Positions 1 to 64,000 of a stretch of DNA of 64,000 nucleotides are shown here, piece after piece. Position 1 is the first letter of the stretch. The number at the start of each line of letters is the position of its first letter. This stretch comes from an uncultured Planctomycetota bacterium (GTDB lineage: Bacteria > Planctomycetota > Planctomycetia > Isosphaerales > Isosphaeraceae), in the NCBI GenBank assembly GCA_963737655.1, contig CAVTTN010000002.1, forward strand, positions 480,001 to 544,000, given 5' to 3'. Below the pieces are notes generated by a model, which ran no database searches, had not been told where the DNA came from, and was given only the letters and a program-made list of their open reading frames with translations. The position numbers and the translations under genes are program-made.

Positions 1-59
1 TCCGCGGGCGAGTCCACGGCCATCGAGGCCGCCACGAACGACAGGACGAGCGCGATCAT
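1..59 (-). CDS. 5' end of a probable exported protein (runs off the window)
   Basis: GGAGG precedes the ATG at 59. Reads MIALVLSFVAASMAVDSPA, which resembles a signal peptide. Confidence 0.5.
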   Translation of the reverse strand, partial: MIALVLSFVAASMAVDSPA

Positions 60-204
60 CCGAACCTCCGAGGGATTCTCCGGGCTGATCGGCCCATGAT
101 CGCCTCGGATCGCGCTCAACGGAAGACGCTTCCGGCGGAAAGGGCCGGGGATCGATCGGCGGAGGACGCCAACCCTCGTCAATCGAGTTCGCGCACGCCG
201 AGGG

Positions 205-1383
205 TCAGAAGCTCATGAAGGGGACGGGCAGGAGGAAGGCGTGTTGCTCGAAGAGGCTGGCGGCGCCTCCCCAGGAGGTGTACTGGGCGAGGAAGACGAT
301 CAACACATACAGGGCCGTGGCGGGGAGGATGGCGACCCTCCCGAGGAGGCCGAGCGTCCAGTGGCGGGGGCGTTCCCGGCGGGCCGATCGGGCGTAGGCC
401 CACCCCACGAGCAGGCGGGCCGGCGCGAGGAAGCCGATGAAGATCAGGCCCGGGAGCCAGGCCGAATCGCGGGGGATCGCCTCGATCTTGAGCAGATAGA
501 GCGGGATTGCGGCCAGGAGGAGGGCCATCAGGGCGAAGGCGAACGCCCACGGGGCGCGTCGGAAGCGGTCGCGGACCGCGCCCAGGCCGAGGAACGCCCG
601 GGCCCGGCCCTCGACGGCGTAGCGCACCTGCAAGAACGGCAGGCTCGCCGCCACGAACCCGAGGCTCAGAGCACCCAGGAACCCGAGGAGCGGAAATCGG
701 CCGCCCGAGGCGATCAGCCCGGCGGGGCCGATCAGCCAGGCGAGCGTGCCGAGGAACCCGACCAGGCCGATGCGGAAGTAGTAGAGCGGACGGAGCCCCG
801 AGGCGAACGCCCAGAGTCCGTCGCGGGCCTCGGCATAAAGGCCCCCTCGGCGAATCCGCCCGACCAGCCAGAACGGGGTCGTCAAGGGCCAGAGGAAGGA
901 CCGCAGACGCCCGCCCCGCAAGCACGCGGCGGCGATGTGGAGGCCCGAGAGGATCAGGACCAGGCCCAGGGCGACCCGCCAGCCCCGGGGGCCAACGCCG
1001 CCCGGGTCGATGATCTCCGCCGATCTCGCCAGCCCCTCGATCAGCGCCGCGGGCAGGAGCGAGACCCAGACCCCGAGCACCACGCCGCCCACTCGGGCCG
1101 CCTTGCGGACCCCGATCAGCCCGTCGCGAATCCGGCCGGATCTCGCCACCCTGGCCGACGATTCGAGCAGGTATCCCATGCACAGGAACTGGGCGATCGG
1201 CAACGTCGCCAGGACCGACAGCCCCGAGACCAGGGTGACCAGGCCGAAGATCCATTCGGCCCCCGAGCCGATCAGCCGGGCCGTCCCCGAGGCGATCCGC
1301 CACGGGGCCGGTCGCCTCCTCGGCCGAGGCGCACGAGTCTCCGCGTACGCCTCCAGACTCTCGATCACGATGACGTCGTCCAT
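205..1383 (-). CDS. Multi-pass membrane protein, hypothetical (DUF4013-like)
   Basis: 392-aa ORF with about 8 hydrophobic segments and normal protein composition, unlike the overlapping frames. Confidence 0.7.
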   Translation of the reverse strand: MDDVIVIESLEAYAETRAPRPRRRPAPWRIASGTARLIGSGAEWIFGLVTLVSGLSVLATLPIAQFLCMGYLLESSARVARSGRIRDGLIGVRKAARVGGVVLGVWVSLLPAALIEGLARSAEIIDPGGVGPRGWRVALGLVLILSGLHIAAACLRGGRLRSFLWPLTTPFWLVGRIRRGGLYAEARDGLWAFASGLRPLYYFRIGLVGFLGTLAWLIGPAGLIASGGRFPLLGFLGALSLGFVAASLPFLQVRYAVEGRARAFLGLGAVRDRFRRAPWAFAFALMALLLAAIPLYLLKIEAIPRDSAWLPGLIFIGFLAPARLLVGWAYARSARRERPRHWTLGLLGRVAILPATALYVLIVFLAQYTSWGGAASLFEQHAFLLPVPFMSF

Positions 1384-1602
1384 GCCCCGAATTACAGCCG
1401 ATCCGCGCGCCGTGTTTCAAGAATTCGCCGACGCGAATCGCGAAGGCAGGTCACGCAAAGATCAAAATTCGACCATGATTGAGTTTGTGAAGGATGCGGT
1501 CCGCAGTTCTCGCTCTTGCGGGTCGCCTCATCGGGTCGTCGCCCGGAATTCGTGAAACGAGATCGGGGCGGGGGCGGTATCCTCGGGGGAAAGGAGGCCG
1601 GA

Positions 1603-3210
1603 ATGGGCGTTCGCGATTTGTTGTTCGTCGGCGTGGTGGTGGGCGGGAGCGTCGCCCTGGGCGCGGGCCTCTGGAGGGCGAAGGGGGGCGGCCGGGGCGG
1701 CGCGGAAATCCCGGTTTCGCCTCGCGAGGACTTCAAGACGGCCGTGGCCGAGGTCGATTCGGCGATCCGTCGGGGCTGTGCCGAGAAGGGCCTGAAGCCC
1801 GCCCCTCGGGCGTCGGACCTGGCCGTGCTTCGGCGGATGAGCCTGGCGCTGACCGGCTCGATCCCGTCCCTGGAGGAGGTCCGCCGGTTCGAGTCGATCG
1901 CCCCGGAGGGCCGGGTCGATTCGTGGCTCGAAATCCTCCTGAAAGACCGACGGACGGCCGACAGCCTGGCCGAGCGGTTCGCCCGAGCGTTCGTGGGGAC
2001 GGAGGACGGCCCGTTCATCCTGTTCCGCCGCCGCCGATTCGCCTCGTGGCTGGGGGACGCCTTCCACCAGAACCGGCCGTATGACGCGATCGTCCGCGAG
2101 ATGATCGCCGGCGAAGGGGTCTGGACCGACCACCCGGCCACGAATTTCGTGTCGGTCACGTTCAGCCAGGAAACCAAGCTGCCCGACCCCGAGAGGCTGG
2201 CGGCCCGGACGTCGCGCGCATTCCTGGGCGTCCGGCTCGATTGCGCCCAGTGCCACGACCACCCGTTCCAGCCCTGGACGCAGGCCGATTTCCGAGGGCT
2301 CGCGGCGTACTTCGGCACCGTCCAGGCGACCCTTCGCGGCATCCACGGCGGCGAGAACTTCTATCGGCCCGCCGACCGCAAGACCAAGGCGCCGGTGGAG
2401 GTCGCGGCCCGAGTCCCGTTCCATCCGGAGCTGGTGCCGGACTCGGGCGATCCCCGGACGAGGCTCGCCCGGTGGGTGACCGACCCCGGGAACCCGAATT
2501 TCGCCCGGGCCACGGCCAACCGCGTCTGGGCCCTGATGCTCGGCCGCCCGCTGGTCGATCCGGTGGACGACCTGCCCGCCTCGGGCGACGTGCCGGAGGC
2601 GCTGGACCTGCTCGCGAAGGACTTCTCGGCCCACGGCCATGACCTCCGCCGCCTGATCCGCCTGATCGCCTCGACCGAGGCGTTCCGCCGCGATAGCGCC
2701 GACGAGTCGAGCGAGCCTTCGGAGGAATCCGAGGCCGCGTGGGCCGTCTTCCCCATGACCCGGCTGAGGCCCGATCAGGTGGCCGCCTCCCTCTTCCAGA
2801 GCGGGACCGTGGCCACGATCGACTCCCGGTCCTTCTGGCTGGCCCGGCTGGCGGTGTTCACGGGTCAAAATGATTTCGTGAGACGTTATGGAGACACCGG
2901 CGAGGACGAATTCGACGGCGGCTCCGGCACGATCCCCCAGCGCCTCCTCCTGATGAACGGCCAGCTCGTCGGCGAGAAGATCAAGGACGAGCTGTTCAAC
3001 GCCTCCAGCCTGATCGCCGGCCTCTCGCCCGACGACTCGAAGGCGATCGACGCGGCGTACCTGACCGTGTTGACCCGTCGTCCCTCGCCCGAGGAGCTCG
3101 CGTATTTCGCCGCGAGGGTCGCCGGGACGAAGGGGAAGGAGCGGAAGGACCGGCTCACCGACCTGTTCTGGACGCTCATCAACTCATCCGAGTTCTCGTG
3201 GAATCATTGA
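1603..3210 (+). CDS. DUF1549/DUF1553 (PSCyt2/PSD1) planctomycete protein
   Basis: AAGGAGG RBS before ATG 1603. Motifs LRRMSLALTGSIP, FLGVRLDCAQCHDHP (CxxCH), NPNFARATANRVW and DLFWTLINSSEFSWNH. Confidence 0.9.
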   Translation: MGVRDLLFVGVVVGGSVALGAGLWRAKGGGRGGAEIPVSPREDFKTAVAEVDSAIRRGCAEKGLKPAPRASDLAVLRRMSLALTGSIPSLEEVRRFESIAPEGRVDSWLEILLKDRRTADSLAERFARAFVGTEDGPFILFRRRRFASWLGDAFHQNRPYDAIVREMIAGEGVWTDHPATNFVSVTFSQETKLPDPERLAARTSRAFLGVRLDCAQCHDHPFQPWTQADFRGLAAYFGTVQATLRGIHGGENFYRPADRKTKAPVEVAARVPFHPELVPDSGDPRTRLARWVTDPGNPNFARATANRVWALMLGRPLVDPVDDLPASGDVPEALDLLAKDFSAHGHDLRRLIRLIASTEAFRRDSADESSEPSEESEAAWAVFPMTRLRPDQVAASLFQSGTVATIDSRSFWLARLAVFTGQNDFVRRYGDTGEDEFDGGSGTIPQRLLLMNGQLVGEKIKDELFNASSLIAGLSPDDSKAIDAAYLTVLTRRPSPEELAYFAARVAGTKGKERKDRLTDLFWTLINSSEFSWNH

Positions 3211-3248
3211 CCCCGACCCCGACCCCGGCCAGTCCTTCCGAGGTTCCC

Positions 3249-4490
3249 ATGCTCGATCGTCGCGGATTCCTCTCTCTGGCCGGGTTGAGCTGGCTGACGC
3301 CCGTCGGCATGGCCCTGGCGGCCCGGGCCGAGGCGACCCGGGCCCCGGCGAAGTCGGTCATCTTCCTCTGGCTCGACGGCGGACCCAGCCAGCTCGAGAC
3401 GTTCGACCCCCATCCCGACAGGCCGATCTCGGGCGAGACCAAGGCCATCAAGACGGCCGCGAAGGGCGTCGCGATCGCCTCCAGCTACGGGAGGCTGGCC
3501 GAGGAGATGGGGTCCGTGGCCCTGGTGCGCTCGATCGTCAGCAAGGAGGGGGACCACGAGCGAGGGACGTACCTGATGAAGACCGGGTATCGGCCCGATC
3601 CCACGGTCGTTCATCCCTCGATCGGCGCGATCTGCTGCCACGAATTGCCGGTGGGGACGACGGAGGTCCCCCGTCACATCTCGATCCTGACCGGCCGGTG
3701 GCCGAGCCGGGGCGGGTTCCTCGGCGGCGAGTTCGACGCCTTCCAGATCGACGACCCCAAGGGCCATCTGCCCGACGTTTCCTCGCTCGCCGACACCTCG
3801 CGAGACGCGCAAAGAATCCGCGACCTCGACGTGGTGGAGCGGGCGTTCGCCCGGGGCCGACGAGGCCGGGTCGAGGCGACCCTCCATCGCGAGACGATCG
3901 GCCGGGCCCGCACGATGATGGCCTCCGACCAGCTCAAGGCGTTCGACGTGACCCGAGAATCGGCGAGCGTGAGGGCCGAGTACGGCGACACCGCGTTCGG
4001 CCGGGGATGCCTGGCCGCGAGGAGGCTGATCGAGGTGGGCGTCCGATGCGTGGAGGTCACGCTCGGCGGCTGGGACGCTCACGTGAACAACCACGAGACC
4101 CACGCCAACCTCGCCAAAACCCTCGACCCCGCCTTCTCCGCCCTGTTGCGCGACCTGAAACGTCGCGGCCTGCTCGAACACACCGTGGTGATGTGCGGAG
4201 GCGAGTTCGGCCGGACGCCCAAGGTGAACGTCGCGGGAGGTCGCGACCACTGGACGAACGGATTCAGCATGGCCCTGGCCGGCGGAGGGATTCGAGGCGG
4301 CTTCGCCCTCGGGACCACCGACCCCGAAGGCAGCCTCGCCCCGCCAGGTCGGCCGGTGGGCGTCGAGGACGTCCACGCCTCGGTGCTCACCGCCCTCGGC
4401 CTCGACCCCGCCCGAGAAAACATCGCACCCATCACCACCCGGCCGATCAAGCTCAGCACGGGGCGGGCGATCCCGGAGTTGCTGGGCTGA
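3249..4490 (+). CDS. DUF1501 family protein with twin-arginine-like leader
   Basis: DRRGFL leader. Motifs LWLDGGPSQLETFDP, GGWDAH, GEFGRTP and GRDHW. Typical partner of DUF1549/1553. Confidence 0.9.
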   Translation: MLDRRGFLSLAGLSWLTPVGMALAARAEATRAPAKSVIFLWLDGGPSQLETFDPHPDRPISGETKAIKTAAKGVAIASSYGRLAEEMGSVALVRSIVSKEGDHERGTYLMKTGYRPDPTVVHPSIGAICCHELPVGTTEVPRHISILTGRWPSRGGFLGGEFDAFQIDDPKGHLPDVSSLADTSRDAQRIRDLDVVERAFARGRRGRVEATLHRETIGRARTMMASDQLKAFDVTRESASVRAEYGDTAFGRGCLAARRLIEVGVRCVEVTLGGWDAHVNNHETHANLAKTLDPAFSALLRDLKRRGLLEHTVVMCGGEFGRTPKVNVAGGRDHWTNGFSMALAGGGIRGGFALGTTDPEGSLAPPGRPVGVEDVHASVLTALGLDPARENIAPITTRPIKLSTGRAIPELLG

Positions 4491-4497
4491 TCGGCCC

Positions 4498-5628
4498 TCA
4501 TGGATCGACGATCACCACGTCCACGCCCTCGGTCTGGCGCAACAGGCATTCGAGGATCGAGCCGCCGAGCCATCGGCGGGCCCGGGGCTGGCGGGTCTTG
4601 CCCATCACGATCACCTTGATGTCGTATTCGCGAGCGAACGCGGCGATCGTGCTCGCGACGTCCCGGCCCCGGAAGGTCATGGGGATTCCCCCGAGCTTCT
4701 GGGCGAGTTCGAGGTTCTCGGCGATCACCCGTTGCGTGGCGGCCTCGACTCGCGTGAGGTCCTCGGCGGGGGTCTGGATGTAGACCGCGTACCACGGGGC
4801 ATTCAGGCGGTCGGCCAGCCTCGCCGCCTTGCGGAGCAGGGCCGGGGCGTTCGGGCTTCGGCTGGAGAGGCCGACCATCACGCGGTCCGTGGCGGAGGCC
4901 GGCGCCTTGTCCGCCTCGGCCCTTCGCCCTCGACGGTCGATCAGGTGGGCCACTTCCATCAGGGCGAGCTCGCGGAGCCTCGTCAGGTTCGGCGGCGTGA
5001 AGAAATTCTCCATCGCCCGATTCGCGCGGTCGGGCGGATAGACCTTGCCGGCCTTCATCCGATCCAGGAGGTCCTCGACCGAGACGTCGATGTTCACGAT
5101 TTGATCCGCCTCGCCGAGGACGCCGTCGGGCAATCGCTCCTTCACCTTGACGCCCGTGACGCGCTCGACCTGGTCGTACAGGCTCTCCAGATGCTGGATG
5201 TTCACCGTGGTGATCACGTGAATTCCCGCCCGGAGCAGGGCCTCGACGTCCTGAAACCGCTTCGCGTGACGGCTGCCGGGGGCGTTGGTGTGGGCCAGCT
5301 CGTCCACCAGGCAGACCGTCGGCCTCCTCGCGAGGATTGCGTCGAGGTCCATCTCCTTGAGCGTCACGCCGCGATATTCGATCTCCCGGGGCGGGATGAC
5401 CTCCAGGTCGGCGACCTGCTCGGCGGTGTCGGCGCGGCCGTGGGTCTCGACGATCCCGATCGCCACGTCCACGGCCTGGGCCTTCAGCCGTTGCCCCTCG
5501 CGGAGCATGGCGAACGTCTTGCCGACGCCGGCCGAGGAGCCGAGGTAGACCTTGAGCCGGCCCCGTTCCTGGCGGCGGATCAGGTTCAGGAACTGCTCGG
5601 GAGACGGGCGGGCGGGTTCGACGGCCAT
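4498..5628 (-). CDS. kdpD: Truncated KdpD: N-terminal KdpD sensor domain + Usp domain, no TM or kinase domains
   Basis: RGRLKVYLGSSAGVGKTFAML, ETHGR, VDELAHTNAPGSRH and NIQHLESL. Usp-like C-terminus ending GVDVVIV. 376 aa. Confidence 0.92.
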   Translation of the reverse strand: MAVEPARPSPEQFLNLIRRQERGRLKVYLGSSAGVGKTFAMLREGQRLKAQAVDVAIGIVETHGRADTAEQVADLEVIPPREIEYRGVTLKEMDLDAILARRPTVCLVDELAHTNAPGSRHAKRFQDVEALLRAGIHVITTVNIQHLESLYDQVERVTGVKVKERLPDGVLGEADQIVNIDVSVEDLLDRMKAGKVYPPDRANRAMENFFTPPNLTRLRELALMEVAHLIDRRGRRAEADKAPASATDRVMVGLSSRSPNAPALLRKAARLADRLNAPWYAVYIQTPAEDLTRVEAATQRVIAENLELAQKLGGIPMTFRGRDVASTIAAFAREYDIKVIVMGKTRQPRARRWLGGSILECLLRQTEGVDVVIVDP

Positions 5629-5710
5629 GACGGGGACGACGCCTCGGGGGGCCTCGGGGCGGACGCGAAGCCCTCGGCGACCGCGAAGGCCGTCGAGGGG
5701 CGAGGTTCGA

Positions 5711-5923
5711 TCAGTCGAAGTGGATCTCGGCGTAGCACTGGGACTTCACGAAGGCGTCGAGGTCGTAGTACTCCTCGACGCATGTGTCGGTCAGGGCCAC
5801 CACCCGCCCGTCGGCCCTCGTGAAGAGGACGAGCCAGCCGTCCAGGGCGCGGAACGGGTCGTGGTTCTCGATGGCCTCGCCTCCCAGGACGAAGGCGATG
5901 GCCGAGGCATCCCTCTCGCTCAC
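5711..5923 (-). CDS. Small hypothetical protein (70 aa) inside the kdp operon
   Basis: GGAGG RBS 8 nt before GTG 5923. Co-oriented between kdpC and kdpD. Globular-looking composition. Confidence 0.65.
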   Translation of the reverse strand: MSERDASAIAFVLGGEAIENHDPFRALDGWLVLFTRADGRVVALTDTCVEEYYDLDAFVKSQCYAEIHFD

Positions 5924-5941
5924 GGCTGGGTCCTCCGTAGA

Positions 5942-7428
5942 TCATTTCCGAGGGGTCCGGGCGCGATAGTACCCAAGCCAGTCCTTGCCCGTCTCGCGGG
6001 TCAGTTCGGAGAGGGCGGCGTCGATCTCGGCGGGAGTTGGCGTACCGGCCTTCTCGAGCGCAACACCCTTCAGGACGAGGGCCTCGGCCTCGCCCTTCCA
6101 GTCGTTGGTGGCCAGGCCGTGGGCGATCGCCGCGAAGTACCAGGCTCGGGCATCGTCCGGACCGGCGGAGGCGGCCGAGCGGAACTCGGACGCCGCCGCC
6201 GCGAACCGCTTCTCGCGGAAGGCGATCAGGCCGGCGGAGAGGCGTTCCGGAGACCTCAAGGCCGGGACGATCTTCGCCTTCAGGGCCTCGACTTGCTTTT
6301 CCGGGCGGGCCAGGGCCGCGTCGGGCCGGGGCGCCTCGCGGATCGTCTTGAATTCGGCCTGGAGGGCCCGGAACTCACGGCCGAGGCCCGCGACCCGGCC
6401 GTCGATCTCGCCGACCTTCGCCTCCGCGGGCCCCTCGGCCTCGGCCATCCGGCCGACCCGGACCTTGAGGTCCTTCAGGTCGTCGGCCATCTTGTCGAGG
6501 GACGCCCCCTCGACCCGCTCGCGGAGCCTCTCGACCCTCCTCGACAGCTCGTCCACGACCGACGGAGCCGGCGGGGCGGCCGCCGGGGTGCTCTCGGTCT
6601 TCGCCTCGGGCGCCACGGACCGTTCGGCGGGCGGCGGCGCGGGAGCGTTCGGGGCCGTCTCGACCGAGGCGACGGTCTCCGGCATGTCCTGGTCGAGGTC
6701 CAGGTTCAAGCGGAGGACGTTAACCCTCGCCGGGGCGCCGAGGATCGCGCCGAGGTGTTCACGTGCTCGTCGATCAGCTTCATCACGCGATCGACGGCCA
6801 CCTTCCTCGCCGCCGCGACCCTCGGGGCCTGGTAGCGGGCCGCCTCGGGGCTGATGTCGGGGTCGAGCCCGGCGCCGGAGGCCGTCACGAGATCGACCGG
6901 GACCAGGTCCTCGGCCTTCTTGCCCAGCTCCGAGGCGCGGGCGAGGGCCTCGGCCCTGGCGGAGGAGGCCCCGGCTTCGAGCCCGGCGATGGCCGCGGTG
7001 TCGGCCTCGGTGGGCCGCTTGATCTCCGCCTTGGCCTTGAGATCGGCCTGCGCCGCGTCGAGCTTGTCGAGGCCGGCCTTGAGCGCGGCGTCGCCGGTCC
7101 GGGCCAGGACCTGGCGGGCCGAGTCCAGGGCGATCCGGTCGTGCAGGGCCGGGTTCGTCGTGCCGAGGTTCGAGCCGCTCGCGGCGTCCGCCGCGTAGCC
7201 GGTCGCCCCGGCCGCCGACGGCCTCGGCCAGAAGTATTTCTCCGACGCGAACGGCTGGGCGATCAGCTCCGAGCCGACCACCCGGCCCGATCGCTCGATC
7301 AGGCTCCCGTTCGCCTGCCTCGGGAACAGTGAATGGCCCAGCCCGTAGACGGCCGCCGGGTACGCGACGGCGCAGACGACGAACGTCACGAGGCAAGCGA
7401 GCAAGGCGTTGACTGTCTCGCGGATCAT
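5942..7428 (-). CDS. kdpC: KdpC with internal insert and ~247-aa C-terminal coiled-coil/TPR-like extension (one frameshift near 6750)
   Basis: LFPRQANGSLI, GSELIAQPF, YFWPRPSAA, SGSNLG and DLVTASGAGLDPDISP in one frame. The KdpC end motif GAPARVNVLRLNLDLD is in the next frame. One extra G at ~6750 joins them into ~495 aa. Confidence 0.85.
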
Positions 7429-7547
7429 GGGGTTCCCGGTCCTTCCCCTCGGATCGAGGGGGCCTTGTGTTCTTCGTTCGAATCCCGGCCGGAGCGGGGA
7501 CACGCGCCTCGCGGCCGAGGAGCCAGTCCCCACTCCGTCGGGGATTC

Positions 7548-9682
7548 TTACTTGATGCCGGCCAGGTTCATCAGGGGGTCGATGGCGATGTCGATGAGCT
7601 TGATCCCGACGAACGGAGCGATCACCCCGCCGAGGCCGTACCACAGGAGGTTCCGCCTCAGCAGGGCGCCCGCGCCGACGGGCCGATACTTCACGCCCTT
7701 CAGGGCGATCGGGATCAGCAGGGGGATCACGATCGCGTTGAAGATCACGGCCGAGAGGATCGCCGAATAGGCGCCCCCCTGCGTGGCCAGGCCCATCACG
7801 TCCAGGGCGCTGAGGCCCGGCAGCGTGACGATGAACAGCGCCGGGATCACGGCGAAGTACTTCGCCAGGTCGTTGGCGATCGAGAACGTGGTCAGCGCGC
7901 CGCGGGTCATCAGCAATTGCTTGCCGATCTCGACGACCTCGATGAGCTTGGTCGGGTCGCTGTCGAGATCGACCATGTTGCCGGCCTCCTTGGCGGCCTG
8001 GGTGCCGGAGTTCATCGCCACGCCGATGTCGGCCTGGGCCAGGGCGGGGGCGTCGTTGGTGCCGTCGCCCATCATCGCCACGAGCTTGCCGCCCTCCTGC
8101 TCCTTGCGGATGTAGGCGAGCTTGGCCTCGGGGGTGGCCTGGGCGATGAAGTCATCCACGCCCGCCTCCTTGGCGATCGCCTCGGCGGTCAACGGGTTGT
8201 CGCCGGTGACCATCACCACCCGCAACCCCATCTGGCGGAGTCGGGCGAAGCGGTCGCGGATGCCCGGCTTGAGGATGTCCTCCAGGCAGATCACGCCGAC
8301 GATCCGGTCGTCCTCGGCCACGGCCAGGGGCGTGGCACCGCCCGAGGCGATGGCATCGACGGCCTGCTGATAGCCGTCGGGGATCGACCCACCTTGATCC
8401 TGAACATATTTCGCCACGGTGTTCGGAGCGCCCTTGCGGAGCCTCGGGCCGTCGGGCAGGTCCACGCCGCTCATCCGGGTCTGGGCGGTGAAGTCGATGA
8501 ATCGCGAGCCCGAAGGCGCCTCGGCCTCCAGGCTCGACTGGAGCCGGGCGAGGTCGAGGATGCTCTTGCCCTCGGGCGTGGAGTCGGCCATCGAGGCCAG
8601 CCCGGCCGTCCTCGCCAGGTCGCGGGGCGAGGCCCCGCCCAGCGGCACGAACCGGGTGGCCCGGCGATTGCCGATGGTGATCGTCCCGGTCTTGTCCAGC
8701 AGGAGCGTGTCGATGTCGCCGGCCACCTCGACCGCCTTGCCGCTCTTGGCGATCAGGTTCGCCGCCAGCGCCCGGTCCATCCCGGCGATCCCGATCGCCG
8801 CCAGGAGGGCCCCGATCGTCGTCGGGATCAGGCAGACGAGCAGGGCGATCAGGGTCGGGATGTCCAGGGTGAGGTCGAAGTACCGGGCCATGGGGTAGAG
8901 CGTGGCCGTCACGATCAGGAAGATCATCGAGAACGCCGCGAGCACGATCGTCAGGGCGATCTCGTTGGGCGTCTTCTGTCGCGACGCCCCCTCGACCAGC
9001 GCGATCATCTTGTCGAGGAAGCTCTGGCCCGGCTCGGCCGTCACCCGGACGACGATCCGGTCGGACAGGACGCGCGTCCCTCCCGTGACGCCGGAGTGGT
9101 CGCCGCCGGCCTCGCGGATCACCGGGCGCTCTCCCCGGTGATCGCGCTTTCATCCACCGAGGCGACCCCGTCCACGACCTCGCCGTCGGTCGGGATGACC
9201 TGCCCGGCCTCGATCGCCACGAGGTCTCCGGAGCGGAGCCTCGTCGAGGAGACGACCTCGCCGACCGGCGAATGGAGGTCGCGGAGGCGATAGGCGGGCG
9301 TGTCGGCACGAGTGGCGCGGAGGCTGTCGGCCTGGGCCTTGCCCCGGGCCTCGGCCAGCGCCTCGGCGAAGTTGGCGAACAGCACGGTGAGCAGGAGGAG
9401 CAACGTGAGCACGCCCTGATACACGATCAGGCCCGCCGCCGCCCCCCTCACGATCGACTCCACCGTGACGATCGCCGTCAGGACGGTGCCGACCTCGACG
9501 AGGAACATGACCGGGTTGCGGGCCATGACCCTCGGGTCGAGCATGCGGAACGACTGGGCGACGGCCATCTTCACGAGGGCCGGTTCGAACAGGCGGAGCT
9601 TGCGGGTCGCCCGCCTCTGGATCTTGGACGCCTGGGCGTCGGCGTCCCGATCGGGCGCGCCGACCTCGGTGGCGAGGCTCAT
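7548..9682 (-). CDS. kdpB: K+-transporting P-type ATPase subunit B (one frameshift near 9125)
   Basis: [39 protein letters not shown] and [11 protein letters not shown]. One C is missing in a C-run at 9124-9126. ~711 aa. Confidence 0.95.
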
Positions 9683-9863
9683 CGGGTTCTATCCTTCGCG
9701 GAGTTCGTGGTTCGGGATCGGCAACTGTCCGGATCGTCGCGACCGAGCGAGTCCGAGGCCTGGGGATCTGGTCCTTTCGAGCTTCGTGGGGCAGGCATCG
9801 GCCTGCCGGGCCAGGCCCGGGGACGATGGGACCAGGCCCACCCTCCCCGGATCGAAGACCCCT

Positions 9864-11611
9864 CTAGGGCTTGGCGCCGGCGGTCAGGCCGTCGGCGATC
9901 GGCCCGAGCACGAGCGCCGGCATGAACGACAGGGCCCCGACCATCAGGACCGTCCCCAGGAGCATCCCGGCGAAGGTCAGGTCGTCGGTCTTGAGCGTCC
10001 CGGTCGTCTGCGGCACCCTCTTCTTCGCCGAGAGGAAGCCGGCGACGGCCAGGGGTAGGATCAGGGCCGGGAACCGGCCCAGGAGCAGGACGACCCCCGT
10101 GGCGATGTTCCAGGCCGGGTTGTTGTCCGCCAGGCCCTCGAAGCCCGACCCGTTGTTCGCCGAGGCCGAGGTGAACTCGTAGAGGATCTCGCTGAAGCCG
10201 TGGGACCCGGGGTTGTTCACGGCCTTCGCCCCCCAGGGCGTCGCGGCGAACAGGGCGGCCCCGCAGCAAATGAGCAGGGGGTGCAGGAGGATGGCGACCA
10301 TCGCCAGCTTCACCTCCTTCGCCTCCACCTTCTTGCCGAGGTACTCGGGCGTCCGCCCCACCATCAGGCCGGCGATGAACACGGCCACGATGACATACAT
10401 CAGCATGTTCTCGAAACCGGCGCCGATCCCGCTGAAGACGACGTTGAGCATCATCATCGTCATCGGCACGGCCCCGGCGATCGGGTTGAGGCTGTCGTGC
10501 ATGCTGTTGACCGAGCCGTTGGAGGTCGCGGTGGTCATCGCGGCCCACGTCGCCGAGGCGACGGGCCCGAAGCGGACCTCCTTGCCCTCCATGTTCGGCC
10601 CCCGGGCCACGGGCAGGCCGTCGGTCGCCGCGCTCGGCCTGGCCTCGGCCAGGATCGCCACCACCGCCCCGCCGACCAGCAGCGCCAGCATCACGCCGAA
10701 GAGCACCATCGCGTGCCTCATCCGCCGGAGCATCAGCCCGGCCATCACGATCGACGACATCGGCACCAGGACGATCGAGGCGATCGACAGCATGTTCGTC
10801 CAGGGCGAGGGGTTCTCGAACGGGTGGGCGGAGTTCGGCCCGAAGAACCCGCCGCCGTTGGTCCCGGTCTGCTTGATCGCCACCAGGGCCGCCACCGGGC
10901 CCCGGGCGATCGTTTGCGTCTCGAACTTCGTCGCCGCGCCGTCCACGGTCGTCGCCGTCGCGGCCTTCTCGAAGGTCATCGGCGTGCCCAGCCCGACCAT
11001 CGCCACGGCCAGGACGAGGCTATACGGGATCAGCCCGAAGACGATCCCGCGCATCAAATCGACGTAGAAATCCCCGAGGTGCTTGTCCCCTCGGAGCCCC
11101 CGCAGGGTCGCGAGCATCACGCAGAGGCCCGACGCCGGGGTGACGAACATCAGCCAGACGATGCAGGCCAGCTGGCTGAAGTACGAGAGGTTCTGCTCGC
11201 CCGAGTAGTGCTGCAAGTTCGTGTTGGTGACGAACGAGCAGACCGTGTTGAAGATCACCGCCGTGTCGGCGCCGTCGTGCTGGACGCCATCCACGTCCTT
11301 GTATCCCAGGGCGGCCAGCGACCCCTTGCCGTCGGGGTTGAGCAGCGGGATCTTGTCCTGGAAGTACAGCAAGGCGAAGGTGATCGCGAACAGGGCGAAG
11401 TTGAAGGCCAGGAGGGCGACGGCGTAGCGCCTCCAGCCCATCTCCTCCGGCTTGCGTCGGCCGACGAGCCGGGCCAGGAACCGCGGGATGGCGTCGAGCC
11501 CGCGCCCTCTCGGCCCTCGGGCACGTCGAGCGACTTCCAGAGGACCCAACCGAGCGGGAACGACGCCGCGATCGGCAGCGAGAAGGCCCAGAACGGATGG
11601 AGCCAGGACAT
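9864..11611 (-). CDS. kdpA: K+-transporting ATPase subunit A (one frameshift near 11500)
   Basis: SFVTNTNLQHYSGE, GTNGGGFF, SNGSVNSMHDS, GLMVGRTPEYLGKK, HGFSEILYE, ANNGSGF and LVLGPIA. The N-terminal MSWLHPFWAFSLPI segment joins by adding one G. Confidence 0.95.
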
Positions 11612-11801
11612 CGAGGATTCCACCGAAATCACTCCGAGGAGAGAGAAGGGAGGCGACGATCGGGAAATCGGGCCCCGCCCGGCCGGGGGCGGCCCGCGAA
11701 ACACCCTCGACCCGGGGGTCGAGGATGCCGCCCGGCCCCTTTCTCGGCCGGACATTTCACCGCGGGCCGCCCCCGCCCGGCCGGGGCCCGAGACGGGCGG
11801 T

Positions 11802-11930
11802 TCAGAACCGCTCGGGGCGGATCATGGCGACGGTCAGGTAGACCAGCGCCAGGACGGTCAGCGCGGCCGAGAGCCAGAGGACGAACGGGCTGCCCCCGTG
11901 GGCAGCGGCGGAGGCGATCAACGGATTCAT
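11802..11930 (-). CDS. kdpF: KdpF membrane peptide (42 aa), not in the ORF track
   Basis: Translated by hand: MNPLIASAAAHGGSPFVLWLSAALTVLALVYLTVAMIRPERF. Carries the KdpF signature YLxxAxxxPERF and lies just upstream of kdpA. Confidence 0.88.
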   Translation of the reverse strand: MNPLIASAAAHGGSPFVLWLSAALTVLALVYLTVAMIRPERF

Positions 11931-11951
11931 CGTCGAGGACGCTCCGAGGGG

Positions 11952-12032
11952 TCAAAGTCGCTCGCACGCGGCGACCAGGGCGAAGAAGAGGGCGAACATC
12001 ACCGCCCCGAGGGCGAACGTCATCAGGGTCAT
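11952..12032 (-). CDS. Second kdp-associated hydrophobic peptide (26 aa, KdpZ/KdpG-like)
   Basis: MTLMTFALGAVMFALFFALVAACERL. GGAG RBS, one TM helix, ends 21 nt before kdpF. Confidence 0.7.
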   Translation of the reverse strand: MTLMTFALGAVMFALFFALVAACERL

Positions 12033-12094
12033 CTTGAGGCTCCGTCGCAAGTGGGCCCGGCGCTCGGCTTCCGTGAATTCGAGGCGAGAGGCCG

Positions 12095-12109
12095 GCAGGG
12101 ACCACGCCA
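12095..12109 (-). promoter_or_regulatory. Candidate sigma-54 (-24/-12) promoter for the kdp structural genes
   Basis: Minus strand TGGCGTGGTCCCTGC = TGGC with GG-N10-GC spacing, intergenic, ~60 nt upstream of the first kdp peptide. Confidence 0.5.
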
Positions 12110-12136
12110 TCCCGGGTTCCCATCTCCTCGTCCGGT

Positions 12137-12862
12137 TCATGAGTTCACTCCCTGGTCCAGAGGAATATCGCTGTGCCCGAACGTGAATCGTTCGTAATAC
12201 CGCTTCATGTTGTTCCGTGCCGGGGCATGGCGGGGATCGGCCTTCAGGGCCGCCCGGTATTCCCGGTACGAGGCGTCGTGCTCGCCCCGGAGCTCGTGGA
12301 GGACCCCCTTGAGGTTGTGCGCCTCGGCCGACGCCGGATTCAGCGCCAGGGCCTCGCGGAGGAAGATGTCCGCGTCGTCGAACCGCCTCCGGGTCAGCGA
12401 CCACTTGGCCCGCGAAAGCTCCTCGGCGAACTTCGATTCCACCGTGACCGGACCGATCGGCATCGGAGGGACGGGCTTGGCCTTCGAGGGCCCCCGGCGG
12501 TCCAGGACGTCCTGGACCGCCGAGCGGAGCGCGATCGGCCCGATCGGCTTGGAGAGGAAGTCGATCGCCCCGAGCTTCATCGCCTTCACCGCGTCGGGCA
12601 CGGTGCCGTGGGCCGTCACGATGATCACCGGGACGTCGTCGCCGCGGTCGCGGAGCGCGGCCAGGACGTCCATCCCGTCCATCCCGGGCATCCTCAGGTC
12701 GAGCAGGACGAGGTCGAACGGGTCGCTCGCCAGCCACAACAGCGCCGAAGGCCCGTCCTCGGCCGCCATCACCTCGAACCCCGACGACTCCAGGGCCGTC
12801 TTGAACACGAGGCGGACGTTCGGCTCATCGTCGACGATCAGGAGTTTTTTGGGAGTGTTCAT
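12137..12862 (-). CDS. Response regulator: REC + TPR, no DNA-binding domain
   Basis: LIVDDE, LLDLRMPG, TAHG and FLSKP. TPR-like C-terminus EALALNPASAEAHNLKG...ALKADPRHAPARNN. Confidence 0.88.
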   Translation of the reverse strand: MNTPKKLLIVDDEPNVRLVFKTALESSGFEVMAAEDGPSALLWLASDPFDLVLLDLRMPGMDGMDVLAALRDRGDDVPVIIVTAHGTVPDAVKAMKLGAIDFLSKPIGPIALRSAVQDVLDRRGPSKAKPVPPMPIGPVTVESKFAEELSRAKWSLTRRRFDDADIFLREALALNPASAEAHNLKGVLHELRGEHDASYREYRAALKADPRHAPARNNMKRYYERFTFGHSDIPLDQGVNS

Positions 12863-12865
12863 TCG

Positions 12866-14704
12866 TCAATCCTCCGAGGCCATGTCCGCGACGGGCAGGG
12901 TGAAGGTGAACGCGGCCCCTCGTCCGGGTCCGCTCGCCACGTCGATCGTCCCGCCGTGGGCCAGGACGATCTCGCGGGCGATCGCCAGCCCGAGCCCGGC
13001 CCCTCGCGGCGCCTTCGAGCCCGGGACGCGATAAAACCGCTCGAAAACTCGCGAAAGGTACTCTTCGGCGATCCCCTCGCCGGTGTCGGCCACGGTCACC
13101 ATGACGAATCGGCCAAGGAGCTTCGCATCGATGCGGACCGACCCGCCCCGATCGGTGTGATCCAGCGCGTTGCCGATGAGGTTATCGAAGACATGGGCCA
13201 CTCGGTCGGGATCGACCAGGACCGCGGGCAAGCCCGGTGCGACATCCGCCGTCAGATCGATCCCGCGATCCCTCGCCCGGCTGATCTGCCGCTCGACGGC
13301 CGCCGAGACCGCCTCCGAAGGGGGGATCGGGCGGAGGTCCAGGCGGACGCGACCCTGCTCGATCCGGGTGAGGTCCAGCAGGTCATTGACCATCGCCAGG
13401 AGCCGATCCGAGTCCTGCCGGGCCGCCATCAACAGCTCGGTCTGCTTGGCCGAGAGCGGCCCGACGACCTCCTCCAGCAGCAGGTGAACGGCCATCTGAA
13501 TGCTCGTCAACGGCGTCTTGAGTTCGTGGCTGACGGTGGAGACCATGTCGCTCTTGAGCTGGTCGAGCATGCGGAACCGCGTGACGTCGGACATCACCAC
13601 GGCGGCTCCCAGGAGCCCGCCCTCGGCGTCGCGGATGCCCAGGACGCGGGGCAGGAGGAAGCGTTCCTGGCCGTCGTCGCGGAGGGCGATGGCATGGTCG
13701 AAGCTCGTGGGCAAGAAGTCCGGATCGCCGCGAAGGACGGCCGCCAGGGGCGCCTTGAGGGTCGGCGGGGCCGACCACGGCACGCTCGAACCCTCGACGG
13801 GCACCGCCCCCAGGAGCCTCCGGGCCGCCGGGTTCGCCCGCTCGACGGCCGCCAGCGGATCGACGACGACCACGGGGTCGGGGAACGAGTCGATCGTGGC
13901 CTGGGCCGTCTTCTGGGCCCGGACCAGACGGGCGGTCCCGCTCTGGCGGAACTCGCGGATCGTCCGGGCCATCGAGTTGAACGCCGAGGCGAGCTCGCCG
14001 AGCTCGTCGCGAGAGACGACCGGCACGACCTGCTCCATGTCCCCCCGCGCCATCATCCGGGCCCCGTGGGTCACCGCGACGATCGGCCCGAGGATCGACC
14101 GGCTCAGCAACGCCGCGACGGCCGTCGCCACCAGGGCCGAGCCGATCATCGCGACGATCATGCCCCGCATCGAGCCCGAGGCCGCCGCGCGGGCCTGTCG
14201 GTCCATGGCCTCCATGTTCCCCTGGTTCAGCAATCGGACGTCGTCCGCCCGGTCCTTGATCCGGTTGAACGTCGGCAGGATCTCCGCGAAATAGAGGGCC
14301 GTCCGCTCCTCGGCCGGCGCCTCGAAGAACCGCTCGGAGAGCCGGAAATAGCGGTCCCGGAGGGTCGTGAGGTCGGCGACGAGTTCGTCTTCGCGAGGAT
14401 GGATCGTGATATTCTGGCGCTCTCGCTCGAAATTCTCCTCGAAGCGGGGGCGGTTCTCGGCGAACTGCTCGCGACCCCGCGACCCCTGGCCGCCGATGGC
14501 GAACAGCAACGCCGAATCCATGCGCTCCAGGGCGTCTTTCATCTCCTGGGCGGCCAGGACGCTGCGATAATTCTCCTTCAAGATGACCTCGATGTTCCCG
14601 CCCAGACGCGAGAACATGAACACGGCCCAAAGCCCCAGGCCGACCAGGATGGCCAGCAACGGGGCAACGCCAATCAGGAACCGGACCCGCAACGTCTTGA
14701 TCAT
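12866..14704 (-). CDS. Sensor histidine kinase (TM-periplasmic helical sensor-TM-HAMP-PAS-HisKA-HATPase), KinB-like
   Basis: ILKENYRSV sensor segment, SRDELGELASAFNSM HAMP, H-box VSHELKTPLT, NLIGNAL, DTGEGI and GAGLGLAI. Confidence 0.9.
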   Translation of the reverse strand: MIKTLRVRFLIGVAPLLAILVGLGLWAVFMFSRLGGNIEVILKENYRSVLAAQEMKDALERMDSALLFAIGGQGSRGREQFAENRPRFEENFERERQNITIHPREDELVADLTTLRDRYFRLSERFFEAPAEERTALYFAEILPTFNRIKDRADDVRLLNQGNMEAMDRQARAAASGSMRGMIVAMIGSALVATAVAALLSRSILGPIVAVTHGARMMARGDMEQVVPVVSRDELGELASAFNSMARTIREFRQSGTARLVRAQKTAQATIDSFPDPVVVVDPLAAVERANPAARRLLGAVPVEGSSVPWSAPPTLKAPLAAVLRGDPDFLPTSFDHAIALRDDGQERFLLPRVLGIRDAEGGLLGAAVVMSDVTRFRMLDQLKSDMVSTVSHELKTPLTSIQMAVHLLLEEVVGPLSAKQTELLMAARQDSDRLLAMVNDLLDLTRIEQGRVRLDLRPIPPSEAVSAAVERQISRARDRGIDLTADVAPGLPAVLVDPDRVAHVFDNLIGNALDHTDRGGSVRIDAKLLGRFVMVTVADTGEGIAEEYLSRVFERFYRVPGSKAPRGAGLGLAIAREIVLAHGGTIDVASGPGRGAAFTFTLPVADMASED

Positions 14705-14737
14705 CGGACCCTCATCGGGGACGTGGATCCCGGGGAA

Positions 14738-14753
14738 TGCATCGGCCGTGCCA
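14738..14753 (-). promoter_or_regulatory. Sigma-54 (-24/-12) promoter upstream of the kinase gene
   Basis: Minus strand TGGCACGGCCGATGCA, one mismatch from the TGGCACG-N4-TTGCW consensus, 34 nt before the kinase start. Confidence 0.75.
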
Positions 14754-14833
14754 ACAGGCCCTGATGATACGCAAGTGGCGTCTGCGAATCGACTTCGGAA
14801 GGCCCGCCAGACGCGAGCCGGTCCCGCTCGCCC

Positions 14834-14879
14834 CGTGCCGACCCGTGCGGAACGCGGCGGCGCCCGTGCGATTTGCACG
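14834..14879. promoter_or_regulatory. Candidate upstream activator (enhancer) sites
   Basis: CGTGC at 14834, 14844 and 14865 (10- and 21-bp spacing). The last is a palindrome, CGTGC-N5-GCACG. They lie 80-125 bp upstream of the -24 element. Confidence 0.45.
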
Positions 14880-14933
14880 ATCGGCGCAGGGGACCGCCGC
14901 CGTCGAGGTCCGAGGCCGGGCCGCCCGTCCGCC

Positions 14934-16274
14934 TCAGAGGCCGTAGCCTTTTCGCTTGCGGTAGAGCGTGCTCGGGTCGATCCCCAGCGTCTTCGCCGCC
15001 GCTTCCAGGCTCGGCGAGGCGGCGAGGACCCGGCGGATGTGCTCCATCTCGAGCCGATCGAGCGGGATCGGCCCGCCCACCTCCACGGCCGAACCCGCTC
15101 GGTCCGGCGGCCCCGAAGCGATCCGCTCGGGGAGGTCCGCCAGGCCGATCTCGTCGCCGAGGGCGAGGATCACCGCGCGCTCGACGGCGTTGCGGAGCTC
15201 GCGGAGGTTGCCCGGCCAGGGGTGCCGCCTCATCGCGGCCCTCGCCTCGGCCGAGAAGCCCGAGAGCTTCCGCCCGGTCTGCCCGGCGAAGAACCGGAGG
15301 TAGCCGTCGGCCAGGGCGTCGAGGTCGGTCCGACTCCTCAACGGCGGCAACGTCAGCTCGACGACATTCAAACGATAGAGCAAATCCTCACGAAACGCCC
15401 CCGAGGCCACCGCAAGTTCCAGGTCGCGATTCGTGGCCGCCACCAGGCGGACGTCGGCACTCCTGGTCCTCGTCTCGCCGACTCGCTCGTAGCGCCTTTC
15501 CTGGAGGAAGCGGAGCAGCTTGGGCTGAAGGGGCGCGGGCAGGTCGCCGATCTCGTCCAGGAACAGGGTCCCGCCCTCGGCCGCGGCCACCTTGCCGGGC
15601 GAGTCGCGAATCGCGCCGGTGAACGCGCCCTTGACGTGGCCGAAGAGGTCGCTCTCCAGCAAGTCGGGGCTGAGGCTCGGGCAACTGACCGTGACCATCG
15701 GCCCCGACGCCCTCCGGCCCCAGGCGTGGAGGGCGCGGGCCAGGACCCCCTTGCCCGTGCCGTTCTCGCCACGAATTAACACGGCGGCATCCGTCGGCGC
15801 AACGCGGCGAGCCGTCGCAAACACGGCGGCGACCCCCGGGTCTCGGCCCTCGAAATCGGCCTCGGGGACCTCGCTCCGGACGCGGTCCTCCAGGGCCGCG
15901 ACCCGCCCGGATAGCCCCCGGGCGCGCTCGACCCGCTCCAGGACGCCGCGCACCTGGGCCGGCGTGAACGGCTTGGCGAGGAAATCGAACGCCCCTCGAC
16001 GCATCGCCTCCACGGCCGCATCGATCGACGCGTGGGCGGTGATCACGATCACCATCGCTCGCGGGAGGATCTCGCGGAGCGGTCCCAGCAGGTCCAGGCC
16101 CGACTCGGCGCCGAGCCTCAGGTCGACGAACGCGACGTCGAACCCGCGCCGATCGGCCTCGCGCAACGCCTCGGCCGCGTTCGCCGCGCCGAAAGGCTCG
16201 TGGCCCGCCGCTTCGAGGGCCACGCCGAGCGTCTTGCGGATGTTCGGCTCGTCGTCGACGATCAGGATGCGCAT
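14934..16274 (-). CDS. Sigma-54-dependent response regulator (NtrC family, AlgB-like)
   Basis: REC domain, [40 protein letters not shown] and [10 protein letters not shown], plus a Fis-type HTH ([11 protein letters not shown]). Confidence 0.95.
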
Positions 16275-16290
16275 CGAAATCTCGATCCGA

Positions 16291-16722
16291 TCAATCCCGA
16301 GGGGGGAAGACGTCCGGGGCGATCTGGTATCCCTCGGCGATCGCGTTGGTCGAGTTGAAGAGGCCGACGATCGCCAGGACCTCCCCCAGCGCCTCGACGT
16401 CCAGCCCGAGCTTGCGGACGGCCGCCGAGTGCGAACTCACACAGTAGGAGCAACCGTTCGTGGCCGAGACCGCCAGCGCGATGATCTCGCGAGTGAGCGG
16501 GTCGAGGCGGCCGGCCCGGCCTTCGCTCTCGGGATGCATCAGCGATTTCAGGCGGGTCCAGACCATCTCCAGGTGCGCCGGGTTCGTGGCCAGGACCCGC
16601 CAGAATCTCGGCACGAAGTCCAGATGCTTGGTCGCCTTGATGTCGGCGAACACGGCGGCGACGAGGCCCGTCGCTTCGGATTCCTCGACCGGACGGACCG
16701 TCGCCTCGGGTCGTTCGTCCAT
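16291..16722 (-). CDS. AhpD/carboxymuconolactone decarboxylase family protein
   Basis: [21 protein letters not shown] (CxxC...H). Confidence 0.88.
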
Positions 16723-16732
16723 CGTTCGTCCC

Positions 16733-17702
16733 TCAATTCGACTGGGGATGGGGCGACGCGATCGGCCCTTCGGGGCCGTGGACGGCGTTGGACCAGAGGA
16801 GCTGGATCGGCACCGTCCCCGAGCCGTCGGCCAGGGGGACTTCCACCATCACCTTCGACAGGCCGTCGAACCCGGCGAGGCTCATCGGCGTGTCGCCGAT
16901 CTCCTCGGAGGGCCGCTCGTTGGTGACCCACGCGACGGCGCCGGCCTCGACGTCGGCGTCGGTCCTCGCCTCGTTCAATTCGTGATAGAACGTCGCGACG
17001 ATATTCTTCCACGACTGATCGAACGCGACGATCCCGTTGTTGCCCTCGGAATAGGCGCCGATGGCGTAATAGACGGTGTCGCCGTTGGACATCGCGACCG
17101 ACCCGTGGAAGCCGCCGAGCCCTTCGAGCGAGCTCACGGCCCTCTCGAACTCGCCGGATTCATCGCCCGAGCCGTCGTCGATCGTCAGGACCGACCCCTT
17201 GGGGAGCATGAAGTCGAAGACCGTCGAGCCGAAGTCGAACCCCGAGAGCTTGCCGGCGTCGTGGAGCGAGGTGAGCAGAGCCTCGGCGTCGGTCTGCGAG
17301 AACGAGTCCGGCGGGGTGCCGTCCAGGACCGTCGAGGGCCGGAACGTGCTGGTGATCGCCGCGGCGCCTCGGAAATACTGGATCAGAACGTTATTCAAAT
17401 GAGCATCGGACATCGCGGCCGACAGGCCCTTGTCGATCGAGGCGATGTCCGAGGCGTCCCACGCCGCCTGGCCGCCGATGTAGAAATTGGTGAAGACGAG
17501 ATCGGGGATGATCTTGCCGCCGTGATCGTGCAGGTCCAGCTCCGGGTGGGCCTTGAACCCGGAGGCGATCGCCGTGGAGCGGACGGGCTTGCGCGACGCC
17601 GCCGGCGGCGAAATCGCGGCAGAGCCGCTCCGCCTCCGAGCCCGGGGCCACGTTCACCTTCATCGAGGCCCCGATCCACCGAGTCCGCTTCTTCATCGCC
17701 AT
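16733..17702 (-). CDS. Hypothetical protein resembling Phi-1/EXORDIUM-like family (probable frameshift near 17615)
   Basis: The reading frame extends upstream of ORF 17413 ([23 protein letters not shown]). Motifs [19 protein letters not shown] and QLLWSN. The likely N-terminus MAMKKRTRW is in the adjacent frame. Confidence 0.6.
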
Positions 17703-17878
17703 TCCCCCGAATCAAGACGGGCCGAGACCCTCCGGCCCCGATCGTCCATCCTCCCGGAAATGGTCGCGGATTGCGAGCGCACAGAGCGCGAAATCGGCCG
17801 AGGATGGGAGGGACGGCCGCCCTCTCCCTCGTCTCGGGGGAGAGGGTCCGGACTCCGCCCTCGCCCGGCGTCACACGC

Positions 17879-18851
17879 CTACTTGATCAAACGCTCAAGC
17901 GTCTTGCCCAGGTTCGGGCCGCGGAGCTCCAGGCGGATGACCTTCCCCTCGGGATCGACGAGGAACGTGGCGGGGATCGTGTTCACCCCGAAGGCGTCCA
18001 CCACGTCCGCGCCGCTCGTGGCGTTGTGGATTTGCTTCCACGGCATCCTGTGCGTCTTGAGGAAATCGGCCAGCGGCGCCGAGGTCTCGTCCAGGCTGAT
18101 CGACACGACGTCGAACCCCTTGTCGCGGTACTTCTCGTAGGCGGCCTGGACGTTCGGCAGCTCGGCGACGCACGGGGCGCACCAGGTGGCCCAGAAATCC
18201 ACGAGCACGTATTTCCCCTTGAGGTCGCCCAGGCGGAACGGCTTGCCGGAGAGGTCTTTCAGGAGGGGGAAGGGGGCGGGCTGGCCGATCATGTCCAGGC
18301 GGTTCAGGTCGTCCCGGACCTTCGCCCGCAGCTTCGGGCTCTCGGTGAAGCGTTCGAGGAGCCCCTCGTACACCTCGCGGGCCACGCCGTACTCTCCGGC
18401 GGCCGAGGCGGCGGTGGCCAGGCTGTCGGCGAAGTTCGCGGCGAACTCCTCCTGGTCCTCCTGGCCCAGCCCCTTCATCAGCTGCTTGTACGCCAGGCAG
18501 GCCTCGTCGAACTTGCCATCCTCGGCGCGGGCCATCGTCGCGACGATCTGCGCGAGAGGCCGGACGGTCCCGTCGGGCTTCTCCTGGAGGTACTTCTTCG
18601 CCGTGGGCTCGGTCTCCAGGAACCAGTCGTGCTCGATCGCCTTTTCAAACAAGGTCATGAACTGCGCGATCCACGTCCGGCGCCTTCGGGTTCTTCTCGG
18701 CGTAGGCGGCCAGGTCGCGCATCAACTGGCGATCGTGGGCGTCGAGCAGCTCGGCGACGCTCCGGATCGGCGGGGCCGTCGGCGGTTGGGCCCGAGCGGC
18801 GATCGGGGCGAGGAGGGCGAGGACGAGGGCGAAGGCGAGGGGCCTCGGCAT
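17879..18851 (-). CDS. Exported TlpA/ResA-family thiol:disulfide oxidoreductase with N-terminal helical domain (frameshift near 18662)
   Basis: Signal peptide MPRPLAFALVLALLAPIAARA, VLVDFWATWCAPC and TIPATFLVD. One extra base splits the ORF. Confidence 0.88.
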
Positions 18852-19044
18852 GATCGGCGGTCCTTCGGGACGTTCGGCGTCGAGCAAGGCGGGCCGGGAG
18901 TCCGTCCGAGGCCCGCCGGTTCCATGATGATCGGTCCACGCCTTCACGGCAAGGCGCGGAGGGCCCGCCCCCGGATCGGCTGTTCGAGCAGGAGGGGACT
19001 CCCGAGCCTCGCGAGCGGAGCGGCGCCGGCCCCGGGATTCGCCG

Positions 19045-19725
19045 TCACGAGCAGGATTCCTCGGCGATCGCCAGGGGCCGCAGCGACGACGACCAGGCCC
19101 GCGCCGGGGCCTTCGGGTCGGGCCTCGGGGCGTAGGCGTTGCGCCCGAGCAGGGCCGTCGGGATCGTCATCGCGAGGACCCAGAGGTCCAGGCCCAGGCC
19201 CGCGCCGTCGAGGTAGATCAGGTCCCACTCGACCCGGTCGGCCCAGGGGATCGCGTTCCGCCCCATGACCTGCGAGAGCCCGGTGATCCCCGGCCTCGCG
19301 ATCAGGCGGCGCGCCTGCCTCGGGTCGCACAGGGCGTTTTCCCAGGCCAGGAGCGGGCGAGGCCCGACCAGGCTCATCTCCCCCCGGAGGACGTTGACCA
19401 GCTGGGGCAGCTCGTCCAGGCCCGTCCGGCGGAGGACCTGGCCGATCGGGGTGATCCTCGGGTCGTCCGCCGAGACCTCGGGGTGCGAGGGCGACTCGGG
19501 CAGGACCGCGGTCATCGTGCGGAACTTGTAGACCCGGAACGGGCGGCCCCGGCGCCCGCTCCTCTCCTGAGAGAACAGGGCCGGGCCCGGCGTCGTGAGG
19601 CGGATCGCCAGCGCCACGGCGATCATCAGGGGCGAGAGGAGCACGAGCCCGGCCGAGGCCCCGACCACGTCGAGGGCCCTCTTCAGGGCCGGGGCCCACG
19701 GCGGGGCGTCCGAAGTGAGGCCCAT
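19045..19725 (-). CDS. Sugar transferase (undecaprenyl-phosphate phosphoglycosyl transferase)
   Basis: KRALDV, YKFRTM, DDPRIT, LDELPQLVNVLRGEMSLVGPRP and RPGITGLSQV. Confidence 0.93.
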   Translation of the reverse strand: MGLTSDAPPWAPALKRALDVVGASAGLVLLSPLMIAVALAIRLTTPGPALFSQERSGRRGRPFRVYKFRTMTAVLPESPSHPEVSADDPRITPIGQVLRRTGLDELPQLVNVLRGEMSLVGPRPLLAWENALCDPRQARRLIARPGITGLSQVMGRNAIPWADRVEWDLIYLDGAGLGLDLWVLAMTIPTALLGRNAYAPRPDPKAPARAWSSSLRPLAIAEESCS

Positions 19726-19793
19726 TCAGGTCGTCTCCGGGGACGATCGAACGTCGCGGGAAGGGAGCGGAGAGGCGTGGACTCGGGGGCCTC

Positions 19794-21197
19794 TCATCGG
19801 GCGCGGCGGAACCGGGGGGCGGCCATCAGGCCGGCGACTCGCGGCGCCCGGGGCCTGGGCAACGACGGCACCGGCACCACTCCGGCCTCGCCCAGGAGGC
19901 GCCCGAGCATCCAGCTCCACCGGGAGCAGCACGCCTCGCGCTCGAAGTCCCGGAGGAACGTCGATCGGCCCCTCTCGCCCATCGCCGAGGCCGCGTCGCC
20001 GTCGGCGGCGAGGGTCTCCAGCGCCTCGACCAGGGCCGAGGTCTCGCCCAGGCGGACGGTCAGCCCGCACCCGCTCTCGCGGATCGTGTCGGCCGTCTCG
20101 CAGTGCTCCGGCCCCACGAACACCGCCGGCCGAGCCGCCGCCATCGCCCCGTAGAGCTTGCACGGCACCACCACTCCGGTCATCTCGCGACGCATGGAGA
20201 TCAGGTGGACGTCGGCCAGCGAGATCGAGGCGTGCAGCTCCTCGCGAGGGAAGTAGTCGAGCAGGAGGACGTTGTCCAGCCCCTCCGCTTCCTTGGCGGC
20301 GACGACCTGCTTCTTCCTCGGGCCGTCGCCGACGAAGAGGAACACGATGTCGTCGCGATGCCGGAGCCTCCGGGCCGCTTCGAGGAACTCGTCGAAGGCG
20401 TGAGCCAGGCCGAGGTTCCCGGAGTACATCGCCACGAACTTGTCGGCCAGTCCGAGCTTCTGGCGGAGCGGATGCCCGTCGCGGGGCATCGGGTAGATCT
20501 CCTCGCGGCGGCTCCAGACATGGATCGTCTCGATCCGGTTCGGCCGGACCTTCTTCGCCTCGATCCGGTCGGCCATGTACGGGCCGAGCACCACCACGCG
20601 GTCGGCCGCGCGGTACACGGCGTCGGAGAGCCACGCCAGAGCGGCGACCACGGGGTTGCGGCGGCCCAGGAGCCCCAGCTCGATCCCGGCGTCGGGATGC
20701 AGGTCCATGCTCCAGAAGACGTGGAGGGTCCGCTTCAAGCGGGCCAGGACCACGCCGATCAGGCCGATGATCGGCGGGGTGGTCAGCGTGACCGTCACGT
20801 CGCATCGGGGCATCGCCACGGCGGCGATCAGGGCCTGGGCGTAGAAGCTCAGGTAATCGACCATCCGCCGGGCGAACGACCGCCGGCCCAGGGACGTCGA
20901 TCCCACCCGGTGGATCCGGACGCCGTTGTGGACCTCGTGCGACGGCACCGAGGACCTCTTGCCCTGGTAGCCGCCCTTGCTGCACAGCACGTGGCACTCA
21001 TACCCCCGATCGGCCAGGCTCTCGGCCAGGTCGGTCAGGTGCTGCGCCGTGCTCGCGCGGTCGGGCCAGTAATACTGGTTGATGAACAGGAGCTTGGTCG
21101 GGCCCGTCGGGGTGGCCGGGCCGGCTTCGGCCCGGCTCAGGCCGCGATCGGTCCGGACCTTCCGCGACCGGTCCAGGAGACGCTTCCCTGCGCCCAT
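19794..21197 (-). CDS. GT4 family glycosyltransferase (WbuB/WcaI-like)
   Basis: INQYYWPD...TAQHLTDLA, MDLHPD, YSGNLGLAH and VPCKLYGAMAAARP. Confidence 0.9.
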   Translation of the reverse strand: MGAGKRLLDRSRKVRTDRGLSRAEAGPATPTGPTKLLFINQYYWPDRASTAQHLTDLAESLADRGYECHVLCSKGGYQGKRSSVPSHEVHNGVRIHRVGSTSLGRRSFARRMVDYLSFYAQALIAAVAMPRCDVTVTLTTPPIIGLIGVVLARLKRTLHVFWSMDLHPDAGIELGLLGRRNPVVAALAWLSDAVYRAADRVVVLGPYMADRIEAKKVRPNRIETIHVWSRREEIYPMPRDGHPLRQKLGLADKFVAMYSGNLGLAHAFDEFLEAARRLRHRDDIVFLFVGDGPRKKQVVAAKEAEGLDNVLLLDYFPREELHASISLADVHLISMRREMTGVVVPCKLYGAMAAARPAVFVGPEHCETADTIRESGCGLTVRLGETSALVEALETLAADGDAASAMGERGRSTFLRDFEREACCSRWSWMLGRLLGEAGVVPVPSLPRPRAPRVAGLMAAPRFRRAR

Positions 21198-21319
21198 TCT
21201 CGGGGTCCTCCCGGGGAGAGGCGGGTTCCATCCCGCCGATCTGGAATCGGATCAATCGGTTCGCTTCGCTTCCGTTCGGACGGACGCACGAGGGCCGGAT
21301 CGGCCGGCCCCCCGCCTGC

Positions 21320-22282
21320 TCACCACTTCGTGTCGGCCATCGCCTTGTTGGCGCGATACCACGCCACCGTCTTCGCCAGCCCCTCGCGGAGGGTCGTCGG
21401 CGGGCTCCAGCCGTCGAGGACCTGCTTCATCCTCGTCACGTCCAGCACCTTCAACGCGGCGCCGTCGGGCTTGTCCGTCAGCCAGGTCATCTTGCCCTGG
21501 TACTGGGTCACGGCGTTCATCGTCTCGGCCAGCTCGCGGATCGACGTGCCGATGCCGGTGCCGAGGTTCAGGGGGGTGGAGCAATCGTCATACGTCTCGG
21601 CGGCGAGGACGATCGCATCGGCGCAGTCCTCGACGTAGATGAACTCGCGGACGGCCTTGCCCGTGCCCCAGACCTCCACGGTCGGGCTCTTCTTCATCTC
21701 GGCCTCGACGAACTTCCTCACGAGGGCGGCGACGACGTGGGAGCGCTCGGGGTTGTAGCTGTCGCCGGGGCCGTAGAGGTTCGTCAGGATCAGGTGGATC
21801 GAGTCCAGGCCGTACTGCTTCTTGTACGCCTGCGCCTGGACGGCCATCATCTTCTTGGTCAGGCCGTAGTTGACGACCGAGGCATGGCACGGCCCGGCCC
21901 AGAGGTCGGACTCCTTCAGGTGGCCTTCCAGGTAGCCGGGGTAGCTGCACGCCGTCCCGATCGCCACGAACTTCTTCACGTTGGCCAGCCGCGCGGCCTC
22001 CATGATGTTCGCGCCCATGACGAGGTTCGAGTAATAGAGCGTGGCCGGCTGAGTCTGGTTGATCCCGATCCCGCCGTAATACGCGGCGGCATGGAACAGG
22101 TGGTCGCAGGGATGCTCCAGGACGCACCTCAGGCAGGCGTCCAGGGACGTGAGGTTGTAATCGCGCTGGCGGGGGACGAACACCTTCGCGCCCAGGGATT
22201 CCAGGCGCTTGACCAGGTGCTGGCCGAGGAACCCGGCCCCTCCGGTGACGGTCACTCGCTTGTCGGACCAGAAGCTCTTCAC
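21320..22282 (-). CDS. fcl: GDP-L-fucose synthase-like NAD-dependent epimerase/reductase
   Basis: GGAGGTGA RBS then GTG 22282. Motifs TGGAGFLG, GGIGIN...PA, GTACSYP, YGLTK, NLYGPGD and WGTGKAVREF. Confidence 0.8.
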   Translation of the reverse strand: MKSFWSDKRVTVTGGAGFLGQHLVKRLESLGAKVFVPRQRDYNLTSLDACLRCVLEHPCDHLFHAAAYYGGIGINQTQPATLYYSNLVMGANIMEAARLANVKKFVAIGTACSYPGYLEGHLKESDLWAGPCHASVVNYGLTKKMMAVQAQAYKKQYGLDSIHLILTNLYGPGDSYNPERSHVVAALVRKFVEAEMKKSPTVEVWGTGKAVREFIYVEDCADAIVLAAETYDDCSTPLNLGTGIGTSIRELAETMNAVTQYQGKMTWLTDKPDGAALKVLDVTRMKQVLDGWSPPTTLREGLAKTVAWYRANKAMADTKW

Positions 22283-22356
22283 AGAATCACCTCCCTGTTC
22301 GTGGCGGATGGTCTCGGGGGAGAGAGGGATCGATCGTCGGTGAGACGGTCCGGCGG

Positions 22357-22968
22357 TCAACGGCGACGTCGGGAGAGCCAGCCCACTCCGATCAGGCAAA
22401 GGCATGTGGCGGAGGCCGGCTCGGGGACGGACTGGAACGAACGGACCTCGCCCAAGAATTCCAGGGACGACTGGCCATTCAGGGTCCCCTGCGAGAGCGC
22501 GAACGAGTTCACGGCGGCGAAGTCGTTCGGGTCCAGAGACGTGGGCGGCCCGCTCGGCGGGAAGACCGAGGCCGGGTCGCCACTCACCTGGAGTGTCAGC
22601 GAGGCCGAGAGCAGGTTGACGGGGTTGCTCTGACTGATCGTCAGGTAAGGGTCGAGGGGGCTTGTGGGGACCTTCAGATCGATCGGGCCGGTCGAGAAGA
22701 AGAGGGTCCGACCCTGGAACTCGGCCGTGATCGAACCGGCGCCGAGCTGGTAATCGCGGACTCCGTTCGCCTCGGTGCTCGCGATCACCTGAGTCGGGTC
22801 GAAGGAGACGGTCCCCGAAAATGGCGTCCCGGGGGCCCAGGACGACGGATGGGCGGAGGTCCCCAACTGGCCCCCGAACGTGAAGCTCAGGACGTCGCCG
22901 CGGGCGGCCCCATCGGCGAGGAACAGGCCGAGCCACGCGACGGCGGCGACAGCGAACTTCCGGGCCAA
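22357..22968 (-). CDS. PEP-CTERM sorting domain protein
   Basis: TTG start after AGGA. Signal peptide, S/T/G-rich body, C-terminus VPEPAS-hydrophobic-RRRR. Confidence 0.85.
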   Translation of the reverse strand: MARKFAVAAVAWLGLFLADGAARGDVLSFTFGGQLGTSAHPSSWAPGTPFSGTVSFDPTQVIASTEANGVRDYQLGAGSITAEFQGRTLFFSTGPIDLKVPTSPLDPYLTISQSNPVNLLSASLTLQVSGDPASVFPPSGPPTSLDPNDFAAVNSFALSQGTLNGQSSLEFLGEVRSFQSVPEPASATCLCLIGVGWLSRRRR

Positions 22969-23106
22969 CTTGTTAGTCCTTTCCTGGTTGGGTGGTATGC
23001 TGACGTCTGCGCGAGCCTGCCCGCGGTCGCCGGGTGTCACTGGTGGTCTGCGGCTGATGCGTTGGATTCCGCCCGAGGCACTGGTCGCGGACGACGAGTG
23101 GCACCC

Positions 23107-23200
23107 GACGCCAAGGAAGAGGAGAGAATCAAGGACACCAAGAACCGGATTCCTCGTCCGCTCTTCTCTTCCCTTGGCGAACTTGGCGTCTTGGCGGTTA
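23107..23200. repeat. Degenerate REP-like element with tandem CTTGGCG units
   Basis: CTTGGCG at 23173, 23182 and 23190, followed by GTT. Inverted partial copies CGCCAAG/CACCAAG at 23109-23142. Confidence 0.55.
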
Positions 23201-23210
23201 ATCCCATCCC

Positions 23211-24140
23211 TCACACGTTCGCGAACGGGTTCTGGAACTCGATCAGCTTCGCCGCGCGGACCAGCTCGGCGATCCCTCGGTCGAGGTCGATCGTCGTCTC
23301 GAAGCCCTTCTCGCGGATCTTCTGGTAGGAGACCTCGTAGTTGCGCTGGTCGGCGTCCGTGCCGACCTCCGCGAAGTGCAGGTAGAAGTCGACGTGCTTG
23401 AGGATCTGCCTCGCCACGTCCTCCTTCGTGAAGTTCATCGACTCGTGGCCGACGTTGTACACGTCGTCCTTCACCGTGTCCCAGCGATCCAGGGCGAACA
23501 TGATCGAGCGGGCCATGTCGCGGACGTGAACAAACGTTCGCTTGAAGCCGCCCTCATACACGATCAGGTTGCGGTTCTTCACGGCCTGATACGTGAAGTC
23601 GTTGGGCATGAGGTCCAGGCGCATCCGGTTGGAGACGCCGAAGGCGGTGGCGTAGCGATACGCGACGCTGTTGCCGGCCTCCAGGACCATCTCCTCGGCC
23701 TTGGCCTTGGTCTCGCCGTAGAGGGTGATCGGGGCCGTCGGGGTGTTCTCGTTGCAGATGTAGTCGGGCACCGAGCCGTAGATGGAACCGGTCGAGGCGA
23801 AAATGACCTTCTGGTCCTTCTTGCGGTGCTTCAGGAGGGTGCGGGTGCCGTCCACGTTGGTGGCCTGGGCGACCTGCGGCTCCTTCTTGCACGCGGGATA
23901 GCCGACGATCGCCGCGAGGTGGACGACGGCGTCCATCCCGTCCAGGGCCTTGGCCATCCCGGCGTCGTCGGTGACGTCGCCCTTCATCAGCTCGAAGAAG
24001 CGGTTCTCGCAGCACGGCAGGAGGCCGTGGCCGCCGAACTTCAGCGAGTCATACACGCGGACCCGGTGCCCCTGCTCCAGGAGCATGGGGACGAGGGTCG
24101 ATCCAACGTAGCCGGCTCCGCCGGTGACGAGAATGCGCAT
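23211..24140 (-). CDS. NAD-dependent epimerase/dehydratase
   Basis: MRILVTGGAGYVG, HLAAIVG, YGETK (YxxxK) and RMRLDL. Confidence 0.9.
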   Translation of the reverse strand: MRILVTGGAGYVGSTLVPMLLEQGHRVRVYDSLKFGGHGLLPCCENRFFELMKGDVTDDAGMAKALDGMDAVVHLAAIVGYPACKKEPQVAQATNVDGTRTLLKHRKKDQKVIFASTGSIYGSVPDYICNENTPTAPITLYGETKAKAEEMVLEAGNSVAYRYATAFGVSNRMRLDLMPNDFTYQAVKNRNLIVYEGGFKRTFVHVRDMARSIMFALDRWDTVKDDVYNVGHESMNFTKEDVARQILKHVDFYLHFAEVGTDADQRNYEVSYQKIREKGFETTIDLDRGIAELVRAAKLIEFQNPFANV

Positions 24141-24390
24141 GATGCGGCCCATCCGTGGTGGCTCGTGAGACGCGCCTGGACGTCGTGTCGAGTCGGGTTG
24201 TGGTGTGAAGTCGAGCGATCCGGCAAGGCAAGGCAAGATGGGACGGGCGATTCGATCGATCGCAGGCCAGGCCCCCGTCCGTGCGGCCTTGACTCCCGGT
24301 CAGGAAAGGCTCGGCGGGCCGTCGGTCGCCTCCAACTCCCGGCCCCGTCGAGTGGCGAGAGTATGGCCCCGGCCGCCCGGGGTGTCAACT

Positions 24391-27237
24391 TCAGTTTTTC
24401 CCCGAAATCGGTCCGGAAACCAGCGCCCGAAAGTCCTCGCGAGACCGCAACGGGGCAAGCTGGGGCATCCGGGCCAGGACTCGCCGATCGGCGCCCAGGC
24501 GGACGGCCTCCGCCAGCGCCTCCACGGCCTCCTTGCCCACCGCGTCGCCGTCGATCCCCGCGGCGCCGTCCTTCGGGCCGGGCGAGACGAGGGCCTGGGC
24601 CAGCTCCACCCCGAGGAATACCGCGGCGTCGGCCCGGCCGGGGAACAGCGAGCGGCGCCTCCGGCTCAGCGGGAGGCTCTCGGCGACCCGGCCGTCTCGG
24701 CGGAGGAGGGTCGCGAGGCTGGCCAGGTGGTTCGCCAGGAACCGCCGGGGGGTGGCGGCCGAGGGCTCCTTCTTCAGCGCGTCGTCCTCGACCACGATCG
24801 CCTCGCGATACCTCGCCTCGGCCTGGGCGGTCTGGCCCAGCCCGTCGAAGACCATCGCCAGATTGTGGATCGCCCCGCCCAGGCCGCTGGCCGCCCGGGG
24901 GTTGTCGGGCTGGTCGCGGCGCAGCCTCGCCCGGATCTCCACGCACTTCGCCATCGGCTCCCGGGCCCGGTCGGGCCGGTCCAGCCCGAGGAAATGCATG
25001 CCGATATTGTCATAACTGCGAGCGAGATACTCGGCCAGGTCGGCCGACTCGGGCTCCTCCGCCAGGAGGGCCTCGCGGAGGTCTCGCCCGCGTTCCAGGA
25101 ACGGCAGGGCCTTCGCCGGTCGGCCCGTATGGCCGAGGAACAGGCCCAGCTCGTTGCAGATCCTCGCCAGGTCGGACCGCTCCTCGACGCCCGAGGGCGT
25201 CGCCTGGACCCGGGCCTCGTGGGCCTGAAGCGCCGCGGTGTAGAGCGCCTCGGCGTCGGCGGCGCGGCCCTCGTCCGAGGCGATGTCGCCCAGGCGGTGC
25301 TGGACGTCGCCGAACTGGCCGAGGAGGCCGAGGCTCTCCGGATGCTTCGCGGTGGCGTCCTTGAGGAAGTCCCGGAGCCGGACCAGCTCGTCCCGACACT
25401 CGGCGAGCCGGCCGACGTCGCCGAACGTCTTGGCCACGTTCGACATCGAGATCGCCCGGTCGGTGAGCCCCTGCACGTCCCCGGGAGATCCCGCGAGGTA
25501 GGCTTGAGCGACTTCGGCCGACCTCCGATAGTATTCGCGGGCCAGGTCCGTGGGGCCGGGCTTCCCGGGGCCGTCGGAGAATAGCCGGCGAGCATTCCCG
25601 GCGTTATTCAGGGCCTTCCCGTGCCACAGCCTCAGGAACGGCCGCTCGGGATGCTCGCGGGCGAGCGTCTCGTACAGGCCCGCCGCCCTCTCGAAGCTCG
25701 CCAGGGCCAGCCGGTTCTCGCCCAGGTCGTTCTGGATGTTCCCCACGTTCAGGTAGGAGTTCGCCACCTCGTACCGCAGCTCCGGGTCCTCGGCGTGCTG
25801 CGCGAGGAACTTCTCGTGATACTTCAGGGCGTCGCCCAGGAGCTCGCGTCGGAGGCCCTGGAGCCCGGGACGCTTCAGGCGGGGGCTCTGGCTGACCCTC
25901 GTGAGGTAGTCCTCGACGGCCTTCCTCGCCTGCTGGTAGTTCTCGTCGGCACGCCTCGCCTCGGCCTTCGCCGCCTCTTTCGCCCGGATCGCCAGCGTCT
26001 TCTGCGCCTCGGCCCGCCGCCACTCCAGGACGATCCCGCCCACCCCGGCCGCCGCCGTGGCGATCAGCAAGACGACGAGCGCCGCGATCGCCGGCCGCCG
26101 CTTCGCCCACTTCGCCAGCCTCTCCGGCGAGGAGATCGGCCGGGCTAAAATCGGCTCGCCGGCCGACCACCGCTCCAGCTCCTCGGCCAGCGCCTCGGCC
26201 GACCCGTACCGCCTGGCCGGGTCTTTTTCCAGGCATTTCAGGCAGATCGTCTCCAGGTCGCGATCGACCTTCGGGTTCCTCTTCCTCGGCGATTCCGGCT
26301 CCTTCTCCAGGACGAGCAGCAAGATATCCATCGAGCTCGCCGCGCGGAACGGGGCCTCTCCGGTGATCGTGGCATACAGGACGGCCCCCAGCCCGTAGAC
26401 GTCGCTCGCCGTGGTGACCTTCCCCCGGCTGCCGCTGGCCTGCTCCGGGGGCATGTAGCCGGGCGTCCCCAGGACGGCCCCGGTGACCGTCATCCCCCGG
26501 TCGCCCCCGCCCTTGCCCTCGGACTCCACCCGCTTCGCCAGGCCGAAATCCGTGACATGGGGCTGTCTCTGCTCGTCCAAGAGGATGTTGGCCGGCTTCA
26601 GGTCGCGATGGAGGATGCCCCTCTGATGCGCGTAATGGACGGCCCTCGCCACGATCGCCACCAGGCGGGCCGCCTCGGGCAGGTCGTCCGGCAGCCGATG
26701 GACCTCCCCGGCCAGGCTCCCCCCGCCGACCAGCTTCATGCTGAAGAAGTGCTGGCCGTCGAGCTCGCCGACCTCGTAGATCGGCACGATGTTCGGATGG
26801 TCCAGGCCGGCCGCCGCCTCCGCCTCCAGCAGGAATCGCTCGACGTCCGCCGGACCGGCCAGAGACCCCGACAGGATCATCTTGAGCGCCACGTCCCGCC
26901 CCAGGGACACCTGCCGGGCCCGGAACACCACGCCCATCCCGCCCCGGGCCAGCTCCTGGCGGAGCTCATAATCGCCGAACCCATGCCGGGAGGACGAGAC
27001 CGCTCCCCCCTCCCCGGCGGCGGTCGGCTCCGACCCGAGGGCCCCTCCGGACGGGAGCAGCGTCGCCGCCTCCGCCATGTCCTCCCCGGGGCGAGGGCCG
27101 AAGGTCGAGGCCGGCGGGATCGTCGCCGCCTCCGAAAGCCCCACGTCCCACGCGGTCCCGCACCTCGGGCACGCCCCGATCGTCTCGGCAGCCTGCAATT
27201 TCGCCCCGCACGACCGGCACTCGATCGCCCCCAGCAT
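24391..27237 (-). CDS. Ser/Thr protein kinase with N-terminal Zn ribbon, TM helix and TPR repeats
   Basis: CRSC...CPRC, RGGMGVV, VALK, HRDLKPAN, DFG and GTPGYMPPEQ. TM at RRPAIAALVVLL, then TPR-like repeats. Confidence 0.93.
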   Translation of the reverse strand: MLGAIECRSCGAKLQAAETIGACPRCGTAWDVGLSEAATIPPASTFGPRPGEDMAEAATLLPSGGALGSEPTAAGEGGAVSSSRHGFGDYELRQELARGGMGVVFRARQVSLGRDVALKMILSGSLAGPADVERFLLEAEAAAGLDHPNIVPIYEVGELDGQHFFSMKLVGGGSLAGEVHRLPDDLPEAARLVAIVARAVHYAHQRGILHRDLKPANILLDEQRQPHVTDFGLAKRVESEGKGGGDRGMTVTGAVLGTPGYMPPEQASGSRGKVTTASDVYGLGAVLYATITGEAPFRAASSMDILLLVLEKEPESPRKRNPKVDRDLETICLKCLEKDPARRYGSAEALAEELERWSAGEPILARPISSPERLAKWAKRRPAIAALVVLLIATAAAGVGGIVLEWRRAEAQKTLAIRAKEAAKAEARRADENYQQARKAVEDYLTRVSQSPRLKRPGLQGLRRELLGDALKYHEKFLAQHAEDPELRYEVANSYLNVGNIQNDLGENRLALASFERAAGLYETLAREHPERPFLRLWHGKALNNAGNARRLFSDGPGKPGPTDLAREYYRRSAEVAQAYLAGSPGDVQGLTDRAISMSNVAKTFGDVGRLAECRDELVRLRDFLKDATAKHPESLGLLGQFGDVQHRLGDIASDEGRAADAEALYTAALQAHEARVQATPSGVEERSDLARICNELGLFLGHTGRPAKALPFLERGRDLREALLAEEPESADLAEYLARSYDNIGMHFLGLDRPDRAREPMAKCVEIRARLRRDQPDNPRAASGLGGAIHNLAMVFDGLGQTAQAEARYREAIVVEDDALKKEPSAATPRRFLANHLASLATLLRRDGRVAESLPLSRRRRSLFPGRADAAVFLGVELAQALVSPGPKDGAAGIDGDAVGKEAVEALAEAVRLGADRRVLARMPQLAPLRSREDFRALVSGPISGKN

Positions 27238-27435
27238 GACGCAAACCCCTCTCAGGCCGGTCCGCCGCCCTTCTCCCCTCCAAGGATTGTCGCATCCCCG
27301 GATCAACAGGCCCACACAATTCGCCGATCCCGGAGGATCGCCCAGGGCCGTTTCGTTTTCGAGCCTGCCAAAGCCGTAACTTTCGTGGCTGGTGCGGGTT
27401 CCGAAACCGGAAGTACGTGTTTAGCGGGTGAGAAG

Positions 27436-27523
27436 GCGGTTTTTGTAGGGCCCGCGATTGCGGACCTCTTCGATTACGCTTCGTCGCCAGGAGGTCCGCA
27501 ATCGCGGACCCTACAAAAACCGC
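27436..27523. repeat. REPIN-like pair of GTAG-type REP palindromes
   Basis: 33-bp inverted repeat with 1 mismatch and a 22-bp spacer. Each arm is GTAG + GGTCCGC-GATT-GCGGACC type palindrome. Confidence 0.85.
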
Positions 27524-27701
27524 GATTGGAGGCGCCAAACACGGACAGCCGGAACCCGTGCCACCCAAAATGCTTCCGGCCGACAGCTCTCGGGGAAGGA
27601 ACCGACCCTCCCAACCCCGGAAGCTCGGTTGAATCCCCAGGGCGTTTCCGAGTAAGATGGCCCCCTTTCGATCCGTCTCGAAACGATGGGGAGCGTTGGA
27701 C

Positions 27702-27953
27702 ATGGGCATGCGTCGGATGGGTAGCACGATCCGGGCCCGGCAGAAGTTGAAGTCGATGAAGCGCAACGCGCCGAGGAAGGTGAAGGAACGGGCCCGACGC
27801 GACGCCCGGATGCTCACCGCCCTCCAGGCCGCCAGCCTCCCCTACACCCCCTGGGTCATGAGCTGGCTGAGCACCCAGCTCGACAAGAAGTCCACCGCCA
27901 TCACCCAGGACGACGTCCAGGGCCTCCTCGCCGCCCATTCCGCCGTCGCCTGA
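27702..27953 (+). CDS. Small basic hypothetical protein (83 aa)
   Basis: GGGGAG RBS and high-GC3 codon usage. K/R-rich N-half, helical C-half (PYTPWVMSWLSTQL). Confidence 0.75.
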   Translation: MGMRRMGSTIRARQKLKSMKRNAPRKVKERARRDARMLTALQAASLPYTPWVMSWLSTQLDKKSTAITQDDVQGLLAAHSAVA

Positions 27954-28510
27954 GGATTGGGCAGCCTGGAAAGGCCGGGGGATCCGCGACGACCTTGACT
28001 TTGGGCAAGGTCATCGCCGGATGTGTTCGCGCATGCACATCGGACGTCGCCAGGAGGTCAGCAAGTCCCCCTCGCACCGAACTTGACAACACATTTCGTC
28101 GCAAATGCGCGAAAAGGGCGGAAATTCCCGGCATTTCCCCCGCGCAACGCCGAGTGCGCACAGAATTTCCGACATATTTTCCGCCCAGAATTCCTCGGTC
28201 GCAAAACCTTGTATCCACACAAGATCCGGCTCGACCCGTTTCGAGTCGTCCTCCCCGGAATGCGCCCCAAACCTGCACACTTCCGGGGCTTGGCAATCCA
28301 TTCACGTTGGTTTAATCGATCGCAAGTTTGCGCGTAGAACTGACCATCCTGAGACCGGGCGTCCTCGGATTTCGTGCTCGGCCCGGGGCGGCGTCACGAT
28401 GATTCCCGGACGAGGCTCGGGCCTCGATCGCCCTTAACCGATCGCCCGTCTTCTGATACCGTTCGCCCGACCGGCCCCGGACTCGGGGATCGGCCCCGGA
28501 GGCCCGTGCC

Positions 28511-29515
28511 ATGTCGCGAGGGGAGCATCCCGACGCCCCGACGATCAGCGTCGTCGTCCCCCTGTTCAATGAGCGGGAGACGATCGCCGAACTCCATCGC
28601 CGGATCGCCGAAGTCCTGGACGAGCTGGATGTTCCGGCCGAAATCGTGCTCGTGGACGACGGCTCCAGCGACGCCACACCCCATCTTCTGGACACCCTCG
28701 CCGACGCGGACCCCCGGGTCCGCCCCGTCCACCTGACCCGCAATTTCGGCCATCAGGCCGCCGTCTCGGCCGGGATCGACCTGGCCCGGGGGGAGGCGGT
28801 GATCGTCCTCGACGGCGACTTGCAGGACCCTCCCGAACTCATCCCCGACCTCCTCCGGCTCTGGAAGGAGGGGAACGACGTCGTGTTCGCCGTCCGCCGA
28901 CGGCGCCGGGGGTCGTTCCTCAAACTCCTGGCCTACAAGATCTTCTATCGAATCCTCGGGGCCGTCTCCGACCTCCCCATCCCGCTCGATTCGGGCGATT
29001 TCGGCCTGATGGATCGCCGGGTCGTGGACGCCCTGAAGCGCCTCCCCGAACGGGTCCGGTTCGTCCGGGGATTGCGGGCCTTCGTCGGCTTCCGTCAAGT
29101 TGGGCTCGAATACGATCGGCCAGACCGCCTGGCGGGCGAACCCAAATATACCGTTTCCAAACTTTTCGCATTGGCCGCCGACGGCCTCGTGAGCTTCAGC
29201 GCCCGCCCGTTGCGGCTGGTCACGGCGCTGGGCCTCGCCTCCGCGGCCGTCGCCCTGGGCCTGACCGCCTGGGTCCTGGCCGACGCCCTGGCCACCCGGA
29301 CCGCCCCCCGAGGCTGGGCCAGCACCCTGGTCGTCGTCCTCTTCATGGGATCGGTCCAGCTCCTGAGCCTCGGGATCATCGGCGAATACATCCGCCTGAT
29401 CTTCCTCGAAGCCAAGGGACGCCCGACGTATCTCATTCGTGAGCCAGAACTTGAGGACGAACGAGAGGTCGTCCCGTCCCTCTCCGAAGGGCGGCGGCGA
29501 GGGCGGCCCTCATGA
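28511..29515 (+). CDS. GT2 polyprenol-phosphate glycosyltransferase (GtrB/ArnC-like)
   Basis: SVVVPLFNE, VDDGSSD, RNFGHQAA, DGDLQDPP and SGDFGLMDR. Two C-terminal TMs, LGIIGEYI. Confidence 0.92.
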   Translation: MSRGEHPDAPTISVVVPLFNERETIAELHRRIAEVLDELDVPAEIVLVDDGSSDATPHLLDTLADADPRVRPVHLTRNFGHQAAVSAGIDLARGEAVIVLDGDLQDPPELIPDLLRLWKEGNDVVFAVRRRRRGSFLKLLAYKIFYRILGAVSDLPIPLDSGDFGLMDRRVVDALKRLPERVRFVRGLRAFVGFRQVGLEYDRPDRLAGEPKYTVSKLFALAADGLVSFSARPLRLVTALGLASAAVALGLTAWVLADALATRTAPRGWASTLVVVLFMGSVQLLSLGIIGEYIRLIFLEAKGRPTYLIREPELEDEREVVPSLSEGRRRGRPS

Positions 29516-30426
29516 TCGAGCGATGGAGCTCCGGCGATCCCACCGATCATATGGACGAGGCGATCCTCACCCGGCTCGCCCCTCGGATCGAGCGTCACCC
29601 CTGGTGGAAGGCCCGCGCCCGCCTGACCGTGGCCCTCCTGGACCGCCTGATCGGCCGAGATCGCCCAGACACCCGCGTTCTCGACGCCGGATGCGGCTGG
29701 GGCGTCACCCTCAAGGCCCTCGAACGTGCCGGCTACTTCGCCGCCGGGCTCGATGTCTCGCGGAAGGCCCTGGAACGGCTCGACCGGCCCGGCCGAACCC
29801 TGATCGAGGCCGACCTGACGAAGCCGTTCCCCTCGATTCAACCCCTTTATGACGCGGTCCTTGCGCTCGACGTGATCGAGCACCTCGACGACGACCGGGC
29901 GGCCGTCGAATCCCTCTCGCGGCTGGTCCGGCCGGGAGGCGTCCTGATCCTCAGCGTCCCGGCGTTGCCCGACCTCTTCACCGAATTCGACCGGGTCCAG
30001 GGCCACCGGCGCCGGTATCTCCCCGAAACCCTTCGGGATGCCATCCCCGGCGGTCTCCTGAACGTCGAACAGGTGTTCTGGTGGGGTTCGTGGCTCGTCG
30101 ATCGGCTCCGACGCTCCCGAAAACGTCCCCGATCTCGCCCCGGCGACTCAGCTGACGCAATTTACGGTCGTTACCTGAATCTCCCACCCGCACCACTCCG
30201 CCCCCTCCTCGATCTCGCATTCCATCTGGAGAAACGATCGGCCCTCCGAGGGGCGTTGAAGACCGGCACGTCCCTCTTCGCCGTGGCCCGAAGGCCGATT
30301 CTGGGGCCCTCCGGCGGCGGGGCTTTCTATCGGCCGTCCCCCTCGTCCGGGACCGCTCGCGAGGGAACCACGGCCCAGGCCGAAACCTTCCGGCCCTCCG
30401 CATCTCGTGCGGTGACCGAGACATAG
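29512..30426 (+). CDS. Class I SAM-dependent methyltransferase
   Basis: HPWWKAR, VLDAGCGWG, LDVIEH and GHRRRY. ATGA overlap with the GT2 gene. Confidence 0.88.
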   Translation: MIERWSSGDPTDHMDEAILTRLAPRIERHPWWKARARLTVALLDRLIGRDRPDTRVLDAGCGWGVTLKALERAGYFAAGLDVSRKALERLDRPGRTLIEADLTKPFPSIQPLYDAVLALDVIEHLDDDRAAVESLSRLVRPGGVLILSVPALPDLFTEFDRVQGHRRRYLPETLRDAIPGGLLNVEQVFWWGSWLVDRLRRSRKRPRSRPGDSADAIYGRYLNLPPAPLRPLLDLAFHLEKRSALRGALKTGTSLFAVARRPILGPSGGGAFYRPSPSSGTAREGTTAQAETFRPSASRAVTET

Positions 30427-32060
30427 AGCGCCCCGGACTCGGCCGAAGGCCGATCCAGGCGGAGCGGCGGAGCGGCGAGGAAGCGACGGCCCCGGATCGG
30501 CGTCTCTCCCCAGAGCGCCCTCAAACTCGACGCATCCAGCCCGCCTCCTAGCGCCTCGACCCGATCCGGCCCCGGTCGGAGCGGTCCCCAGCGGATCGCC
30601 ACGGGTTCCAGGTCCCGACCGTCCCTCTCGCGGAACCCCAGGTGCAATTCCGACCCCACTCTCCGGGCCTCCAGGTCAAGACGGGGGATCTGGGAAGACA
30701 GGGGAATGGCCGTGACCTGGAGATGAGCCGCCGCGGTCGTCTCGACCTCCACCGAGACCGCCCCGGTCGCCGACCCCTCGACGATCAGGTATCGAGTCGT
30801 CGTCCCCTCTGCAACCCAGCAAAGGCTCGGCTCGCCGGGCTCGACCCTCGTGAATCGAGGGCCGCCGCGATCCTCGGCGCCCCCTCCCACGCTCTCCCTC
30901 GCCAAGGCGGCCGTCCAGCCCCGGTACAGGTCGGCGAAGGAACGGCCGGTGGCCTTCTCCAGATTCTCCATCCCACGCAAATTCGAGCGGACCAGCGAGC
31001 GGAGCAGGTCGGGGCCCACCTCCCCGGCGCACCAGCGGAGGAACAGGTAGGTGCTGCCCCGATGGCCGTGGCTCCGAATCAATTCGGGCGAGTCGTAATC
31101 GTTCACCAGGAGACGATAGCGTTCGGGTTCGGAAAGAAACGACGCGACCCGATGCTCCAGGTTCGTCCGCGAGAAACCGTGGAGGTCTTCCGAAAGGTGG
31201 GCCTCGGCCTCGTCCAGCCAGCCCTCCTCGTCGCCCGAATGGCCCTCGATGACCTTCCGGCAATACGTGGCCGCATGGGTGTATTCGTGGGCGATCACGG
31301 TCCGCAAATGAGGTCCGGCGCCCAATTTCGCGTTCAAGAACATCACGTCGGCGTGGTTTGAGAGCGGAACCGGTAGGTTTTGGTCGAAATCCGCGCCCCG
31401 GACAAACCCGTCCACCGAGAGCCGGCCATCGGCCAGGCGATCGAGCCAGCCGGTCAGGAGGACGGCGAACCGGCCGTCGCCATCGACGTCCCGGGCCCGG
31501 CCGAACTCCACCTCTGCCAGGGGGATCACGGCCCGATCGAAGGTGGCCAGCACATCCTGGACAACCCTCTCCTCCACTCTTCGCTCATCATCCACGTCCA
31601 CATAAACGGCCACGGTTTGCCCAGTCCCCCGCAACCGCCCGCGGACCGTCCGATAATTGCTGGGACTGGCGGGATCGCCCTCCCGAACCGGCAAGGAAAA
31701 CGCCCGAAATGGCGAAAGATGAGGCGTTTCGGGAATCCTGGAAAATTGGGAAAACGCGGGAAGGAGGCAAGGGGGCCGTCGCGGTCCATCGAAGGCCAAT
31801 CGCGGGGCCTCGGGGTGGTCGGACGCCCGGACGGTGACGCGGACGGGGAAGGGGCCGGGTTTGCGGGTCAGGCAAGAAACGACGAGCAACGTCCGCTCGT
31901 TCCGAGACCGGCCCGGGGCCGAGAACCGGGCCCGGCCGCCCTCCACGGCGATCGGCACGGGGCGATCGTGGGCCCAGCCCGGTCCCGGGTCGTCCGCCCG
32001 GACGGGGTGGGGGACCAGGACGGCCAGAATCCAGGCGATTCCCGCCTCGCGGAGAGTCAT
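30327..32060 (-). CDS. Exported zinc metallopeptidase (M30/hyicolysin-like)
   Basis: Signal peptide, DVDGDGRFAVL, HEYTH (HExxH) and downstream WLDEAEAHLSE. Confidence 0.75.
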   Translation of the reverse strand: MTLREAGIAWILAVLVPHPVRADDPGPGWAHDRPVPIAVEGGRARFSAPGRSRNERTLLVVSCLTRKPGPFPVRVTVRASDHPEAPRLAFDGPRRPPCLLPAFSQFSRIPETPHLSPFRAFSLPVREGDPASPSNYRTVRGRLRGTGQTVAVYVDVDDERRVEERVVQDVLATFDRAVIPLAEVEFGRARDVDGDGRFAVLLTGWLDRLADGRLSVDGFVRGADFDQNLPVPLSNHADVMFLNAKLGAGPHLRTVIAHEYTHAATYCRKVIEGHSGDEEGWLDEAEAHLSEDLHGFSRTNLEHRVASFLSEPERYRLLVNDYDSPELIRSHGHRGSTYLFLRWCAGEVGPDLLRSLVRSNLRGMENLEKATGRSFADLYRGWTAALARESVGGGAEDRGGPRFTRVEPGEPSLCWVAEGTTTRYLIVEGSATGAVSVEVETTAAAHLQVTAIPLSSQIPRLDLEARRVGSELHLGFRERDGRDLEPVAIRWGPLRPGPDRVEALGGGLDASSLRALWGETPIRGRRFLAAPPLRLDRPSAESGALYVSVTARDAEGRKVSAWAVVPSRAVPDEGDGR

Positions 32061-32399
32061 CGACCGTCTCGAAATGGGCCGAGGCCGCCCCGAGGAACCC
32101 CGACGAGCGGTCGTCGGCGAGGAGGCGTCTGGCTGATCGATCGGCCAGGCGGAATGGTCGGCTTCAACGCTTTCGACCGAGGAAAAAGATCGGGCAATCC
32201 GCCGGGATTTTGCCGGTTTTCCTGGATTCCTCGGTCGTGGCGACGAAGGATCTCCCGGCCCTCGCGGCGAGGGACCCGCCTCGGAGCCACCGCCCCCTTG
32301 ACGGCCGACCCGTCGCGGGTATCATGAATACTCTCTCACCCAGCCCCAAGCCGGGAAGCGGTCCCCCGCATCACCCCGACCGACGGACGTGAGGCCCTC

Positions 32400-32486
32400 G
32401 CCGGAGTGGCGGAATTGGCAGACGCGCTAGCTTGAGGGGCTAGTGAGCTAACCATGCTCGTGCAGGTTCAAGTCCTGTCTCCGGCA
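32400..32486 (+). tRNA. tRNA-Leu (anticodon GAG)
   Basis: Acceptor GCCGGAG/CTCCGGC, anticodon arm CTAGC-TTGAGGG-GCTAG, long variable arm, GGTTCAAGTCC T-arm. CCA not encoded. Confidence 0.96.
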
Positions 32487-32498
32487 GTTGTTCCGACG

Positions 32499-32529
32499 AA
32501 AGCCAGGGCCATCCGCCCTGGCTTTTTTT
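32499..32529 (+). terminator. Intrinsic terminator after tRNA-Leu
   Basis: Stem AAAGCCAGGGC/GCCCTGGCTTT running into a 7-T tract. Confidence 0.85.
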
Positions 32530-32614
32530 CGTGGATCGACGGGCCGATCCGTGGGTGACCGGCCCCGATCTTCGTAGGCGTACCGCCCGCAAGAGGATCG
32601 GCCAGGAACGCGAG

Positions 32615-32648
32615 AGGCCCCGGGACGACGGAAGTCGTCCCGGGGCCT
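32615..32648. terminator. Perfect 15-bp hairpin downstream of the giant gene
   Basis: AGGCCCCGGGACGAC-GGAA-GTCGTCCCGGGGCCT, 30 nt past the stop at 32679. No clear U-tract. Confidence 0.55.
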
Positions 32649-32678
32649 GGCGTTCTCGTCGGCGACCTCGTCCGCGGA

Positions 32679-35600
32679 TTATTCGTCCCGGGGGCCCTTC
32701 CAGAGGCTTTCCAGGGCGAGGTCGTGGGCCGTGGCCCTGGGGCGGATGGCCTTCTGCTGGAGCTTCCGGGCGTGGGCTCCGGCGGCCCTGGGGGCCGGGG
32801 TTTGCTGCTTGACCAGGGGCAGAGGCCGGTCGGGATGGCCGAAGGCGAACTTCAGGGCCGAGCCGGCGGTCGGGGTGGAGGTTGAAGTCGAAGGTGCGGG
32901 GGTGAGGGTCCGGGTCGTCGCCGGGGCGATCGGGGCGAAGTCGCTGCCGGAGGCCGAGGTCGCGAGCTCCTTGAGGGCCGTCGTCACGCCGCCACGGGAC
33001 GGCAGCAAGGCCGGCAGAGGCTGGAAGTTGTGGCTGAAGACATTCGCCGGGTCGGGGGTGCCGAAGGGGGTGATCGCCGCCCCTCCGCCGGAGAACGAGG
33101 CGTAGAACTTCGCGCCCACCGGGTCGTAGACGACCACGTCGGTCTTGCTGTCGCCGTCGTAGTTGGCGACCACCGGGATGTCGGCCCCGTTGGGGACGCC
33201 ATACTGGAAGATGTTCGCCCCTCCGGCGGAGTAGCTGATGTAGTACCGGACCGAGGCGGGGTCGAAGACGGCGATGTCGGTCTTGCCGTCGCCGTCGAAG
33301 TCGCCCGCGACCGGGATTCCCTGGCCGTTGGGGTTGCCGAACAGGAAGGTGCTGGCGCCTCCGGCCGAGTAGGAGATGTACCAGCGGGCCGAGGGGGGGT
33401 CGTAGACGGCCACGTCGGTCTTGCCGTCGCCGTCGAAGTCGCCGGCCACGGGCAGGTCGTTGCTGCCCGGGACGCCGAAGGCGAAGGCGTTGGCCCCGCC
33501 GGAGGAGTACTGGATGAAGAACCTCGCCGAAGTCTGGTCGTAGACGGCGATGTCGGTCTTGCCGTCGCCGTCGAAGTCGCCGGAGATCGGGATGTCGTCG
33601 TGGTTGGGCAGGCCGAAGGGGTTGGGGACGCCCCAGGGGACGACCCGGGCGCCTCCGCCGGAGAGGCTGATGTAGAAGGTGGCCGACCTCGGGTCGTACA
33701 CCGCGATGTCGGCCTTGCCGTCGCCGTCGAAGTCGCCGGAGACCGATCGGCCGGCCCCGTTGGGGATGCCGAAGGTGTACGCCTTGCCCCCGCCACCGGT
33801 GTAGCCGAAGTAGAAGGTGGCGGAGGAGGGGTCGTATACGGCGTAATCGGTCCTGCCGTCGCCGTCGTAGTCGCCGGCAGCCTGGATGACGGTGACCGGC
33901 TGGACCTTGGTGACGGGGCCGACGTTGCCGGCGACGTCGGTGGCGACGAGGTAGAACTGATCCTTGCCCAGGGGGAGGTTGGAGGCGGGGGTCAGGGTGT
34001 AGGAGCCGTCGGCCCCGGCCACGGCGGCGGAGACGAGGTGGACGCCGAGGTCATAGAGGCCCACGGTGGCATACGGCTTGGTGATCCCGGTCAGCCGAGG
34101 ACGGCGGAGCGAGGTGATGCCGTCTCCCTTCACTCCGGTGTCGTCGGCCGGGAGGATGCCCAGGGTGGGGACGCCCGGCGGGATCGAATCGACGGCCATC
34201 GTGAGGGTCGGGCTGAGGCTGACGTTGCCGGCCCCGTCTCGGGCCCGGGCCTGGAAGTTGTAGACGCCGCTGACCAGATCGACCGACGGGGCCACGACGT
34301 AGGTGCCGCCGGAGTCGGCCACGGCGGTGCCGAAGACGGTGCCCAGGGTGTTGACCAGGTCCACGGCCGTGCCCGCCGCGGCGGTCCCGGTGAACCGGGG
34401 CCGGACCAGGCTGGTGATGTTGTCGCCCTTGACGCCGGTGTCGTCGGCCGGGAGCAGCGAGATTGTCGGCGCGGTCGGGGCGTTGGTCGCGATGATGAGG
34501 GTAAACTGCGAGCTGGCGGCGGTGTTGCCGGCCGAGTCGGTGGCGATGACCTGGACCGGGTACTTGCCGTCGGCGAGGTCCAGGGTCGGCTGGAGCGAGT
34601 AGGTGCCGTCGGCCAGCGAGACCGAGCTGACCGAGGAGCTCCCGTAGTTCAGGGTGACCTTGATGCCCGGGTCGGTCACGCCGACCAGGTGGGGCCGACG
34701 GACGTTGGTGGTGAAGTCGCCGACCAGGCCGCTGTCGTCCTTGGGCAGGAGGGTGAGGGTCGGGATCGTCGGCGGCTGGGTGTCGATCACCAGGGGCCGG
34801 GGTGCGGCCAGGGTGGTGGAGTTGCCGGCCAGGTCGGTGGCCCGGACGCTGATGTTGTACGTCCCGTCGGGCAGGTTGGTGGACGGGGCGACGGTGTAGG
34901 TGCCGTCGGACCCGGAGATCACCGAGCCGAGGACGCCGGTATCCCCGATCAGGTCCACGAACACGCCGGCCTCGGTCGTCCCGGTGAACCGGGGGGTGCG
35001 GACGTTGGTGACGTAGTCCCCCTTGATGTTCGAGTCGTCGGCCGGCACGAGGGTCGGCTGGCTGAGGATCGGGGGGATGGTGTCGATCGTGACCGTCAGG
35101 GGAGGCCCGAGGGGCCCGACGTTGCCGGCCAGGTCGGTCTGCTGGCTGGCGTAGGCGTACTTGTTGTCGGGCTGGGTGGTGGTGTCGGAGATCGTCCCGC
35201 CGCCGACGATCGAACCGACGAGGACGTAGGTCGAATCGGGCGACGAGGCGAGCTTGCGGAAGAGGGAAACGGTGGCCGTTGGCTCGGTGGCGGTGACGTC
35301 GAGGATCCGGCCGTTCTTGAAGTTGGTGATGCCGTCGCCGAGAGGCCCGCTGTCGGTGGCCTGGTCGAGGGTCGGGGCCGGCGGGGCGGCCGGCTTCTGG
35401 GTGTCGAAGAAGACGGCGACGGTGCCTCCGTAGGACCCGGCGTTGCCCGCGGCGTCCACCTGGATGGTCGAGTAGACGAACGTCCCGGTGGTGTTCGGGT
35501 TGATCACGGGGCCGGGGTCCTGGACCGAGCCGGCCCCGACGACCTGGCCGATGTACTGGTAGGCCGAGTCCTGGGCGCCCTGGGGCTTGCGGTAGAGCTT

Positions 35601-38600
35601 GATGGTGACGCCGGTCTCGGTCGGCGTGAGGTCGAAGATCGGGTTGGTGACGTCGGTCACGTCGTCGTTGTTGAACTGGCCGCTATCGCTGGCGGCCTCC
35701 AGGACCGGCGGAGGGGCGGTGCCGGGGGCGGTCAGGTCGATGTCGAGCTGGTAGGCGCCGCTGGTGCTGGCGTTGCCGGCCAGGTCGGTGGCCCGGACCT
35801 CCAGGCTGTAGATCCCCTCGTTCAGGGGCGAGGTGGGCTGGAGCGAGAAGGTGCCGTCGGCCAGGGCCGTGCCGGTGGCCAGGACGTTCGACGGGTTGGA
35901 GGCGTCGAAGAGGACCAGGGCGGCCCCGGCCTCGGTCTTGCCGGTGATCCGGGGCTGCTGGTTGCTGGTGATCCCGTCTCCCTTGGTCCCCGTATCGTCG
36001 TTGGGGTTGATCCCGAGGTTGTTGGGGACCACGGGCGGGGTGGTGTCGATGGTGACGGGCAGGAAGCTGCTGGCCGTTCCGGGGTTGCCGGCGAGGTCGA
36101 TCTCCTGGGCTTCGTAGTCGTAAACCCCGTCCGGCGTGGGCGTTGGCAGGTTCGTGTCGATCACGTTGCCGGTGCCGACCCGGGTGCCGACGACCTGGAA
36201 CGCCCCGGTCCCGCCGTGGACCCGTCGCAGGAGGTTCACGGTGGCCGTGGTCTCGGTCGAGGTCACGGCGAAGGCCGGCAGGGTGGACTTGGTGGTGTTG
36301 TCGGTGTTGCTGGCGCCGGTGTCGGTCGCGTCGGTGAGGTCCGGGATGGTGGGCACGCCGGGGGCGATGTTGTCGAAGGTGACGATCGTGGTCACCAGGC
36401 CCGGGAGCACGCCGGGATTGCCGGCGGCGTCGGTCTCCTGGACCGAGTAGATGTACACGCCGTTGGCCGGGGCCGAGGGGTCCTGGAGCATCCCGCTGCC
36501 GGTGATCGGGGTGCCCACGGCGACGTAGACGGGGTTGGACGACTGCGGGGCCCGGAAGAGCTGGACCGAGACGGTCGATTCGCTGGCCACGACGTCGAAG
36601 AAGGGGGCCTTGGCGTTGGTGTACTCGTCGGTGTTGCTCGGGCCGCTGTCGCTCTTGGCGTCGAGGACCAGGCTCAGGGCGGAGGCCGGCGCGGTCGTAT
36701 CGATGGTCACGACCAGGGCGGAACTCGGGGACGAGGTGTTGCCGGCGAGGTCCATTTCCTGGGAGGCGTAGTCGTACACGCCATCGATCGGGACGTTGCT
36801 GGCCAGGGTGATGTCGGTCAGGGCGACCGACTTGAGCGAGCCCGTCAGGGCCGCGGAGTTGACGACCACGTAGGCCGGCGGCTTGCCGCTGGTGACGTGG
36901 GGCCGCCGGAGGAGCTGGAGGACGCCGGTCGTCTCGGTCGGGGTGATGTCGAAGACCGGGGCGGTGGCCGAGGTGACGTTGTCCTTGTTGCTCGGGCCCG
37001 TGTCGCTGGCGTCTTCCAGGTCGGGCGTGGTGGGGGTGAGCGGCGGGGTGGTGTCGATGGTGACGGTCAGGGGGTCGCTGAAGGGCCCGGGATTGCCGGC
37101 CTGGTCGATTTCCATGAACGCATAGTTATACACGCCGTCCGGGGGGTTCTGGAGGGCGAGCTGGGTATCCTGGAGCCGGCGGCTGGCCGAGCTGGTGGGG
37201 CTGCCCACGCTGGTGGCCACGGCCAGCGTGTAATTGGTGTCGGTGGCGAGCTTCCGGAACAGGACGACGGTGGCCGAGGCCTCGGTCGAGACCATGTCGA
37301 AGAACGGCGCCGTGTTCTTGGTGATCCTGTCCGAGTTGCTGGAGCCGGTGTCGCTGGCCGATTCCAGGACCGGCGGGTTGAGCGGCTTCGAGGGGGGCGT
37401 GATGTCCACGAGGATCGTCAAGTTGGGGCTGGGCAGGCTGATGTTGCCGGCCACGTCCTCCTGCTCGACGAAGTAGGTGTGGGACCCGCCGGAGAGGGTC
37501 CGCTTGTCCTGGATCGTGACCGTGCCGGAGCCGGTGGCGGTGGCGATCGGCGTCCCGGGCATCGTGGAGTCGAACAGCATGACCAGCGCCCCGGGCTCGA
37601 TGCCGGTGACGTCGATATAGGGGCTGGTCACATTCGTGTAGTTGTCGTTCGGGTCGTAGCCGCTGTCGCTGCCGCCCGGGGCGGGCAGGTTATGGTCGAG
37701 GGTCGGCGTGTTGGGGGCGCCCGGCGGGGTGGTGTCCAGGGTGAAGCTGAACAGGGTGATGTTGCCCTTGGTGCCCGACTGGTCGGTGGCCTGGACGCCG
37801 ATGGTCTTCACGCCGTCGGTGGCGAAGGCCGTGGTGACCTGGACCGAGAAGTGCCCCGCGGCGTCGGTGAAGCCGCTGCCGATCTTGGGCGGCGGCTGGA
37901 TGCTCGGGTCCGTCTCGTCGTAGAGGTCGATCTGGACCACGCTCCCGAAGGCCGCGCCCTGCTCCGAGAGGCCCGCGATGAACGGCGTGGGATCGTTGGT
38001 CTTGCGGTCGTTATTGAGCAAGCCGGTGTCGCTGCCGCCGGGAGGGGGGTTCTTCGGGTCCAGGCCGATCGAGGTGGGGAAGACGATCGGGGCCAGGCGG
38101 ATGGTGAAGGCGCCCCGGCCGTAGGTGGTGGCGTAGAGGACGTCCGGGCCCTGGGAGATGTCGGGCCTTCCGGTGGTCGGGTCGATCGGGCCGAGGACCA
38201 GGTTCAGGCTGGTGACCAGGGCGTTGGGCAGGCCGCCGCCGTCGCCCGGAGGGCTGGGGGTCTGGTCGGTGCCGTTGGGGTCGGCCGAGGGGAAGATCGT
38301 CCAGGTCTGGCCGCCGTCGAGCGACCGGAACACCCCGCCCTCGCCGCCCACGTAGAGGACCGGGTGGCTCGATCCGGTGGGGTTGGCCGGGTTGTCCGGG
38401 ATGATGTACCGCCAGTCGGCCTGGACCGAGGTGAAGTCCTTGAGCCGGGAGGCCAGCTGCATCATCGACGGGGCGCTGCCGAAGAACGGCTCGGTGATGT
38501 TGAAGAGGTTGCCGGTGATGTTCACCCAGGTCGCGCCGGCGGCCGTGGAGTCCACCATGTGGTAGACGCCCTTGCTCGTCACGGCGTAGGCCTCGTGGCT

Positions 38601-41600
38601 ACCTCGGGTCGGGTTGGTCACGATCTGCTGGATGGACGAGCCGTCCAGGCCGGCCGAGAGGTTCTTCCACTGGTCGCCGTTCTGGCCGCCGCCGGTGAAG
38701 GTGACGAAGAGGTCGCCGTTGGTCGTCCCGGCGTAGACGAAGTTGTCCAGGTTGCCCAGCCCGGCCGGCCCGTTGGGGTCCGGGGCCCCGTAGGCCAGGG
38801 CCTGGGCGTTGGAGCCGTCCAGGGCCGAGGGCTTGCCGATCAGGCTCCAGAACTTGCCGTCGGTCTCGGTGCTGTAGACCGACCCGTTGAACGAGCTCAT
38901 GATGACCTGTTCGCCCGTCAGCGGGTTGACGGCGAAGTTGAACCCCATGCGGAACGGCCATTGGGGGTCGGTCACGTCGAAGATCGGGCCGGTGTTGGGG
39001 TCCTTCTGGCCGCCGCCGTTGGCGTTGATCAGCTGGTTCGTGCGGCTGTTGCCGTCGAGCTGGAAGAAGTCCGAGACGACGCCGTTGTCGGTCTCGGCCG
39101 GGACCTCGAAGCGGTAGACCGAGCCGTATTGCGAGCTGCCCGGCCCGGTCTGGACGACGGCGATCCCGGCGCCGGTGCCGAGGTAGGTGGCGTTGCCGGT
39201 GGACCAGGTGATGTCGCCGTAGCCGGCCTGGCCGGGCTGGATCACGTTGGCGTTGGCGAAGGGGAAGCCGGTCCCGTTGGTGGTCCCGTAGAACATCCCC
39301 TTGAGGAACGAGGCGTTGGCCGCGAGGTTGGACGGCTCGGCGGCCCCGTAGAAGAACTGGGTGGTCTGGAGGTTGCCGTTCCTGGACCCGCTGGCGATCG
39401 GGATGTCGCCCTTGTCGGTGGCGAGGTTGGTGGTCGAGCCGAGGCTGCCGATCAGGCCGCCCTTGCCGTTATCGACGGCCGTGAACACGCCGTCGTCGTC
39501 GCCGAAGATCAGCCGGGTCTTGCCGGTGACCGGGTCCTTCATCGAGATGATCTGATGAATGCCCCGGGTCGGGACGCTCCAGGGGTCGGCGGCGTTGGTG
39601 TCGAAGGTCGAGGGCTGGAGGGCCTGGTCGAACGGAGTCCACGTGGCCTTGGCCCCGGAGTTGGAGAACGCCAGGAGGTTGGTCACCGGGATGGTGGCCG
39701 CGGTGAGGAACGGGCTCCTCGGGTTGACCAGCAGGTTCAGGTACGGGTTGTAGACCGGGCTGAACGGCGAGGTCGTGCCGTTGCCGGCGTTGGCCGCCCC
39801 GGGGGCGGAGATCAGGACCGGGCCGGAGGCCGTCGTCGAGTTCAGCGTGGGGTAGTTCTCCCACTGGCCCCGCTGGCCGCCGGTCTGGAGGTTCGCCGCC
39901 AGGGGGGCGGTGCCCTCGGGGTCGGTGTTCGACACGTAGAAGGCGTGCGGGTCGGCCAGGCCGGTCGTGTCGATCCGCAGGAGGCCCGAGGTCTGGTACT
40001 GGTCGGTCCCGCCGAGGTACAGGACGTTGGGGTTGCTGGGATCGACGGTCAGGGCCAGGTCGAAGTTGCCCAGGCCGAAGTTGTCCAGGTTCGGGTCGGC
40101 CGGGTCTTGGATGTCGGGCGCCTCGCCGTAGGGCGTCTCTTCGCCGGCGGGGTCGTAGTCATCGTAGGTGTCGTTGTTGGTCGGGACCTTCGGCTCGTTG
40201 TGGTCGCCGAGGGTGTCCACGGAGAGCTGGATCCGGGTCCAGTTCTGGCCGAAGTCCTTGGTCACGTACACGCCGTCGAGGTGGCCACCGGCGACGAGCT
40301 GATTGTCGGTGGTGACCTGGCTGGGCGTGCTGATCACGGCCGCGTAGAGCCAGCCCTCGTACAGGACGTCCTGGAGGGGGTTGCCGGTCAGCGCCGGCTT
40401 GGCCAGGACGATCTTGCCCTTGGGCGTGGCCGGCGAGATCGAGTTGGGCGTGGCGAGCTTGGAGAAGTCCGAGGCGGAGGAGAGGACCGGGACCGGCTGG
40501 GTCGGGGTCGAGTCGAAGCTGCGGATCAGCGGGTCGCCCAGGGCCCCGGTCATCAGGTTGAAGACCTGCCCCTGGTTCGGGCTGGAATAGACGCCGTCGC
40601 CCTGGAAGGCGGCGTAGAGGATCTGGAGGTTGCCGTTGGGGGCGCCGGTGCCGCTATTCTGGTCGAGGATGACGTCGGTGGCCTGGCCGGCCTTCATCCG
40701 GGTCCAGGTGTTGCCGGAGTCCTCCGACCGCCAGATCCCGCCGGAGATGCCGGTGCCGCTCACGGCGTTGCCGTTGACGTCCACGTCGGCCATCGCGGCG
40801 TAGACGATCACGTTGCCGCTGGTCGTCGGCGTCGGGTCCACGGTGATCTTGTAGCCGACGGTGCCGAAGCCGACCTGCTTGCCGGTGGAGTCGGTCAGGC
40901 CGCTGAAGTCGTGCTTCCTGAGCGACGAGTTGATCGGCAGGAGGTTGCCCTGGGCGTCCACGTTGGTGGCCGAATCCAGGAGGGTCCAGGTCGCCCCGCC
41001 GTCCTCGGAACGAAGGATGCCGATGCCCCGGGTCGAGAGCGACGAGGTGTCGCCGCGGGTCGGGGCGCCGTCGGCCCGGGTGCTGGGGACCTCGACGCCC
41101 AGGGCGTTGGGGTCGCCCGTGGTGGCGAAGAGGATCGACTGGTTCGGGTCGTTGTTCCGGCCGAAGATGGCGATCGACCCGATGTTCATCCCGAGGGTCG
41201 GGCCGAAGTCGGTCAGGGGCACGTAGGTCGGCCCGACCGGCGAGGTGGTGAGGAAGTCGGTCGTCTTCCAGATCCCGCCGGAGGCCGCGCCGATGTAGAC
41301 CGTGTTGCCCGAGGGGTCCGAGGGGTCCACCGCGATGGCGTTGACCCGGCCGGAGACCTGGGCGTTGAGCCCTTCGCCCTGGGCGCCGATCCCCGCCGGG
41401 CCGACGGCCGTCCAGGTGTCCGAGGCCAGGGGGTTGGTGGGGTTCTGGACGAAGATCCGGAACGTCCCGGTGAACTGGTCGGCCACGGACTCGCCCAGGC
41501 CGGTCAGCGGCACGGGCTTGCCCAGGTTGAGCGTCCAGTTGTTGATCGTCCCGGTCTTCCCGGTCTCGCTGTCGACGATCCGCAGGATCCAGGTGCCGGC

Positions 41601-44600
41601 GGCGGCCCGGCCCTTCAGGACGCTCAGGGGGAACTGCGGGTTGAACGTCCCGAAGAAGTCGGGCCCGCCGTTCTGGATCGGCGTGGTGGCCGTGTCGTCG
41701 AAGGTCGTCGAGTTGAAGTTCGCCTTGGTCCCGGTGGCGCCGACCCCGCTGAAGAGCTGGACCGTCGTGCCGTCGGGCGCGATCAGGTAGCCGGTCAGGG
41801 CCGGGTCGTTGGCGTAGGTCACCGAGATCGTCAGCGTGACGTTCTGGACGACGAAGTTATCCGGGACGACCAGCTTCGAGTCGGTCGTGCTGTTGGCGCC
41901 GGGGATCGCCGGCGAGTAGCCGTTGGGCGTCTTGTAGGTGACGGTCACCGTCCCGGCCGACGGGTCGCCCCGGAGCATGTCCAGCCCGGCGTTCTCGTTG
42001 GTGTCGAGGTAGTCGCCGGTGGACGAGCGGATCTTGGTCGGGTCGAGCGTGACGGTGTACGTCCCGCTGAGCTGCTGGGTCGGGAACGAGACGTAATAGG
42101 TGTTCGCCGGGGCGCTGTTGTCCAGGTCCTGGGCGATCATGTACGGGCCGGAGATCAGGCCGCTGGGCCCCATGACCCTCAGGACGGCCCCGCTGCTCAT
42201 CAGGCTGGCGGTGTCCATGGCCCGGTCGAACGTGATGGCCAGCCGCGAGACGGTCTGGTCGGTCACGAGGTTGTCGGGCGTGGGCAGGACCCCGGGGACG
42301 AACGTGTTGATCACGTGGGGGCCGGGGACGATCAACGGCTGGGTCGTCCGGTCGAACGGCGGGGCGAAGACGGTCCCGCTGAAGGTCGTCGGCGACAGGG
42401 GGGTGGGCGTGGGGTCGGCGTAGATGTCCCCCGGCGAGGTGCCGAGGAACGGCGACGACCTCGGGTCCTCGCCCGTGGTCCCGTCGCTGTTCTGGTCCAT
42501 CTGGTTGCCCGAGACGATCGTCCCGGTCGAGGTGACCGAGCGGATGCGGTCGGTGATCGACGGCCCGACCTCGTAGCTGTACGTCCCGGTCTTGCCCTGG
42601 GGCGTCGCGAAGAAGATCAGGAACCGCGTCGGGCCCTGGGCCGTGTTGCCTTCCAAAAGGGGGATGATCGCGCCGGGCCCGCTGGCGATCGGGACGTTCA
42701 CCCCGGCGGCGAACCCGGAGGTGGTCACGCTGCGATACGTCACCGAGATGTTCGCCGCCGAGAGGCTCCCCGGGTCGATCGGCCGGTCGAACTGGACGAC
42801 GAACCCGTTGACCAGGGCGGTCCCGTCGGCGACCCCGGGCACGCCCACGGCCCGGGTGTTGTTGTAGCTGACCGGGGTGCCGTCCAGGGCGTGGACGGTC
42901 TGGCCCAGGGTGGGCGTCGAGGTGCCGGGCGCGACGCTCGGCGTGATCGGCCCCATCGTGCTGGTCACGACCCGGGGGCCGGAGGCGATCACCGCCGAGG
43001 TCACCCGGGTGTTCAGCGGCTGGAAGGTGGACGTCCCCCAGTTGTCGTTGCCGGCATAGGCCTGGTACAGGTGGCCGCCGACCAGGGCCAGGCCCTGGAA
43101 GTCGCCGTAGCCGGTCGGCGGCTTGAACGGCGTCCCGAACCACGGCTGGTTGGCCGCGGGCGACTCGTTGTCGGGGATCGGCCCGAGCGTGACGGGCTGG
43201 CCGGTGATCCCGTCGGTGACGACCTGCGGGTCGTTCACGAACGTCTCGGGCGAGAACGTGGCCCCGCCGTCGATGCTCAGGCCCACGTAGGTCGCCACCA
43301 GCGCCCTCTGCGGGTCGTTCCGGGCGTCCTGGAAGGAGACGGCGAGCGTCCCGGTGGTCGGGTCGACGGCCACCGCCGGCTTGAACTGCGGGCGGCCGTA
43401 GGTGACCGTGACCCCGTCGAACTGGCCGGTGTACGAGTCGGAGAACCCGTCGGTCATCGCGTTGTCGTCGTTGACGATCTGGGGCGAGGACCAGGTCGCG
43501 CCCCCGTCGTCGGAGTACTTCAGCGTGATGTCCGTGTTGTCGTAGATCAGCGCCCCGCTGAAGTCCTTGGTGTCGCGGGTCACGTAGGCGGCGTAGATCC
43601 GGCCCTGGTACGGGCTGAACGAGCCGAGGGTGTTGTCCGAGGCGATCACCGGGGCCGGCGCGATCCCCCCCGGGTCCACGCCGGTGAAGGTCGCGAGGTT
43701 GTAGCCGCCGAGCAGGGCGCCGGACTGGCTGATCACGTACGGTCCGGTCAGGTCCACGGCCTTGACCACGGTCCCGGTCAGCCGCCCGCCGACGTCGGTC
43801 GTGTCAACGATCGTGTCCTTGCCGCCGGTCATGTTCGAGGAGAAGTCCAGGCCCCAGTCCAGGAGCCTCTGCATCGGCGTGGTGAGCTTCGAGCCGCTGA
43901 AGTCGGTGATCTCCAGCCGCCACGTCCCGTTGATCGACGCCCGGCCCAGGCCGTAGAACGCGGTGAGGTCCGGCCCGGCCGCCAGGTTGTTCTTGGTGTC
44001 GAGCAGCTGCGTGTCGGGGCGGAAGGCGCCGACGAACGGCGTCTTGTACATCGCGTTGTCGATCGAACGGGGAGCTTCCTCGTCGAAGACCGTGTCGATG
44101 GTGAAGTACGGGTTGCCGTTGGGGTCGAGCGGCCCGAGCAGGCCGAGGCCGAGGCCGACGCCCGCGTTGGCGAAGATCCCGGTCTCTCCGGGGTGGAGGG
44201 CCGGGTTGCGGATCAGGGGGATCCGCGTCCCGTCGGGGCCGACCAGGTCGATCTCGACGTTCTGCAGGCCGTCGGGCAGCGCCAGGCTGACCCGGACATC
44301 GACGTGCGAGACCGTCGTGAACCTCGGGTCGGTGATGTTCACCGACAGGGGGAACGACGAGGTCACCGGGGTGGTCCCGAGCTCCGTCTGGCCGACGATC
44401 GCGTTGTGGTAGTCCTTCACGTCGTAGGTCGAGGTGGCGCTGTAGCTGACGCCGGCCTGGACGTGGTCGGTCGTGATCGTGTCGTAGTTGAAGGCCGGGG
44501 CGATCCGGAAGTCCTGCGAGCCGAACTCGTCCCAGATCACCGAGACCTGGCCGGCGGGGATGCCGGGGTCGCCGGCGTAGTTCGTGTTGGGCAGGCGGCC

Positions 44601-47600
44601 CTGGCTGATGGTGATCTTCGGCGCGGCGTCGAGCTCGCCGTTGGGGCCGAGGAACTTGGTGTCGTCGAGCACCTCGGGCGGGGTGAACGACGAGGCGCCG
44701 TCGGACGACCCGGTCAGGACGATCGCGGCGACCTGGTCGGTCTTCTCGCTGTGGGTGTCGCCCAGCTCGTTGGTGGCCCAGGCGATGTAGACGTTGTTCG
44801 AGAAGGCGTCGTTCTGGGCCTTGCCGGTGGTCGGGTCGGTGAAGGCGGCGGCCTGGGCCTGGTTGAACGCGGTGCCGATCGGCATCCCGGTCAGCGAGTC
44901 GAAGGCCATGACCCGGTCGTTGAGCGAGTCGGTCACGTAGATCCGGCCGCGGAGGGCGTCGTAGGCGATCCCCTTCGGCGCGTTCAGGCCGGCGGTCGTG
45001 GCCACCAGCGTCTTGCTGAAGGCGCCGGTGTTGGCGTCGAAGACCAGGACGTTGTCGCTGGTCTGGCCGACGACGAACAGGTTCCCGCCGTTGAACGCCA
45101 GGCCGTCGGGGCCGATCAGCCCGTGGCCCTGGGCGGCGATGTTGAGGAACTGGCCGTTCAGGCCGTAGCGGAGGACTTCGTTGTTGTTGAAGCTGCTGAC
45201 GTAGAGCGTGCCGTCGGGCCCGAACCGGAGGGCCGAGGGGTTGCTCAGGCCGCCCGCCCGGGGCTGGACGAACGTCTCCACATACTCGCCGGTCACGCCG
45301 TCCAGGACGACCACGCGGTCATCCGAGGCGTCGGCGGCGAAGAGGTCGGGCCGGCCGTCGCCATTGACGTCCGGCCCCCAGGCCAGCCCGGTGTAGATGG
45401 CCGTGGGGGCGAGGGGGGCGAGGAACGTGCCGGTCGGGTCGTACTTGATGACCTGGTTGGTGTCCCGGCTGGAGACGTAGAGGGAGCCGTCGGCGCCGAC
45501 GGCCAGGCCGTCGGCGCTCTCCAGGCCGCCGGAGCCTCGGGCCACGATCGCCGAGACGAACGCGCCGGTGCCGGCGGCGTACTTCAGGACGCGGTTGTCC
45601 TGGAGGCTGCCGGCGGCGACCTGGGGATCGACGAAGGACGGCAGGACGGCCCCGCTGACGACCAGGAGGTTGCCGGCCGAGTCGAAGGCCAGGTCCACCG
45701 GGCCATCCAGGCCGCCGCTCTGCGGGGTGACGAAGACCTGATCGAAGGCGCCGGTGTTGGGCTTGTACCTCAGGACCGAGTCGGTCGCGAAGCTGCCGAC
45801 GTAGAGGTAGCCGGTCGTCTTGTCGAAGGCCAACCCCGTCGCCCCGGCCAGGCCGCCGGAACCGGCCGAGACGTAGTTGCCCAGGTAGGCCCCGGTGGTG
45901 ATGGCGAACTTCAGGACCTTGCTCGATGCGGCGGTGCCGGTGCCGTAATCGGCCACGTAGAGGTTGCCGTCGGGCCCGACGGTGATCCCCTCGGCGTGGA
46001 GCAGGTTGCCTCCCCCGGAGGGCACCAGGGCGTCCAGGAACAGGCCGGTCTTGGCGTCGAACCGGAGGATCTGCGAGGGGTCCTTGGCCAGGAGGCCTCG
46101 GGGGTCGGTCACCGGGTTGAACGTCGAGCTGGCGACGAACAGGTAGCGGCCGTCGGCCGAGAACGCCAGGCCCTGGGGCTTGGACAGGCCGCCGCTCAGC
46201 GGGGCGATGAACGTGCCGAGGAGGGCCCCGGTCGTCGGGTTATACCGGACGATGCTGTTCGTGCCCGGGCTGGAGACGTAGAGCAGGCCGTCCGGGCCGA
46301 TCGTCTCGAATCCGGGATCGACCGGAGGGGCGACGACCAGGTCACCCTGGGGCAGGCCGGTGGTGGCGTCGAACCTCAACACATTGTCCGAGCCGGCGCT
46401 GGAGACCAGGAGCTTGAGGGCGCCGGTGCTATCGGCGGCGAAGACCAAGCCGTCGGGCTTCGAGAGGGTCTGGCTGCCCTCGGGCACGGCGGTCTTGACC
46501 AGGTTCCCCTTGGCGTCGGGAAGGAGCTGGATGGTGTAGTTGGCGGCGACGAAGTCGGTCTGGAGCCGGCCGGAGGTGTCGTACTTGAGGACGGCGTCGG
46601 TCGCGGCCGAGGAGACGTACATGTTCCCGGCGGCGTCGAAGGCGATCCGCTGGGGCTGGCCGAGGGGGCCCGGGGTGAAGTTGCCGAGGGGCTCGCCGGT
46701 GGTGGTGGTGTAGGCCAGGATCTGGTTGGTGCCGAAGCTGGCGACGAGCATCCCGGTCGGCGTGAAGACGATCGATTCGGGCTGGAACAGGCCGTCCCGG
46801 TTGGGCTTGACGATCACGTCGATGAACGAGCCGGTCGAGCCGTTGTAGCGGATGACCTGATCGTTGGCGAGGTCCGTGACGTAGAGGGTGCCGCCGGAGT
46901 CGAAGCCCAGGCCCTGGGCGGCGCCCAGCCCGCCGGCGCCGGCCTTGACGAAGACGGCCCCGGTGTTGCCCGGGGCGGGGTCGGCCACCCCGGCCGAGGT
47001 GAACCGGAACACGCCCGAGCCCGAGGCCACATACAGGTTGCCCGACGCATCGACGATCAGGCCCTCGGCCGGGCCGCCGAGGCTCCCGGCCGGGACGAAT
47101 GTCGCCCCGCCGTTGCCGGCGGAAGGCAGGGGGGTGCCGGCCGCCGCCTTGAACCGGAGCACCTGGCTCCCGCTGGAGACGTACAGGTTGCCCGAGGCGT
47201 CGAACGCCAGCCCCTCGGGCACCGTCAGCCCGCCGGAGCCGGCCTGGACGAAGATGCCGAGGTACGCCCCGGTGATCAGGTTGTACTTGAGGACCTGGCC
47301 CATCCCGCCCGGCCCGGTGCTGGCCACGTACAGGTTGTGGTCCAGGGGGCTGATGGCCATCGCCTGGGGGCCGATCAGGCCGCCCGAACCTCGGTAGATG
47401 AACGCATCGACGAACGCCCCGGTCGCCCCGTCGAACCGGAGGACCTCGTTATTCTGCTGGTTGGCCACGTAGATCAGGCCGTTGGGATACTGCGAAGCCA
47501 GGGCCCCGAGCTGCGAGGCCTTCACGTACAGGACCGCCGTCGGCGTCTCCAGGTTCTCGGAGTTGGCCTGCTGGATGAACATGCCGTTGGCCGCCGAGTA

Positions 47601-50600
47601 TTGCAGGACCTGATTGGTGTCCTGGCTGGCGACGTAGAGGCTGCCGTTGGAGAAGGTCAGGCCGATCGGCGTGACCAGCCCTCGGGGCGTGAACGGCCCG
47701 ATGAAGATCCCGTTGGGGTCGTAGGCCAGGACCACGTTGGTGTCCCGGCTGGAGACCAGCAAGTCGCCGTTGGGCGCGAAGACGACGCCCTGGGGGGTCG
47801 TCAGGTCGCCGGCCCCGGTCGGGACGAAGTGATCGATGAACAGCCCGGTGTTGCCGTCGTAGCGGAGGACCTCGTTCGTGCCGGCGCTGGAGACGTAGAG
47901 GTTGCCGTCCGGGCCGAAGACCAGACCCTGGGGCTTGGCCAAGCCGCCGGAGCCGGGCGTCACGAAGACCGAGTTGAACTGGAACGTGTTGATGTTGTAG
48001 GACAGGACGTCGTTCGAGCCGCCGTCGCTGACCATCAGCAGGGCGGAGTTGTTCGGGTCCAGCGCCACGTCCTCGGGGCTGGCCAGGGTCGGCGGGTTGA
48101 GGTTGCCGACCGGGGCCCCGGTCGTGTCGTAGGCCAGGACGTTGTTGGACCCGAAGCTGGAGAGCAGGAAGGCGTTCCGGGCCGGGTCGAAGGTGAAGCC
48201 CGTGGGGGTGTTCAGGCCGCCGGCGCCGGAGGCGATGAAGGTGCCCAGGAACTTGCCGTCGTTGGCGTTGAATAGCAGGCTGTATTCCAGGACGCTGCTG
48301 GTCCCCTGGCTGGCGACCAGGAGGACCTGGGTCGGCGTCCCCGCGACGGACACCGTGGCGACCTGCATCCGCTCGGGGATCGACAAACCACCGTTATTGG
48401 CGGTGCCGACCAGGACCGTCAGCGTGTTGGTGCCGATCACGTAGCGAAAGACTTCGCTGTTGCCGCCGTCGTCGATGTAGAGCTGGCCGCTGGCGTCGAA
48501 CAGGAGGCCGGTGGGGGACTTGATCCCGGAGTTCGGCGCGAGCAGGTAGGCGGTCCCGGCGTTGGCCGTGACGGTCGAGGGCAGGGGGGCCCGGTCTTGC
48601 CGTCGAAGCGGTCGACCGAGCCGTTGATCGAGTCGGACACGTAGAGGTTGCCGTCGGGCCCGAAGATCAGGCCATCGGGCGAGGCCGGGGCGACGGTCAC
48701 GGCCCCGCTATCGACGAACACGCCGAGGTAGGCGCCGGTCGTGGCGTCGAACTTGAGGATCTGGCCGGTCCCCTGGCTGCCCACATACAGCGTGTTGTCG
48801 CCGGAGGGGCCGAAGGTCATCCCCTTGGGCGAGCTCAGGCCGCCCGAGCCCTTGGCGACGAAGATCCCGAGGAACGCGCCGGTCTTGCCGTCGTACTCCA
48901 GGACCTCGTTGTTGGTCTGGCTGGCGACGTAGGCGTTGCCGTTGGGGCCGATCACGACCTCCTCGGGGCCGAGCAGGGCCTCGGGGTCGGTGTAGCCGAG
49001 GAACGCGCCGGTCGTGGCGTCGTAGCGGAAGATCCGGCCCGAGGTGTTGCCGGCGACGTACAGGGTGCCGTCGCCCGAGTTGTTCGTCGGGTTGATCGTC
49101 AGGCCGTCGGGGCCGTGGACCGGGGGCGGGGTGAAGCCGTAGACCCCGGGGAGGGTGAAGACGTTCTGGCCGGTGGCCGAGTACTTGAAGACCTGGCCGT
49201 TGGCTTGCCCGACGACGAAGAGATTGCCCGAGGCGTCCAGGACCAGGCCGCTGGGCGTGGCGATCCCCGACTCGCCGGAGGGGACCAGCGAGGCCCCCTT
49301 CAGCCCGGGGCCGGGCAGCGCCTTGCCGGCCTTGGTCACCGGGTCGTAGGCGAACCTCAGGACCGAGTTGGTCCCCTGGCTGACCACGTCGAGGTTCCCG
49401 CCGGAGTCGAAGGCGATGCCAACGGGACTGGTCAGGCCGTTGGCGCCCGAGGCGACGTAGGCCCGGACGAACGCGCCGGTGGCGGCGGCGTACTCCAGGA
49501 CCTGGCCGGTCAGGTTGCTGGCGACGTAGAGGTCGCCCTTGGAGTCGAAGGCCAGGCCCTCGGGCCCGTTCAGGCCGCCGGAGCCGGCCTTGACGAAGAC
49601 CCCGGTGCCCACCGGGTTGCCGTTCGAGTCGTACCTCAGGACCTCGTCGGTGTTCTGGCTACCCACGTAGACGTTGCCCGAGGCGTCGACGGCCAGGCCC
49701 TCGGGCAGCCCGAGCTCGCCCCCGGAGTTGACGAACACGCCGAGTAACGCGCCGGTCGTCGCGTTGTACTTGAGGACCTGGTTGGTCGCGTGGCTGCTCA
49801 CGTAGAGCACCCCGTTGGCGAACAGGATGCCCTCCGGGGCCTTCAGGCCGCCGTTGAGCGTCGGGTCCGACGGGATGAACGACTTCAGGAACGCGCCGGT
49901 CTTGCCGTCGTACTGGTTGACCTCGTTGCCGTCCCGGCTGGTCACGTACAGGTTGCCGTCGGGGCCGATGGCGTCGAACTGAGGGGCGTGGAGCGGGTCG
50001 GGGATGAACACGCCCTGATAGGCGCCGGTCGTCGCGTTGTACTGCAACACCTGGTCGGTCGCGTAGCTGCTGACCAGCAGGAGGTTGCCGTCGAAGGTGA
50101 TCCCCCGGGGCTGGGTCAGGCCGCCATTGAGCGCCGGGTTGCCCGAGACGAACACCTTGACGAACTTGCCGGTCTTGCCGTCGTACTCGATGACCTCGTT
50201 GCCGTCGCGGCTGGCGACGAACAGGTCGCCGTTGGGGCCGAAGACGGCCCCCTCCGGGGCGTCCAGGGGCTCGGGCGTGAAGGTCCCGATCAGGGAGCCG
50301 GTCGTCCCGCTGTACTCGATCACCCTCTCGGTCTTTGAGCTGGTGACGTAGAGGTTGCCCTGGTAGAACGCCAGGCCCTGGGGGCCGCTGAGCTTGCCGT
50401 TGAGCGTCGGGTCTCCCGAGACGAAGACGCTCGTGCCCTTGGGCAGGCCGGCGATCGGCTGGCCGGTCTTGCCGTTGAAGACCAGCACCTTGTTGTCGAA
50501 CCCGTTGCCGACGAAGAGGTCGGAGTAGCCGTCGCCGCTGACGTCCGTGCCGAAGGCGATCCCCTCGGGCTCGTTCAGCCCGGCGCTGCCGGAGGCGACG

Positions 50601-52560
50601 AACGTCCCCAGGGACTGGCCGGTCTTCGGGTCGTACCGGACGATGCTATCGGTGGACTGGCTGACGACGTACAGGTAGCCGTCGGGGCCGAGGGTCGAAT
50701 CGCCCGGGGCCGCCAGGGGCTCGGGCGTGATCGAGGAGATGAACGTGCCCGGGCTGGCCGAGGCCGCCCCGGTGTAATGCAGGACCTGGTTGGTGTTCTG
50801 GCTGGAGACGTAGAGCGACCCGTCGGGCGCGAAGGCCAGGCCCGCCGGGCCGTTCAGGGCCCCGCTGTTGGGCGGGACGAACGTGCCGAGGAACACGCCC
50901 GTGTTCTTGTCGAACTGGTAGACCGCGCCGGTCTTGTTGCTGCCGACGAACAGGTTGCCGTTGGGGCCGAACACCAGGCCGTCGGGCCCGGTCAGGCCGC
51001 CGGTGGGCGGGGCGAGGAACGAGCTGAGGAACGTGCCGTTGGCCCCGGTGAACCGGAGGACCTCATTGGTGTTGTAGCTGGCGACGTAGAGGTTGCCGTT
51101 GTCGTCGGTGTTGAACGCCAGGCTGGTCGGGCCGCTGAGGTCGTTGCCCGGGGCCGTCCCGGTCGTCGCGAAGATGGTGGAGCCGGCGAACAGGTCGGTC
51201 TTGGCGTCCAGGGTGTAGCGGATGATCTGATTGGTGTTGAAGCTGCTGACGTAGAGCTGCTTGTCGGGGCCGAAGACCAGCCCCCTCGGGCCGCTCAGGC
51301 CGGCGTTGTTGGCCTGGGTGACGACCACGTCCAGGAACGCGCCGGTCTTGCCGTCGTAGCGGAAGATCTGGTTGGTGCCCGCGGCGGCCACGTACAGCTT
51401 GCCGTCGGGGCCGAAGGCCAGGCCCTGGGGCTGGCTCAGGCCGCCCTCGCCCGACGGCACGAACGAGCCGAGGAACGCGCCGGTCCCGGCGTTGTAGCGG
51501 AGGACGGCGTCGGTGTCCCGGCTGCTCACGTAGAGGTTGCCGTCGGGGCCGATGACCTCGTCGCTGGGCGCCTCGGCGCCACGAGGGACTGGTCGAACTC
51601 GCCGAGGGAGGCACCGGTGGTGCCGTCGACCTGGATCACCCGGCCGGTCTGGAGATTGGAGATGAACAGGTCGCCGCTGGTCGGGTCGAAGGCCACGTCA
51701 TCGGGCCGGAAGAGGTCCGAGCCCGAGGCGAAGACGCTGGTGAACTGGCCGTTCGAGCCGAGGTACTGGTCGACCTGGTTCAGGCTGTCCGACGCGACGT
51801 AGACGTTGTTATCGGGCCCGACGGTGATGCCCGAGGTCGTCCCGGTCGGCTGGGTCACCACGGCGTTGCCGGCCGAGGTGTCCACGGCGAGGGTGGGGGT
51901 GAAGGCCTGGTCCCCCTGGCCGCCGGTCGGGTCGTACCACTGGTGGACGATCTTGTTGGCGAGCGTCAGGTTGGGCGTCGGGTTGGTGAAGTTGTACTTC
52001 TGGAGGACGATCGCCCCGCTCTTGTAGTCGATCGTGTGCTCGTCGGAGACCACGTAGAAGTTGTGCTGGCGGTCGAAGGCCGCCGAGGTGTCGGTCGTGA
52101 AGGGATAGACCGTGGTGTAGGTCGGGTTCCCCTTGGCGTCGAAGGTCGGGGCGCCCTGGGAGGGATCGTAGGCCGGGGCCGGCAAGGAGAGGCCGAGCGT
52201 GGCGTTGCTCGTGAGCTTCGTCCAGTTCTGGCCGCCGTTGGTCGTGTAGGCCAACTCGCCCACTTCCTGGAGCGTCCCGGGGAGGTCGCCGGCCGTGTCG
52301 GTCCTGGACCAGACGGCCACCGCCTTCGTCGGGTCGAGCGGATCGACGGTGACCGTCGGCGACTGCGTGTCGTCGGCCGTGTTGGCCACGTTCGAGTGAT
52401 AGAGGATCGTCGGCGGCGGCAAGACCGCCATCAGCGTCCGCGCCTCGAGCGGCTCCAGGGCCAGCCTGCGCAGGCGATCGCGACCGGTCGGATCCACTCG
52501 CTTCCGCAGCTGTCCGAGGCTTCGCGCGGCGGGGTATCGCTTCTCAGACGGCGACGTCAT
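32679..52560 (-). CDS. Giant (~6,627 aa) surface/secreted protein: LEPR-XLL leader, NHL/Vgb-like propeller repeats, BNR/Asp-box propellers, two proprotein-convertase P domains, Ig-like (Big) repeats, FG-GAP repeats; two frameshifts (~51575, ~48591)
   Basis: RRLALEPLEARTLMA. Dozens of GLxxPxGLxFGPDGxLYVSS units, SxDGGxTW boxes, DTTPP...DSG...DxIT units and GDFDGDGKTDIAVYD units. 19882 nt + 2 missing bases = 6628 codons. Confidence 0.88.
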
Positions 52561-53126
52561 GGCAACCTCGCGGTCGATTCGGGAGGAGGGATCCGGATGT
52601 ACGCAAGCCTTCGACTTCGAGAGGCTCGGATAAGGACGAACGAGAATAATCAACTCGCCAACTGTAAAGAAAGATCCGACCCGGCAAATCGTGAAAATTC
52701 TTCTCAAAGTCGGAGCCGAGTCGCAGTTGAATGCATGCAAGCTGTCAGTGCCGGGCACGGCGCGGGCGGGACCCCGAGGGGGGAGGCGGGCGGACATGGA
52801 ACGTACAGATCAGGAGTGAGTGAAGTCAAGAAGTCACCGTTGGATGTTCGACGGGCGTCCATCGGCGGAGACTCGGCGCGGAGGGGCGCCGGAATGGCTC
52901 GGGAATGCGGGCTTGATCGCGATCAAGCGAATATATCACAGTCCTCCCCGCATCTTGAGGATTATGAAAAATGGGCAGGAGGGGCAGGCCGTCGGACCGT
53001 GTCGAAAAGAAGGGACATGAGGCCGAAAACCGGCTTCGATGCCCTTGACGGGATCGTCGGTCGGTGGTATGACTCGCCCGCCCCGCCGGGGCCCATTCGA
53101 TTCTCCGAACCAGGGAAGGTCCGGAC

Positions 53127-53789
53127 GTGATCGCCACCGAACCCCGGCCCGACCGGACGGCCCTCCGCGCCGATTCCGGCCGCGCCGAAGCCCCGACGCC
53201 CCACGCCCGGCCGACGGAGGCCCGGCCGTCCGGCCCGGCCCGCGTCCTGATCCTGGGCGACGCCGACGGCCCGATGGCCCGCCGCGCCGAGGCCGAGCTC
53301 GGCCAGGCCCGCGCCCTGATCGCCGACCTGTCCCGCGCCCTGGACTCGGCCCACGCCCGGGCCGAGGCCGCCGCCGGCCGCGAGAGGGCCGCGCGATCGG
53401 CCATGCTCGCCGCCCAGGCCGAGCTGCTCGATCGCGACCGCCAGTTCCTCGCCATGGCCGACGAGCTCCTGGCCCATCGCGACGCCCGGGAGGCCGAGGT
53501 CGTCCGTCGCGAGGCCGAGATCGAGGCCCGGGTCGCCCACGTCGAGGCCCTCCGCGAAGCCCTGGAGGCCTGGCACGCCCGCAGCGAGGCGGAATTCGAG
53601 AATTCCAAGGCGGCCCTGGTCATCCAGAGAGACGCCGCCCACCAGCACGCCCTGGCCGCCGAGACCCGCTGTCGGAGCCTGGAGAACCGCGTCGAACACG
53701 TCCTGATGGAAGTCCCCCGGCGGGTCCTCCGGGCGATCCGGGCCCGAGGGAAGCGACGACCGGCGGAGTCGCCGTCGTCCGAGTCCTGA
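53127..53789 (+). CDS. Coiled-coil hypothetical protein heading the GT2-rfbB-rfbC cluster
   Basis: A/E/R-rich heptad pattern over ~140 aa, co-oriented with downstream genes. Start uncertain. Confidence 0.6.
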   Translation: MIATEPRPDRTALRADSGRAEAPTPHARPTEARPSGPARVLILGDADGPMARRAEAELGQARALIADLSRALDSAHARAEAAAGRERAARSAMLAAQAELLDRDRQFLAMADELLAHRDAREAEVVRREAEIEARVAHVEALREALEAWHARSEAEFENSKAALVIQRDAAHQHALAAETRCRSLENRVEHVLMEVPRRVLRAIRARGKRRPAESPSSES

Positions 53790-53844
53790 GGCCCCACCCG
53801 ACCCGACCCGACGAGACGACCGACCGGCACGGAGGCCGGCCCCC

Positions 53845-54798
53845 ATGCCCGATGTCTCGGTGATCCTCCCGGTCTTCAACCTCTCGGCCGTCACGAGGAG
53901 CTGCCTGGAACGGCTCCTGGGCGAGCCCGCCGGCCGGTTCGATCGGGAGCTGATCGTCGTCGATGACGCCTCGACCGACGGCACCCCCGCGATGCTCCGG
54001 TCCTTCGGGACGAGAATCCGCGTGGTGACCCACCCCGAGAATGCCGGGTTCGCCCGGTCGTGCAACGACGGGGCGGCCGTCGCCTCGGGCCGCTGGCTCG
54101 TCTTCCTGAACAACGACACGCTGCCCTTGCCCGGCTGGCTCGACGCCCTGGTGAACCACGCCCACGAGCACCCCGAGGCCGCCGTCGTCGGCTCGAAGCT
54201 GCTCTATCCCGACGGGACGATCCAGCACGCCGGGATGGTGATCGACGCCGACCTGGAGCCTCGCCACATCTACCTCGGCTTCCCCGCCGATCACCCGGCC
54301 GTGAACCGCGCCAGGGCCTATCGGATGGTCACCGGCGCCTCGATGCTGATCCCTCGGGCGACGTTCGAGACCGCCGGGGGGTTCGACCCGAGGTTCCGCA
54401 ACGGCTACGAGGACGTGGATTTGTGCCTCCGCCTGGGCCGGGTTGGCCGGGAGGTCCATTACTGCCCGTCGAGCGCCCTGATCCACCTGGAATCGGTCTC
54501 CGAGGGGCGGACGGCGCACGACTCGGCCAATCATGAGCTTTATTGCCAGAGGTGGAAGCCGTCGCTCTCCCCCGACGACGTGCTTTATTACCTCCGGGAC
54601 GGCCTGATCCGGTTCTCTTATGGCGGATCGGCACCGATCTCGGTGCGGGTTTCTCCCGAGCTCGGGGTGATCGACGACGAGGCCCGCCGGGACGAGGCCG
54701 ACCGGCTCCTCCGGGAGCGTTCGAAGCAGGTGTTCGCGATGCTCAAGGAGAATATCGGGCTGAGGGTCCGCCCCCCGGGCGGCGCGATCTCGGCCTGA
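53845..54798 (+). CDS. GT2 family glycosyltransferase (rhamnosyltransferase-like)
   Basis: [27 protein letters not shown] and YEDVDLCLR. Confidence 0.9.
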
Positions 54799-54863
54799 GG
54801 CGATCGAGACGGGGCGGCCGGAACCCGCCCCGTACAGACTTCCCCGAACCCGTCGAGGTGCCG

Positions 54864-55958
54864 ATGAAGATCCTGGCCGAACAGGGCGAGAACCTCGCCG
54901 ACAGCGGACCTCCGCGGATCGTGGTGACCGGAGGCGCGGGCTTCATCGGCTCGGCGCTGGTCCGCCAGCTGATCCGGGAGACCCCGGCCGTGGTCCTGAA
55001 CCTGGACAAGCTGACCTACGCCGGAGACCTCTCGTCGCTGGCCGAGGCCGCCTCCAGCCCGCGATATTCGTTCGAGAGGGTGGACATCGCCGACCCCGGC
55101 GAGGTCCGCCGGGTCCTCGACGCCTTCCGGCCCACCGCCATCATGCACCTGGCCGCCGAGTCCCACGTCGATCGCTCGATCGACGGCCCGGCCGACTTCG
55201 TCCGCACCAACATCGTCGGCACCTTCACCCTGCTGGAAGCCGCCCTCCGCTCCTGGAGGGACCGGGGCCAGCCCGAAGGCTTCCGCTTCCTCCACGTCTC
55301 GACCGACGAGGTCTTCGGCACCCTGGGCGACACCGGCTTCTTCGTCGAGGACACCCCCTACGCCCCGAACTCGCCGTACTCCGCGAGCAAGGCGTCGAGC
55401 GATCACCTGGTCCGGGCGTGGCACCACACCTACGGCTTGCCCACCCTCATGACCAATTGTTCGAACAATTACGGGCCTTACCAGTTCCCCGAGAAGCTGA
55501 TCCCCCTGGTGATCCGCAACGCCATCGCCGGCAAGCCCCTGCCGATCTACGGCAAGGGGGACAACACCCGGGACTGGCTGTTCGTGGACGACCACGCCCG
55601 CGCCCTGAGGCTCGTCCTGGACGAGGGGAAGGTCGGCGAGTCGTACAACATCGGCGGCCACAACGAGAAGACGAACCTGGAAGTCGTCCACGCGATCTGC
55701 GGGCTCCTCGACGAGCTCCTGCCCGATTCGCCGCACCGCCCCCACGCCTCTCTGATCACCTACGTGAAGGACCGCCCGGGGCACGACAAGCGCTACGCCA
55801 TCGACGCCGCCAAGATCGGCCGGGAGCTCGGCTGGTCGCCCGCCGAGAACTTCGAGACCGGGCTCAGGCGAACGGTCGAGTGGTATCTCGAGAACCGCGC
55901 CTGGAGGGCCGCCGGCGCCTACCAGGGCGAGAGGCTGGGCCTGGTCCGGGCCGGGTGA
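54864..55958 (+). CDS. rfbB: dTDP-glucose 4,6-dehydratase
   Basis: [52 protein letters not shown] and DRPGHDKRY. Confidence 0.96.
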
Positions 55959-56127
55959 CGAATCCTCGTCGAAGGGGCTTTCCTGCCCCCAACGGCGCCT
56001 TTGGCTCGAAAAATCGTCTTCACGGTCGTACAATCGGGCATCTCTTGAAGATCACACGAGATGCGTTCCTGATAAGAACATCGGTCCGGGGCGAAGCGGC
56101 CCCCGGCGCGAAAGGACGCGGTCGTTC

Positions 56128-56787
56128 ATGAACGTGATCGAGACCGAATTGCCGGGCGTGGTGATCGTCGAGCCCCGGGTCTTCCGGGACGATCGGGGCT
56201 ACTTCCTGGAGACCTGGAACGGGGCGAGATATGCCTCGGCCGGCCTGCCGGATCGGTTCGTCCAGGACAACCTCTCGTTCTCGACCCGAGGCGTCCTCCG
56301 AGGGCTTCACTACCAGCATCCCCACGGCCAGGGGAAGCTGGTCTCGGTCGTCCGGGGCGAGGTGTTCGACGTCGCGGTGGACGTCCGCCTCGGCTCGCCG
56401 AGCTTCGGCAAGTGGGTGGGCGTCACCCTCTCGGCCGAGACCGGGCGAGAGCTGTACATCCCGCCCGGATTCGCCCACGGGTTCGTGGTCCGGGGCGATT
56501 CGGCCCTGTTCAGCTACAAATGCACCGAGTATTACCAGCCGGAGAGCGAGGCCAGCCTCGCCTGGGACGACCCCGACCTGGCGATCGCCTGGCCCGAGGA
56601 CGCGCCGAGGCTCTCGCCCAAGGACGCCGCCGCCCCTCGCCTGCGAGACGTCCCGACCGACCGCCTTCCCGTCTACCACGAAGGCCGGACCCGGGCCGAG
56701 CACGGCCACGACGCGAACCTTCTCCGACCGGCCGCCCTCCGATCCCGAGTCCTGGCCGCCCGGCCCGAGGGCCTCGCCAACTCCTGA
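56128..56787 (+). CDS. rfbC: dTDP-4-dehydrorhamnose 3,5-epimerase
   Basis: DDRGYF, FVQDN, GVLRGLHYQ, QGKLV, DVAVD and PPGFAHGF. Confidence 0.96.
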   Translation: MNVIETELPGVVIVEPRVFRDDRGYFLETWNGARYASAGLPDRFVQDNLSFSTRGVLRGLHYQHPHGQGKLVSVVRGEVFDVAVDVRLGSPSFGKWVGVTLSAETGRELYIPPGFAHGFVVRGDSALFSYKCTEYYQPESEASLAWDDPDLAIAWPEDAPRLSPKDAAAPRLRDVPTDRLPVYHEGRTRAEHGHDANLLRPAALRSRVLAARPEGLANS

Positions 56788-56884
56788 GCCGCCCGCGAAC
56801 CCAACGGACGCCGGCAGGAGGGGGCTTCCTTCCCCCTCCTCCGCCTGATAAGATTCCACCATCGCCGCTCGACGCGATCTCCTC

Positions 56885-56958
<74 letters not shown>

Positions 56959-57083
56959 CTTTTAAGATCGTGTCGCCAAAGGACTTGTGGCGATCTTGAG
57001 AAAACGACTTTCGCCCTAGTGCCGGTCGTTCACAAGATTTCACAAAACCGAACCCAGGCCGTCACGATTCACGGAGAGCCGGT

Positions 57084-57127
57084 AGCGGGAGCTTTCCCCG
57101 GTCATGGGGACGCTCCCGCTCTTTTTT
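57084..57127 (+). terminator. Intrinsic terminator downstream of tRNA-Arg
   Basis: AGCGGGAGC..TCCCC-loop-GGGGA.GCTCCCGCT followed by CTTTTTT. Confidence 0.7.
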
Positions 57128-57271
57128 GAAGCGGGCCAACGGCTGCCCATCACCAGGCGACACCCCCGTCCGTGCCGGATGGGGACGCTCTCCGGTCAAT
57201 TGAGGCAAGAGGACAGCCCGCCCAGGGCTCTCTGCTCACTGGCGTGAGCGGCCACCCCACGACCGGGGTCC

Positions 57272-58693
57272 TCAACTCGCCCGGACATCTCGCTTCTCCA
57301 GTTCGGCGGCGATCTGCGAGGCGAGCGACCAGTTGCGGTTGGCGATGGCGGCGTCCAGCCTCTCTCGCAGGGGGTCGATCCCCGGCTCGGTTAACCCGTA
57401 CCTCTCGGCCACCGCCGGGGGCAGGCTGGCGGCGATCCGGCGGAAGGTCCGGTTGCTCTTGGCCCGCATCTCGTCGTCGGTCTCCTTGACGTAGCTCGTC
57501 ATCATCACGCCCTCGCCCAGGCGGGCGTCGGAGGAGACCTGGCGGTTCAGGTCCTCCCCGCTGCGGGCGTACTGGAGGCTGGTCTTGCGGAAGATGTGCA
57601 GGTAGGCAGGCCCCTTGGGGAGGGACCTCGACCAGGCGATCACCCGCTCGTAGAACCAGTCGCCGAGGTTCTCCGGCTGGAACTGCCCGGCCACCCGCAG
57701 CGCCATCCAGGGGCGTCGGCCCGCCTCGTGGAACCGCCGCAACTGGTCGTTGTAGGCGGCGAACACGAAGGGGCTCGTCGTCCTCGACGAGAGCAACTCC
57801 TGGTAGAGGGGCTCGGGGATGCGGAACCACTTGTCGATGCCCCACTTGCCGATGATCTTGAAGTGGTGCTCGCTCCCGATGACCTTCAGGTCTTCCCACT
57901 TCAGGCCCATGACCTCGCTCTTGCGGCCCCAGGACCAGAGGCAGACCTTGGCGACCGAGGCGGCGACGGTGACGCCGGGCCATTCGGAGCCGAGGTAGTC
58001 CAGCAGCGAGATCAACTCCTCGGCGTCGAACTGGCGGATCGGCTTGTCGTATCCCTCGATCCACGAGAACTTCCGCCACGGGTTTTCCGTGAGCAGGAGG
58101 GCGTCATCGACCACGCCCCGGACGCACTTCTTCGCCGGGGCATTCCGGTTGGCCCGCTCGAACGCCGCCTGGAGGGCGACCGACCACTTGATGACCGTGT
58201 TCGGGCTGAGCGTTCCGACCCCTTGCCTGCTCTTCGGGTACAGCGACCTCCAGTTCTTCGGCTTCGTGAGGGCCTGGGTCTGGAATTTCTCGCAGTCGGC
58301 GGCGGTGGCCGTCGTGATCGGGAAGATCCCGAGGATCGCCCGGAACGCCGAGATCGCCTCCAGGCACGCCGCCAGCGATTTCTCGGCCCGCTTCTGTGCG
58401 TCCTGCGACTTCCGCTTGGCGAAGTGGCGGCGCTGGATCTCCTCGAATTCCTCGTCACCGAGGACCGTCCGAGCGACCAACGCCTTCTTCCCGCCGTTCT
58501 TGAGCATGTCCCCGACGATCGTGATCGCCTCGCCGACGGTCGCCGCCCCCGTGGATCGGCTCGCCTTGAGGCCGGGCCAGTAGGCGTACCAGGAGGTCCG
58601 GGAGCCGCCGGGTGGATGCAGCACGACGGTGACGGGCGAGCCGCCCACGACCACGGTGATCTTCTTCTTCGTCTCCTTGGTTTTCCTCGGCAT
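57272..58693 (-). CDS. Divergent tyrosine recombinase/integrase (473 aa)
   Basis: Box I WGRKSEVMGLKWEDL (R), GKWG (K), YLHIFRKT (HxxR) and MMTSYV (Y). N-terminal WYAYW...SRSTG arm-binding-like region. Adjacent to the tRNA. Confidence 0.82.
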   Translation of the reverse strand: MPRKTKETKKKITVVVGGSPVTVVLHPPGGSRTSWYAYWPGLKASRSTGAATVGEAITIVGDMLKNGGKKALVARTVLGDEEFEEIQRRHFAKRKSQDAQKRAEKSLAACLEAISAFRAILGIFPITTATAADCEKFQTQALTKPKNWRSLYPKSRQGVGTLSPNTVIKWSVALQAAFERANRNAPAKKCVRGVVDDALLLTENPWRKFSWIEGYDKPIRQFDAEELISLLDYLGSEWPGVTVAASVAKVCLWSWGRKSEVMGLKWEDLKVIGSEHHFKIIGKWGIDKWFRIPEPLYQELLSSRTTSPFVFAAYNDQLRRFHEAGRRPWMALRVAGQFQPENLGDWFYERVIAWSRSLPKGPAYLHIFRKTSLQYARSGEDLNRQVSSDARLGEGVMMTSYVKETDDEMRAKSNRTFRRIAASLPPAVAERYGLTEPGIDPLRERLDAAIANRNWSLASQIAAELEKRDVRAS

Positions 58694-58761
58694 CCCGTCC
58701 CCTCTTCGAGTTGATTCGGCCCTCGCCGAAATCCTATTGGGCAGGCAAGCGTCGCCCGTCT

Positions 58762-59598
58762 TCAACGGGCGGCGATCCAGGCGTCGATGGCACCACGGTG
58801 GAACTTCCAGGGCTTGCCGTCGCCCGTACCCAGGACGAGGCAACCCAAAGGGATCTTTCCCTGCCGGGCCAGGTCGGCGATCCATGTCGTGGTGCAGCCC
58901 AGGCGACCGGCGACGTACGACGAGTCCACGATGTCGGGAGGAGGCGGGTCCATGACATCGGCGATCCGCCTGATGTCGGCGATGAGCGACGAGAGGTCGG
59001 GGTGTGAGGGCAGCGGCGGGACGGCCAGGTGGCGACTCTGTTTCCCTGCGAGGCCATCCAGGAACTCATCGACTTGCGTCTCGGTGATCCTGATCGAGCC
59101 GTCTTTAATGCGATGTACAGGAAGGCCCTCGGACACCATCACCTCGAAGTCCGCCGCACCCATCGTGAAGAGGTTGCAGAACTCATCCTTCGTCCAAACT
59201 TGCCCTACTCCCTTGCGGCCAGACGGCCTGATGAACTCCAGAGTCTCGCCATGCCCGAGCAGGTGGTTCTCGGAGACGGCGTGGCCTCCGATCATTGCGA
59301 TAGCGTCGGGGGCGATGTTGAAAAGGCCGGACACTTCGTGACGAACTCGACCCACGTCCTGACCCCCGAGCGGAAGGACGTCCTCGTTCGCCCCGTGGAT
59401 GACGCAGACCAGGCCCGGCTCGGAGGCCGGGACTTCGAGGCGTTTCCGGGAGGCGACCATGCGTCCGGCATGTGCCTCCACCTCCTCGGGGCTGGCGAAT
59501 CCCGACTCGAACAGGCGGAAGGGTGGGCGGACCGTTGCCGCTGAATCGTGGTTATCACTTCTTGCATCTCCGGCTGAACCCGATCGATCATGTTCCAT
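58762..59598 (-). CDS. Fusion protein: ubiquitin-like beta-grasp domain + two excisionase-like (HTH_17/MerR-type) HTHs
   Basis: Ubl-like segment VCVIHGANE...LLGHGETLEFIRPSGRKG. HTH1 WTKDEF...GLPVHR...IRITETQVDEFL. HTH2 YVAGRLGCTTTWIADLARQGKIP...WKFHRGAIDAW. Start is 59598 (GAGGG RBS) or 59652. Confidence 0.72.
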   Translation of the reverse strand: MEHDRSGSAGDARSDNHDSAATVRPPFRLFESGFASPEEVEAHAGRMVASRKRLEVPASEPGLVCVIHGANEDVLPLGGQDVGRVRHEVSGLFNIAPDAIAMIGGHAVSENHLLGHGETLEFIRPSGRKGVGQVWTKDEFCNLFTMGAADFEVMVSEGLPVHRIKDGSIRITETQVDEFLDGLAGKQSRHLAVPPLPSHPDLSSLIADIRRIADVMDPPPPDIVDSSYVAGRLGCTTTWIADLARQGKIPLGCLVLGTGDGKPWKFHRGAIDAWIAAR

Positions 59599-59674
59599 CC
59601 GTCGAAACCCTCGTTTATGGCGGAACTCACACGCCGTAGGCTCGATTGCCATATCGTTCGCCTGCGACCCGGCC

Positions 59675-60602
59675 TCAAGCGAGCCCCGCAGGGAGCAATC
59701 CCTCGTCACGCAACTCGGAGATCCGCCGATAGAAGCCTGCCCGGCTCCCTCCCGTCCGCTCCTTCCATTCCCTGACCCGCTCCTGCTTGCCGTCGTTGGA
59801 GGCCCAGATATCCAGGGCGATTCGCCTCTCCACTTCGAGCCGCTCGGACCGGCTGATGTCGTTGGTGGGGTGCTTCGGCTCGAAGAGTTCCTGGCGGATC
59901 GATGCTTCGACAAGATCCTTCCAGTGGCTCTCGCTCTGCCTCGCCTCCCAAAGCTGGTAGTCTCGCAGCGCCTTGTCCACGAACAGCCTCAGGCTGGGAC
60001 GCAACTCGTACTCGTGCAGGCGATTCAGCAGGTGGCCGAGCACCTGGACGCAGGATCTCGGCGGTATTCCGTGGTGCCCTCTGGCTGCGATGGAATGCAT
60101 CAGGGCGACCATCTGCTCGTCGCTCGGCTCGTAGTGGATCACATGCACCCGATCCCGGAGGGCTCGGGTCACTTCTCCGTGGTGGCCCGCCAGCGGCAGG
60201 TTGCTGATGCCGATGATCGCCCCCCTGAAGGCGATGACCATATCGTCGCCCGACTTCTTGTAGCGGACGTAACGCACGTTCGTCCCGTCGTGGCTGTTAC
60301 CCAGGGCGGCAAGGAGGATCTGGAGGGCGATCGGGGCGTTGAAGGTCTGCTGGATGTCGTCCAGGACGATGATCCGGTCGTGGTTCTCGGCGAGAAGTTC
60401 GAACAGTCCCTTCGGCGTCAGGATGACCGTTGCTGTAGGCGTGTTGGACGGCCAAGTGGTCGAGCGTGGACCGGACGGTGTAGGTCTTGCTCGTGCCGGG
60501 GCGACCGTGCAGATAGACGCCGGTCGCCTTCCTGTGGATGCAGGCACGCACCCGGTCCCTAACGATCGTGAGGCTCTGTTCGAGCGACTGGAGGTGGTTC
60601 AC
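59675..60602 (-). CDS. Phage-type AAA+/P-loop ATPase with C-terminal HTH (frameshift near 60421)
   Basis: GGAG RBS + GTG 60602. Walker A GRPGTSKT and Walker B IIVLDD are in adjacent frames, joined by removing one base. Also IIGISN and C-terminal TGGSRAGFYRR. Confidence 0.8.
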
Positions 60603-60769
60603 GGTGCAGTCTCCGTTCTCAGATTTCTCACTATTCCGAAGTGAGACGGAGAGGGCCGTCTCAGCAGTACGGACACCCGTCGGTTCAAGGCATTCCTCCG
60701 AAGGAGCCAGTGGGCCGGACCGTGGCCGCTTGCCCTCATGTCTCAACGCCGCCAAGCCTGTCGGATCGG

Positions 60770-61534
60770 CTACCCGCTCCGTAAGAGTTGCCGGGCCGTG
60801 TCGCAATAAGCCCGGTCGATCTCGACCAGTGTGCAGTCCTGGATTCCCAGCCGCAGGCAGGCCCGCCCCGTGTTGCCGATCCCGGCGAAGGGGTCCAGGA
60901 CCTTCAGGTCGGGGCGGACGCCGTGCAGGCGTAGGCATCGCTCCGGCAACTCGGGCGGGAAGATGGCGGGATGCGGTGCTTGACCTTTCCTCGGGACGTG
61001 CGGGATGGGCCAGATCGAGCCGCCGCAGCACCGTTCCCGTTCAGGCGACCAGCGATCCCGATTGGAATCGGACCGTGGGCGTCCGACGCCTTCGGCGTAC
61101 TTGTCGATCGGGCGTCTCCCGGTGTGAGAGAACAGGTAGACGAATTCGTGATGCTTGTCCGGTTGGTACGGCGATTGGCCGGGCCGGAACTGACCACGCT
61201 GGGTGCCGTCCTGGTCGGGGAGTGACTTGGCCCAGATCACCTCGAATTGCTCGACGAGATACTGGGATGCGATGGCACGCAGGTCGTCCGTCAGGGTCGG
61301 GTTCCTGGCGAAGTCGCCGATCTGTAGCCAGAATGTGCCTTCCGGGTGCAGGACCCGAGCGACTTCTCGCAGCCAGAGATCGCACCACGACAGGAACTCC
61401 CTGCGAGGACGTCGATCGTTGTACCTGGAGTAGCGGACTGCGAGGTTGTACGGAGGGCTGGTGACGATCACGTCTACGGAAGCATCGTCCACCCTCATCA
61501 AGTATTCCGTACTATCGGCGTTGATGACCCGCAT
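60770..61534 (-). CDS. Beta-class amino-DNA methyltransferase, probably N4-cytosine
   Basis: Motif IV VTSPPYN precedes HPAIFP and motif I VLDPFAGIG. SPPY is typical of m4C enzymes. Confidence 0.9.
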   Translation of the reverse strand: MRVINADSTEYLMRVDDASVDVIVTSPPYNLAVRYSRYNDRRPRREFLSWCDLWLREVARVLHPEGTFWLQIGDFARNPTLTDDLRAIASQYLVEQFEVIWAKSLPDQDGTQRGQFRPGQSPYQPDKHHEFVYLFSHTGRRPIDKYAEGVGRPRSDSNRDRWSPERERCCGGSIWPIPHVPRKGQAPHPAIFPPELPERCLRLHGVRPDLKVLDPFAGIGNTGRACLRLGIQDCTLVEIDRAYCDTARQLLRSG

Positions 61535-61718
61535 GTTCGTCCGACCTTTGGGTACGAAGGTGTCAAACTCGTGATCGGCTTCAAACAGGAGAGATGCGGG
61601 TAGCTGAACTCGTCATGGGAGAAGCGAGAGCTAGTCTGGTCGGCTCGGGACAGCCTCAAGCACCGACAGGATGGTCGCCCCGAAGCTCCGGCGGGCCACC
61701 ACCCTCTCCCGGCCCCGA

Positions 61719-62525
61719 TCAGGCCATCGACTTGACGATCGATTCGAACTCGGCCATCAGCACCCGACGTTCCCCTAGAGTGGGCATCGGTCGCTCGCCC
61801 ACGCCCGGCATTTCGTCATAGGTCTGTCCGTCCAGTTCTCGCCCGGTCTTCTTCTTGTTGAAACCGCCCCATTGCTTGAAGAAGAACGGGACGCCGGTGT
61901 CCCGGCACCGGTCCCTAATCGAGCGGACCCAGGCCGAATCCATCGGCCTCGCCCCGTGGCCGCTCTCGCCGCCGACGATCACCCAGGAGATCCCGCCCAG
62001 TTCGAGGGGGCCGAGGTCCTCCAGAAGCGGCTCGACGGATAGGAACCGCACCTTCGCCGGGGCGGCTCGCAGGTGCTCCACCCTGGGCAGGCCGTGGCGG
62101 CGGTTCTCGACGCTGACGCCCCACCAGATGTGCGGCTCGTCGGCGGCGTCATGCAGCTTCGTGAGGAGGAGGTTCCGGAGCCGCTCGGAGCGCTTGGTCA
62201 GGACTTGATACGTGTGCCAATTGGCGAGACGCATGACCCGGACGACGGCCAGGATGTAGTCGTCGGGGACGTCCTCGTGGAACAGGTCGCTCATCGAGTT
62301 GACGAAGACGAGCTTGGGGGACGACCACCGCAACGGCTCGGCGAGTTTCTCGGGAACCAGGCGCAGGTCGAAGCCCTGCTCGTAAGGATGGCCTGGGACA
62401 TCCCGGAACCGCTCGGCGAAGGTCTCGGCGTAGCAGTGGGCGCAGCCGGGGCTGATCTTCGTGCATCCCCGGACGGGGTTCCAGGTGGCGTCCGTCCATT
62501 CAATCGTCGAGTTGTCGCCCATCAT
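61719..62525 (-). CDS. Phage Gp37/Gp68 family (DUF5131) three-Cys protein
   Basis: STIEWTDATWNPVRGCTKISPGCAHCYA (Cx6CxxC), FVNSMSDLFH, LTKR, SVEPLL, GGESG and FFFKQWGG. Confidence 0.93.
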   Translation of the reverse strand: MMGDNSTIEWTDATWNPVRGCTKISPGCAHCYAETFAERFRDVPGHPYEQGFDLRLVPEKLAEPLRWSSPKLVFVNSMSDLFHEDVPDDYILAVVRVMRLANWHTYQVLTKRSERLRNLLLTKLHDAADEPHIWWGVSVENRRHGLPRVEHLRAAPAKVRFLSVEPLLEDLGPLELGGISWVIVGGESGHGARPMDSAWVRSIRDRCRDTGVPFFFKQWGGFNKKKTGRELDGQTYDEMPGVGERPMPTLGERRVLMAEFESIVKSMA

Positions 62526-62568
62526 CGCTCCAAACCGGCCCAGGCCGGGAAATTGAACTCTCGTTTAG

Positions 62569-64000
62569 GCAGTAGTTTCCCTGGAAATCGACACTCTCGT
62601 CGCGACGTCGCGTAGCATCTCCGTCCCCTCGACGCCGCCGAGCGGCTCCCGAGGCCCTGAAAACCAGGCGTCCGACACCTTGAGTGCGTCGGATCCATCT
62701 GCGATACTTCATCGCGGCCTACACTCAGGCCACTTTCTCCTCGTGTTTCAGCCAGTTCGAGAGGAGACGCTGGATTTCCGGCCGATGACGCCTCAGCAAC
62801 CGCTCCACGTCCAGCACGCTCGCTCGGTCCTTCTTCTTGTTCCACGGCGGCGGCGACCACCAATCCGTGCATCCTCGCTCATCCAACGCGAATTGCAACA
62901 GCCGCAGCAGGCTCATAGTGATCCATTGCACCTGCGTCGTCCGCTCGATCGGCGACTTCGTCCAGGCTCGACACTCCTCCCATCCCAGCCTCTGCTTCAG
63001 GTCCCGGAACCCGTCCTCCTGGCGGAACCTCACGGCGAACAACTCGACCATCTCCAACCCGCTCAGACCCAACGCCGAACTCACCACCGTGAATCGCTTC
63101 TGGTAACCCTCGACCTCGGCCACCACCGCCTTGACCGTCACGTCATGTCCGAGCACCCGCCAGAGGCAGGCGATCTCCTTCCAACGGACCTTTCGCACCC
63201 GGCCGTAGATAAAGGCCTCGCCCTTCTTCCAATCCCCGGGCCAGCGTCCCCCCTGGCGAGGCGGGGACAGCTTCTTGCCCCACACGGGAGTCCGGCCTCG
63301 TTTCCCCTTGGGTCGCTTGGCCGGCGGCAGGGCGTGGAGTCGGGCGTCGTGCCGCAACCGGGTCAGGAAGTCGATGCGAGGCAAGCCCTCTTCGGCCATG
63401 ACCAGTGGCCGAACGACATTCTTCAGGGCGTAGCCGCCGTCGAAGACGCCCAGGTGAGGCCCGGCGTTGATCCGGGCCTGTTCCCGCAGCAGTTCGACGG
63501 CCAGTTCGCACTTGGTCCGGAAGACCTGCTTGGGGCCGGCGACGCCACAGCGGAAGGGGAGTTGCGACTTGCGGAAGTAGAGCCGCCCGGAGATCGGCAG
63601 ATACCAGGCGGGCTGGCCATCGTTCTTGAGCAAGGCCCCGAGGCAGACCCAGTTGTGAGCCCGGACGGTGGTGGCCCGGTTGGGACAGCGAGCGGTGTAT
63701 TCGTGGAAGGTGCATGTGCCCCAGACGTGCTCGCCCGAGCGATGGACCTTGGTGTCATCGACGGCCGAGATCCGATAGCCGTGCCAGATCCGGCCGGGAG
63801 CCTCGTCGATGAGTCCGGAGAGGTTGCTGGTGAGGATCTCGGGCTTCCAGACGGCGTACTCGGCGAAGGATTCCAGGGCCTTCCAGTCGGCCAGTCGCTC
63901 GATGGCGACGACCGACTGGGTGATGGTGTGCTCCTCGACGTTGAGGGATAGAGCGGTGACCCACTCGACGAAGCGGCGGTAGCCGGGTCGAGTGAATGCG
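62569..64000 (-). mobile_element. IS701-family insertion sequence (other end off-window)
   Basis: Contains the transposase below. The end is tentatively placed at GCAGTAGTTTCC, which abuts TTAG (62565-62568), a YTAR-type target described for IS701. Confidence 0.6.
62725..63999 (-). CDS. IS701-family DDE transposase (5'-partial)
   Basis: Frame is open from 63999 (AFTRPGYRRFVEW...) through VDDT, FDGGY, TRLRHDARL and RFRQEDGFRDLKQ. Confidence 0.88.
   Translation of the reverse strand, partial: AFTRPGYRRFVEWVTALSLNVEEHTITQSVVAIERLADWKALESFAEYAVWKPEILTSNLSGLIDEAPGRIWHGYRISAVDDTKVHRSGEHVWGTCTFHEYTARCPNRATTVRAHNWVCLGALLKNDGQPAWYLPISGRLYFRKSQLPFRCGVAGPKQVFRTKCELAVELLREQARINAGPHLGVFDGGYALKNVVRPLVMAEEGLPRIDFLTRLRHDARLHALPPAKRPKGKRGRTPVWGKKLSPPRQGGRWPGDWKKGEAFIYGRVRKVRWKEIACLWRVLGHDVTVKAVVAEVEGYQKRFTVVSSALGLSGLEMVELFAVRFRQEDGFRDLKQRLGWEECRAWTKSPIERTTQVQWITMSLLRLLQFALDERGCTDWWSPPPWNKKKDRASVLDVERLLRRHRPEIQRLLSNWLKHEEKVA

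Follow-up and report, generated by a model that had tools for sequence, protein, structure and literature searches.

The analyzed window comprises 64,000 nucleotides of planctomycete DNA (G000:C2:480001–544000, where G000 denotes the genome carrying the window, which is 88% complete). It contains a gene, P0001, encoding a ubiquitin-like (Ubl) domain followed by two helix-turn-helix (HTH) domains, and only 68 bp separate its end from the start of the next gene, which encodes a divergent tyrosine integrase (Table 1). The initial annotation had placed P0001 in the xis position beside an integrase, and family scans agree, identifying its neighbors as the integrase, an ATPase-like gene, and a methylase. 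The integrase is 52% identical to the gene that follows the Ubl-HTH gene in locus L045. The attachment repeat at the tRNA gene and its distant copy, which match at 44 of 45 positions, define an island of approximately 80 kb with P0001 at one end. This island carries BREX genes and much other cargo; phage satellites of the PICI or PLE type are compact elements with packaging-hijack genes, and part of the island's ORFs were scanned against families. The sequencing runs listed included no reads of this strain and no RNA dataset, the best share being 0.24, and contigs of relatives yielded no informative att joint.

Table 1. Features of the P0001 locus, in window coordinates.
Feature	Position	Strand	Basis
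tRNA-Arg(ACG), integration target	56885..56959	(+)	Integrase points toward tRNA
Attachment repeat	56917..56961	(+)	Repeats tRNA 3' part; second copy (44/45) beyond the window, at C2:616932-616976
Divergent tyrosine integrase, 473 aa	57272..58693	(-)	phrog_1, E = 1.6e-10
Ubl-HTH-HTH gene (P0001)	58762..59598	(-)	278 aa ORF; homolog alignment
HTH2, PF12728 HTH_17	58765..58914	(-)	Pfam; residues 229-278
Amphipathic helix preceding poly-proline stretch	58951..58995	(-)	Conserved; common to tag-less relatives
HTH1, Xis/MerR-type winged HTH	59029..59208	(-)	Model and 6hn7 alignment; begins 2-3 residues past the glycine
G-R-K-G junction, G127-R-K-G130	59209..59220	(-)	Putative cut after Gly130
β-grasp ubiquitin-like domain, G-x-K-G family	59209..59409	(-)	Residues 64-130, 67 aa; AlphaFold model and profile
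N-terminal extension, ~62 aa	59413..59598	(-)	Close homologs keep part of the extension

Further genes were noted in the island and the window. A BREX/Pgl-type defense cluster on the island (G000:C2:593714–611100) encodes BrxC/D, PglZ, an Eco57I-type methylase, and a NERD-kinase. The ATPase-like gene upstream of P0001 (59675–60602, minus strand) contains a frameshift near position 60421; contigs of relatives (two runs, depth 2) are one base shorter near this position, which points to a one-base insertion in the window, either real or an assembly error. A paralog of this gene lies at C2:4087370–4087783, near a second divergent integrase. Farther upstream in the island (60770–63633, minus strand) are an N6/N4 methylase gene, a DUF5131 gene, and an IS701-like transposase gene. 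A very large gene for a repeat-rich surface protein (32679–52797, minus strand) is present as three consecutive ORFs of 5253, 1030, and 423 residues and is apparently frameshifted.

Homologs of P0001 begin at the annotated Met, approximately 14 codons downstream, or directly at the Ubl, and the start codon is provisional; in the homolog alignment P0012, P0014, and P0017 lack the N-terminal extension. In family scans, no entry of Pfam, NCBIfam, or PHROGs matched the 67-residue segment itself, which the initial annotation had read as a β-grasp domain. ThiS is matched by just 2 of 14 aligned Ubl homologs, and sequences of solved structures give weak matches only (FUBI, E = 0.06; SAMP2, E = 0.38). 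An AlphaFold model of positions 59418–58765, built on 40 sequences, has a mean pLDDT of 88.5 and a pTM of 0.40, with pLDDT values of 85–98 across the Ubl, whose predicted secondary structure is strand-strand-helix-strand-strand. VIA-align matches the Ubl model to ubiquitin-like, MoaD, FUBI, SUMO, and ThiS-type chains with Z scores of approximately 8–9 and RMSDs of 1.8–2.8 Å over 64–70 residues. The top Foldseek rows are nearly all β-grasp proteins, none of them at E ≤ 0.001. The segment models as a β-grasp ubiquitin-like domain with a conserved C-terminal glycine, in line with the earlier reading. The G-x-K-G ending that had been pointed out is also kept at the junction, being invariant in 12 of 13 aligned homolog rows and in the query (invariant columns G64, K66, and G67).

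HTH1 (about residues 133–190) follows almost directly on the junction glycine, as had been described. It has no Pfam match, and aligns with the PICI protein 6hn7 (Z = 8.2, RMSD 1.8 Å, 58 residues). The amphipathic helix is possibly a dimerization helix. The Xis-like HTH expected at the end of the protein is recognized by PF12728 HTH_17 above its cut-off (E = 9.9e-8), and P0001 also matches TIGR01764, below the cut-off (E = 0.0028). Whether or not a Ubl is present, it is HTH2 that stays conserved ahead of integrases of this family. The protein thus combines HTH_17/MerR-type winged HTH domains with an integrase-adjacent gene in an att-flanked element, as do Xis-like factors, and its HTH part may act as a recombination directionality factor or a regulator. 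P0001 resembles HTH_17/Xis-like directionality factors and AlpA-like regulators in the PF12728 match and in lying directly upstream of a tRNA-targeting integrase, and differs from them in having two HTH domains and a Ubl leader. The Xis-like fold also serves in PICI packaging redirection (6hn7) and in transcription control.

The initial annotation further envisaged a caged excisionase, released from the Ubl by cleavage. The cage is not borne out, as the pTM of 0.40 means that the model predicts no fixed contact of the Ubl with the HTH domains and no packing on them. A cleavable precursor fares better, given the behavior of free and tandem relatives at the motif. A profile of 14 fused Ubls matched 1926 clusters at E ≤ 0.001 among 1.84 billion representatives, and the best 150 of the 1926 were examined. 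Among these 150, 53 of 62 terminal Ubl domains end in G-x-K-G with 0–5 extra residues, and 29 of 39 internal repeats of tandem poly-Ubl proteins, with a period of approximately 68 residues, end in the same motif. Free members ending at G-x-K-G and tandem repeats recurring at it make the motif a candidate processing site. In the same best 150 clusters, 52 of 54 fusions with at least 60 further residues keep G-x-K-G (the profile here includes the tail), and the motif survives even though the fused Ubls average 42% identity.

Several members of the family deserve separate mention. The tandem poly-Ubl precursors P0045, P0049, P0060-P0065, L286, L294, and L304 contain two to four repeats, each ending in G-x-K-G, in an arrangement like that of polyubiquitin, and some lie on phage contigs. 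Loci L086, L089, and L113 encode Phd/YefM-like antitoxins with a C-terminal or neighboring Ubl that lacks the motif; in L113 a ParE gene lies alongside. Vibrio phage D69 (L144, OZ195729.1), a cultured 187-kb phage, encodes a G-T-K-G-bearing protein together with Prok-E2_D and JAB genes, all annotated as hypothetical, and offers a tractable system for the cassette. In a tree of the 68-residue domain, fused, free, and viral members are interspersed, and the tree lacks the strength to indicate a donor or an order of events.

Across the phylum, 17 of 401 genomes match the Ubl family. Free Ubls in these genomes adjoin Prok-E2_D, JAB, and ThiF genes, some also a proteasome-type AAA ATPase gene, and often lie near integrases or recombinases. 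The four-gene set of Ubl, Prok-E2_D, JAB, and ThiF resembles class 6d and PRTRC (TIGR03735-03738) cassettes, and a G-T-K(-G) stretch is seen in 6d-type Ubls from an Anabaena plasmid and from a Vibrio phage. However, the partners match PRTRC_A, PRTRC_B, and PRTRC_ThiF weakly, all far below the NCBIfam cut-offs, so these are class 6d-like cassettes that do not pass as PRTRC. Likewise, the window Ubl matches neither PF14454 nor TIGR03738, the best relative reaching only E = 0.4 against the latter (10.8 bits against 45.95). Class 6d comprises Ubl-JAB-E1-E2 operons, and the accessible text of Iyer, Burroughs and Aravind 2006 (PMC1779556) describes its Ubls as stand-alone. In P0001, by contrast, the Ubl leads a DNA-binding protein from its N-terminus, in a genome without a matching cassette.

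The tail contributed to the scores of the first profiles, so the junction was assessed with a profile truncated ahead of it. This tail-blind profile was searched in 402 genomes of two families, where loci were obtained for 26 of 26 and 31 of 37 matches, giving 59 distinct domains. Tails of at least 40 residues are present in 37 of the 59, and G-x-K-G is kept in 30 of these 37, a count in which some bias is left, as the training rows were themselves found with tail-bearing profiles. The seven domains without the motif comprise two Ubl-E1 fusions, three lacking the last glycine, one lacking the first, and one with a low-complexity tail; the motif is gone from the Ubl-E1 fusions P0059, L098, and L104. 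In a dereplicated set of 53 cellular fusions, which includes E1 fusions and a few read-through tails, Gly65 is present in 50, Lys67 in 52, and Gly68 in 43, compared with 18 of 18 free viral copies at each position. The last glycine is therefore less conserved in cellular fusions than the lysine, or than in free viral copies. HTH fusions with K-S, K-E, K-T, or K-A at this point include L048, L045, L187, P0141, and P0188, and the fusion closest to a phage Ubl, L212, ends in K-S. For the fused Ubl, dN is lower than dS in 13 of 13 pairs, which are not independent, with values like those of the HTH. By this measure the fused tag is under purifying selection.

A complex of the window Ubl with a family JAB from genome G275 (locus L036) was predicted with a score of 0.83, the best control scoring 0.21. 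The mark used for this score is reached by 116 of 157 solved pairs versus 2 of 215 mismatched pairs. At least 98% of contacts recur between runs, and the partner pLDDT is at least 92. The predicted interface holds tail residues 61–71, with Lys67 near JAB residues 135, 136, and 139; of the other Ubl residues touching the JAB in the model, Gly7 is kept in 48 of 53 and Asn32 in 40 of 53 cellular fusions. JAMM-Ubl complexes have already been solved, so the predicted complex may show likeness only.

The initial annotation dealt with a single protein. Beyond it, the tag proved to be portable and to lead many unrelated island proteins, and the matching peptidase lies mostly on other elements, including large phages. 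Distribution of the Ubl is patchy, with matches in 30 of 401 class genomes, mostly as N-terminal fusions. Its cargoes include Xis-like HTH_17 or AlpA domains, OmpR-type winged HTHs, D12 and MT-A70 methylases, and DUF1580, to which proteins not placed in a genome add GNAT acetyltransferases. In P0102, on a 250-kb contig, and P0153, Ubl-G-x-K-G is fused to RimI-like GNAT acetyltransferases. Among 58 distinct fusions, 26 lie within 300 bp of a match to an integrase or serine recombinase, 29 lie farther away, and 3 are at a contig edge. All seven Ubl+HTH2 homologs lie within 150 bp of an integrase match, and at many loci with tagged genes a tRNA gene is found beyond the integrase. Neighboring genes may each be tagged, three in a row in L227 and two in L098, L045, and L109. 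Adjacent tagged genes at L227:15395-17893, L229:11029-11958, and L098:5156-7323, two or three in each, include MT-A70 and D12 DNA methylase genes; L098 also contains an upstream SprT-like gene and a Ubl-E1 fusion without the motif. Of nine HTH2 relatives without the Ubl, seven precede an integrase of this kind, and a contig edge truncates two of these seven. HTH2 is therefore the core, to which the tag is an addition that the basic role does not require.

The initial annotation had suggested looking for JAB, ThiF/E1, or E2 genes in the rest of the island. None is present, and no matching set was found in G000 either. With a family JAB profile built from eight cassette JABs, a matching JAB was found in 0 of 26 tag-bearing genomes (one with only a Ubl-E1 fusion and one with a frameshifted fusion), in one copy in each of 4 free-Ubl control genomes, and in 1 of 401 class genomes, where six candidates were scored for each genome. 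A six-frame scan of G000 (88% complete) likewise yielded no such JAB. It also showed no matching E1 or E2: the E1 gave weak matches to two other ThiF-family genes, and the E2 gave none. Five further genomes comprise G882, which holds both a fusion and the JAB, G1036, in which the JAB lies beside a free Ubl, and three incomplete fusion-bearing genomes without the JAB. A separate resident neighborhood of Ubl, E2-like, E1, and JAB genes lies at G000:C2:6876388-6884145, and its Ubl (C2:6876388) has a different C-terminus.

A peptidase common to the fusion-bearing islands was not found on clustering 1360 ORFs, of which the 45 widest clusters were judged by eye; the recurring clusters among these 45 are integrases, methylases, ATPases, and small regulators only. 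Peptidase-like clusters were recognized in at most 4 loci, among them the SprT-like gene of L098 and a cluster that is presumably DUF45-like. Outside these genomes, the family JAB weakly matches 4 cultured phage and 7 plasmid records, and PHROGs hold no convincing family for the cassette.

Several observations link the Ubl to phages. The Atlas places the Ubl segment next to clusters rich in viral members, and a motif scan of viral contigs gave 39 matches, 31 of which are this Ubl according to the tail-blind profile. Within 4 kb of these 31 copies, an E1 is found for 31, the family JAB for 29, and an E2 for 10; the contigs are 18–527 kb long and include a few near-duplicates. Several viral Ubls end in P-S-G-R-K-G, the same as the window domain. 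No Ubl fusion was found on the viral contigs, viral scans with the single proteins P0060, P0107, and P0176 gave nothing useful, and cultured phages and plasmids gave no tblastn match for three family Ubls. Class 6d/PRTRC-like cassettes are common in large phages and experimentally uncharacterized in the literature searched; the words "JAB" and "Ubl" are absent from the accessible main text of a jumbo-phage survey (PMC7824862).

Two of the phage records, G1049 and G1050, carry a JAB and an E1 (Pfam), the JAB genes lying at L268:1861-2784 and L275:1994-2902, respectively. G1049 provides the nearest free Ubl for 12 of 53 cellular fusions, and the Ubls of G1049 and G1050 are 70% and 67% identical to that of island fusion L212; the window Ubl is only 42% identical to the G1049 Ubl. 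The CsrA of G1049 is 79% identical over 53 residues to one in G000, whereas every one of the 268 plasmid records stays below 60%. The product of island gene C2:579154-580023 shares 54% identity over 253 residues with a G1050 protein, and this G1050 protein was matched in 1 of 151 phylum genomes, G000 itself. These shared genes suggest that such phages infect planctomycetes and trade genes with the island, and planctomycetes are likely hosts of G1049 and G1050, judging from few genes. An N-terminal M-x-F-x-x-aromatic motif occurs in 10 of 526, 5 of 195, 7 of 121, and 0 of 219 ORFs of four phage records, and in 2 of 87 island ORFs versus 0 of 252 control ORFs. In the island part outside the window, G000:C2:574030-580023 contains genes related to G1049/G1050 proteins at 26–54% identity, two of which start with this motif. 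The G1049 record itself (L318-L324) is 340 kb long, with 52 predicted tRNA genes, two of them read as having a CTA anticodon, and a host-like CsrA. Others of its genes we take to be Rho-like, IF-3-like, and SmpB-like, and host-like.

The tag keeps its cleavage motif and its peptidase-facing surface, and the matching peptidase was not found alongside it; the simplest explanation is that the enzyme comes from outside. We put at roughly 45% the probability that a phage-borne JAB cuts the tag in trans and switches the cargo on, a reading in which cleavage, excisionase activity, and host range are all parts that we infer. The island encodes a Ubl leader fused through G-R-K-G to an excisionase-like double HTH beside the integrase. 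A JAB foreign to G000 would enter with an invading element, most likely a large phage, and would remove the leader after Gly130, leaving Val131 as the new N-terminus of the cargo and switching on the DNA-binding part. Cutting would activate rather than destroy the cargo: in 43 of 52 fusions (best 150 of 1926 clusters) the glycine is followed by G, V, A, I, S, M, or C, which are stabilizing under the N-end rule. The reading as a whole is weakened by the K-S, K-E, K-T, and K-A fusions, one of them L212, by the relatives that lack the tag, by the other JABs resident in tag-bearing genomes, by a model that predicts no cage, and by G882, which holds both a fusion and the matching JAB. The broader proposal that islands took the Ubl of giant phages as a portable lock, keeping excisionases, regulators, and methylases off until a phage deubiquitinase cuts, is more doubtful.

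Cleavage may not take place at all. The Ubl could bind the JAB, E1, or a Ubl receptor of the invader uncut, as a docking or decoy tag that recruits the island protein to this machinery or jams it. The lysine (52 of 53), Gly7 (48 of 53), and Asn32 (40 of 53) were weighed as no less conserved than the last glycine (43 of 53), several intact-looking fusions end in K-S, K-T, K-A, or K-E, and the cargoes carrying the tag are very different, all of which fits such a role. We nevertheless consider it unlikely: most fusions keep the glycine flush with the start of the cargo, as in a precursor, the tandem repeats share this junction, and the motif is gone where the Ubl is fused to E1.

Alternatively, the leader may be removed constitutively by an unrelated resident JAB or another protease, and serve as an aid to expression or folding or in setting the N-terminus, as the ubiquitin leader does in ribosomal-protein fusions. 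Other Prok-JAB genes, which could cut constitutively, are present in 22 of 25 tag-bearing genomes, including two in G000 (C2:3710642 and C2:6882865); the mostly stabilizing residue after the glycine and the tagging of several neighboring island genes in L227, L098, L045, and L109 would also be consistent with this. Yet no Prok-JAB was found in the fusion-bearing genomes G779, G638, and G721 (99–100%, 99%, and 96% complete), the resident JABs of G000 score nothing against the family JAB profile, and the C-terminus of the resident Ubl differs, which makes constitutive removal rather improbable.

Purifying selection without resident machinery would also fit an exapted structural domain, in which case the Ubl would mediate oligomerization or touch the integrase or some other protein of the island, unconnected to ubiquitin-like enzymes. 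Ubls of Bil and Bub operons can dimerize and form filaments, although the oligomers described in the accessible text of PMC11601603 are those of multi-domain Ubls. Exaptation leaves unexplained why G-x-K-G is retained across unrelated cargoes but lost from E1 fusions and from copies that are C-terminal or orphan (L086, L087, L089, L112, and L113), and we consider it quite improbable. A neutral relic, that is, a Ubl gene acquired from a cassette and decaying in frame, is very improbable: the patchy distribution of the tag, frameshifted copies such as that in L110, and the tag-less relatives would fit decay, but dN is below dS in all pairs at HTH-like values and the motif outlasts the divergence of the fused Ubls.

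The reading in which a phage-borne JAB cuts the tag has partial parallels in known systems. In the available text on Type I Bub operons, a Ubl joined to a second protein through its C-terminal glycine is set free when the JAB domain of BubCD cuts the BubAB precursor right after Gly229 (PMC11601596). There, however, the Ubl is joined to the E2 of the Bub system itself, and one operon encodes the peptidase as well, whereas the cargo of P0001 is Xis-like and no matching peptidase was found. The Type I Bub set of a Ubl-E2 fusion, a JAB-E1 fusion, and a DUF6527 gene is not seen at the P0001 locus, where the cargo is an HTH. A phage-world Ubl fused to a C-terminal domain is also seen in the lambdoid tail assembly protein I, for which, in the text available to us, a JAB (protein K) has been proposed to cut at the last glycine of the Ubl (PMC1779556). 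This protein differs from P0001 in its Ubl family, its glycine-rich linker, the adjacent peptidase, and its role in virion assembly. Excision of PLE from Vibrio cholerae requires the phage-encoded directionality factor PexA together with Int, according to the accessible part of the report (10.1101/218164). Excision in response to an infecting lytic phage, triggered by one of its proteins, is thus shown for PLE and would apply to the P0001 island; PLE, as described there, borrows the directionality factor and uses a serine recombinase, whereas the P0001 island encodes its own Xis-like protein and would borrow the peptidase. A Ubl-excisionase fusion was not described in the full-text literature searched, although supplementary or further domain-architecture lists could hold one.

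If the proposed cleavage takes place, bacterial ubiquitin-like chemistry would be tied to the excision of mobile elements. Islands would have a new route to sense phage, in the form of a viral peptidase acting on a borrowed tag, and the phage's tagging enzyme would become a signal for island excision, escape, or defense. A fusion of the P0001 type provides a first simple substrate assay for class 6d/PRTRC-like cassettes. Even without cleavage, an orphan Ubl leader held under selection on many unrelated island proteins calls for explanation.
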